Assembly: GCA_964016885.1 (NCBI GenBank)
Contig: OZ024741.1
Span: forward strand, 293,508,001-293,572,000
DNA length: 64,000 nt
Source of the DNA: Eledone cirrhosa
Taxonomy: Eukaryota
Direction of reading: 5' to 3'
In this document: positions 1 through 64,000 of the stretch, in pieces
Layout: each line of letters begins with the position of its first letter
Position numbering within the stretch: the stretch's first letter is position 1
Program-made: the position numbers and the translations under genes
The notes under the pieces: model-generated
Database searches by the model: none
Seen by the model: only the letters and a program-made list of their open reading frames with translations
What the model was told of the DNA's origin: nothing

Positions 1-224
1 TGTAAAGTGTCAAGTATATATAATAATAATAATAATTTAAGCAATGGGGTGTCCCTCCATTAATTGTCTGAGTTAATATATTTGTGTGTGTATACAGTTG
101 GGAAAATATATATTGAAGTTGTTGTTGTTGCTGATGATGATACACACACATAACCAACCACATATAAGTGTATATACCAGCAAAGTGTTTGTCACATTCT
201 TCAACTCTCCTATATAATACAACT

Positions 225-790
225 CTCATATATACATACAAACATGTACCCACTCTCTTTCACATTCATACATAAGCATTCAACTTGTCTGCATGTCTCT
301 CTCTCTCTACCTCTCTCTCACTCAAGCACACATACACTCTTTCTCTCTCTCTAACACATACACGCTGTGTGTGTCACTTCTTCACTCTCACATACACATG
401 CACTCTCATTAATATATACATACAAAGGTACATACACTCTTTTACTTTCATACTCACACACACAGATACGCAAACATTCAATCCACCACCCTCTCTCTCT
501 CTCAGTCACATACTCTCTTTCTGCCCCTCTCTCTCCCCCACACTTTCACTATCTTGCTCTCTGACACACACACCCTGTTTCTCTCACTTTCACACACACA
601 CTGTCTCTGTCTATCTCTTTCTCTCTCACACACTCTCTCACCCACACACACATACCCACATTCTCTCTCCCTCTCTCTCTCTCTCCCTCCCCCTCTCTCT
701 CCACACATTCTTCTGTCTCTCCCTCTTTCTCATACACAAGTGCATGTGTGCACACAAACGCATACACACTTTTTCTTTCTCTCATCATTT
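225..790. repeat. Degenerate (CT)n/(CA)n low-complexity tract
   Basis: Mixed CT/CA dinucleotides; the overlapping ORFs are SLSL/HTHT artefacts. Confidence 0.9.
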
Positions 791-982
791 ACCCAGCATG
801 CTTTTGTTTCCATTGACTTATTGAAGCAGAAATAGAAACAAAACCAAGAAAACAAAACAGAAAAACTATAACAGAACCAAAATCTAAATATTCAACAAAG
901 ACAGAAGATTGAGATTATTTAGTGAGAAATATTTACCCTTTTATGTTAGGTAGCCTGGTGTATACAATATATTGTACATTAT

Positions 983-3900
983 ATTGTATGTATATAGAAT
1001 AGATTGTATATATAGAACAATTTGTATATATAGAAAAAATTGTATATATAGAACAAATTGTATATATAGAATATATTGTATATATAGAACAATTTGTATA
1101 TATAGAACAAATTGTATATAGAGAACAAATTGTATATATAGAATAGATTGTATGTATAGAATAGATTGTATATATAGAACAAATTGTATATATATAGAAT
1201 AGATTGTATATATAGAACAAATTGTATATAGAGAACAAATTGTATATATAGAACAAATTGTATATATAGAATATATTGTATATATAGAACAATTTGTATA
1301 TATAGAACAAAATGTATATATAGAACAATTTGTATATATAAAACAAATTGTATATATAGAACAATTTGTATATATAGAACAAATAGTATATATAGAACAA
1401 TTTGTATATATAGAACAAATTGTATATAGAGAACAAATTGTATATATAGAATAGATTGTATATATAGAATAGATTGTATATATAGAACAAATTGTGTATA
1501 TATAGAATAGATTGTATATATAGAACAAATTGTATATAGAGAACAAATTGTATATATAGAATATATTGTATATATAGAACAAATTGTATATATATAGAAT
1601 AGATTGTATATAGAGAATAAATTGTATATAGAGAACAAATTGTATATATAGAACAAATTGTATATATAGAACAAATTGTATATAGAGAACAAATTGTATA
1701 TATAGAATAGATTGTATATATAGAATAGATTGTATATATAGAACAAATTGTATATATAGAACAAATTGTATATATATAGAATAGACTGTATATATAGAAC
1801 AAATTGTATATAGAGAACAAATTGTATATATATAATAGATTGTATATATAGAACAAATTGTATATAGAGAACAAATTGTATATAGAGAACAAATTGTATA
1901 TATAGAACAAATTGTATATATAGAACAAAATGTATATAGAGAACAAATTGTATATATAGAACAAATTGTATATATATAGAACAAATTGTATATATAGAAC
2001 AAATTGTATATTTAGAATAGATTGTATATATAGAACAAATTGTATATATAGAACAAATTGTATATATAGAACAAATTGTATATATAAAACAAATTGTATA
2101 TATAGAACAAATTGTATATATAGAACAAATTGTATATATAGAACAAATTGTATATATAGAATAGATTGCATATATAAAACAAATTGTATATATAGAACAA
2201 ATTGTATATATATAGAACAAATTGTATATATAGAACAAATTGTATATATATAGAACAAATTGTATATATAGAACAAATTGTATATATAGAACAAATTGTA
2301 TATATATAGAACAAATTGTATATATAGAACAAATTGTATATATAGAACAAATTGTATATATAGAACAAATTGTATATATAGAACAAATTGTATATATATA
2401 GAACAAATTGTATATATAGAACAAATTGTATATATATAGAACAAATTGTATATATATAGAACAAATTGTATATATAGAACAAATTGTATATATAGAACAA
2501 ATTGTATATATAGAACAAATTGTATATATAGAATAGATTGTATATATAGAACAAATTGTATATATAGAACAAATTGTATATATAGAATAGATTGTATATA
2601 TAGAATAGATTGTATATATAGAACAAATTGTATATATAGAACAAATTGTATATATAGAACAAATTGTATATATAGAACAAATTGTATATAGAGAACAAAT
2701 TGTATATATATAGAACAGATTGTATATATAGAACACATTGTATATATATAGAATAGATTATATATATAGAACAAATTGTATATATAGAACAAATTGTATA
2801 TATATAGAACAAATTGTATATATAGAACAAATTGTATATATAGAACAAATTGTATATATAGAACAAATTGTATATATAGAACAAATTGTATATATATAGA
2901 ACAAATTGTATATATAGAACAAATTGTATATATATAGAACAAATTGTATATATAGAACAAGTTGTATATATATAGAACAAATTGTATATATAGAACAAAT
3001 TGTATATATATAGAACAAATTGTATATATAGAACAAATTGTATATATAGAACAAATTGTATATATAGAACAAATTGTATATATAGAATAGATTGTATATA
3101 TAGAACAAATTGTATATATAGAACAAATTGTATATATAGAATAGATTGTATATATAGAACAAATTGTATATATAGAACAAATTGTATATATAGAACAAAT
3201 TGTATATATAGAACAAATTGTATATAGAGAACAAATTGTATATATATAGAACAGATTGTATATATAGAACACATTGTATATATATAGAATAGATTGTATA
3301 TATAGAACAAATTGTATATATAGAACAAATTGTATATATATAGAACAAATTGTATATATAGAATAGATTGTATATATAGAATAGATTGTATATATAGAAC
3401 AAATTGTATATATAGAATAGATTGTATATATAGAACAAATTGTATATATAGAACAAATTGTATATATAGAATAGATTGTATATATAGAACAAATTGTATA
3501 TATATAGAACAAATTGTATATATAGAACAAATTGTATATATAGAACAAATTGCATGTATAGAACAAATTGTATATATAGAACAAATTGTATATATATAGA
3601 ACAAATTGTATATATAGAACAAATTGTATATATATAAAAGAAATTGTATATATAGAACAAATTGTATATATATAGAACAAATTGTATATATAGAACAAAT
3701 TGTATATATATAGAACAAATTGTATATATAGAACAAATTGTATATATAGAACAAATTGTATATATAGAACAAATTGTATATAGAGAATAAATTGTATATA
3801 TATAGAACAGATTGTATATATAGAACAAATTGTATATATAGAACAAATTGTATATATAGAACAAATTGTATATATAGAACAAATTGTATATATAGAATAG

Positions 3901-5595
3901 ATTGTATATATAGAACAAATTGTATATATAGAATAGATTGTATATATAGAATAGATTGTATATATATAGAACAAATTGTATATATAGAACAAATTGTATA
4001 TATAGAACAAATTGTATATATAGAACAAATTGTATATATAGAATAGATTGTATATATAGAACAAATTGTATATATAGAACAAATTGTATATATAGAACAA
4101 ATTGTATATAGAGAACAAATTGTATATATATAGAACAGATTGTATATATAGAACACATTGTATATATATAGAATAGATTGTATATATAGAACAAATTGTA
4201 TATATAGAACAAATTGTATATATAGAACAAATTGTATATATAGAATAGATTGTATATATATAGAACAAATTGTATATATAGAATAGATTGTATATATAGA
4301 ATAGATTGTATATATAGAACAAATTGTATATGTAGAATAGATTGTATATATAGAACAAATTGTATATATAGAACAAATTGTATATATAGAATAGATTGTA
4401 TATATAGAACAAATTGTATATATATAGAACAAATTGTATATATAGAACAAATTGTATATATAGAATAGATTGCATATATAAAACAAATTGTATATATAGA
4501 ACAAATTGCATATATAGAACAAATTGTATATATAGAACAAATTGTATATATATATAGAACAAATTGTATATATAGAACAAATTGTATATATATAAAACAA
4601 ATTGTATATATAGAACAAATTGTATATATATAGAACAAATTGTATATATAGAACAAATTGTATATATATAGAACAAATTGTATATATAGAACAAATTGTA
4701 TATATAGAACAAATTGTATATATAGAACAAATTGTATATAGAGAATAAATTGTATATATATAGAACAGATTGTGTATATAGAACAAATTGTATATATAGA
4801 ACAAATTGTATATATAGAACAAATTGTATATATAGAACAAATTGTATATATAGAATAGATTGTATATATAGAACAAATTGTATATATAGAATAGATTGTA
4901 TATATAGAAAAGATTGTATATATAGATCAAATTGTATATATAGAATAGATTGTATATATAGAACAAATTGTATATATAGAACAAATTGTATATATAGAAT
5001 AGATTGTATATATAGAACAAATTGTATATATATAGAACAAATTGTATATATAGAACAAATTGTATATATAGAACAAATTGTATATATAGAACAAATTGTA
5101 TATATAGAACAAATTGTATATATAGAACATATTGTATATATATAAAACAAATTGTATATATAGAACAAATTGTATATATATAGAACAAATTGTATATATA
5201 GAACAAATTGTATATATATAGAACAAATTGTATATATAGAACAAGTTGTATATATAGAACAAATTGTATATATAGAATAGATTGTATATATAGAACAAAT
5301 TGTATATATAGAACAAATTGTATATATAGAACAAATTGTATATATAGAACAAATTGTATATATAGAATAGATTGTATATATAGAACAAATTGTATATATA
5401 GAATAGATTGTATATATAGAATAGATTGTATATATAGAATAGATTGTATATATAGAACAAATTGTATATATAGAATAGATTGTATATAGAGAACAAATTG
5501 TATATATAGAACAAATTGTATATATATAAAACAAATTGTATATATAGAACAAATTGTATATATAGAATAGATTGTATGTATATATAGAATAGATC
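983..5595. repeat. ~4.6 kb minisatellite, 18-bp unit GAACAAATTGTATATATA
   Basis: Continuous tandem array with GAATAGATTG variants and 20-bp (+TA) units. Confidence 0.98.
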
Positions 5596-5690
5596 ATATA
5601 TATATATGTAAAAAGTAAACAGAAATAACAAAGCAAATGTCACAGTACATTGAAGAAATATATTAGATTAATGCTTGAAATAATAGGGAA

Positions 5691-5735
5691 AGATTCTTAA
5701 TATTTCGGACACTTGTCCTTCATTAGAAATGAAAG
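5691..5735 (-). ncRNA. Degenerate hammerhead-like motif
   Basis: Minus strand reads CTAATGA-A-GGAC-aagt-GTCC-GAAA-TATTA-AGAAT: perfect stem II, one core substitution, weak stem I. Confidence 0.45.
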
Positions 5736-6084
5736 ATAAAATAGAAAGATAAAGAGTGAGAAGAGGAAGGTACAGTAAAAAAAATGAGAAAAATACATGT
5801 GCGAATTCAGTCAGCTGTATTGCGCCTATATATTGTAAGTGTAGTGTGCATATAGTTGCTGTTTTGGGGTTGATTTGTGAAGGAAGAGAAATATATTTTG
5901 GATGTAGTCAGAACCTTGAAACATTTTTTTACTGTCTTTTCTGTGCGGAAATTATTTAGCGTATAAAGATCTGTGACATATATTGGACAGTACTTAGATA
6001 GAGTTTATTAATGTTGCGATGTATTTTGTATTTGTTTCCATGCATCCAGCTGTGATCAAGGATACCTCTACAGAGTTGCTTCCT

Positions 6085-6187
6085 TGACCTCATCTTGGTT
6101 GTTATAGTAACAATGTTTCAGCTGTTGAAGAAGGTGAGACATTACAGTAGCTGAAACATTTTGACTATAACAACCAACATGAAGTCA
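6085..6187. repeat. Fold-back inverted repeat (~39-bp arms) centred on a hammerhead remnant
   Basis: tgacctcatcttggttgttatagtaacaatgtttcagct pairs with agctgaaacattttgactataacaaccaacatgaagtca; the spacer holds TGAAGAAG...CTGAAAC. Confidence 0.75.
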
Positions 6188-6493
6188 CTAGACAGAATAA
6201 ATCAGTTTATTCATCTCAGAAATATTATGAACTATTACAGTATTTTATCTGTTGTTCATTCACAAAGCAGAATGAAGCAATGTGATTATTACAATCACAC
6301 ACAAGGAAAACTAATATAAAAACAATGATAATAAAGATGAGGGTGCTAACCTAATTAGGTAAGTTTTCAATAATAACTCCACATCTGAGAAACATAACTG
6401 ATTTAATTGAACTGTTGCATTCTCTGGCCCTTTTCAGATCCCTACTGTATTCAATAGTGTTTTCAGAATTTTGAACCAAACCTTTTAATCAAA

Positions 6494-6680
6494 TAATTGT
6501 TTCTACTTTTGGCACAAGGCCAGCAATTACTCAGTGCATTACTGGTACTTTATTTTATCGACCCCGTAAGGATGAAAGGCAAAGTTAACCTCAGCGGGAT
6601 TTGAACTCAGACCATAAAGGGCCGTAAGTCTTTGCTGCAAAGCATGGCGTCCGACCTTCTACCGGTACTGCCAATCCATC
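6494..6680 (-). mobile_element. tRNA-derived SINE with Meta-like domain
   Basis: Minus strand: TGGCAGTACCGG A-box, GAGTTCAAATCC B-box, GCCTTTCATCCTTACGGGGTCGATAAAATAAAGTACCAG central domain; more than 10 copies in the window. Confidence 0.85.
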
Positions 6681-6708
6681 ATTCCAGTCAGCAGTAGCTA
6701 GTATCATG

Positions 6709-6754
6709 GACATCTGAAGACAGCCAAAATATACAGCACCTAAAACATTATGTC
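6709..6754 (+). ncRNA. Degenerate minimal hammerhead-like motif
   Basis: GACAT-CTGAAGA-...-TAAAACATT-ATGTC: 5-bp stem I intact; GAAACGTT inferred to have decayed at CpG. Confidence 0.35.
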
Positions 6755-8331
6755 AAGTAATTCTTCTTGTCGTATGACATATGCACAATAGTTAGAGAGG
6801 CAGGTCGAAACTGGTGAGCCAGACCAAGGCATCATTAGCAGCATTATGGATTGCCCCCAGGCCACCTGGAAAACATCTGAGAGGGGAATACCAAACAACA
6901 TGCAGTACTGCCTGGTCAAGGTCCTCACAGTCACATGCTGGGCTGTCTTTCATTTTCCATTGATGGAGATGATGGGCTGTCTTGGCATGAGTTGCTTTCT
7001 GTAATAGGTTTCAGGAATTACATGTATGCTAAAATCAAAAGGAAGTAAGAGGCAACATGTTTTAAGCCCTCTCCTCCATGTGGAAATTGAAAAGATGGGG
7101 AATGCCATCCCTCTATGTAAAACCTCTTTTACTCTCACCGTCATTGATTCTGGCTATAACAATGAGAATTAGGACATAGTTATAAACAAGTCAGTGTCTA
7201 ATAATAAGCATAATGCCTCATCTTAGAAATTCAGAAAATATATGCTAGAAATAGCTGCCAAATCTACCACAAACCACACATCCTCTCATTATTAAAAAGG
7301 AAGGATTCATTGGATAATATGGTTCTAGATGTACTCTATATCAGGGTTACAAGATGGAATGGTCATGGCTGGAACTTATATGATCATAGTCTGCTGGATT
7401 AGACTTGATCTAGGAGCTAAACAGCAAACTAACAAAATGAAAGAACAAATTGTATAATGTATTCCAATATACATCATGACTAATAGAAAAAAGATAAATG
7501 GGTTAGTCAAGGCTGAAATGCTTCTGGTTATTATAGTTCTGCTGTATCAGGGCTTTTCTTTTTATTCCCATCTCTTAACATTAAGCTAACCTGTATAAGT
7601 TGATCTATTATCTAATATTTCCTTCTGCAAATGTTTCCAAGATAGTATTATTGATTGAATTTTTGAATTTCTTTTGATTTACAACAAATACATTCATGCA
7701 CACTCTCACATTAAAAAAAATAAACAATAAAATCAATCATGAGGAACACAGTATGATGAATACTATTAGGTTAACACTTAAATGAAAAAGGAAATAAATG
7801 AGTGACTTCAATGTGTGTATGTGAATGTGTAAATATATTTTTGAAAATTCAGAAAATTTGGCTAAAAATTATGATGAATCGTATAAAAAAACACACACAA
7901 AAAAAATGGGTATAATAGGGGTTGGTGGCTTTAAGAAAACAAACATTATAGAAGTCCTTGTGAATTTATTTATTTAATTATTTATTCATTCATGTAAAAA
8001 TCTGCTGCTTATATCAAATTTCATGATGATTAAAATAAATAATTCCCTTTTTACAATCTAATCTTGTTGAAGAATTAAAGCGAGTCAAAAGATAGCAATT
8101 AAATTTATTATTTCAATAATTGTTGGTTAATTGTCATTAATCTGTTTTTGAAAAGATTCTTTTATGGGTTTGATAGTGTCTAACTAGATTTACAACATGC
8201 AGTTGAAGAATATTGAAAATTCTATTATTCAACTTATGGGTAATTTTTAACTAGATTTTCTTAGACACATTTACAAGTAGTTGACTTTTGGAATGAAAAT
8301 GCTTTTGGGTATATGCATTATGATTATCATC

Positions 8332-8363
<32 letters not shown>

Positions 8364-8519
8364 ATATCTTTTTAATCTTTGATGTTAACATTTTATAAGA
8401 AAATTATAATCATCATCATTCTCCTATCTTTGATACATTACTAATGTGTTTTACTGTTCTGGAGATGTTCTCTAACTGAAATTGATTTGCTATCTTTCAG
8501 CTGATAGCTCTGATGAATT

Positions 8520-8564
8520 ATCTGATAACATCATCATCATCACCATTATCACCACCACCATCAT

Positions 8565-8613
<49 letters not shown>

Positions 8614-8765
8614 AAAAAGCCCCGCTATTACTACTACCAATATAAAAAAATACCACCACCACCACCACTACTAGTTGTAGCAGTAGTAGTACAATAGATG
8701 CAAACAGAACTTCCACCATCACTACTACTACGACTATCAAAAGCAACACCACCACCATCACTTCC
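8520..8765. repeat. (CAT)n/(TAC)n/(CAC)n trinucleotide tract
   Basis: Direct inspection. Confidence 0.9.
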
Positions 8766-9584
8766 TGATATACTGAGATACCGAGTAATATCCACACAAA
8801 TTCAGATATTCTAAATTTAAAGCATTTTCTACACTGATATCATGTCATAAATGATACTCAAACCATATTAAGACTGATAGTTAAATAGCAATGTGTGTAT
8901 GTATATATGTGTGTGCTGGTAATATGCATTGTGCATGTATGTGTGTGTGTGTTGGTAATATTATGCATTGTATGTGGATGGTGATTCTAATACTGGTGTA
9001 AGTGTATGTAGAAATATGTTAATATATACACTCACATCCTAATAATTGAATGCATATATTCCCCCAACTACCACTTGTATGTATGTGTGACTCTGGCTGA
9101 GTGTGTGGCTGTGTGTATGTGTGTGGCTCTGTGTGTATATTGAAGATATTAAAAACAAGCTGAAACCACAAGGCTTGCAGTCAGGATTCTCCTTCATCAA
9201 TGTACCCAATCTACATTTCATTATACATTGAGTACTACCCTGGTTAGTAGTCTTCCCTGACTTCACACTGCAGGCATTCCACATATACACAAAAAATAAG
9301 AGTTGTGAAGTTTCATTCAAATGTATATTAGACATATATAAAATTACAATTCATCTCCTTCAAAATACAATCTGTGGGCAGTCACACAGTGGTTCCAAGA
9401 TTTTTTTTCTCTTTGTGTGTGTGTGCGTGTGTGCGCGCGCGCGTGTGTGTGTGTGTGTGTGTAAGCGATAAGTGCAAATAAGAAGGAAAAATAGAGTTCT
9501 CAAAATATAAGTAGGATGAAATAACAGATGTTATGGAAAGACGAACATTTAATATTAGTCACATGGAAGATTAGACTTAATAAT

Positions 9585-9690
9585 AATGAAAATATTGTGT
9601 ACACTGCTCAGGTGCACTACAACTCATCAAAAGTGTATGTATAGTACATAGGGTAATGTACAAACGTCAGAAAAATGAACAATAATGGTG
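9585..9690 (-). mobile_element. CR1 LINE 3'-end remnant
   Basis: Homologous to 35605-35710 and 40062-40170 (tgctcaggtgcactacaactcatcaaa). Confidence 0.65.
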
Positions 9691-10372
9691 ATGGCCTATG
9701 GTGGAGGAGTACTGTTAATCATGGTGATGATGAATTTATAAAATTTCACATTTTTGATCATCAGTTACGAACTGAAGTAAATGGAATGTTAGGAAAATAT
9801 TAAGATATTTAAAGGTAACCAGGGCTATCAATGAAAAGAAATATGCAACATAGATTGGCTGTTGTTTTCAAACAAAAGATCTTGGATAAATTCTATGTAA
9901 CTGCCACTAGTATTACAATAGAGAGTGAATTTGTTTTAAAGTTTTATATTTAAGTAAAAAAAATCTTCCATCATAATTGTATATAAGAATTTTTAAAATT
10001 AATTTACAAAGTTTCTCTAAATTCTTGATTATTTTCAAAAGTAATTAAATGCCATGGTAACAAACAGGTTAATCTAAATATAAACACATGAACAAATTAT
10101 ATGAATTGGAGCATGAACAGAGAGGGGAGGGGAGAAGAAAGGAAAATTAGAAAGATGAAACTGAGAGTAATAATAAGAGTGAGAAAAAGAGGAAGTAAAA
10201 GGCAAAGAAAAGTTAAGTTAAGAGGGAAAATGATAGTAATAGAAACCAAAAGAGAAGAGAAAAGAAGAATGACAAGGATAAAAAGGATTGTAAAAGTAGC
10301 ACCATTACACTGAATATGAAAAAAAAATGAAAAATTGGTATCAAGAATGAAGACATGCAGATCATATGGTTT

Positions 10373-10491
10373 ATTTAAACTGAATTCCATTTTTGTAAAT
10401 GGAGTTTTATGCCACAGTGATGATCACCTGATGATTGGTGTGGTATGAAACTCAAATCATCAGAAATAAATTCAGTTTAAATTGTAGTGAT
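10373..10491 (+). ncRNA. Hammerhead-like motif (10423-10491) inside a fold-back (10373-10482)
   Basis: ATCAC-CTGATGA-ttggtgtggtat-GAAAC...GTA-GTGAT with 5-bp stem I; the left flank atttaaactgaatt...gagttttatgccaca is an inverted copy of its 3' half. Confidence 0.55.
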
Positions 10492-10684
10492 ATATTTTTG
10501 TATCTTTGCTTGGGTGAACAATAATTGGTGTTATTACCATCATATATCATATTGTATCATAACCATTTCTATCTTCTATGGATATTATGTAAATGATCAT
10601 GTAAACTAGGCTTTGCACTCAGCTGCCTCACTCAATCTCTATTTCTTTTTATGTTTCTTCCCTTATTCCAACCATGTTTCCTGC

Positions 10685-10820
<136 letters not shown>

Positions 10821-10829
10821 AATTCACCT

Positions 10830-10988
10830 GCAGGGAAGTGTATCCAGCTGTAGAAACCAAGTCAGAAACAGTTCTGTATGAGCAAGACATGGTCACCTGA
10901 CCCAACTTGCCTCAAATGGGATAACCCATCTAACCCATGCTGGCATGAAAAATAGATTTAAACTATGATGATGGTGATGATGATGATA
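10830..10988 (+). mobile_element. RTE-type 3' tail (SINE/LINE end) with (GAT)n
   Basis: catccagctgtagaaacc...ccatgctggcatg...(gat)n, same tail as 62540-62700. Confidence 0.75.
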
Positions 10989-11074
10989 TATTGTGGTAGT
11001 TGCTCTAGGTTAAGAGTCAGTTGACAAGTTGTATGCAGTTTATAACAGGTACAGCATATCTCTGCATGTCATAA

Positions 11075-11322
11075 AAGGCCTTAACTTATATGAAATTTGA
11101 GGCCCCTTTCTCAAATGATTCAAGGAAAAAAAAATTAAAATAATTATAGTTGATTATTTTTTATATTAATGTTAATGATAATGTCTGTGTGTATATTTTT
11201 TGATGATTTGATAAAGAATAAAAACTAATAGAATAAAAATATATACTTTTTTTAACATAAGGCCCCTGAGGGCATGAGGTTCTAGGCTATAGCTTATTTA
11301 GCTTATTGGTAAGTCCGGCACT
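11075..11322 (-). mobile_element. Probable hAT-type non-autonomous element fragment
   Basis: Terminus AGTGCCGGACTTACCAATAAGC on the minus strand and internal GGCCCC subterminal motifs. Confidence 0.4.
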
Positions 11323-11622
11323 ACACCCAGGAATATCAGTATTCCATCTTTGTGACATCAGTGACTAATCAACTTATTTTTTCCAGCTGAGTGGACTGAA
11401 GCAGCGAGAAATATAGTAGTGCCTTGCCCACTCTGTGCCACCCAGTCCATAATTGAACACTCGACCTTAACCATAATCCTACTTTAATTAACTTTCACAC
11501 ACACATACATATAGTAGTAGTGGTTTGATAAAGATATCCAAGGTCTAGATTCATTCAATGAAACACATGTTCCTGCATTTCTCATTGGTATGTCTTCCTT
11601 GGAGTATCAAATTTAATAATAA

Positions 11623-11690
<68 letters not shown>

Positions 11691-11899
11691 TTATATATAT
11701 ATATGCACATAAATATGTTTGAGTATATGTCAGCACACACACACACACAAAGTTATACAGACATATCACAGCCCAGCATGACATCAATAGCATCCATTGC
11801 TCTGCTGCCTGTTGGTAATGTGTTTAGTGAACTGTGGTGGCAGGTTCTTTAGATTGGTGGTAGTTATGGAGGTGGGAGTATCTTTCAGAGCTAATAGTC

Positions 11900-11993
11900 T
11901 GGAACATCCTGATGAGCAGAGATGATGGAGTGACTACACTTTCTATCCTTGCTTAAACAAACCCACTTCCTTACTACTAGTTTGCCTTGTTAG
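11900..11993 (+). ncRNA. Degenerate hammerhead-like motif
   Basis: CTGATGAG-CA...TG-CTTAAAC-AAAC...GTTTG-CC-TTGTT; GAAA box and cleavage triplet mutated. Confidence 0.3.
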
Positions 11994-12043
11994 AACACAC
12001 CCATGCACACAGATATACATACACACATGTATTTATAAACTCG

Positions 12044-12075
<32 letters not shown>

Positions 12076-12107
12076 CATATACATACATACACATGCATTT
12101 ATAAACT

Positions 12108-12172
<65 letters not shown>

Positions 12173-13039
12173 TGTCCTGGGGCAACTTTTGTAAAGCAAG
12201 CTACAGCTTAATAACTTCATCTCCGATTACCCAATATGTGATGACAAGGATGTCATTTCTGTAGGACATGGGAAGAGAATAGTGGACCTAAATAGAAGAG
12301 AAAGAAAGCCTTAAGACAATACCAGGAGGAGAGGAGGAGGATGAAAGGATGAAACATTGTTTTCCTCCTTCATCTCCTTTCAACCATTTCATAATAAAAA
12401 AAAGACAAAACAAAAGATTAATATGTTTAAGAAAATATCTTATTTATCAATTATGCTTTGGTTTGGTTCAGTTATTTACATGGTGTTTTCATTTCGTAGT
12501 GGTGGGGCAGGTGATAGTGGTGTATGTATGCTTCCTGTAGATAAAGTCATGTGGTCTTGTGAAAAGGGTATAGAACTCACAATCAAAAAGTCATGGTTTC
12601 AATTCCTGGTCCCGATAGTGCATTGTGTTTTTAAGGACATATTTCATGTTGCTTCTCATGATAAAAGAAAAGCCTCTATTATTGAAACACCTGAAAAACG
12701 TTTGAGATACAACACTGTAGGGGACCAGGTTAGCCTGCTTATGGCTGTTGTGGTCAGGACTGGATTTAATAGGGGACAATTGCCTCAGGTCCCCTGCTGT
12801 GATTGGCCCCACCATAGCAATTTATTTGATTGAACATGAGAACTATATTTTTAACAAAATGTATTTAATGTCCTTACTGTGGCTAAATTCATCAAATGTC
12901 AGGTCTCGGACTGTGACAACCCATCGAACACATGCCAGTGTGGAAAGTGGATGTAAAATAAGGATGGTTAGATTTTTTTAAAATTTTAATACCTGTATGT
13001 ATAACTTTAAAATTCCAATTACTTGCTCTAAGTTGACTT

Positions 13040-13460
13040 TCTTCTTCTTCACCCACTTATACCTGAGTATAAGTGGGTGAAGAAGAAGAGTCCTCAAACC
13101 TCCTTCCAGTGGGTCTTGTCAAAAGCAACCATCTCTAACTGATCTGGCTGGATCCTCAAACGAAACCAGTCAAGCTCATGGATGTTATCCAACCATCATG
13201 CTTTGGGTCTACCCCTAGGTCTCCTGCTGGCTGCTGGTTGGTTTTGCCTGTAAAATCTGTTCAGCAATTCTTTCCTGAAACATTCTAACCACATGTATTG
13301 GAGCTGTGATCTCTCAATTTTGAGAAGTGGCAGCTCTAACTGGTGTAACTCTCTGATCTCTGAGCTACTCAAGGAACCCCATTTTGGCTGCTTGTATTTG
13401 CGATCATATTCTTTCATTCATTGCCCATAGGTAAGGGTTGGCACAAATACTGAATTGAAG
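13040..13460 (-). mobile_element. RTE LINE 3' fragment with (GAA)n tail
   Basis: Translation ...LPLLKIERSQLQY...RRPRGRPK; homologous to 20270-20702. Confidence 0.8.
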
Positions 13461-13682
13461 ATGGTGTGTTTGGCTTTTACACCTACCTCCCCTCTGATTA
13501 CCAAATGCTGAAGCTGGCACACTACTGCACCAGCTTCTGCAATTGGGGGTTTGCTGTGAATTCTAGTTTTTTTTTTTTAATGAGGGCCACTTCTCCCTTA
13601 AACCTGGAGTGTACCGGCACTTTAATGTCTACATCCAGCCCTGGTTGTAGTAGCAGTAGTAGCTGTTCCATAGTTGAGCTTC

Positions 13683-13938
13683 TTTTACCCTCTCAATATA
13701 GACCTTTCTGAAACTATCTTTGGTTCTAAGATACAAAACTTCTAGTTGTAAAGTGATTATATTGAATACCTTCCATTATAATTTTAAAGAAGAATCTGTC
13801 TTTCAGTTAGGTTCTAAAGACAATTGATAATGAAAAGGTTTATCTTAGACAATTCATCCAAATTCTTGTATATTTTCAAAATGAATTGAAGTACATTGGT
13901 AATATATTTCATGAGAAATATTGTCTCAAAGGGGTTAA
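13683..13938. mobile_element. piggyBac-like MITE
   Basis: Ends tttaccct... and ...aaggggttaa, resembling TTAA-CCC termini. Confidence 0.45.
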
Positions 13939-14399
13939 CACATAACATAAGAACCACATATATATCATAACAAATGGAATAATACTAGAGATAATTTATC
14001 TAAAAAATTCAGACAAAATTAGATACTACTTAACAATGAGTTTCAGTGTAAAAATGAAGCCAAAGGTAATTTGCTTGGATTTCGAAAGCTTGGTCCATGG
14101 TTCCATTCGTCATTATTCCAAGAATGTCCTGGTATTTATTACATAAGTGTCATCATCATCACCATCAGTTTCAGACCTATTTTATCATGCCAGCAGCCAT
14201 TGAACATGTCTCTTTGAGGAAAGATTTTATGCTGAATGCCCTTTCCAACACCAATTCTCTCTTTTGTGTTTAGTTTTGCGTTTTATAAGTAAAGTATTGC
14301 ATGTCTAAAAGGGTGAGTAGCATGACATGTTTATGTAGAACACTAACAACTATCAGCTAGTCTAAGTTTAAAGTCTGTCTCGGGTCTAGAGACTCATCA

Positions 14400-14660
14400 G
14401 GCTGGTACTTATACTGGTTTCTGTAGCTTTAAGCGATTGAGTGTACAAGCCCCCCCCCCCCCCCCCCTGGACAAGACACCAGTCCATTGCAAGCTTAAAT
14501 CCCAGCTATTGCTGCTGGTCCTCCTTTTTAGCTGAGTATACTGGAGCAACATGAAATGAAGTGTTTTTCTCAAGAACATAACACTCAACCCAATCCAGTA
14601 ATCAAACACACATTATAATTGTAGGTCCAACACACTTGCCACTAGGCCATGTGCCTCCAC
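14400..14660 (-). mobile_element. tRNA-derived CORE-type SINE
   Basis: Minus strand head GTGGAGGCACATGGCCTAGTGG; CORE-like ttgagaaaaacacttcatttcatgttgctccagtatactcagct. Confidence 0.8.
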
Positions 14661-16496
14661 AATATCACACTACCTTTGATGTCAAATATAAAGAGAAGAG
14701 ACACAGGCAAGCAAACACAGCCCACATAGACTCACATGTTTGGAGTGGACTTCATATAGTTCCTGTCTACTACGTTTATTTACATGGCATTAGGCAACCT
14801 AAGGTTATATAGTGGACACTTGCCGAAGGTGCCATACAATGGCATAAAACCCATGACTATGTGATTCTTAACCGTACAGCCTGGCCTGGATATGTACACT
14901 CTTCTTGTATATTTGTCTTCATACAGACACCATCTGAATATTTTGGTGTAGTGTGTTCTGAGATACCATAACAAAGATGACACATCTTTAGATTTAATGG
15001 GAAACACCTGAACATCATTGGAACTCACTAATTAATTAACTAACTAATAAAGCTTATATTTCTATAATATGGATTATATTCCATCCCCCCTCTATCTATC
15101 TATATTATCTATCTATCTATCTCACACACACATGGAGATCCCAGTCCAATCAGTTTATCTTGTAATACAATCCTTTCATTTAATCCAGCTTAGAAATATC
15201 TGATACACTATATTACGCTATATTACCATAACCACACAGTTTTATGTTGACACTGGCTGTATCATCTATCACAATTCTTGATTGCTTCTTTCACCTAAAT
15301 CTTGTTGTCCATTACTGTACGTGGAATACCAGCTGGGTTCACAGTCATTGTCAATTAAGTACATATCATATAATTCTCTACCGCTGTTCCTACTCCTGCT
15401 GCCAACTTTCTCCTTTGCTCCCACTCAAACCATTGGATGTGTCGTGTAAATTAAAACAGATTATTAACTTTACGTGACAAATCCAGTGGAAGTGTCCGTA
15501 TTGGTTAGTTTTTAACTTTTTTTTTGCTATGACATTTGAAGTTCTTCAACATTTTTCGTTTCCTACACTTTATTGGTCGTTTTAAAAAGAAATTTAATTT
15601 AAATTTTAGATAATTAACTCTCAACTAAAAAACTAAATGGCTATTACATCTTTGTTTTCTTTCTTTCTTTTAAATTTAAAACTTAAGCCGTCCTAGGGAA
15701 ATGACAAATTTATTTAGAATTTTTGACTTGATATCTTTAAATACTTCAAAACTTTTTTTTTATATTTTGGTATGGTTTACAGTGTGGTCATAAAAACATG
15801 CCGAAATTAAAAGGCCCCTGTCCTATAAAAAAAGAACCCTATACATTTATATGCAAGCATGGAAAAACGGATGTAAAATGATGATGATGATGAATAGTGA
15901 AGAGAAATGAGAGAAGCTGCATTTATTTAATAATCATCATCGTCATTTAATGTCCACTTTCCCTGCTAGCAAGGATTGAGTGGGTGTACACAAACCAAGT
16001 CAGTACTGAACTGGCGTGACTGACCCCCTAGACAGGTTGAGGGGATCTGCAACCTGTTCACATATGGTCATATGTTCTATCGAGTGCAAAGGAGAAGTTG
16101 TCATGTCTTTTGATACAAGCTAAAGGTTCCTCCCAACCCCTTGTTTGGCAAGCTTTCTATGGCTAGATGCCCTTCCTAACAGCAACCAATTTACATCATG
16201 TACTGTGTTAATTTCAATACCAAAAAAATGTTCAGTTTTCTTCTTTGGAGATCTGTGCTTTATGATCAACATTTCCATATATCATTTCCATTGGATTTTA
16301 ATCCCTATGCTCATATTTGAACAGTCAAATTTTTTTAGTTTGGAATGTAAGACTTACTCTTTTTTCCCGTAAAGAGTTAGCCACCTGTTTGTCTCATGAA
16401 ACTAATTGTAATGCATGGAGAAGTCAAAATGTTAATACATATATTTAACTTAAATATTTTTTGTTGATTGCTCGTCTCATTTTATTGGCCCATATT

Positions 16497-16692
16497 TATT
16501 TCTGTTCATACACAGAACGAAAGTGCTACCTAAGGTTTCAAGGTCCAATTATGGCTATCTCTCCAGATTGTAAGAGCAATCAAATTTATGACCTAGGCAT
16601 CAGGTGCTTGGACGAGTTTGAAGATGGGAGATGGTCATAATTGGACCTTATAACCTTACATAGTGCTTTTGTTCTGTGTACACACATAAATA
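16497..16692. mobile_element. Hairpin MITE with long TIRs (copy 1)
   Basis: ~65-bp imperfect TIRs starting TATTTcTGTTCATACACAGAAC; second copy at 35981-36160. Confidence 0.75.
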
Positions 16693-17238
16693 TCAACCCT
16701 TGTACTGGACTGAGCACTGTTTTCCTTTTTCACATTCACCAATTTTTTACTACATAGACACTAACTGGCCTTGATAATTATTTTGAAGAACCCAAACAAT
16801 TTTTGAGGAAGGGAGATTTGACTAAATCGACCCCCAGTTTGTTACTGGTGTTTTATTTTATCAATCCTATAAGGATGAAAGGCAAAGCTAACCTCGACAG
16901 TATTTGGACTTAACTACTACTAGTAATAATAATATGTAAGAAACATATACATTTGATTAATATATGAAATATTTATGAAATATCTTTTGCTTTAAGTAAA
17001 AGAAATATAATTTTTAAAAAATGATATAACACACACTCGCAGGTACACAGACACACACACACATTTCAGTTTTTGATCAAATGTGTTAATAGCAGCAATC
17101 CATGGAAGCCGCAGCCATTTTTCTATCTTACATGTTGCTATTACTATTCTATACTTACATAATGGTCTGCTGTTACCATGGCAATACTTTTACTTACAGA
17201 TTTCCAAATGTAATACTTAGGAGGAATTATCTTCTTTG

Positions 17239-17299
17239 TTATAGTTCGTCTTTTATCGTCATTATTAAATGTGGATCGGCAATAACATTTTCTCCAATC
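17239..17299 (-). CDS. Candidate terminal coding exon ending IGENVIADPHLIMTIKDEL*
   Basis: Branch point CACTAAC and pyrimidine-rich ...GACAG acceptor; in-frame KDEL then TAA; GTAAGT donor at 17197. Another frame is open for 102 nt (DWRKCYC...IWKS). Confidence 0.4.
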
Positions 17300-20269
17300 C
17301 TGTCGATTAAAGAGCAGTTAGTGCTAATGATTTCAGACAAGCCATTTATGTAGAACAAGATGATGATAATGAAACAAGAAAAACAAGATTAATTTGGTGA
17401 TTTCTGGCAATTCCTTGGGTTACTATTCAAGATTTGCATATTGGTGTCTGCTGTTCTGTTGAAAATGCCACTAGTAGTAAAAATCCCTGTTTTGTTAGAT
17501 AGAAATTTTCTTGATCTATAACTCCTCCCACCCACCAAAAGAAATTATTCTCAGAACTCTTCCAAATATTTGCTAAGTTGCTATTACTGGAATACTGAAA
17601 TATCAGATTTTAATTCTATCCCATAAATACTTGTCTTCAAACAATATGAGAAATCAGAAGTAATAGAATGTCAGACATTGCAGTATATATTTAACTACAT
17701 CATTTTGTATATTAATTTCAAATCATTTATCTATTTTTTTTTTCTGTTTTTTAGATGGTGGGGTGTCATTTAACAGTTTTAGATGCTATTTCTAGCCGGT
17801 TGAATGATCATATAAAAGCTCTGTTGTTGGTGTTCATTTTTCAAGGTTGATAAAATACCCGTTAAGTACTGGGATTGATTCATCTTTTTCTGTCTATGTA
17901 TCTGTCTCTCTCTCTCCTCTGACCTCCCTCCATCTCTCTTTCTCAGAAATAAGCGGGAACAATATATGGTATTTTGTCTAAAACATTAGTGATTCTACCA
18001 ATCAATGTTTTTATTATTATTATTATTATTTTTTGAAACTTCCTTTGAATTCTGCTTCTTTCTCATATGCTGAATGTTAACCTGACACCTGAGGCAAAAA
18101 TTGATAATACACACATTTTACAATCAATTTTCATCCAAATGATTCCACAAGGGTACAAACATCAATAAATATCTTTGCAAGGTTTTTAAATTGATAATGC
18201 CCTTCTCAAGGCATGGACAATGCCAGTCAGCACTCCTTTCTATTTCTCTGGCATTCCAGGTATCCGGTTTAAATATTTTTCAGTCTCGTAAGGGCCTCTT
18301 CTAGCTTTCTAACTAGCTCTCCCTCTACTCTAGTTTTCTCTATTGCTACTCCTTTACTAAACCATATCGATTCTACTCTAATCAACCTTTTCAGGTTGAG
18401 CCACCATTTGTTTGTGATGATGTAAGCATGGAAAAGTGGACGTAAAAACGATGATGATGATTAGGTCTATCAATGTCCACTTAATTAATAAACTAGTTTG
18501 GTGTCTGTAATAATAATACTAATACATGATATATAAGAAATATATGAATTCGGTTAGAATTAAAAATTAATCAATCAGTTAACAAGATCCTAGACCTCAC
18601 CGAATTACCGAATGGGGTTGAAATATCATAAGATTTGATCAAGGAAACAATGCTTCTACTGGACTTTCCATTGTGTATACTATTTACAGGTCGCAACTCC
18701 TGGCAGAATTTGATTAATGGTCACTAAAATATTTATGAAATGTCTTCTGCTTGAAGTACAAGACAAATAATTTAAATAGACACTGCGGGGGTCTTGTTGG
18801 GGACCATATATTGTGTTATTTGCCTCCAGGATATGGAGGAAGGCTGAGCTAAAACCTATCAATATATTCTCATTGAATATGTTTCAAAGACTGTTCAACA
18901 AAACTAATGATGGAAGTCTTGGACTGACTGATGTACTATGTACTGTATGATACACAGAATGGTTTAAGAAGAAATATGATATTGAAATGTTTGTTGAAGT
19001 AGAATCAAAATAGACATGGTTGGCATGTTAGATTTATGATCTCTGCTGTTGCTGTCACTGATGATGACGATGATAGTGATGTTTGTGATGGATATACTGA
19101 TATTGGTGAAGGTGGTTCTGGTAGAGGTATTGTTAGTGTTGTTTCTAGTGGAGATAGCAATACTGGTGATGGTAGTAGTGTGATGCAAAGGATAATAATG
19201 GTGAGAGTTATGTTATTAATGGTAATGGCAAAGAAGGTGTTATTTCTGATAAGAATAAGTGTGATGATTTTGATCATGAGAACAACAATGTTCCTGACAC
19301 TGATGATGACAATGAGGGTGATGATGTTGATGATTTTGTTGCCAAAGACATGAGCAAAGCAGAAAAGGAAAAGTTTATTGGCAAGTGTGTCATTTATTCG
19401 TTCCAAAAATGCTTTAATTAATTAATCTTTTGATCAATTTTCCATGACTTAATTTTTCTTTTAATGGACTTTGTGAGAATTCTCTTGAAGATTGGTGAAG
19501 ATCGGTGAAAGTTTTAATCTTGTTTTCTTGTCCTCACCTATAGATTATTTGTTGGCTAGAAGAATAAATACCGTTTTATTTTTAATGATCCCAAGTCATG
19601 AGATTGTAATGTGAACATAAACAGTTGAGAAGTTTGCCAAATTTATCTGTCTTTTAAGAATTGGTGCAACTTTTAACATCTCTGAAGTGATAACAGTAGT
19701 TTGAAAGCAGCTGGACCTGTCTATGGAATTTAGACAACTAGCCAAAGCAATTGAATGTTCTCACAATGTGCATGCCATTGGTGGTGCAATGTGGTCAGTG
19801 GTAGAATTAATAGATAATATAGTCAGAGTAAATGTCTCATTGTATCTGTTCTGGCATTTTTCATTCTGAGTTCAAATACCATTGTGGACAACTTAGATGG
19901 TAGATTTAATATGTCTTTATCTGGCTCTTTGGTGCCTTTAATGCAATCTATTTGAACCTTTCAATTAAATTCTTACTTTTTGTTGTCAGTTTAATAATGT
20001 GCTAGAATTGGGGTTCTTATCATAAAAACACCCAGGAAATCTACTATCAGACTGCATCTCATAAGAGGCTAGCTAACTTTGGTTATATTTCTTCTGGATT
20101 CCAGTGCTCTGAGATCCAATCTTGTTGAGGTCAACTTTGCCTTCAATCCTCTGGAATTGATAAATAAAATACCAATCCAGGGGCAATAAATTGGCAGATT
20201 TGGTGGAGCATTGGATGGAATACCTTGCAGTAACTGTTCCGGTTCTTTGCATTCTGAGGTTTTGTGTGA

Positions 20270-20702
20270 TTAAAACATATAAGGCACTTTCTGGGTAATG
20301 ACCAAAAGAATATGATCGCAAATACAAGAGGCCAAAATGATGGGGTTCCTCAGAAGGGTCTTTGGAGTAATGTTACTCAATATAGTGCATAGCTTGGAGA
20401 TCAGAGAATCACTTCGGGTAGAACCATTACTTCTGTGAAGTAAGAGACTACAGCTCTGATAGTACAGGCATGTGATTAGAATGTCTCAGGAAAGAATTGC
20501 TGGACAGATTTTACAAGCAAAACCAACTGGTAGGAGACCCAGGAGTAGACCCGAGCAAGATGGTTCGATAACATCTATAAGCTCGGCAAGTCTTGCCTGG
20601 GGATTCACCTGGATCAATAGTAGACAAGACCTGTTGGAAGGAATGTTTGAGGATTCTGCCCACATGACCCTTCCAGTGGTAGAATAAGAGGGAGAAGAAG
20701 AA
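20270..20702 (+). mobile_element. RTE LINE 3' fragment
   Basis: RMSQERIAGQILQAKPTGRRPRSRP motif and (GAA)n tail. Confidence 0.8.
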
Positions 20703-21016
20703 ACCTCCAATGAGATTGCATTACATAGGACTGCAGATGGGTATCAAAACAACAACAGCAATATCAGTGCTGCTGCAGTGTATAAGATAGTAAGCTGGGC
20801 CCATGAAATGTTGTATTCAGTTATTTGTTCATAGGGCATTAGTGCAAGTCCAGGGCTGATGTTTGATTAAAGTAGGTATTGTGGTCGTTTATATATTTCT
20901 TAGCAGTCTCTCACAGAATTTCCTAAGTTTAAATAGTGGTAAACCATGTTTTTAAGATGTACCTGGCGCTTTGTAGAGAAACTAAACAAATGATTTATGA
21001 ATCTCTCAAACCATAA

Positions 21017-23373
21017 ATAATAATAATAATAATATTAATGATAATGATATTAATAATGATTTCTTTATTGGCCACAAGGGCTGACATCAAGAAAAACATT
21101 ACAGACGGCACAGGACGCTACAGGACGGGACGATGTGGGTTTTGTGCATGTAAATATTTTTATTATTTATATAAGAAAAGAAAAAAAAGGACATAGAAAC
21201 ATATATATATAAAACCAATAAAAATGAAAATTGAAACAATGAAAAATTCCCCAATAGGGGGGGGGGGGGAACCTCCAAGGGTTACTCGTGGCAAAAACCA
21301 CACAAAAGACCACAGCCATCCTGACCACCAGGGCAAGCGCCCTCTCTCAATTTTTCCAGTTTTCAAACTACAGACGTATATTCACTTGGACCATTCTCGC
21401 TACATTCACCCACCCACTTGCTAGAAGGCAGCACTTGCCTCTCCACCCTGATTTTCCTCTTCAAGTGAAACTTGAAAAAGTTAATTAGGGATTCGCCGAA
21501 GAGGAAAGTGTCTGTCTTTAACCCTTTCAACTTTGTCCACCCCACAATCTCTTTCGCCATGGCCACCAGGCAGATGAAAACCGCCTGCCCTTCCTCCTCG
21601 AAGGAAGACGGCGAGACCATCTGCACAATGGACTCAGTCGATAACCGGATCAGTCCTACACGCGACAGCAACTGTTCGACATAGCTCTACAAGTCAGCAA
21701 TGCTCGGGCACTGAACAAGTGCATGCACGACGGTTTCGTCGCTCTGCGTGCATCTCGGACAGGCTCGGCTGACGGCACTTCCGTGCCTGTAGAGCTTATC
21801 TCGAACCGGCAGCGCTCATCGGTAGCACTGCCAGGCCAGGGATTTTTGGAAGTTATCCATAGGCCCTGGGCTGAAAGTTCTCTGGAAGAGAGCAAACAGC
21901 TGATCTTCTTCGATGCCCAGGATCTCTCCGAGAACGTCGTCGCTCTTCCCCTCCACTAGTCCTCTATAGAACGCCGAGGTGGATGTTCCACCGATACTGG
22001 TGCCAAGCTGGCAGAGGGCAGTGAGCGCCTGAAGACATTCCAGTTTCCAAGCGCTATCCATCGGTCTTTTTCTGACCCAGGACTGCAGCTCCATCAAGGA
22101 GATGAGCTGTGGGAAAACGTGCCTGGCGAACGGCAACCACACCTGTTCACCGTCAAGGAAGCACCAGAGATGTCGCAGCCTCAGCACATCTTTGTGCATC
22201 ATCAGCCATGGGATGCCCAGTCCTCCACGCAACGGGTGTTGACAGCAGATGGATCGTCTGACCATGGGAGCGCGTCCGTCCCACAAAAAGCATAAGAGGA
22301 GGCGCTCCATTTTGGTGAGAGTTGGGCTGGGGTAAGGGACGACGGTGAGGCGGTAGCAGATGATGGATGCGATGCACGCATTTGCCACCTCCGCCCGGCC
22401 TTTCAGGGACAGCTTCCTCTCAGCCCATTTCTGGGTGAGGGAGGCCACCTTGCTCGTCACCTCGTTCCAGTTTTTCTCCATCTGGAAGTCCGATCCAAAC
22501 TAGACCCCGAGCAATTTAACTGGTCCGTCCGTCCAATGCCCCACGACGCTGTCGGACGGCATGGACTTGCATCTCCAGGTGCCGAGCTGCAAGCCCACCG
22601 ACTTTTCCTGGTTTATCTTTGCTCCTGTCACCACTTTGTATTCCTTGAGAGCGGTGCCGAGCATCTGGACGTGTCTGGTGCTCGATACCACCACGGTGAC
22701 GTCGTCGGCGTAAGCCGACTCAGATTTCCCGCATCCTAGTGCGCGTGAGACGCCCCTCATCGCCCCCAGTTTGCCAATACGTACAAGAGGGATGAGAGAG
22801 GACAACCCTGGCGGACTGAGCACATGATGCTGAATGGCTGCGACAGGTGACCGTTCACCCTCACAACTGAGCAGATGTCGCTGTACATCGCAGTGATCCA
22901 CCCCCTGAAAACGGGCCTGAAACCGGCTGCCTCGAGGACCGCCACCAGGTACCGATGGTCGACCCTATCGAATCCTTTGGATTGATCCAAGTTTATCAGG
23001 GCCCCACCCGTGCCAGATTCCTTAACCACCCTCTCTATGATGTATCACATGAGGTGGAGGTTGTCGTGTATGGATCTGTCCGGAATGGCGCATATCTGCG
23101 CCTCTCCCACCAGACCCTTGACGACAAGCACCAACCTCGTTGCTAACACCTTGGCCAAAATCTTGAACTCTGCATTTAGCAGAGTTATGGGCCTGAAATT
23201 ATCGATAACATCTCCCTTGTTCGGGTCTTTTCTCAGCAGCGCCACCGTTCCCCGGCTCACAAAACTAGGAATGCTCCCGTTCTGCTGCCAGTTGCAGTAG
23301 ACGTCTGCCAAGAGGTCACCGAACAAGTCTGGCATAAATGCATAAAGCTCGTAGGGCAGACCATCCAAACCTG
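21017..23373 (-). mobile_element. 5'-truncated Tx1/L1-clade LINE (RT, C-terminus, 3' UTR, (ATT)n tail), frameshifted
   Basis: PGLDGLPYELY, FRPITLLNAEFKIL, LDQSKGFDRVDH, VRQGCPLS, AYADD, RKLSLKGRAEV; GC-rich against the background; AATAAA and (ATT)n tail. Confidence 0.95.
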
Positions 23374-23741
23374 GTATTCATTTCCTGCTTCATGAATCAT
23401 GTAAAAAGAATACATATATACACATACACATACATATAAAATATCATTTTTATGTCCTACAAAACAAAAAAATATCATACCACTTGTTGCATAACTGTTT
23501 CACCACTTCAACCCATGTCTTCCATGTCTTACTTTACCTTCCTCTTCGACTTGAGCAAACTCGATATATTTCTTTTTTAACCTCTATACATCCTCTGTCT
23601 TCAATAATTATGTTCCATTACCATGCAACATTAGCCTATATAAAATACTGATAAAGTCTCCATTTTGTTACTTGAAGAGAGAATCCGATTGTTGCAATGT
23701 TACAAGTAGAGGTAACAGCGACATAATCTTTTTTGCCCATG

Positions 23742-24830
<1,089 letters not shown>

Positions 24831-25699
24831 AAATCTCGCGAAATAAATTCAAAAACGAATTATGAATATATATATATATATATATATGAGTGATGTGTGT
24901 GGGTGTATATATATATATGTGTGTGTGTGTAAGATAACAAAAGGATCACATGACAACTACTTTGGGCTTCTTTGACAGGGAAATAGTAATTTCATATCTT
25001 CCTATCTCTTATTTCTTTCTCTCCCCCACAGTTGACAAACAGGTCAGTGGTCGACCACTGGTATCATATATGTGGCTAGGTTTCATCCCTTTACAGATAA
25101 AGTTCCTAAATATAAATTCTAGTTAATAGATTATTCCTTTACACATCTCACCTGTGGAATTCTCTTCCCTCTTTTTGCTTTCCTGGCCACTCTGATTTGC
25201 AAATATTAAAAAAGTAACATAAAATGTCACCTTTCCTCTTCTTGAATTATGTTCTCTCTGTCATGTTCTTTTCCCTTCTCTTTAACCCCTTGTATTTTAG
25301 TGGGTTTATTGCCTTCCTTGGGGGTGAGTAAATAAAAAAATAAATAAATAAAATATATATATATATATTCATTCTTTAATTTTATTAAGGCTAAATAGTG
25401 AGTCATGTTACTCTGGAGCTGTCCCTGTTTATCACAGGGTCATTAGACAAGAGTTTTTGTCTTAATAAAATGAACATTAATACTCTACTTCTTTATTGAG
25501 TTCTCTTTTCTCACAGACATCAACGACACACACACACATATATATATATATTTATATACACATACATACACAAATGTCTGATCTTGAGCTAATCTTCTGT
25601 GAAATGCACATAATAGGCTGACATACAATTAAAATATAAATAAATGTAAATGAAACTTCATTTCTTCGATTATATCTATCTTTCTCTCTCTCTCTCTCT

Positions 25700-25772
<73 letters not shown>

Positions 25773-25976
25773 TATATATATATATATACACATACACACA
25801 CACCCTTCGTGTCAGCTGCATGTATACAGTTCAGTACTGTTGACCAACAACAATTTAACAGTACTGCCTATAGTCATAGACACAACACATTGCATATAAT
25901 ATGAGAACAGATTACAATGTGATTTTGAAACCACATTATTAAAAGAGATTATGTAGACTATACTTGTGCTGGAGAA

Positions 25977-28405
25977 TGTGATGGTGGGGATGGTGGCTGT
26001 TGTGGTGATTGTGATGGTGGGGATGGTGGCTGTTGTGGTGATTGTGATGGTGGGGATGGTGGCTGTTGTGGTGATTGTGATGATGTTAATATTGATGGTG
26101 GGGATGGTGGGGATGGTGGCTGTTGTGGCGATTGTGATGATGATGTTAATAGTGATGGTTGTGATGGTGAGGATGGTGGCTATTGTGGTGATTGTGATGG
26201 TGGGGATGGTGGCTGTTGTGGTGATTGTGATGATGTTAATAGTGATGGTTGTGATGGTGAGGATGGTGGCTATTGTGGTGATTGTGATGGTGGGGATGGT
26301 GGCTGTTGTGGTGATTGTGATGATGATGTTAATAGTGATGGTTGTGATGGTGAGGATGGTGGCTGTTGTGGTGATTGTGATGATGTTAATATTGATGGTG
26401 GGGATGGTGGGGATGGTGGCTGTTGTGGTGATTGTGATGATGATGTTAATAGTGATGGTTGTGATGGTGGCGATGGTGGTTGTTGTGGTGATTGTGATGA
26501 TGTTAATATTGATGGTGGGGATGGTGGGGATGGTGGCTGTTGTGGCGATTGTGATGATGATGTTAATAGTGATGGTTGTGATGGTGGGGATGGTGGCTGT
26601 TGTGGTGATTGTGATGATGTTAATAGTGATGGTTGTGATGGTGGGGATGGTGGCTGTTGTGGTGATTGTGATGATGTTAATATTGATGGTGGGGATGGTG
26701 GCTGTTGTGGTGATTGTGATGATGATGTTAATAGTGATGGTTGTGATGGTGGGGATGGTGGCTGTTGTGGTGATTGTGATGGTGGGGATGGTGGCTGTTG
26801 TGGTGATTGTGATGATGTTAATAGTGATGGTTGTGATGGTGAGGATGGTGGCTGTTGTGGTGATTGTGATGGTGGGGATGGTGGCTATTGTGGTGATTGT
26901 GATGGTGGGGATGGTGGCTGTTGTGGTGATTGTGATGATGATGTTAATAGGGATGGTTGTGATGGTGGGGATGGTGGCTGTTGTGGTGATTGTGATGGTG
27001 GGGATGGTGGCTGTTGTGGTGATTGTGATGATGTTAATAGTGATGGTTGTGATGGTGGGGATGGTGGCTGTTGTGGTGATTGTGATGGTGGGGATGGTGG
27101 CTGTTGTGGTGATTGTGATGATGATGTTAATAGTGATGGTTGTGATGGTGAGGATGGTGGCTGTTGTGGTGATTGTGATGGTGGGGATGGTGGCTGTTGT
27201 GGTGATTGTGATGATGATGTTAATAGTGATGGTTGTGATGGTGAGGATGGTGGCTGTTGTGGTGATTGTGATGGTGGGGATGGTGGCTGTTGTGGTGATT
27301 GTGATGATGATGTTAATAGTGATGGTTGTGATGGTGGTGATGGTGGCTGTTGTGGTGATTGTGATGATGATGTTAATAGTGATGGTGGGGATGGTGGGGA
27401 TGGTGGCTGTTGTGGTGATTGTGATGGTGGGGATGGTGGCTGTTGTGCTGATTGTGATGATGATGTTAATAGTGATGGTTGTGATGGTGGGGATGGTGGC
27501 TGTTGTGGTGATTGTGATGATGTTAATAGTGATGGTTGTGATGGTGAGGATGGTGGCTGTTGTGGTGATTCTGATGATGATGTTAATAGGGATGGTTGTG
27601 ATGGTGGGGATGGTTGCTGTTGTGGTGATTGTGATGATGATGTTAATAGTGATGGTTGTGATGGTGGGGATGGTGGCTGTTGTGGTGATTGTGATGATGA
27701 TGTTAATAGTGATGGTTGTGATGGTGGGGATGGTGGCTGTTGTGGTGATTGTGATGATGTTAATAGTGATGGTTGTGATGGTGAGGATGGTGGCTGTTGT
27801 GGTGATTGTGATGATGTTAATAGGGATGGTTGTGATGGTGGGGATGGTGGCTGTTGTGGTGATTGTGATGATGATGTTAATAGTGATGGTTGTGATGGTG
27901 GTGATGGTGGCTGTTGTGGTGATTGTGATGATGATGTTAATAGTGATGGTTGTGATGGTGGGGATGGTGGCTGTTGTGGTGATTGTGATGATGATGTTAA
28001 TAGTGATGGTTGTGATGGTGGTGATGGTGGCTGTTGTGGTGATTGTGATGATGATGTTAATAGTGATGGTGGGGATGGTGGGGATGGTGGCTGTTGTGGT
28101 GATTGTGATGATGATGTTAATAGTGATGGTTGTGATGGTGGGGATGGTGGCTGTTGTGGTGATTGTGATGATGTTAATATTGATGGTGGGGATGGTGGCT
28201 GTTGTGGTGATTGTGATGATGATGTTAATAGTGATGGTTGTGATGGTGGTGATGGTGGCTGTTGTGGTGATTGTGATGATGATGTTAATAGTGATGGTGG
28301 GGATGGTTGGGATGGTGGCTGTTGTGGTGATTGTGATGATGTTAATAGTGATGGTTGTGATCGTGGCTGTTGTGGTGATTGTGATGATGATGTTAATAGT
28401 GATGG
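25977..28405. repeat. ~2.4 kb GTG/ATG-derived compound minisatellite (33-bp and 57/60-bp units)
   Basis: Unit GTGATGGTGGGGATGGTGGCTGTTGTGGTGATT, with or without GTGATGATGATGTTAATAGTGATGGTT. Confidence 0.97.
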
Positions 28406-28699
28406 ATAGTGATAGTGATGATGGTAATCGTAGTGGTTGTGATGGTGATAGTGATAATGATAATAATAGTGATAATGATGAGGATGGTGATTATGGTGGT
28501 AGTGGTGGTAATGAAGATGATAGTGATGATAATGAAGATGGTGGGTGTGGTGTCAATTGTATTCACACATGTACACACACACACACACATAAATACACAT
28601 ATTTATAAATGTAACTGTATGTGTATGTATAAGTGTATATTTGTGAAGCTTGAATATATATGTGAATCTGTCTGTACATATATATAAATGCATACATAT

Positions 28700-29110
28700 T
28701 CCGAAAGTAGCCAGGGTATAAATGGGATGGAAAAAGTTGAGGGAGCTACTACCACTGTTAGCTACAAAGTTTTTTTCCCCTCAAAATGAAGGGCGGATTG
28801 TATGGTGCATGTATATGTACAGCAATGTTACATGGTAGTGAGACCTGGGTGCTGTGTGCAGAGGACCTGTAAAGATTAGAAAGAAATTAAGTGTGCAGCC
28901 CAAACTGTAATGTGGTCATGTAGTTGTCATGGCAAAAAGCACCCAGCACACCCAGTGATGGTTATGTTAGGAAGGCCATCCAGCCGTAGAAACCAAATCA
29001 GAAACAGTTCTGTATGAGTATGACACGGTCACCTGACCTGACTTTCCTCAAACGTTTAACCTGTCTAACAAATGCTAGTGTGAAAAATAGACATTAAATA
29101 ATGATGATGA
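28700..29110 (+). mobile_element. Internally deleted RTE fragment joined to an RTE tail
   Basis: Homologous to 61790-61975 (LHGSETW) followed by the (GAT)n tail. Confidence 0.75.
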
Positions 29111-30114
29111 GTATGATTCACACACACACATACTCCTACACATATGTGTGTATATATTTATAAGTGTATATGCCTAAATGTATAATTGTGAAGCTTGAAT
29201 ATATATATATGAATCTGTGTGTGTATATATAAATGCATATACACATGCATGTACCTATATGTTTAGCATATTTCTCTGAAAGTGTGTATAAATCTAAATT
29301 AAAATGCCAAAGTATTTAGAATATCCAGCATTAAAATGTTTACTAGGACTGAATATTATTGAGGTTCAGTTATTTCATCGTATAACTGAATAGTCACAAA
29401 TGGCATTTAATATAGAAACACAATACACACTAATGATTCTGAACATGGCAAATTTTGAGAACATTTTAAATATCAGGTAATCTAAAATTGAATGAATTTC
29501 TTAAAGTAAACCTGTTCTCTAGGAATTATCTAATATATAGGTGCAGGCATGGCTGCAGGGTTAAGAAGTTTGTTTTAACATCATGTGGTTTGAGGTTTGT
29601 TCCCTCTGTGTGTCACATTGGGTTACTGTCTTCTACTATAATTTAGAGCTGACCAATGCCTTGGAAGTGAAATTTGGTTGAAGAAAACTGTGGGAAAGTC
29701 TGTTGTGTGTATGATAAAAAACATTCAGTCCACACTGTAATGTGGTTTGCATTAGGAAGAGCATTTAGCTGTAGAAACCATGTTAAAATACAAATCCTTA
29801 TGAGCATGATGTTGTCTCCGGTCCTGACTTGTCTCTTAATGTGATAGTTTATCTGACACATGCAAACACGGAAAATGGAAATTAAATGATGATAAATATA
29901 AATATATATAAAATGCGTGTGTGGAATCCTCCCTGTGTGTGCAGTTGTATGTCCCTGATGCCAGGACTGAAATTTGTATGTGTTGGGGGCAGTAATATGA
30001 CTGGTAGTTTATCTTATATATATATATATAAAAATATATGAGAGAGTGAAAGTGTGGTGAGAAGAGGAAATATGTGATGTCTAAATGAGTATCCTCCACC
30101 TCAAACTAACTTAC

Positions 30115-30211
30115 CCGCCGCCCCTTGGTCCCAGCTGATAGGATGGAGAATACAATGCTGGAGGATAGCGAGGGAGATGTGCTGGAACTGCCACTCCACC
30201 TTGCAAGGAGT
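30115..30211 (-). CDS. Candidate 97-nt internal exon (best frame SLQGGVAVPAHLPRYPPALYSPSYQLGPRGG)
   Basis: ttccattcttccAG acceptor, CGG|GTAAGT donor, GC-rich unique sequence; all three frames open. Confidence 0.4.
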
Positions 30212-31158
30212 CTGGAAGAATGGAAGGCAAAGTTGGCCTCAGTGGAATTCGAAATTCGAATGTTATTGGTTAGAAGTGAATACAACAGAGTGTTTTGTTT
30301 GTCACTCATCACTCAACAGTTTCTTGATATTAACGAAATCCCACCACCATCACAACCACCACTACAAGCAATAAGAACCATCATCACCACCACCACCAGC
30401 AACAACCACCACCACTATCAACGATCAGCACCACCAGAAGGAATATCACCACCAGCACCAACCACCACCCTCACTGTTACCATCGACTATCACCACCACC
30501 ATCGCCAGTAACAACTACAACCTTCACTAGCAACAAGCACCTCCCTTACTGGCAATCACCACCACGACCAGAAGAAATATCACCACCAGTGACAACCACC
30601 ACCACCAAACCCACCATCACCAACCATACCCCCACAACCAACAACCAAACAAACACCTCCACCAATAATCACACTAGCAACCATCATCACCACCACCACC
30701 AGCAACAATTACAGCTCTATCAACATGAATAACAATAATAACATCCACAACATCTGCAATGCTCAATAAAGTTAGTGAACAACTTTTAATAGTTTTGTCA
30801 TTTGAATATTATGGATATCACATAGAAGAATCCATACAGAGTATGATCTCATAATTTAGAATTAAGCCCTGTTGAATATAGAGAGATATCACACATGACA
30901 AATAACAGAGGAATACAAGATAAGGAGAATAATTTTGATTGTAAACACACACTCACACATATGTTCGAGTACGTATGTGTGTGTGTAGATGTGTGTGAGT
31001 GTGTTTGTGCACATGTGTGTGTATGTGTGTATCAGTTTGTGTTCATGTGTATGTGTTTGTGTGTATGTATGAGTGTGTTTGTGTCCATGTCTATATATGT
31101 GTGTGCATATGTATATATAATACTTGAGTATATGAGGTTATACATAATAGGAATATAT

Positions 31159-31335
31159 ATCATCATTATCATCATCACTGTTTTACATCCATTCTTCCAT
31201 GCTAGCATGGGTTAGACGGGTTGTCCTATTGTGGGCAATGCCAAGTCAAGTGACCATGTCTTGCTCATACAGGACTGATTTTGGCTTGGTTTCTACAGCT
31301 GGATGCCCTTCCTAACACCAACCTCATTTACAGTG
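31159..31335 (-). mobile_element. RTE-type 3' tail
   Basis: Near-identical to 63084-63255. Confidence 0.85.
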
Positions 31336-31790
31336 AAAGACCTGAAAATCCGCCTCTTCATTGTTGTAGTGGATTCTGTGCTGCTGTACGGGTCTGAGAC
31401 TTGGACACTGACCAAGAAACTCACTCAGATGGTGGATGGGTGCTACACGAGAATGCTGAGGATGGCTCTGAACATTAATCAGTATACACTGAGGATGAAA
31501 AACTCAGAGCTGTATGGGAGCCTCCCAAAAGTCAGCTCAAAAGTGACACAGAGGAGACTGAGGTTAGCTGGACATGCTCACCGACAACCAGAGTTGACAT
31601 TGCACTCAGTGCTCTTGTGGGAGCCCCTACATGGACACACTGGAAGAGGAAGACCAAGGTTAACGTATGTTGATGCCCTAAGGACAGAGACTGGTCTGTT
31701 GGAGACGCAGGACATGGCAACGATAATGAGGGACAGGGACCGCTGGAGAGAACTCGTCCATGGATCTCGGGAATTTTACCCGCCCTAGAT
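31335..31790 (+). mobile_element. RTE-clade LINE 3' fragment (different family)
   Basis: VLLYGSETWTLT...RRLRLAGHAHR...GRGRPRLTYVD. Confidence 0.9.
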
Positions 31791-31824
31791 ATATTATTGA
31801 TATATTAGTTTAACAATTATAATA

Positions 31825-31960
31825 ATAACTGTTTCTACTTTTGGCACAAGGCCAGCAATTACCCAGTGCATTACTGGTACTTTATTTCATCGACCCCGTG
31901 AGGATGAAAGGCAAAGTTAAGCTCGGCGGGATTTGAACTCAGAATGACAAGGACCGTATA
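31825..31960 (-). mobile_element. Meta-type SINE (5'-truncated)
   Basis: Same family as 6494-6680. Confidence 0.85.
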
Positions 31961-32585
31961 TAATAATAACAAAGGCAAGTTATTTTACATATTCCTTTCA
32001 TTGTCTTATGATTGTTTCGGAGGGTTGATCATATTGATATATTGATTGATCTACAGCAGTTAGAGAACTATATTCTATCAGACATAATATATGGGTTCGA
32101 TCATACCACCGTCTTCTATATTGATATAGATATTTTCACTTTCCTCTCTATATGCAATAATGATCATTATTTAACGGCCATTCTCCATGCTTGCATGGGT
32201 TAGACCGGATGTCATGTTAAGAGGGAAGCTGTGATATGTCACCATGTCTTGCTCATATAGAAGTGTCTTTAGCCTGGATTTCTATGGTGCTGGAGAAGGA
32301 AGGGTGTCTGTTAACATAATCTTTAGATACCTAATTCACCCGATGGCCGACTGGGTCAGATTGGCTATCATGCTTTGAGAGTAGGCAGGACAGAGGTCAC
32401 ACATAATTCATACATTCTGTTCTTGTGGTGGACCTGCGTAGTTGCCCCTCCAGACATTTTGTTGTGGTACAAGGTGAAGTGTGTCCAGTCTTAAATGTTG
32501 GTATAGGATAGGTGGTAGGACATCTGTCTTTCTATATTGGTATGTCTTTAGGGGCAGGGGCTGCCTTTTCATATACATACTATCA

Positions 32586-32616
<31 letters not shown>

Positions 32617-33034
32617 GCACATTCACAGACACACGCACATATCTCTATATGTGTGTGTATATATACACACACATATATATTACATAATTAGCCTCACAAT
32701 TGTTCGTCAGTGGTGGTAGCCTTCTACGAATGGAAAGGCTTGTTTAACCAACTAGTACACATCATGGTATTGTCATCACAAATGTAATAGTAGTCCTAGG
32801 CTTGTAATGAGAGAGAGATAAACCAGGATTAAATAACATTAAATTATTTAATTGATTGACAAATATTTCGATCAATTCAATACAACAGAAATATTCATTT
32901 TTGCTGCATTGCTCTGGACTGCTTTTACCTATGTTGCTATGGACTATAAAATCACATTTGAGCTTTGAATTATTCTTTGCCTTTATATGGCTGTGTTACT
33001 ATCGCATCTATTTTATACATGTGTATATATATAT

Positions 33035-33340
33035 GTAAAGTTATGGTGGTACCACAACATCCAGTCCAAAATAAATGAGGTTGTGTAGGTGTCATGACAA
33101 AAAAAAACACACAGTCTACGCTGTAATGTGGCCATGTAGGTAACACGGTAAAACCTCCCAGTCCACAATGTAAATGTGGTTGGTGTTAGGAAAGGCATCC
33201 AGCCGGAAAGGCATCCAGACAGTCCTATACGAGTGAGACATGGTCACCCGACCAATCTTGCCTCAAGTAGGACAAACAATTCCCATCTAAACCCATGCTG
33301 GCGTGGAAGATAGACGTTAAACAATGATGATGATGATATG
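33035..33340 (+). mobile_element. RTE 3' UTR/tail fragment
   Basis: Homologous to 62400-62700. Confidence 0.85.
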
Positions 33341-33344
33341 TATG

Positions 33345-33384
<40 letters not shown>

Positions 33385-33639
33385 TATGTGCACTGCCTTT
33401 CTAACTATAAAAGCTTCAGGGCACAGGCATTGCTTTATATCTGGAGATCTCTCTGCACTTGTTGTCACATGGTACCATGGGCCCAGTACTATGTGTCAAT
33501 AATTTTCACAAGTGTAGTGTTTGTACCAGACTTTTCAAGTCGCTGGCTGGACTAAAAATTCACACTCATTCAGTGCATCGGTAGGGGTTCTCTTACATGG
33601 ATATAAAGTAGTGGCCGTACTCGAAAACGAGTTGGCAGC

Positions 33640-33642
<3 letters not shown>

Positions 33643-33716
<74 letters not shown>

Positions 33717-33921
33717 TATATATACATATATATGTATATATACATATATATATAAATATATATATATATATGTGTGTGTGTATGTATATATATATGTGTG
33801 TGTGTATGTATATATATAGGTGTGTGTGTATGTATATATATATATATATATATGTGTGTGTATATATATATATATATATATGTGTGTTTGTATATATGTA
33901 TATATATATATATATATATAC

Positions 33922-33983
<62 letters not shown>

Positions 33984-33984
33984 G

Positions 33985-34060
<76 letters not shown>

Positions 34061-34081
34061 CGTATATATATATATATATAC

Positions 34082-34116
<35 letters not shown>

Positions 34117-34156
34117 TACATATATATGTATATATATATATATATATAAGTACATA

Positions 34157-34230
<74 letters not shown>

Positions 34231-34300
34231 AGTACATATATATGTATATATAAGTACATATATATATGTATATATAAAATACATATATGTATATATGTGT
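33643..34300. repeat. (TA)n/(TG)n microsatellite block
   Basis: Direct inspection. Confidence 0.97.
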
Positions 34301-34660
34301 TTGTAATGTAATTTCTGTTTAAGGACAAAACTGTTTTGAAAGATAAAACAAATGGATTAGTTGAAGCAGAAAGATATTCTGTCAAGCTTTTAAATGAATG
34401 CTGGAATCTTGGAAATCTAAGATGAGCTTTAGAGAAGCTGTCTCTTGTGTGATTCAATACAACTTCTGTTGTTCTATTGGATACATACATACAGAATATA
34501 TACCATTTGAGAAGTTAGTCAACACGACACCATACAGATCATCTCAGGTTATCATGTTGTTCAGGGTTTATATGTGTGTATGTAAGGGTGTATGTGTATA
34601 TATATATATATGTGTTTGTATTTATGTATGATTATATATATTTATATACATACATATATG

Positions 34661-34724
<64 letters not shown>

Positions 34725-35260
34725 AACACACACATGTGAAATAACATAATGATGCTATATTGATACTTCGTTCCTCCTCATAGTTATTATTCTCTCTCTC
34801 TATATATATATACATACACACATATGTATATGTATATATAAATATATATATACACACACACATATACACACATGTATATGTATATATATATATGAGTGTG
34901 TGTGTGTGTTATCATTGTTTCTATTTTTCTATATGTTTGCTTTGATTAGTGGTTGCAGGGCATTGAGTGTGTTAGTAGATATGAGAAGTGAATAGGTATG
35001 TATTTTTCTGAAACAAAAGATTTGTATGACTGAGTTTCGGTATTTCAGTGGTTAAATAAGAGACATAGTAACTGTGAGGTGAGAATTGAAGGTAAACCAA
35101 CCTTAGAGAGACTAAATTCTTTAGTACTGAAATATAAAATTGACTTCGGATTATATCAGATATTGTAGCATTTAATACATGTATACTTTTCATCTTATAT
35201 TCTGGATTTATGTATCTTTCTCATTGTGCAATTGTGTGTGTATGTAAATATATGTGTGTT

Positions 35261-35292
<32 letters not shown>

Positions 35293-35295
<3 letters not shown>

Positions 35296-35580
35296 AGGTT
35301 GTGAGTTCAATTCTCAGACCGGGTGATGTGTTGTTACCTTGAGCAAGACACTTTATTTCACATTGCTCCAGTTTACTCAGCTGTAGAAATGAGATGATAG
35401 GGACTGGGGTCCCTATCATTCCACTGCAAAGTGGTCGTGGAGGTGCCACGGCAAAAAAAGCACCCAGCACTCACTGTAAATGAGGTTGGTGTTAGGAAGG
35501 GCATCCAGCTGTAGAAATCAAGCCAGAATCAGTTCCCGTCCCACCCTTGCAAGCAGGGAGAGCGGACGTAAAATGAAATG
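35293..35580 (+). mobile_element. CORE-type SINE with RTE-derived tail (5'-truncated)
   Basis: Near-identical to the reverse complement of 60415-60700. Confidence 0.9.
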
Positions 35581-35604
35581 ATATATATATATATATATTT
35601 ATAT

Positions 35605-35917
35605 AATGAAATTATTGTGTACAGTGCTCAGGTGCACTACAACTCGTCAAAGGTGCATGTATCGTAAGTACATAGAATAATGTACAAATGTCAGGAAAGT
35701 GAACAGTGTATGAGTCATGATATACATATGTGCGTGTGTATATACATGTGTGCCTGTGTGGGGAGATATCAGGTATAGTGTTGGCGAATTTCAGGAAGCA
35801 TGGAGATTTTAAAGGATGCAGTGTCTCAGCAGCTAACAACTGATGCAGGTAGTTTGTTTCATGCTTCAGCATGTGAAAAAGAAAAATGTTTCCGAAAGTC
35901 ATGGGAGCTGTGCTGTT
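35605..35917 (-). mobile_element. CR1 LINE 3' end
   Basis: QHSSHDFRKHF...EAxNKLPASVVS; homologous to 40062-40376. Confidence 0.85.
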
Positions 35918-35980
35918 AGTAAAAAATGTGGTGTCTGTGAAAAGGAAAAAAAAGGAAGACAGTGCCTAAGAGCTAATATA

Positions 35981-36160
35981 TTATTTATGTTCATACACAG
36001 AATAAAAGGTCTACAACATTGAATTATGACCATTTCCCTAGATTATAACTGTGATAAAATTTGTGACCTAGTCCTCCGTCTCTTACAATCCGGGGAGATG
36101 GTCATAATTTGATCCTGAAACCTTAGGTAGCGCTTTTGTTCTGTATATGAATATAAATAA
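35981..36160. mobile_element. Hairpin MITE (copy 2)
   Basis: TTATTTATGTTCATACACAGAA ... TTCTGTATATGAATATAAATAA. Confidence 0.75.
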
Positions 36161-36325
36161 ATAATTGTTTCTACTTTTGGCATAAGGCCAGCAATTACCC
36201 AGTGCATTACTAGTACTTTATTTTATCGACCCCGTAAGGATGAAAGGCTAAATTAACCTCAGCGGGATTTGAACTCAGAATGGCAAGGGTCGTAACTCTA
36301 TACATCAAAGCATGGCGTCCGAATG
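36160..36325 (-). mobile_element. Meta-type SINE
   Basis: Same family as 6494-6680. Confidence 0.85.
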
Positions 36326-36863
36326 TATCGGGTCTCTTCCCTGATTGAACACTGTTTTCCTTTTTCACATCAACTGAATTTTTACCACACACACACATGC
36401 ACACACACACGTATGTGTGTGTGTGTGCAGGTATGAGTGTATCCACCTAAAGTCATCTTTACATTTAAACTCACAGAACTTGACTTTAGTGGGACATATA
36501 TATATATAGTAATAATAATAATAAATGTGAAGACTAAAATCCAAAGAGGGCTCAAATATAGATGTGTGTATGTATATATTTAATAACCTTAGTCAATTTA
36601 TTTACCTTATTCTTAACTCCGAAGCCGAAAAACATTCGGTTTCCTAAATAGAATATTAGTCTACGACTCCATTTATAGCATAAACGTGTTTTTGTCTTTG
36701 CGCGTAATTGTTCTCATCACTCCATATAGTGACGTTTTATTTTCACTTTTTTCCATTCATTGCGAGAGAATGTTTTCATGAACCAAAGTATTGTCTCCCT
36801 GTTTTCCTCCGGCTGCAACGTTTTTCGAAATATTTACTTCTGCGTTCACAGATTGATTATTTT

Positions 36864-36914
36864 AGTTTCAGAAGATACCGATAAGGGTAAAAGCAGCGAT
36901 TCTTTGCTTAAACT
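36864..36914 (+). ncRNA. Degenerate hammerhead-like motif
   Basis: AGTTT-CAGAAGA-T-ACC-gataag-GGT-AAAA-GCA...TGC-TTA-AACT: three stems, two core substitutions. Confidence 0.35.
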
Positions 36915-36936
36915 TTAATCTGTTATTTCAATATAT

Positions 36937-36970
<34 letters not shown>

Positions 36971-37002
36971 TGTATATATAAATATATATATATTATATAT
37001 AT

Positions 37003-37342
37003 AAATGTGGTTGGTGTTAGGAAGGGCATCCAACTGTAGAAAACCTGCCAGACAGTCCTATGCGAGCAAGAAAATCACTCTTGCCTCAAGTGGGACTACC
37101 CCCGTCCAAACCCATGCAAGCGTGGAACACGGACGTTAAACGTTGATGATGATGATGATGATGATATATATAATATATATTATAAATATATATATATATA
37201 TATTATAAATATATATATATATTATATATATAAATATATATATATTATATATATAAATATATATATATATATTATAAATATAAATATATATATTATATAT
37301 ATAAATATATATATATATTATATATAAATATATATACATTAT

Positions 37343-37409
<67 letters not shown>

Positions 37410-37527
37410 ATATATCATCATCATCAGCATCATCGTTTAACGTCCATGTTCCACGCTTGCATGGGTTTGGACGGGAGTTTTCCCACTTGAGGCAAGAGTG
37501 GTTGTCTTGCTCACATAGGACTGTCTA
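37003..37527. mobile_element. Two RTE tails, tail-to-tail across (TA)n
   Basis: 37003-37163 (+) and 37415-37527 (-) both match 62541-62700. Confidence 0.9.
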
Positions 37528-37926
37528 TATATATATAATATAGATATAGATATATATATATTTATATATATATATAATATATATATATTTATATTTATAT
37601 ATATATATATTTATATATATAATATATATATATATATTTATATATATAATATATATATATATTTATATATATAATATATATATATATTTATATATATAAT
37701 ATATATATATATATTTATATATATAATATATATTTATATATATAATATATATATATATTTATATATATAATATATATATTTATATATATAATATATATAT
37801 ATATTTATATATATATAATATATATATATTTATATATATAATATATATATATATTTATATATATAATATATATATATTTATATATATAATATATATATAT
37901 ATTTATATATGTAATATATATATATT

Positions 37927-37957
<31 letters not shown>

Positions 37958-38080
37958 CATAATATATATATATTTATATATATAATATATATAAATGAAA
38001 TAATTCCATCGGAAAAGTCCAGGAAAAAAGAGTAGGTAACAGAGCTTAATAGTTATATAATAAACAATATAAGGCAATTA

Positions 38081-38139
38081 TTCGATTTACCAGTGGTTTC
38101 TTAAAAGCAATAAATGTTGCTTTCAATCATCAGAATGAA
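38081..38139 (-). ncRNA. Type I hammerhead ribozyme, intact core
   Basis: TTCATT-CTGATGA-TTGAAAGCAA-cattta-TTGCTTTTAA-GAAA-CC-act-GG-TA-AATCGAA: 10-bp stem II, GUA triplet. Confidence 0.8.
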
Positions 38140-38180
38140 AAAATCCTGGTCTGTTTATTGAATTTGGATTTTATAGATAT

Positions 38181-38497
38181 AGATATATAGTGCGTTATCA
38201 ATAATACATTGAAAAAACCACCAGTGTATGGAATCTATAACCTATGAAAAGCAGACTATAGACACGATAATTAAACATATAAATTAAAGCGTAAATAAAT
38301 ACCTCTATAACTATATAACACACGTACAAATCCAAAGATCTTTGGATTTGTACGTGTGTTATATAGTTATAGAGTATTTATTCACGCTTTAATTTATATG
38401 TTTAATTATCGTGTCTATAGTCTGCTTTTCATAGGTTATAGATTTCATACACTGGTGGGTTTTTTTCCCTGTATTATTGATAACACACTATATATCT
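38181..38497. repeat. ~317-bp spacer-less palindrome centred on GATC
   Basis: ...cacgtacaaatccaaaGA|TCtttggatttgtacgtg...; arms ~158 bp with scattered mismatches. Confidence 0.95.
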
Positions 38498-38620
38498 CTC
38501 TCTGGTGTGTTACCTTCTCAACATATTATATTTTAAAGGGCTCAGGATCTCTTCTCCTTTGAGCACACTATTTACAGGGAATAGCGAGGGCCTATGCCTC
38601 CGTTAATTTATCGTGATATA

Positions 38621-38717
<97 letters not shown>

Positions 38718-38775
38718 ATATATAGAATAAGAAAAAGCGAAGTTGTTTCAGATGTTAAAGTCCTTTAATGATAAT

Positions 38776-38850
38776 GCTGTGATACATATTTCAATGACGA
38801 CAGTGGACACACACTTCGGTGTACCCAGTGCCGTGACATCATCAGACAGC
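38776..38850 (-). ncRNA. Type I hammerhead ribozyme with long stem II
   Basis: GCTGT-CTGATGA-[tgtcacggcactgggtacac-cgaa-gtgtgtgtccactgtcgtcatt]-GAAA-TATGTA-TC-ACAGC, followed by ATTAAA. Confidence 0.75.
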
Positions 38851-39339
38851 TTCTTACATAATAAGGTTATGTTTCAGAGGCAATCCAAATTGAACCGACA
38901 GGGGAACAGACAAAGCGTGTGCTCTTGAATCCTTCGTGAGTCCCAATTCACCCCAACCGGTCTGCGCAGACGCAAGTCCAAAGGAAGTTGACCATCAACT
39001 ACCCGAAAACTCTACGAAACTCGCCTAGGCAGGTCCCCCTCTCAACCAAACAATCATCCTATCCAGGTCTGTAATATGACCCGGTTATAGTTTACTGCTA
39101 GTCGTCCTGCCAGTGGCAGTTGGCCGAATCCTAGTGGGGTGGGAGAGTATAAATTTCAATAGGTCTCAATACTACACCTAAATTAAGCATGAACAATATA
39201 ATTGACCATCACCCGCTGAGAGAATATATACTTATTTCTAGGTATTATGGTTTCACAGTAGAAATTATGATTGAAAATTAGAAATTAAAAAAATTACAAG
39301 TTAAAATGTTGATTGAAGTAAGTAAAAAAATATGTACAT

Positions 39340-39530
39340 ATAATTGTTTCTACTTTTTTGGCACAAGGCCAGCAATTACCCAGAACATTACTGGTACTTT
39401 ATTTTATCGACCTCGTAAGGATGAAAGGCAAAGTAACCTCGGCGCGATTTGAACTCAGACCGTAAAGGGATGTAACTATGCTGGAAAGCATGGTGTCCAA
39501 CTCTCTACCGATACTGCCAATCTACTGCAC
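39340..39530 (-). mobile_element. Meta-type SINE
   Basis: Same family as 6494-6680. Confidence 0.85.
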
Positions 39531-39864
39531 TTGTACATATAATAACTAATAAAGAGGGAGATGTTTAAATTATAGTAAGAAGTTTTGAAAGGAGGATCAA
39601 TATTACAGATATAATATCCATATATTGAACGATAGTACTGTACAGTAGAACGGGGGGTAAATTACAGTATGAATGGTAGTAGTTAGGCGGGTACATGGTT
39701 AGAATTTCCATCACATGCAACAAAACAAAAAATACAAAATATAAAATACAAAAAATGATTTGTAAGACTTTGCCAGGTGGTGCTATTAAGTTAGACATGG
39801 CCTGGGCCAATACTCGCCAAAACCTATCAAAGTTATCAAAGTTATATTATATATATATATATAT

Positions 39865-39898
<34 letters not shown>

Positions 39899-40061
39899 AT
39901 ATATATAATATATATATGTGTATTATATATATATATATAATATGTCCCAGCCTTGCAAGTAGGGAGAAGTGGGTGTAAAATGATGATGAAGATGATGATA
40001 TATATATATTATATATATTATACATATATATATATTATATATATAATAATGAAATAATAAT

Positions 40062-40376
40062 AATGAAATTATTTTGTAAAGTGCTCAGGTGCACTACACT
40101 TCATCAAAGGTGCATGTATAGTACATAGAATAATATACAAATGTCAGGGAAGTGAATAGTGTATGAGTCGTGATATACATGTGTGTATGTGTATGTAGGG
40201 GGAATATTAGGTGTAGTGTTGGCGAATCTCAGGAAGCATGGAGGTTTTAAAGGATGCAGTGTTTCAACAACTAACAACTGATGCAGATAGTTTGTTCCAT
40301 GCTTCAGCAACTCTGAGCGTGAGAAAATGTTTCCGAAAGTCATGGGAACTGTGCTGTTTTCTGATTTTATGGGCAT
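40062..40376 (-). mobile_element. CR1 LINE 3' end
   Basis: HKIRKQHSSHDFRKHFLTLRVAEAWNKL; (ATT)-rich tail. Confidence 0.88.
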
Positions 40377-40897
40377 CGCCTTTGACAGAAATTGTCCTTT
40401 CCTCATCTTGTATGAAACGTAGCGATTGTCTTCATGTACCACCAGCCTAATGAACTTTTCATCCACGCCTTTCTCCCTTGCAATGGCACGCATCGACTTG
40501 CTAGGTTCATTGTTGATGATATCCTGAACTTCAGCGACGAACTCGGGCGTTCTGAAGGTGTCAGATCGTCGATCATGTGTTTTCCTCTCTGATGTTGCTT
40601 CGTAGTCAAATCTTGAATCTTCCAATTCCTTTCTCACCTTTTCCACCATTCCCATTCTGACGCTGAGCAAGTCTGAAATTTCCTTATTTGTCCTCCCAGC
40701 ACGGATTCCAACAAGAACTCTGTGTCTCTTTCACAAATTTGGAGGTTCAAAATTATTCATAATCAATTATTCTGAAAATATATAATGGAAATATAGTCAC
40801 TGTTTTTATGAAGACAAGAGTGACAACGGAAGTAAAAAAAAATTATTTGCATAAAACTAGCAGTTGTAAATTGCGAACAAATATCGTCCACACCCTG
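40377..40897 (-). mobile_element. Tc1/mariner (maT-like) 5' fragment: TIR and transposase HTH region
   Basis: TA|CAGGGTGTGGACG terminus; RTPEFVAEVQDIINNEPSKSMRAIAREKGVDEKFIRLVVHED. Confidence 0.85.
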
Positions 40898-40914
40898 TAT
40901 ATATATCTATATCT

Positions 40915-40945
<31 letters not shown>

Positions 40946-40971
40946 TATGTGTGTGTGTGTGCGTGTGTGTG

Positions 40972-41091
40972 TGAATAGAGTCAGTACCCCAACGCCTGAG
41001 CTCCAGCTGTTTTGACAGCTAGATCGGAAAGGCTTCGGAACTAGCTGTTGAAACGGCCGGAGCACAACCGTCGGGGTCGTGACTCTTTTCA
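40972..41091. repeat. Fold-back hairpin (~50-bp arms) made of a hammerhead 3' half
   Basis: Right arm CTAGCTGTT-GAAAC-GG...CC-GTC-GGGGTC; left arm is its diverged reverse complement. Confidence 0.8.
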
Positions 41092-41267
41092 TATTACCCA
41101 CTCTACTACCCTAAGTATTGAGTACTCTGGTGCGTTATGGTGCACCTGGTATTTCACCACACCCTCTTTGTTATGTATATATATACATATACAAATAAAA
41201 TACAGAGTTATTTACTCATATTGATACCCTGTAATTAACAAGCTCAAAGTATAAATACTGAGCATTA

Positions 41268-41453
41268 ATGGATTGGCAGTATCGGTAGAGGGTCGGACGC
41301 CATGCTTTGACGCATAGAGTTGCGGCCCTTGCCATTCTGAGTTCAAATCCCGCTGAGGTTAACTTTGCCTTTCATCCTTACGGGATCGATAAAATAAAGT
41401 ACCAGTAATACATTGGGTAATTGCTGTCCTTGTGCCAAAAGTAGAAACAATTA
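41268..41453 (+). mobile_element. Meta-type SINE
   Basis: A box, B box and central domain. Confidence 0.88.
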
Positions 41454-41454
41454 T

Positions 41455-41870
41455 ATAATAATAATATATGTAGAAATAAACACAGAGAATTCTGTGTCTA
41501 AAATTACGAGGGTAAATATACCACAAATGTTTTATATATTTAACCTGAATTATACAGTAAAATATAGAATTTATACAGACCGTATCAATTACCATTTCAT
41601 CTCTCGGACAGATTAGAGATTTAATCTGTTTCGCCCTGAAAATTTTCGCTGAGGAAAGCCTACGGATTATCTGTTACAAACACAATTTTCAGGGCGAAAC
41701 AGATTAAATCTCTAATCTGTCCTAGATATGAAATGGTTATTGATACGGTCTGTATAAATTCTATATCTTACTGTATGATTCAGATGAAATATATAAAACA
41801 TTTGTGGCATATTTAGTCTCGTAATTTTAGACACATAATTCTCTGTTTATTTCTACATATTATTATTATT
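41455..41870. repeat. Fold-back inverted repeat, ~190-bp arms, ~39-bp spacer
   Basis: 41455-41644 versus 41684-41870. Confidence 0.95.
41644..41726 (+). ncRNA. Type I hammerhead spanning the fold-back centre
   Basis: TTTCG-CTGAGGA-aa-GCC...GGC-GAAA-CAGATTA-aatctc-TAATCTG-TC; the left arm keeps the stem I partner CGAGA. Confidence 0.8.
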
Positions 41871-41879
41871 TTTATATAA

Positions 41880-42070
41880 GGGCGGTGGATTGGCAGTATC
41901 AGTAGAGGGTCGGACGCCATGCTTTCCATCATAATTACGTCCCTTTACGATCTGAGTTCAAATCCTGCCGAGGTTGACTTTGCCTTTCATCCTTACGGGG
42001 TCGATAAAATAAAGTACCAGTAATGCACTGGGTAATTGCTGGCCTTGTGCCTAAAGTAGAAACAATTATT
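41880..42070 (+). mobile_element. Meta-type SINE with apparent TSD
   Basis: Flanked by ttatttctacatat..tattattatt on both sides. Confidence 0.88.
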
Positions 42071-42099
42071 ATTTCTACATATATTATTATTATTATTAT

Positions 42100-42133
<34 letters not shown>

Positions 42134-43175
42134 ATGTAGGAGGTGAGTTTTATTGTAGCACAATAACGCTTTTATATCTTTTACAAATATACCCATCTTT
42201 CTACTTTATTTCAGTATATTATATTATACTATTTCAGTATATTATATTATACAATTTACTCATTATATGTCGTTAGCGTTCCCCTAATTTTCTTCTTTTT
42301 TATCCCTTTTTCCTTTTTTCCTATTTTCTTTTTTAATTTCTAATCTTTAATCTGTAGCTTTTACTTCTTATTTACTTCTTAATTCATATTATTACTCACT
42401 ATAGCATTTTCCTTATATTCTTGGCCATACAAACTATATTTTTAATATATACTAATATTACCATTAGTAAATTTTGTAAACATATTTTTTAACGTTATAT
42501 TTATTCTCCCTTAAAGTTTCTCCTTTCTTCTCTCCTTCCGTGCTCGTATTAAACCTATTATTTACTTTTTCATATTACAATACATAGAAACAAACTTAGA
42601 CCCTAACTAATTCCTCTAAGTTCATAATTCCTTTAATCTTCATTCACCTATCTCCTTAATATTTTTATTTTAATAATTGTTTCTACTTTAGGCACAAGGC
42701 CAGCAATTACCCAGTACATTACTGGTACTTTATTTTATCGACCCCGTAAGGATGAATACATATTAATAAATTCCTTTTCACACATATTATTAAACCCTTC
42801 AATATATAAACCTTAAATAAATTCTATTCTTAATTCCTTTTTCTTTAATCATAAACATCACCATTCATAAACCTCTTAACTTTTAATTTCAAAATTCTTT
42901 TGGATTACAACGGTTTTTTAAATTTCTCTCTGTGAGACAGTGTTTCTCAGTAAGAAAGGCTATCTCTCTCTCTCTCTCACTTATTTCTCCTTCTCTCTCA
43001 TCCTTCCTTCTTATACTCCTCTCCCATCATCCTTTATTTTCTTTCTTCCTCTTCCTTACCTCTCCTTCCTTCTTTTTTTCCCAATCTCATATATCCATCT
43101 TATTTTATTTTTCATATGTAGATTTAACACTTCACTGCTCGCAAGTGTTTTTTTAAACTTCATATCATGTCTCCC

Positions 43176-43246
43176 TATTTTATCTGATGAGAACGCAAGT
43201 ATCATCCCATGATGATATTTTTTTTTGAAATGCGCATAATAAAATA
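43176..43246 (+). ncRNA. Minimal type I hammerhead with palindromic stem III
   Basis: TATTTTAT-CTGATGA-G...TATCAT-cccatg-ATGATA...T-GAAA-TGCGCA-TA-ATAAAATA: 8-bp stem I, ATGCGCAT palindrome. Confidence 0.8.
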
Positions 43247-43274
43247 CATGGAACTCTTTTAACCATCTTTTGAT

Positions 43275-43327
<53 letters not shown>

Positions 43328-44789
43328 TAATTATCATTGTTTTTACATGTTTTCCATACTAGTATGGCTTGGATGAACTGTTATAAGTCAGTATTCTAAG
43401 GCTCCATAGCTCTCTAATGCTATCCCTCGCAGTCACAAATGATGTGTCTATCAGACTCTCTGTCTATCTCTCTATCTGTATTTCTCTCTATTATTTTTTT
43501 GTTTGTTTATCTCTCTATATCTTTCTCTGTCTATTTGTCTGTCTATTTCTCTGTCTGTCTCTCTCTCTATATATATATCTATCTATTTGTCTGTCTATCT
43601 ATCTATCTATCCAATGTGGTCCAATCAAATCTGATTCTCCAGAAGGATAAATGCTCATTTGATTGAACCCTCTACCAATTCTTCTGAAATAACTGGAATT
43701 GTTAGTACTATTACTTTCTAGCATAGTGACAAAGCCAAACATTTGAGCAGGTGTGGACCAGTCAATTATCTTGATCCTACTACTAGACTGTTATTTTATA
43801 TCGATCACAGAAGGATGATGAAAAGTAAAGTTGATCCACTGTATTTTGTTCTAAACCACCACTATAATATGAATAAACAACACATTCTCACAATTACTAA
43901 TTAATTATTTTTTAACTATCCCTTCAACTTTGTTTGTAATATTATGAGGTATTTATTTGTTTATCCATTTGTTAAAATATATTTTGGTCTTTTTTCTACG
44001 ATATCAGTTACTAAAAATGGGATATTAATTGGAATAGCAATTTATTGCATTCCATTAACCAAAACTACTTCTCCATTCTTCATAACAAGCTCTGTTAGTT
44101 GAATTACTAAGTAACAGAGCATAAAATAGCAGTACCATTAAGCAGTGTCAACATAGATATTGACACACATATACATATAATACATAAATATAAGTATATA
44201 ATGGGCTTCTGTGCAATTCCAGTCAACCAAATTTCACTTACAGGGCGTTGTTCAAGCTAAGCTTTTAGTAGAATACACATGGTTTGAAAAGTCAAAAACC
44301 TCATGGTGCACAGAAAAGCTATGTCATCTCTACAATCTCTCCTGTTCTTCCTCTCATTGTGCTCTCATTGATGGTGCCAATTTGGAAGTTTGGTCCTTTG
44401 TCATCAATGGTTGTTTAGGAAGATAAGGGTGGATATTTGTGAGTGTTGGTGTGGATGTATGCTTTCTGTGTCTGAAATAAGGAAGGTTCACATTGTCACT
44501 TGAAAAAGTGTGTGGGGGTGGGTGGGTGAATGGTGGCATATGTAAGTGAATCATGCAAGATGAATACATGAAATAAAGGAGATGAATACATGTAATGGAA
44601 AAAAGTCATTGATTTGAGGAGGGAAAGAAGATTTGGAGGTTGTTAATTTGAACAGGCATCAACAGAAATTTAAAGGTGATTTTTAATATACATTTTCATG
44701 GTTAAGCTGATGTAGTGTGAAATCTAGTGGTTTTTAAAGCTGGAAGTTAATAGAGGAACTAGGAGAGAATATATGTGTATATATGTGTG

Positions 44790-44827
<38 letters not shown>

Positions 44828-45076
44828 CACACATATATACACATAGCTTTTTTCTCGTATCACCTACACGATCTCGATCTCGATCTCATTTATCTCATTT
44901 ATTTGGACTGGATCTATTTATGAAATATAATTCCATTGGATGCTTGAGCACAAATAATGAGTTCACTTTAATTGTGAAGTTCAAACTTTGACATGATCAC
45001 ATTTGATCTTGTTAACCCTACTTCTATATGAATGAGTGAATGAAAGAGTTACAAGCCGTTAAAACATATCTTTATA

Positions 45077-45118
45077 TGCTCTTACACGTGTCTCACCCAG
45101 AGGGGCTCATCGGAGGCA
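45077..45118 (-). ncRNA. Degenerate minimal hammerhead
   Basis: TGCCT-CCGATGA-GCCC-ctct-GGGT-GAGA-CACGTG-TA-AGAGCA: ACACGTGT palindromic stem III, two core substitutions. Confidence 0.6.
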
Positions 45119-45351
45119 GATGTTCCGATGGCTAGGTCCTTAATTACAAATCCCTGAGAGGGTATTATAACATCACATCACTACTTCTATATTCTGTCAG
45201 TCTTTTACAATTGCTGGTGCCATCTACAGCCAACACACATCAACGTTATCACCCAGTTTCTGTTATCTGTTCACCTTAAATGTGAGTAGTGCCAAATCTC
45301 CTAACTACTGTCATAGATATCTGTTATATTTCTCTTGCAAACCACCCAATA

Positions 45352-45542
45352 ATAATAATTGTTTCTACTTTAGGCACAAGGCCAGCAATTACCCAGTGCA
45401 TTACTGGTACTTTATTTTATTGACCCCGTAAGGATGAAAGGCAAAGTCAACCTCGGCGGGATTTGAACTCAGATCATAAAGGGACGTAACTATGCTGGAA
45501 AGCATGGCGTCCGACCCTCTACTGATACTGCCAATCCACCCA
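45352..45542 (-). mobile_element. Meta-type SINE (full length)
   Basis: Near-identical to 41880-42070; flanked by caataataataat repeats. Confidence 0.9.
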
Positions 45543-45638
45543 ATAATAATAATACTTTTAATACTATAACAGATTTTTCAACCCACTTGAACTCAATCTT
45601 GCATGCCATGTTTAACTAACACCAGATATCCTACAAAC

Positions 45639-45767
45639 CATAATTCAACTCAATCCACTTCATTTGCTGCACCGATACTGATATGGAGAACAGACAACAT
45701 GGTCTTTTCCATTCAACTCCCATGTTGTTGTCGTCAGCACTACCACACAGCTGATGCTAAAACTCTC
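45639..45767 (-). other. Weak candidate exon
   Basis: ttttcAG acceptor closing a ~116-nt GT..AG interval (45768-45883); ATG-initiated MGVEWKRPCCLF...; weak GTTTGT donor. Confidence 0.2.
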
Positions 45768-46509
45768 CTGAAAATGTTCCATTCAATTGATAGGAAGCAC
45801 ATTCAATGAACACGATTAAGTGAATGCAATAAAATGAAAATAAATACAAATAAAAAAATAAAATAGAAAAGGGAAAAAAATACCTGTTCAAAATAGCTGT
45901 TTAGTAATGTCAATCGGTTGTCACAGAATCAAAGTATATAATAAAACTTATTAGTATAGACAAATTCATAAGATTATTTCAATGGTGTGTAGTAATTGTT
46001 TAATGGCAGATTTGGAAAAAACTTTTTTTCAACGTGTCCTAAACTTCCCATTAGAAATTGCATGAGATTCTGTGAATGTGTGTCTCTGATTCTCATGCTT
46101 TGTCAGTTGTCACTGTATATTGATGTTTTCTAGCAGTTCCATTCTGCAGACTATTATTTAGAATCCGGCTTACACAATTCAATTTAATCCATGAGATGGT
46201 AGAGTTCTAGTGTAAAAGGGAATGGTGTGGAAAAAAGGATAGAGCAGTGGTGATGTTAAGAAAATGGTTTCGATTATAGGAGTGAATAGAATGGCATTTA
46301 GCTGTGCTTCAGGAATTGAGACTGTAAAATTGAGCAGGAGAAATGAAGTTGGTAACTAAAGGAAAGAGGTGGGTAATAAAAAGCAGCAGTAACAAAAGAA
46401 TAAATAATATAATAAAATAGAGTTATCCTCAAAATAATGGCTACAACACAAAAGAAGAACTGTCAATATCATTCTCTTTGCTATTCACACTCAGGCTATT
46501 TCCATATAT

Positions 46510-46960
46510 CATGATCATCATCACCATTTTATGTCTGCTTGTTCATGCTTACATGGGTCTTTTTTAACACAGCATCCTTCCACTCATTGCATTCCTTTGT
46601 GATCTCCTTTTTTGAGCTTCAACGAATTGAGATCAGCTCTCACTACCTCCGCCCAGGTCTTCTTTGGTTTTCCTCTACTGTGGCTTCCTTCAACTGGGAT
46701 TTCTTTATACTTCACTAAGCTATCATCATCCATATGCAGCACATGTCCATACCAGCGCATTCTTTTCTCTTGAAAACTACATTAACATCATTCACAACCA
46801 TTAATGTTGCACACCCATTGAAGCATGCTGACTTCATTTCTCTCCAGCTTTCGTATATCTTCTGAATTCACTACAATTCAGCATCACACATCAACCCCAT
46901 ACTACTGGCCTCTCATTCATAGAGAAGTTTCCCATCCTGTTCTTCATCTAGCTACTATCC
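46510..46960 (-). mobile_element. Old RTE 3' fragment
   Basis: RNEVSML, RWYGHVL and RGKPKKTW-like motifs; (GAT)n tail. Confidence 0.75.
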
Positions 46961-47216
46961 TTAGTGCATATCCACAATCTAGATCCAATTTCAAATGAGC
47001 TGTTTAATTGGAAGTTTACTTTTGAAGTCGTGTCTGTGATCTTTAATGGTGATGTGGGGTGTCGTTGGTATATATGGTTCTGTTCTGTCATCTATGCATT
47101 ACAAGCATACACATATGTATTCATACATAGATTCATACATATATAGATACATTCATACAAACACACACATGCACGTACATACATTCGTACATACATTCAT
47201 GTATGCATTCATTCAT

Positions 47217-47257
<41 letters not shown>

Positions 47258-48039
47258 ACACACATATATACACACACATGCATACATGTATACATATTGA
47301 CATATAAACTTTTATTTTATGCTTACATGCTGAAATCAGCTCTGACTTTTTGTTCATACTTATATAAAAAAAAGAATCACCATTTTAGTTTTAAAATGTG
47401 AATGAAATCAGTGAGCCAATAATTCTATAAATGTTTCATAAACTATGTACCTGATATGTTTTTTTAAAGCCATCTTATATTTGTATCTTGATTACAAAAA
47501 AACAACGCAGAGGAATGTTTCAGATATTTTATTCAATTTTCTGAAAAAAAACCACAAAAACAAACAATACAAATAAATAAATATAATAAAAGGAATAAAA
47601 TTTAAATTTCAAAAAACAACTGAAATGTCTATTAATTTAACTAGAGATAATAATTAAGTTAGAGGTGGAGTGTAGAAGCTAGTGACATGTGTATTTGTAT
47701 GTGTTCATGTGCATATATCTATATGTGTATATATCTATATGTGTGTGTGTGTTTCTGTGTATAAATGTGTGTGTATCTGTATGTATATCTAAGTTGTGTG
47801 TGTGTGTGTGTGTGCATGAATGTGCATATATGTATATAAAAGGATAATATTTGTGTATATGCATGTACCTGTTCATGCGTATGTTGGAAGAGAAAATATG
47901 TGTATGTCAATAGATAAAGTGTATCTATCTGTGTGTATGTGTGTGTCTATGTATAACCATGAGTCTGGGTATGTCAAAAGAGTAAGTCTATATGAGTGTT
48001 AATGTATGTCTTCATGTGACTCTGTCTATTATTGTTGGT

Positions 48040-48955
48040 ATGCAATAAATAAACCTCAAATTGTTGGTCCTGTTGGGGAAAAGTCCATCAAAAGCACTTG
48101 AAATACTTGAGTAAGTGTAAGGAGATAACACCTTGTGGCACACATGTTTTTGAGTGGCACAAGAGATTCAGAAAGCAGTGCAAAGAGGTGGAAGATGACT
48201 CCAGGAGTGGGAGTGCTTCAACAAGCTGGACTAAGGTCAACCTTGAGTCAGGTGGTGTATGGCAATTGTCAGTTGATTGTTTGAATGATCAGCAGGACAT
48301 GAAAAAAGATAGTATTTGGAAGATTATCACCGAAGTGTTTTCAACTGAACTAGCTTGGCTTAGTAGATTCATCACTGGTGATGTGACATGGATTTTTAAG
48401 TTCAACCCAGAAACAAAGCACCAGAGCTGTCAATGAAAGTCTTCGATATTGCCAAAGCCAAAAGGACAAGACAGTCAAAGTCAAAAGTCAAAGTCATATT
48501 GATCACTTTCTTTGATGTGAGAGAAATCGTTGACTGTGAGTTCTTGCCAGAGGACCAGACAATTAATTGGTAAGTCTTCAAAGAGATCCTGTAGCATTTT
48601 ATTCCCTCAGTGCATTAGGAGAGATGAGATTTGTGGCAGGACAACTCATGGCTACTTCAATATGAGAATGCACCTGTTAACAACGACCTGAGCAGCTGGC
48701 AGTTCCTGGCCAAGCAGAACATTGCCATAATGAAACAACATCTTTGTTCACCTGATCTTGCTTCATGGGGCCTCATTTTAAAGACGTGGAAGCCACATCT
48801 TCAAATAAGGAGTTAAGGGGCATCCCAGAAGAATCCTTCCAGCAGTGCTTACAAGCATGGCAGAGAAGGATGGAAAAGTGCATTAGACTTGAAGGAAAAA
48901 ACCATGTAGTTTGTTGTTTGGAATTGAAATAATTTGTGACACCATTCCCATTACT

Positions 48956-48962
<7 letters not shown>
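48040..48962 (+). mobile_element. Decayed mariner (D,D34D-type) transposon
   Basis: VFEWHKRF, ITGDVTW, SKVKVILITFFD, ENAP, SPDLA; multiple stops; TIR-like end before (TA)n. Confidence 0.9.
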
Positions 48963-49004
<42 letters not shown>

Positions 49005-49088
49005 TACACACACACAAGAAATATGTATGTATACCAAAAGAGAAAGTCTGTATGTCTGTTATATATATATATAGTTTTAATATAGAAG

Positions 49089-49139
49089 AGCTTCTACAGG
49101 ACTAGAACTGTTTCATTCGTGAGAAATCATCAGGAAGCT
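49089..49139 (-). ncRNA. Type I hammerhead (mirror copy)
   Basis: Exact reverse complement of 49755-49805. Confidence 0.82.
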
Positions 49140-49754
49140 GGCTGTCCAAGTAAATGGTAGTATTTATGTCTTTCCTTATCTGGTGGTAGGAAAGGGTGAG
49201 GATCGGGATGGGTGTAGGTCATTGGTTGAAGGATTTAAAGAAAGGGGATTCATTAAATGCTAATTCTTTAAAGCTATAATATTAACAAAGGCAGAAAGAA
49301 TACTGTAAACAAGTTCAAAATTGGAATACAAATCCTTGTTTATCACTTAAAGTAACAATGCCTATAAGACAGGTGTCTACAGGATGGGTGGGGTTTAAAG
49401 AAAAGGGAAATTCTTTAGAAGCTAATTCTTTAAGGCTAAAATGAGGGTGACAAAGGCAGAAAAGGTTCCATAGAATTTCTTTTTTCTTTAAACCATTGAA
49501 CCCCACCCATCCTGTAGACACCTGTCTTATAGGCATTGTTACTTTAAGTGATAAACAAGGATTTGTATTCCAATTTTGAACTTGTTTACAGTATTCTTTC
49601 TGCCTTTGTTAATATTATAGCTTTAAAGAATTAGCATTTAATGAATCCCCTTTCTTTAAATCCTTCAACCAATGACCTACACCCATCCCGATCCCCACCC
49701 TCTCCTACCACCAGATAAGGAAAGACATAAATACTACCATTTACTTGGACAGCC

Positions 49755-49805
49755 AGCTTCCTGATGATTTCTCACGAATGAAACAGTTCTAGTCCTGTAG
49801 AAGCT
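49755..49805 (+). ncRNA. Type I hammerhead ribozyme, intact core
   Basis: AGCTTC-CTGATGA-T-TTC-tcac-GAA-T-GAAA-CAG-ttctagtc-CTG-TA-GAAGCT: GUA triplet, predicted cut after 49799; ATTAAA downstream. Confidence 0.85.
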
Positions 49806-49891
49806 CTTCTATATTAAAACTTTTATACTCTGCTATGTATTGAGTACCTTACTTACTGTGATTACCTCCGATTCAACCCGGAATAGCTTAT

Positions 49892-49968
<77 letters not shown>

Positions 49969-50630
49969 GTTATATATATATATACACACAAGAAATATGT
50001 ACGTATACCAGAGAAAGTGTGTATGTGTTTGTTAATGACTTTAAACAGCTGATGCTGTGGTTTCATCATTAGCCAACCATTCAACTCATCCAATGCGATC
50101 TTGCCATTTTTCTTGCTGTCCTTTTTATCTTGTTAACGACTAATTAAATAAATTGGTTCTTCAAAGCAAAGGGGAGGTAATTAGAGAAAATAATGAACAA
50201 AATAGGACCCAACATCTCTCCTACATAATGCTAGCTCTTATTGGATGAACATAGCATACAAGCCTCTGTTTCTGCACTTAGGTTTCTATCTATCTATTTG
50301 TCTCTCTTCCTTTGTCTATATCTGTCTTTCTTCATATCTGGTCATACCTCTCTCTCATACACTCTTTCTACCCCTCTCTCTGTACTCCACTCTCTCACTG
50401 TTTGTACACCACTCTCTATTTCTCTTCCTATGCCTCTCTCTACCTCCTCTTTCTCATACCTTCTTTTTACTTCTCTGTCTCATTCTCTTTCATAATCTCT
50501 CTCTCTCTCTCTCTCCTTCTACCTCCCTCATTTTCTCTCCTAGTCTCTTTATATATGTGTATATGGATATTGTTAGTACATTGTTGGTATCATGTATTTG
50601 TGTGTGGGAGTTTCTTTGAGAATGCATGTA

Positions 50631-50712
50631 TATGTGAGTATGTATGAGTATGTATCTCTCTCTCTCTGTATATATATATATAGAGAGAGATATACTCATA
50701 CATACTCACATA
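50631..50712. repeat. Short inverted duplication around (TA)n
   Basis: tatgtgagtatgtatgagtat..atctctctct pairs with agagagagatatactcatacatactcacata. Confidence 0.8.
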
Positions 50713-51324
50713 TATATATATACACATGTATGTCTATATATGTATATATACATATGCATGTGTATGTATGAGTATGTATGTATCTCTATATATATATATG
50801 CATGTGTGTAAATATGTGCATCTCATACAAATTTTAGCTCAGAAATTGTTCTATTTCTATCAATCTCTTTACTTAGAATTAATCTGATTAGCACAATTCC
50901 TGTGTAGACACAGAATCCAGTTTCTTTGTTGCCATTATATTTAGTAAGATGAGATATCTCACATTGGCTGTCTGGTTAAAAAGTTTACTTAACAACCCTA
51001 TAGTTCTATGTTAAATCCTTATATTTTGTATCTTAAGCATGTGTCTTCTGCCACAGATACTGATTAAACAATGATTTGGGAGTTGAATATTTTTCCTTAG
51101 TTTTGTTCTTTGTGGTTTGGTCTGGTTTGGTGGAAAGCTCTGGAGCTACATGAGGCTCTTTAGTCTTTTATTCTTCTCCCCCCCCCCTCCTCCTGATAGT
51201 GTCTATATTCAGTAATTTTAAGTGCTCTGAATTTTTTTTAATCTATTTTATTTTCGAATATATTTACAATTTTGTATTAAAAGCTGTGACTTATGGATAT
51301 TGAAGCAATTTGTGTTTTTGTGGT

Positions 51325-51536
51325 ATTAACTGAGAGTACAAGACTACCCCCACCTCCGACAGGACACCAGTTCATCACAGGGTTAAACCCCCAGCTGTTG
51401 TTAGTACTCATTTTCACCTGAGTATACTGGAGCATGTGAAATGAAGTGTTTTGCACAAGAACACAGCATACAACCCAGTCAACGACATTATGATCATAAG
51501 TCCAACACCCTTACCACTAAGCCATGTGCCTCCACA
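51325..51536 (-). mobile_element. CORE-type SINE
   Basis: Same family as 14400-14660. Confidence 0.8.
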
Positions 51537-52634
51537 CACAAAACAATTGCATTGCATAAGAAAAAAGTTAGCTAAAATTACCTAAAAAAAAAAAGGTTAG
51601 CTTTATTTTTAAGGCAAAAGATGACACTTCAGATTAAAAATGTCCTCTGCCCATGCTCTTCTGGAAAAGGACTCTGCCTCATGGCCTTGAAAGGTACAAA
51701 CCTCAGATGGATAAAATTGATATGATTACTGTTCTGTTTGAACATTTGGTACCATGTAGACTGTGAACAGCTACAAGAATGTCATGTGTAGGTAGGTAGT
51801 GAATTCCAGAAGGATTACATTTCTGAGGAAAAAGAACTGGATAGGTGGGTTGGGGGTGTAATGATTAATGTAGGACCTGGGATAGGGGATACAATACAAA
51901 GAGAGGAACTGTAGGGAATGAAACTGAAATCTGGCAAACATCTGCTGATAATGTGGAGATAAATAACCCCATCAGTACACATTATGATGGTGTGATCTGA
52001 CAAGTGACCAACAAACTAAGAGTTGACAGCTACATGGAGACCCCTCTTTTTTTGACAGGAGAGCTACATGCCAGACTTGGTCAAGGCCTTGCTAGTGTTG
52101 AGGGTGAAAAACATTATTTTCACCAAATTTATTGAGGGAAAAATTCTAATGGTGACTTTAGAGCATGGGTTTCGAATTAATCTAGTTTTATAAAAGTTAT
52201 ACAGGTCAGTGGTCATTAAGAAGAGAAAGATATTCAAGGTCAGGACCCCATCAATTGTTAATGTTTTGCTGGGAAAGGAAGGCATGGAAGGGGGGAGAAT
52301 TGTTGCCTTCAGTAAATGTGTTGAATGGTGGGTAAGAGTGGCGAACTCTATGTATATGCATGTAGATTGGGAAACAACAGAAGAGAGACTAAGAATATAC
52401 ATGCTTGTGTGCATGTATATTTATATCCATGTGTATGAGAAAAAGAAAGTAAAGAGCAGCAAAAGAACTGAAAAACTTATTCTCTTTAAACAGTCATTTG
52501 GAATATTTGTTCTGCACTGAGTTACAAACACTCCTTTGTTACTTATAGCATTAGAAATACAGTGAACCAGTGATTGGCTCAATAACCAACTTACTTATAT
52601 TATTATTCTCCCAGCCATCATCAGCCATATGTAT

Positions 52635-52905
52635 CACACAGCTGAAAACTGCATTGATACGGATATATGATGCACATTGTTGAAGATCACTGAGTGAATA
52701 AGTGCCAGAAAATCCCAATCATAGGAAGCCACAGTAGAAGTAGACCAAAAAAGACCTGGGGAGAGGTGGTGAGATCTGACCTCAAACGGCTGAGACTCAC
52801 AAAGGTTATAATGAAGGAATGTGGTGAGTGGAGAGATACTGTGCTGAAAAGGATCCATCCAACTTATGTGAGCATGAAAACCCTGGATGTAAAAACAATG
52901 ATGAT
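52635..52905 (+). mobile_element. Old RTE 3' fragment
   Basis: GSHSRSRPKKTWGEVVRSDL and tail. Confidence 0.75.
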
Positions 52906-53954
52906 TTGCAATCATCATGATCATTTTCATTTAACACTCTACCCATCTAGTGAAGGTAGGATGGTATAAAATGAAATTAAATACGGTATGACGTAAAAAG
53001 AAAACAAAAACTAAGGAAATTATGAAGATTGGAAATCTTTTGTGTATAGGCTTGCTGGATTTGGGATGGCCAGATGGTGACTGGGAAGTGATGGGGTGAT
53101 TTACAAAAAAAAAATGAATAAATAAAATCAAATCACACCACTCCATTTGTTTTTTATTTTCTATTTCCTTTTTGTAACTGCTCTGATTGATAAGCTTTCT
53201 AATGTAAAGGGATCAAATGAGAGAGAGGAAGTGCGAAAGAATAAGTAAATAAGAGAGAGAAAAAGAGAACTATTTCCATCACAGTGGGAGGTTTTGACAT
53301 CAAAGAAGCAGAGAAGTGTGTGTGTGTGCATGTGTAAGATAGATAGAGAGAGGAGGAGCATGATAGTGAAGTGTGAAACATGATCAGCAAAAATCACAAC
53401 AACACAAGCAAAAAGTGTCATCCCCCCCAATTGAGATCTTCCATGCATGACATAAAACAAGAGAAAAAGACTGAAGTGGGGAAGGATTGTGACGTGATGT
53501 AATTTTCTCTGACTATTTATACATGATGACTGTTTATGGTTGTAGTGTGACTGACAGCTTACAACAACAGCAACATCTACTACTACTACTACTACTACTA
53601 CTACTGCATATGATCAAACTTTTCTGCAATGTCCTTCCCTTATTGCAAACTGTAGAGGGGTATTTGTGAGAGATTTGACTGTTATTTGTAGCTGATTTAG
53701 TGTTGGTAATGGTGGTAGTCAGCTGAAGTAGATATATATTAGGGTGGTAGAGTGAGTGTATCAAGTGTTAGATAGAATGCCTTGCTGCATTTATTGTTTT
53801 TTTTTTCTTTTATGATCAGAGTTCAATGCTCCTTAAAGTTACCTTTGTCCTATCATCCTGCTAGGCGTCAATAATAAAGTACCAGTAAAAGTACTATGTT
53901 GAATATAACTGGCTGTTCCAACTCTTATCAACTTTCTAGCCATCTACCTATGTT

Positions 53955-54180
53955 AGTGAAGCTACATGGCTTAGTGGTTAATATAAGGCTTGCAATTATG
54001 AGGTTGGATCGGGCAATGTATTGTGTCCTCGAGAAAAGCACTTTATTTCACATTGCTCCAGTTTACTCAGCTGTAGAAATGAGTTGCGACCCCAGTGGTG
54101 CCAAGTACTATCAGCCATTGCCTTTCCCTTGGACAACATTGGTGATACAGAGAGAGGAGCCTGGTATGCATGTGCTTTGG
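53955..54180 (+). mobile_element. CORE-type SINE
   Basis: catggcttagtggtta head; actttatttcacattgctccagtttactcagctgtagaaatgag. Confidence 0.75.
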
Positions 54181-55617
54181 AGAAGAACATTCTTGGTGCA
54201 AATCACATGGTCTTTTTACCTATGTTATAAATTATTACTAAGGTGATGGGTTGGCAGAATAGTCACAGAATTGGACACAGTTTTTTGTAGCATTTGTTTT
54301 GGCTTTATTTTCATCATTCTGGGACCAATAATAAACTACTAGTCAAGTACTGGCGTTAATCATCATCATTTTTATGTTTCATTTTCCATGCTGGCATTCT
54401 TTGACTCAGACACAGTAATCTACAGCCAGATGCCCTTCCCAATGCTAACCTTTACTTGCCTTTTAAATGAGGTACAGAGCTTTGCACATCTAACGGCTGA
54501 GCAGCAGGATTTCTGTTTATACAGAATGTAAACAAATATTATAGTTAGCAATGTCAAATGTGAAGAGACACACATACACACAATGCATTTTACATCAACC
54601 AAATTCACTTTCAAGACATTGATCAACCCAAGGCTTACTAGAAGACCATTGTCCAATGATAGAACCCCTGACTATGTGGTTGGAAAGTGAATTTGTTAAC
54701 CATACAGCCATGTTAGCTAATACTATATTATTTCTTGATGCCATTCAATGAGAAGTGACCTTTGTATATTTACCAGTTGACAGCCTAAGAGTAAAGGCTT
54801 GACATTTGGTAATAAAACCTGTCTTAATCGCAGCATATAATTTTGGTGAACCAACGGTTTGGACCACAAATTATCAGACATTGGTTTAAAAGCAGAGCAT
54901 TTCTTGGCAGAGACTTTTTCAGCTTTACAATGATATACACAATTTAATGCTTCAATTTCATTACACATTTATTGTTGTCAGCATTATCGTTGTTGTTGTT
55001 CTTTCAGCAGTTGTCTACTATTGTTATTTTAGTTGTTGATACTGATTTGGCTGCTGTTATTGTTGCTCTTTGTTATCTTTGCTGGTTTCTGTTGTCGCTG
55101 CCCTTCCTTTAAAGTTTTATGTTATCTCTCTTCCTAAGAATATATCTGTTTTTATTTTTATTTCTTGTTCTAGAGTTCAGTGTAAAGGTTAATAGCAACT
55201 GTAGTATATATAGGTATATCATTAAAGCTTTTCATTGTTAACACATGGGAGTAAAACCTCTGTTTTCAAGACTGATATTTATTTACTATATTGTTTACCT
55301 AAATATATCTTATTCTCAAATACCATCAGAGCAAAATCAGCAATGCTATTGGTGTCATTTATTTAAAGAAGTAAATAGTCCACATCTCATTGAGTAAATA
55401 AGAATGGTATCAGCTCAGGGCAGGGTTCAGGAACCTGTGGTTCTGGACTCATTATTATTTCTAATATACTAAATCTACACCCTGTATTAAAATAAAAGCC
55501 ATGATTTATGGCTTTGACATTGAAGCAATTTCAGAGAAGACTGACAGCCAAAAATTGCATTGAATAAGTAAGTTTACTAAATTCATGTTTTCTTGTATAT
55601 AGTTTTGTTTATGATAA

Positions 55618-56003
55618 AAAATTGCTTCTACTTTTGGCACAAAGCCAGCAATTACCCAAGTGCATTACTGGTACTTTATTTTATCGACCACCGCAAGGAT
55701 GAAAGGCAAAGTTAACCTCGGCGGGGTTTGAACTCAGAACATGAAGGGCCGTAACTCTATGCTGCAAAGCATGGTGTCTGACCCTCCACCGACACTGCCA
55801 ATCCACTGCCCTTATGATAAATAATTGTTTCTACTTTTGGCACAAAGCCAGGAATTACCCAGTGCATTACTGGTACTTTATTTTATCGACCCCGTTTGGA
55901 TGAAAGGCAAAGTTAACCTCGGCGGGATTTGAACTCAGAATGGCAAGGGTCTTAACTCTATGTATCAAAGCATGGCGTCCAACCCTCTACCGATACTGCC
56001 AAT
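55618..56003 (-). mobile_element. Two tandem Meta-type SINEs
   Basis: 55618-55812 and 55820-56003. Confidence 0.9.
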
Positions 56004-57090
56004 CATGACTCCAATAGTGTCAATTATTTTTTCAAGTTAAAAATGATGCTTCTATTTAAAAAGCTTTCCAACCTCAGCTCAAGAGTGATACAACCCTCTT
56101 ATTGATGGAACCAAATGTATACTGTTTATACTCTTCTATAAGTTACAGAATTGTGATGAAATAAACTACAATACCTCTGACCTGCCAAATATGATGAACA
56201 ATATGATTGGATGGCAACAGAAAGTCAAGAGAATTTGTGGAAGCAGTTCTTTTGTGGGAGCCTACACAAGGAAGAACTAACAAAGGACAAGCCAAGTCCT
56301 ATATCAATCAGATTTGTGACAACATAAACTGCAATCCTTCTGACCTGCTGAATATGATGAATAATACAACTGGGTGACAACAAAGACTCAAACAAATCTG
56401 TACAAGCAGTGCGACATATTGGTTTATTAATAAGTTGCACCTTTTTCCAGAAATGAAAAACAATGTAAAAATATGGCATGCAACTCATCAACTGGACCTA
56501 CAAAACCTTATATGTAAGTCAAGTACTGAACCAGAAGTTTTGTATATAAAATGTATGTGCGACCTATCTACTGGTGCAGCTTATGCATGAATATGTATGG
56601 TATGGTCCTGGCAGAGCCCATCTCTCTCCAGGTTTGAACACAGCAGATTTCTTCCAGAGAACGATAGAGAGAAAGAGAGAAAGAGAGAAAGAGAGAAAGA
56701 GAGAATGGAAGCAAGAAAGCGACATAAAGGAAGAATCAACCCCAATACTAGACTGGTACTTTTTTATCGACTTCAAAAAATAGAAAGGTAAAGTTGACCT
56801 CGATGGAATTTGAATTCAAAGAAAAGAGAGCCGGAAGAAATACAGCAAAGCATTTTATCTGACGTCTGAAAGACTGCTAATCCACCACCTTATATATGTA
56901 TGTGAGGTATACATGAAGGAAAATGATAAATAAGATTGATGAAATTGATGTTGATCTCAAGAAGATTTGAACTCAGAGCACATAGAGTCAGGATGAATAC
57001 CCCAAAGCATTCTGTCAGACATTCTAATGATTCTGCCAAATTGTTGTCTTACACTACGCACATATATATATGTATGTGAATGTGTGTGTG

Positions 57091-57121
<31 letters not shown>

Positions 57122-58339
57122 ATGTGTTGACCTTATTAGTTATTACACTACAGAGTGCTTGCAAATATTTCCTGGCAAAATACCTACTTCGAACATTTTA
57201 CCTGCTTAATAGCTTTCACTCCCTTGTTCTCTTTCCTCTTTCCATCTCTTTAAACACACTCATGTGTGCATGTTCTCTGAGTTACAAAATTGGAGTGATG
57301 ATTTAATTGTAAGGGAAACAAAGGGTATGGTTTTGTTTAAAGAAATACCCTCACAGCCCACCTTCAATTCACTATTGGTGGATTGTTCTCTCATTCAAAA
57401 TAGTTGAGCTGATTTTGCTATGTTAACTTTTATGGAAGCCCCTTGCATATTTTTTTTTGTGTTTTTATTTAAAGAGCTGCTTATGTGTGTGTGTCTGTGT
57501 GAGCAGTATTAATTTTGTCGAGGACCACTGCCATTAAGTTAAATCTTGTTTTCATTGTCGTACTTTTCTATGGCCTTAACAAAAATCAATGCTTTACACA
57601 TAATGTCACCTATCATAAACGAATAAATGCCCAAACCACATGCACTCCTTACCACCATCTCACTTACACACTCACTTGGCTGTATAATTGCTCCCTGCTA
57701 AATTTGGTCATTGTATTCCATATGCTTTGTTTGTATTCATTGGCATTATTATTATTATCATTATTCATGTTGTTGTTATTAGTATTATAGATGTTTTATA
57801 ACAATTATTATCATTAATAATACTATTATATTTGTTTTATTGTCATTATTATTTCATTAGCATTAGAAATGATTATTCTTATTGCAGTTGTTGTTGTTCT
57901 TTGTGGTTGTTATTGTAGATGTTATTATTGTAGTTGCAGTTGTTGTTTGTGGGTTATCTAATTGGTTAAATATTAGAAAATCACTTCCTTTATGATTTCG
58001 AGTTCCAGGTTGTTTTCAAAGAATGGATGTTGGTATTTTATATTTTGTTCCATTTTGTTTATTTTCCTTTGTTGTCTTTGTTTGGTTTCTTTTTTAAATC
58101 TTATTTTATTACTTTATGTGTTTGAAAGGAAAAGGGAGAGATAAAGAAGATACTGAGAGGGAGAAAGACAAAGGAAGACAGGAAGGAGGTTGAAATAACC
58201 TCTCCCCTAAACACTGATTTACCACTACAATTACCTAATTGTTATCAGCATGGAATCATCATAGTCATCAAAAAAAAAAAAAAGGAGAGATACATACTTT
58301 AAGAGTGCAGTTTACATGTTACTGTGGTTGTTGTTACAA

Positions 58340-58780
58340 AAGTGATGGATTGGCAGTATCAGTAGAGTGTTGGACAACATGCTTTCTGGCATTTAGTTAT
58401 GTCTCTTTAAATTCTAAGTTCAAATACTATTAGGGTTACCTTTGCCTTTCATCCTTATGAGGCTGATAAAATAAAGTACCAGTAATGCACTGGGGTTGAT
58501 TTAATCGACTTTCCCCTTCCCCAAAATTGTTGGCCTTGTGCCTAAATCAGAATTATTATTATTAGGTTGAAGGCAATAGATTGGCAGTATCAGCAGTACA
58601 TCAGACAACATGCTTTTAGGCATATAGTTATGTCCCATTATGTTCTGAGTTCAAAATCTGCTGAGGTTAGCTTTGCTTTCCTCCTTATGAGGTCGATAAA
58701 ATAAAGCACCAGTAATGCACTGGCGTCAACTTTCCCTTCCCCCAAATTTGTTAGCCATGTGCCTAAATCAGAAACGATTA
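58340..58780 (+). mobile_element. Two tandem older Meta-type SINEs (longer 3' variant)
   Basis: Central domain plus an extra ggggttgatttaatcgactttcccc segment. Confidence 0.8.
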
Positions 58781-58879
58781 TTATGTTTAATATTATTGTT
58801 AATATTAAACATAATAATCGTTTATATTCTGTTTAATATTATTGATAGATTCAGAAGAAACTGACACCAACAGTTAGGT

Positions 58880-59540
58880 TTGCGAAAGAGAGAAGCCATC
58901 CACTACAGTTATAATAGCATATGGTTTACTATAATTGGCCGAATCATGGGATATGAGGGTTGATCTGGGAGGTAGGTTGCACTTCTGGGTTATTCAAACA
59001 TCACTGAGGCCAGATATAGTATTTTGGTCTGAAAGGGTAAAAAAGATAGTCCTGATTGGACTCACAGTCCCATGGGAAGAAAAGTATGGCAAAGCTTTTG
59101 AGCAAAAGAATGCCAAGTATCAAGAACTTGTACAAGAGTGCAGGGAGAACGATTGGCAGGCATGGCTATATCCAGTTGAAGTGGGCTACAGGGAATTCCC
59201 TTCTTAGACATCATGGAGAATGCTCGCTGCCATTGGAATGACAAGAAAAAAGAAGGCTGCAATTTACAGGATGGGGGAGGGAGCAAAAAAGGCCTACTGT
59301 TGGCTTTGGAACAGGAGAGAAGAGATAAGCTGGAAGCACAGAAAGAAAAGATGAACAGTAACATGTCCACCACTGCTGACCCACTAGCAAGAGGTTGTTA
59401 CAGTTGAGGGTTAAAACACCCAATGAACGTTGGACACTATCTGATGAGTTCAATGTCTCCTGGCTATGTTCACTGAGAGTGAATTAATGTGAGGCATCGC
59501 CTTGAAGATGTAATTATGCCAGCAGAATCAGGAGAGCATC
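58880..59540 (+). mobile_element. R2-group (Hero-like) non-LTR element 3' fragment, restriction-like endonuclease
   Basis: LRPDIVFWSE...LTVPWEE...KNAKYQELV...PVEVGYREF. Confidence 0.88.
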
Positions 59541-60404
59541 AGAAAAAATAATTTGCAACATTCGTTCTAGCTCTTTATATTTGATGTTCAAATTCTACCA
59601 AATTCTACCAAATTCTACCAAATTCTACCAAGGCCAACATTACCTTTCATTCGTTCTGGGTGTCGATAAAAAACTAATAGTCATGTACACAGGATTTGAA
59701 CTCAGAACACAAAACCACAGAACAAATACCACAACAAATTTTATCCAACACTAAATCTCTTCTAATTCATCACCAAATACATGTGTACATTTGAACATGT
59801 ATGTATATAGGAATAGAGAGATAATGTATATTTTTGGGCATGTGTGTATAAACATACACACATGTGCATATATGTGTGTGTGTATATATATATATATATA
59901 TACATATGTTTGCATATATGAGTATATATGCATATATATATATATATGCACATGCATATATGTATACATGTATTTGTATATATATATATATGTATACATG
60001 TATTTATATATATATATATATATATACATATATGCACATGCATATATGTATACATGTATTTTTATACTTATATATATACTTATGCATATATATATATATG
60101 CATGTACATATGTACATTACAACATTGCAATCACTATTTAACAGAATTGCTACTTAAATTGTCACATAAAATTTTATGTAGTTGGCATGAAAGTGATACA
60201 CTTTGATATACCCTTCTGTCTTGGACTATCGTGCTATGGCTGTGAATACCTGTGTATGTTTGCAGATAGATGCATATCTATGTGGTTGAGTGTGTGTGTG
60301 TGTAGTGATGTATAAAGTTATATATACAAACCAGTAAATCTACAGTTTATAGAGTCACACACTGGTACATATGTATGAATGTGTGTGTGTGTGTATATAT
60401 ATAT

Positions 60405-60743
60405 CATCATCATTTCATTATACGTCCGCTATTTCCCTGCTTGCAAGGGTGGGACAGGAACTGAGTCTGGCTTGATTTCTACAGCTGGATGCCCTTCCTA
60501 ACACCAACCTCATTTACAGTGAGTGGTGGGTGCTTTTTTGGGTCTGGCACCTCCACGACCACTTTGCAGTGGAATGAGAGGGACCCCAGTCCCTATCATC
60601 TCATTTCTACAGCTGAGTAAACTGGAGTAATGTGAAATAAAGTGTCTTGCTCAAGGAAACAACACATCACCCGGTCTGAGAATTGAACTCACAACCTTTC
60701 GATTGCAAGGCCAATGCTCTAACCACTAAGCCATGTGCCTCCA
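60405..60743 (-). mobile_element. Full-length tRNA-CORE SINE with RTE tail
   Basis: Head TGGAGGCACATGGCTTAGTGGTTAGAGC...GAGTTCAATTC, CORE domain, tail shared with 63200-63340. Confidence 0.9.
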
Positions 60744-60744
60744 T

Positions 60745-61222
<478 letters not shown>

Positions 61223-61228
<6 letters not shown>

Positions 61229-62698
61229 AGAGTTTAGCGTAAAAGTTGGCGTCCATCAGGGCTCTGTTCTCAGTCCACTACTATTTATTATTGCCCTTCA
61301 GGCTATAACAGAGGAGTTCAAGACAGGCTGCCCATGGGAACTCCTATACGCAGACGACCTGACACTCATAGCGGAATCAATGGCCGAGCTAGAGAAGAAA
61401 TTCCAAACATGGAAGCACGGCCTAGAGTCAAAAGGACTTAAAATTAACCTGGCTAAGACCAAAGTACTAGTTTGTAGGAAAGAAAACAAGGCGGCGGCCC
61501 CTTCTGGGAAATGGTCGTGCTCGGTGTGTAGGAAAGGCGTAGGTAGAAACTCCATTTTATGTCCTAAATGCAAAGTATGGGTGCATAAAAGATGTAGTGG
61601 GATCACAGGTAAGCTAACTAAGAACATAGATTTTACATGTGGCCGGTGCTCTGGTGCAATAAGTAGCAGCAAGTGCCCACAAACTACTAGCTCTTTCAAT
61701 TGCGCAGAGGGTTCTATAGAAATAGTGGACAGCTTCCGTTACCTGGGCGATAAAATCAGCAGTGGGGGAGGGTGCTCTGAAAGTACTGTAGCTAGAGTCA
61801 GAACTGGTTGGAAAAAGTTCAGAGAGCTTATACCACTATTAGCTGCTAAAGGGTTCTCACTAAAAATGAAAGGCAGGTTGTACGATGCCTGCATACGAAC
61901 AGCAATGCTGCATGGCAGTGAGACCTGGGCATTGTGTGCAGAGGATATACGCAGACTAGAGAGGAACGAAGCTTGCATGCTCCGCTGGATGTGTAACAGT
62001 AATATACGTGAACGGCAAAGCATAAACGAACTAAGGAAAAAATTAGAGATAAGAGGGATCAGATGTTGTTTACTCGAGAAAAGGCTACGTTGGTATGGAG
62101 ACGTGATGCGCATGAAAGTCGATAGCTGTATAACAAAGTGCAGGGCAATAAAGATAGACGGTAGTCACGGAATAGGCAGACCTAGAAAAACCTGGGACGA
62201 GCTGATAAACTCCGACATCACACACTTACACCTCTCCAAGACAATGTCACTGGACCGAGACCTTTGGCGGTACTCAGTAACAGAGAAGACCCGCCTTACC
62301 TAAATATATAGTAAAACCTACTCCAGCCAGTAGGCATCTCTAACAAAATACACCCCGTCCCACCACCACCACCCCCACCCGATCCACACCACCCCGTTCT
62401 ATGTAAAGTTATGTTGGTGCCGCGCCATCGAGGCCGAAACAAATGAGATCGTGTAGGTGTCACGACAAAAAAACACACAGTCCACGCTGTAATGTGGCCG
62501 TGTAGGCAACACGGTAAAAACCTCCCAGACCCACACTGTAAATGTGGTTGGTGTTAGGAAGGGCATCCAACTGTAGAAAACCTGCCAGACAGTCCTATGC
62601 GAGCAAGACAATCACTCTTGCCTCAAGTGGGACTACCCCCGTCCAAACCCATGCAAGCGTGGAACACGGACGTTAAACGTTGATGATGATGATGATGA

Positions 62699-62700
<2 letters not shown>
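61223..62700 (+). mobile_element. 5'-truncated young RTE LINE (uninterrupted RT C-terminal ORF to 62303, 3' UTR, (GAT)n)
   Basis: [52 protein letters not shown]. Confidence 0.96.
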
Positions 62701-62759
<59 letters not shown>

Positions 62760-62766
62760 TATATAT

Positions 62767-62908
<142 letters not shown>

Positions 62909-62915
62909 TATATAT

Positions 62916-62986
<71 letters not shown>

Positions 62987-63029
62987 ATATATTTATAAAT
63001 ATATTTATATATATATATATATTATATAT

Positions 63030-63065
<36 letters not shown>

Positions 63066-63082
63066 TATATTTATATATATAT

Positions 63083-63791
63083 ATCATCATCATCATCACC
63101 GTTTTACGTCCGTTCTTCCACGCTAGCATGGGTTAGACGGGTTGTCCTGTTGTGGGCAGTGTCTGGTCGGCTGACCATGCCTTGCTCATACAGGAACTGA
63201 TCTGGCTTGATTTCTACAGCTGGATGCCCTTCCTAACACCAACCTCATTTACAGTGAGTGCTGGGTGCTTTTTCGTGGCGCCTACACGTCCACTTTACAG
63301 TGTGGGCTGGGTGCTTTTTTGCCGTGGCACCTCCACGACCACCTTGCGGTGGGGGGGGGGGGGGGGGCATATTGTTTATATGCTTCAGCATGTACCCATG
63401 GGAGGTCGGGTACCCTGTATTACTGCGTGACGCCAGAAGTCACGGTCGTGTGTCATTGACTTTGAGAGGTGTAGTTGGGTAAGGTCGGCTTTTATCACCT
63501 CATCCCAAGTCATCTTGGGTCTTCCCACTCCGCGGTTTCCATCAACTTCTAGTGCTCTGCACCTTTTTATGCAGCTGTCATCCTTCATACGCATCACATG
63601 TCCATACCAGCGTAACCGCCTCTCCTGCACGCAGCATTTGATTCCTCTTATGCTCAGTCTCTCTCTCAATTCATTTATGCTTTGTCGTTCACGTATATTA
63701 CTGTTACACATCCATCGGAGCATGCAGGCTTCGTTTCTCTTTAATCTACGTAAGTCTTCCACCTTCAGCGCCCAGGTCTCACTACCATGCA
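63083..63791 (-). mobile_element. RTE LINE 3' fragment (sister subfamily)
   Basis: HGSETWAL...RRLRWYGHVMR...GRPKMTW, then UTR and (GAT)n; flanked by (TA)n. Confidence 0.95.
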
Positions 63792-63808
63792 ATATATATA
63801 TATTTATT

Positions 63809-63863
<55 letters not shown>

Positions 63864-63880
63864 ATATTTATATATATATT

Positions 63881-63911
<31 letters not shown>

Positions 63912-63912
63912 T

Positions 63913-63945
<33 letters not shown>

Positions 63946-63954
63946 TTATATATA

Positions 63955-63999
<45 letters not shown>

Positions 64000-64000
64000 A

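Follow-up and report, generated by a model that had tools for sequence, protein, structure and literature searches.

The window analysed here, a stretch of 64,000 nucleotides of Eledone cirrhosa DNA, contains a hairpin of about 750 bp with a hammerhead ribozyme motif on each strand. The question raised by this locus is whether such a structure is maintained as a source of double-stranded RNA, as the initial annotation had suggested, or whether it is the product of a mobile element, and in that case how its two arms came to face each other.

The arms of the inverted repeat, 49073-49398 and 49496-49821, were measured at 326 nt each, 99% complementary with 3 mismatches and 97 nt between them, close to the arms of ~325 bp with few mismatches originally described. 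The one-sided extension of ~70 nt was likewise found on the right arm only, at 49822-49892, and the ATTAAA reported after the hammerhead is located at 49813-49818. The internal ~65-bp repeat noted in the spacer turned out not to be a local duplication: its units are ~78% identical and represent an old internal duplication of the element, present in 29/29 other loci. The segment 49467-49399 on the minus strand is the left arm running on 5' into the element, matching the sequence found upstream of the arm in other copies, and the true head-to-head junction lies near 49467/49468, not at the edges of the spacer. When the arms are placed on the family reference, 342 columns are common to both; within these they differ by 5 substitutions, and the left arm lacks 8 nt. 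The features of the locus (49060-49966) are listed below, each with the evidence used.

49060-49072, no strand: left remnant of the (TA)n target (sequence).
49073-49467, minus strand: left arm, read as a 5'-truncated pseudo-LTR, i.e. the 3' end of a Penelope-like element (PLE), tail-less, ending ...ATTAAAAC and followed by TA; reference ~168-574, with the 8-nt deletion near 49396 (reference alignment).
49089-49139, minus strand: left-hand type I hammerhead motif, with the same sequence as its right-hand counterpart (sequence and fold).
49161-49168, minus strand: TATA-like box, left copy, which would drive leftward (outward) transcription (mirror of 49726-49733).
49399-49467, minus strand: spacer segment in which the left arm runs on 5'; within the old internal duplication of the element it is the upstream unit (other copies).
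49463-49471, no strand: head-to-head junction with imperfect microhomology, 6/9 letters fitting both arms (reference alignment, overlap -9).
49468-49892, plus strand: right arm, read as a 5'-truncated pseudo-LTR with tail; reference ~216-646 (reference alignment).
49726-49733, plus strand: TATA-like box, CATAAATA in the window and TATAAATA in most copies, beginning 29 nt before 49755 (low variability across arms).
49755, plus strand: putative RNA 5' end of the element, between C and A, at the first base of hammerhead stem I (pile-up of arm 5' ends).
49755-49805, plus strand: type I hammerhead, with stem I of 6 bp, stem II of 3 bp on U.U and stem III of 4 bp with a self-complementary loop; predicted cut after 49799 (sequence and fold).
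49813-49821, plus strand: ATTAAA and pseudo-LTR end, putative first start site of reverse transcription (3'-end peak at reference 574).
49822-49892, plus strand: PLE tail of ~70 nt, leading into leader and ORF in coding copies; its end is the putative second start site (3'-end peak at reference 644/646).
49893-49966, no strand: right remnant of the (TA)n target (sequence).

The right flank of the locus is single-copy in the assembly, and no empty-site contig was found for it. A diverged direct repeat of ~55 bp, at 48990-49060 and 49975-50035, was evaluated as a target duplication and discarded, being too diverged and separated by TA tracts; it looks like the trace of an earlier duplication of the sequence next to the TA tract.

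Searched on both strands with a regular expression, the window gave no match under a strict stem filter, and the hammerhead was therefore read from the sequence and its fold. On the plus strand of the right arm, stem I is formed by AGCTTC (49755-49760) and GAAGCT (49800-49805), and the core by CTGATGA (49761-49767), GAAA (49780-49783) and GTA (49797-49799), the last agreeing with the cut after 49799 predicted at the outset; stem III consists of 4 bp closing an 8-nt loop which contains CTAG. The mirror hammerhead of the left arm occupies 49139-49089 on the minus strand. The motif had been called intact, and this is true of all 12 core letters and of the three helices, but helix II has 3 bp on a U.U base and Rfam does not recognise it: the scans revealed no hammerhead at the gathering score or up to E=10, and only chance miRNA-like matches. 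The U.U base of helix II, in place of G10.1-C11.1, was found in 221 arms, and a similar one is described for the axolotl HHR_Amex2, whose monomer cleaves weakly and whose dimer cleaves more strongly, according to the available text of PMC7229834. One compensatory change in stem I, from C-G to A-T, is present in 21 arms and would probably reflect a single subfamily event.

Folding of the bare 51-mer places the hammerhead within 1 kcal/mol of the minimum, with unremarkable z-scores (0.5 to 1.2), while in longer contexts lacking the other arm the hammerhead helices are disfavoured (pair probabilities <=0.16). Two molecules can pair with each other through their loop III regions, at a computed -12.8 kcal/mol. 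A small hairpin at 49798-49811 (TAGAAG-CT-CTTCTA region) overlaps the 3' strand of stem I and forms at the expense of the hammerhead; in this way the RNA could escape cleavage.

Comparison of the right arm with its own 3.0-Gb genome provided 3327 first-look candidates, 40 of which were scored, at 92-97% identity. Counted as exact matches, the tail-less end of the left arm, searched as a 27-mer, occurs 163 times and the tailed end 400 times. Most copies stop at the tail and are followed by (TA)n; at loci picked by a pattern not containing TA, (TA)3 or longer follows 48/53 tailed arms. At two loci (L009, L029) the tail runs on into a leader and an ORF, and this stretch has 1107 candidates in the genome. 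Among 20 stretches fetched around ORF-side matches, L114 has an unbroken ORF of 713 aa. The ATG lies ~45 nt beyond the tail. In another copy (L097) the order is hammerhead, tail, ORF, TA/TG-rich 3' UTR, body, hammerhead, tail and (TA)n, that is pseudo-LTR-ORF-pseudo-LTR plus tail; the tail occurs on one end and matches the sequence which follows the 5' pseudo-LTR.

Relatives of the ORF number 241 at E<=1e-20 among 2585 candidates. A structure predicted for the L114 ORF from an alignment with 78 of the 120 relatives listed reached a pLDDT of 91.7, against only 32 for the single-sequence model. In a Foldseek search with this model, matches 1 to 5 were telomerase reverse transcriptase (RT) structures (best E=1.3e-9, TM 0.35). 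YRDD is invariant across 79 aligned sequences. Look-alike clusters bear RVT_1 and GIY-YIG, the latter on 29-50% of their members; a VY...YIG motif is visible in the ORF, with a weak Pfam GIY-YIG match under the cut-off (E=0.14). Pfam gave no RT match on the 713-aa ORF and nothing useful on ORF fragments and three homologues, and sequence and profile searches of the ORF against solved structures gave nothing significant. From the continuation of the tail into the ORF, the unbroken ORF and its telomerase-RT-like fold, the arms of the window are almost certainly the 5'-truncated 3' ends, or pseudo-LTRs, of this abundant element, a PLE of probable endonuclease type. Its clade is probably Nematis or Neptune; we take the motifs and the length of the ORF to suggest Nematis. 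The Cys-rich linker of the ORF, between RT and putative endonuclease, reads CNC-x5-C-x5-C and differs from the exact CX2-5CxxC given in the available part of PMC8557442. The copy in the window is likely dead, since it has neither ORF nor leader.

Some further observations concern these copies. L114 and L115 (G000:C1:108467700-108482700) are ORF copies lying 5.9 kb apart with the same 5' flank, either a local duplication or an assembly duplicate. L039 and L059 carry a similar insert of ~190 bp inside the pseudo-LTR, at different positions. Other inverted-repeat elements are nested in the TA/TG tract of L097 (4650-5600) and in the 3' UTR of L071; TA tracts seem to collect several hairpin-forming families.

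Since dozens of loci show this asymmetric build, it is extremely unlikely that the hairpin is a read chimera or a fold-back artefact of the assembly. Its arms differ by 5 substitutions and the 8-nt deletion, are unequal at both ends, and terminate at the two exact ends of the family. An artefact would agree with the finding that the private alleles of the window at 49530 and 49564 were not seen in contigs of runs X1-X3, and that no piece among those listed spans the whole stretch; these runs, however, contain about half of the sampled words and may derive from another individual, and contigs drop rare variants.

The ends of family members were evaluated in a census of 262 distinct arms lying away from locus edges and mapped on the family reference; 191 of these come from loci selected with two exact patterns. 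The loci fetched in this way correspond to 70/163 tail-less and 50/400 tailed matches, drawn from the first 100 listed; they represent one subfamily, to which the patterns belong, and include two loci (L187, L188) which resemble one duplicated locus and were counted twice. BLAST-derived ends are fuzzy by a few bases. The 3' ends are bimodal, with 81/262 arms ending at reference 574 (pseudo-LTR end) and 93/262 at 644/646 (tail end). For the 191 arms, 79 of the 5' ends fall in the first 8 bases of the hammerhead (equivalent of 49755-49762) and 4 in the preceding 8 nt; the others are located further inside (29), at the cleavage site (4), upstream (59) or past the reference (16). Seamless read-through of the hammerhead 5' edge is found in 245 arms. 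An exact palindromic junction on the 5' AGCT of the hammerhead occurs at 124 loci genome-wide in a search permitting two ambiguity letters, against 0 loci for AGCT at the cut site, 6 for the loop III CTAG and 0 for the upstream AGCT in three control searches permitting none. When only arms without inverted partner text upstream are considered, 12 start at reference 507-511 and 6 at 495-506.

Upstream of this edge, at 29 nt when counted from the base before it, ATAAATA is the least variable among 121 seven-mers (125 arms), with 17/875 departures vs 646/5250 in its flanks. The RNA of the element would probably be driven by this TATA-like box and start at the first base of stem I, and the template for reverse transcription appears to be mostly uncleaved RNA; both the start site and the uncleaved template are deduced from DNA ends. 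Arms starting at the cut site (L036, L186, L091) hint at some cleavage. In L036 (~1460-1530) and at the 5' end of the ORF copy in L091/L109, the arm starts at the predicted cleavage site or at +1, after a repeat of ...TATATTAA, and these starts are possibly template jumps from the end of the cleaved RNA. In runs X1, X2, X3 and X12 the family-wide depth steps ~100-fold at the hammerhead edge; no weight was given to this step, since at 95% likeness the older subfamilies are lost upstream of the edge. A splice acceptor behind the pile-up, suggested by the CAG at the edge and by the D. virilis precedent, is disfavoured by arms which are joined to other DNA with no common upstream exon.

Pairing of the arms was analysed next to their ends. 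Loci of five kb contain an inverted pair in 18/40 and 22/40 cases. The fetched loci include 66 inverted pairs, 55 joined within 20 nt; the latter are 45 short+tail, 5 mid+short, 2 ORF+tail, 1 mid+tail, 1 short+short and 1 ORF+short, and none is tail+tail by the classes used. Close pairs are short+tail in 21/25 cases when picked by the tailed end and in 20/24 when selected through the tail-less one. The rule has exceptions, and a few close opposite-strand tailed pairs are found among the matches listed for the tailed end. Of the 45 short+tail pairs, 10 have a short arm that extends 10 nt or more beyond its partner on the 5' side, 13 have a tailed arm that does so, and in 22 the two are within 9 nt of each other; either arm can thus reach further, and neither is simply a copy of the other.

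Paired arms are nevertheless related. At variable sites, agreements and disagreements are 217:9, with 87 disagreements expected, and at the hammerhead edge both arms stop in 30 pairs and both pass in 12, with 2 + 1 mixed cases (p=4e-8); the common alleles could also come from later arm-to-arm conversion. Such sharing, together with the perfect AGCT-centred junctions, is accounted for by a different route for the same element, in which the cDNA folds back and copies itself, or antisense RNA primes itself, and the endonuclease resolves the hairpin at the tail boundary. A process of this kind has been proposed for rotifer PLE palindromes, as reported in the accessible text of PMC3846280. We consider it unlikely here. 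In 10 of the 45 pairs, that of the window included, 5' sequence present in the tail-less arm is missing from the tailed arm, while the tail is missing from the tail-less arm; with each arm carrying sequence absent from the other, a simple fold-back cannot give both. Moreover, the same starting edge is seen in the 12 arms joined to other DNA (reference 507-511), and the other palindromic 4-mers are not hot (0, 6 and 0 loci).

The junction common to 124 loci might also suggest a non-autonomous unit, either MITE-like or a retrozyme, with each hairpin spreading as a whole. Against this, 37 minimal hairpins show 27 junction types, the breakpoints of long hairpins differ between loci, and the hammerheads are inverted, whereas retrozymes require a tandem arrangement according to the available text of 10.64898/2026.07.22.740005. 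This explanation appears highly improbable.

To the family membership, the coding parent, the TA target and the pairing of one short with one tailed arm, which the data show, we add the interpretation that the locus is very probably a 5'-truncated, head-to-head PLE insertion in a TA microsatellite, likely produced by priming of a cDNA from each of the two target strands and joining through microhomology. In this mechanism, the protein of the element would cut both target strands; one strand would start reverse transcription at the pseudo-LTR end and the other ~70 nt further, at the tail end, both copying the same kind of sense RNA, mostly uncleaved; and the two cDNAs would join through microhomology. 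Most events would run off at the RNA 5' end, leaving small hammerhead-only hairpins. The arms of the window extend ~290-340 nt upstream of the putative start, and their template would therefore be a downstream pseudo-LTR in a longer RNA, in tandem or in a read-through transcript, or else a strand jump occurred. Two-strand priming, taken by itself, is the reading that we favour, with some reserve. More tentatively still, the whole family may be a genomic record in which one target strand primes at the pseudo-LTR end and the other at the tail end, both on one uncleaved sense RNA with its 5' end at the initial base of the hammerhead and 29 nt downstream of the TATA box, the run-off strong-stop cDNAs being preserved as hammerhead-only hairpins.

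The alternative that the hairpin is kept as a functional source of dsRNA, acting as an ADAR or siRNA substrate or as a ribozyme switch, was evaluated on its transcripts, surroundings and age. By computation, an RNA reading through the hairpin would fold at -627 kcal/mol, and the masking of the ribozyme by full pairing, as initially proposed, holds: 8/8 tested hammerhead pairs have probability 0.0 in the whole-hairpin read-through transcript. The TATA-like boxes of the arms, however, would drive transcription away from the junction, with each RNA beginning where its hammerhead begins, and yield no long dsRNA. The arms differ at 5/342 columns and by one deletion, compared to a mean of 4.3% in 16 long pairs and 5.8% in 46 short ones, and share 4 departures from the family majority, 3 of which are rare elsewhere (3/342 vs 3/3042 in other long pairs, p=0.016). 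This likeness may speak for function, or it may reflect conversion: recent insertion or conversion gives high arm identity without selection, dozens of similar hairpins decay at ordinary rates (5.8% between arms in short ones), and the locus was chosen for looking perfect. The hairpin may be young, as first described: the data would fit a recent event whose source was already slightly diverged (~0.7% per arm), and also an older insertion (~2%) partly homogenised by conversion.

No host gene was recognised among the 58 window ORFs of at least 110 aa, in which only repeats and transposon remnants could be discerned; the locus may lie within an intron of a large gene. The sequencing runs listed included none of RNA, a result neutral as to expression. 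A bacterial promoter scan was empty, the model being irrelevant to this host. A functional role is very unlikely: a dedicated dsRNA device and an ADAR or siRNA function are both unsupported, and any dsRNA from the locus is likely incidental. The element seeds many perfect hairpins, and those inserted into transcribed regions might come to serve as substrates for editing or for small-RNA production.

The rest of the window contains further repeats. A short frame at 24498-24848 (minus strand) has a Cys-rich C-terminal stretch and resembles a remnant of another PLE, and the segments 48053-48900 and 40104-40730 are taken to be Tc1/mariner transposase-like remnants. LINE-like reverse transcriptase remnants are located at 21816-23377, 31279-31788, 61200-62303 and 63385-63807, and long, strand-skewed simple-sequence arrays at 933-5667 and 25812-28608.

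Taken alone the locus is ordinary, and a ribozyme on both strands of a long hairpin is in such genomes a routine PLE signature; the family statistics make an open mechanism testable. How PLEs form tandem and inverted ends is an open question according to the accessible text of PMC8557442. The exact, countable junctions give sharp mechanistic predictions, and an unbroken ORF copy exists for an in vitro test. The literature searched, with most subscription papers and supplements outside its scope, contained no statement of the two-strand model, of the short+tail rule or of the 5' wall.

Inverted pseudo-LTRs with a one-arm tail and opposite-strand hammerhead pairs are already published PLE features, and the comparisons which follow refer to the available portions of the cited papers. 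Inverted 5' copies, tails and a microsatellite bias are described for PLEs in general (PMC8557442), while inverted pseudo-LTRs, a one-sided tail and a TATA box in the pseudo-LTR are reported for Pen2/Pen2a of the rotifer Adineta vaga, for which the route preferred by Arkhipova et al. was self-priming with an antisense template (PMC3846280). These elements and Penelope of D. virilis (PMC2377424) share with the family described here the inverted 5'-truncated copy, the tail on one arm, the head-to-head arrangement, the microsatellite target and a single ORF in the parent, here a putative RT-EN one; the TATA-like box is common to the window element and the rotifer PLEs (PMC3846280). In D. virilis Penelope, promoter and start site are also inside the pseudo-LTR, but the internal promoter is TATA-less and an intron ends at helix I (PMC2377424), unlike here. 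Further differences from the compared EN+ PLEs are the tail, ~70 nt here vs 30-40, the long TA/TG-rich tract in the 3' UTR of the parent, and the window insertion itself, composed of the two ends alone.

Hammerheads in PLE pseudo-LTRs, with opposite-strand pairs 100-700 bp apart in Schistosoma, are described in PMC4209133; they resemble those reported here in the type I motif, the palindromic loop III and the opposite-strand pairs, and differ in that the window motif has a 4-bp helix III and a 3-bp helix II on U.U, not on G10.1-C11.1. Retrozymes are PLE derivatives (10.64898/2026.07.22.740005), and the non-LTR ones (PMC7229834; 10.64898/2026.07.22.740005) similarly carry a type I hammerhead in non-coding PLE-related repeats. 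They are head-to-tail tandems, whereas the locus in the window is inverted: each strand bears one ribozyme, and no tandem of hammerhead-containing units on one strand is present there.

The closest biochemical parallel to the model is Poseidon PAc of the lizard Anolis (PMC11167929), for which it is reported that in vitro both target strands are cut and extended, that reverse transcription starts at two sites bounding the tail, that RNA downstream of the start sites is needed, and that uncleaved RNA is the main template. The two tail-bounding starts, the cutting and extension of both strands and the uncleaved template recur as putative steps in the model, and an AT-rich target is common to both. 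In Poseidon PAc the hammerhead already contains the start of the ORF, which makes the tail coding, while here the ATG lies ~45 nt past the tail; the available text of the same paper does not derive inverted insertions from the two start sites. If the two-strand model is true, a single step with no antisense template would account for both the inverted pseudo-LTRs and the one-sided tail. In LINE-1 twin priming, both target strands prime cDNA, which is joined through microhomology and leaves an inversion. Those inversions join non-overlapping parts of the RNA; in the family described here, both arms copy the same stretch from fixed internal sites.
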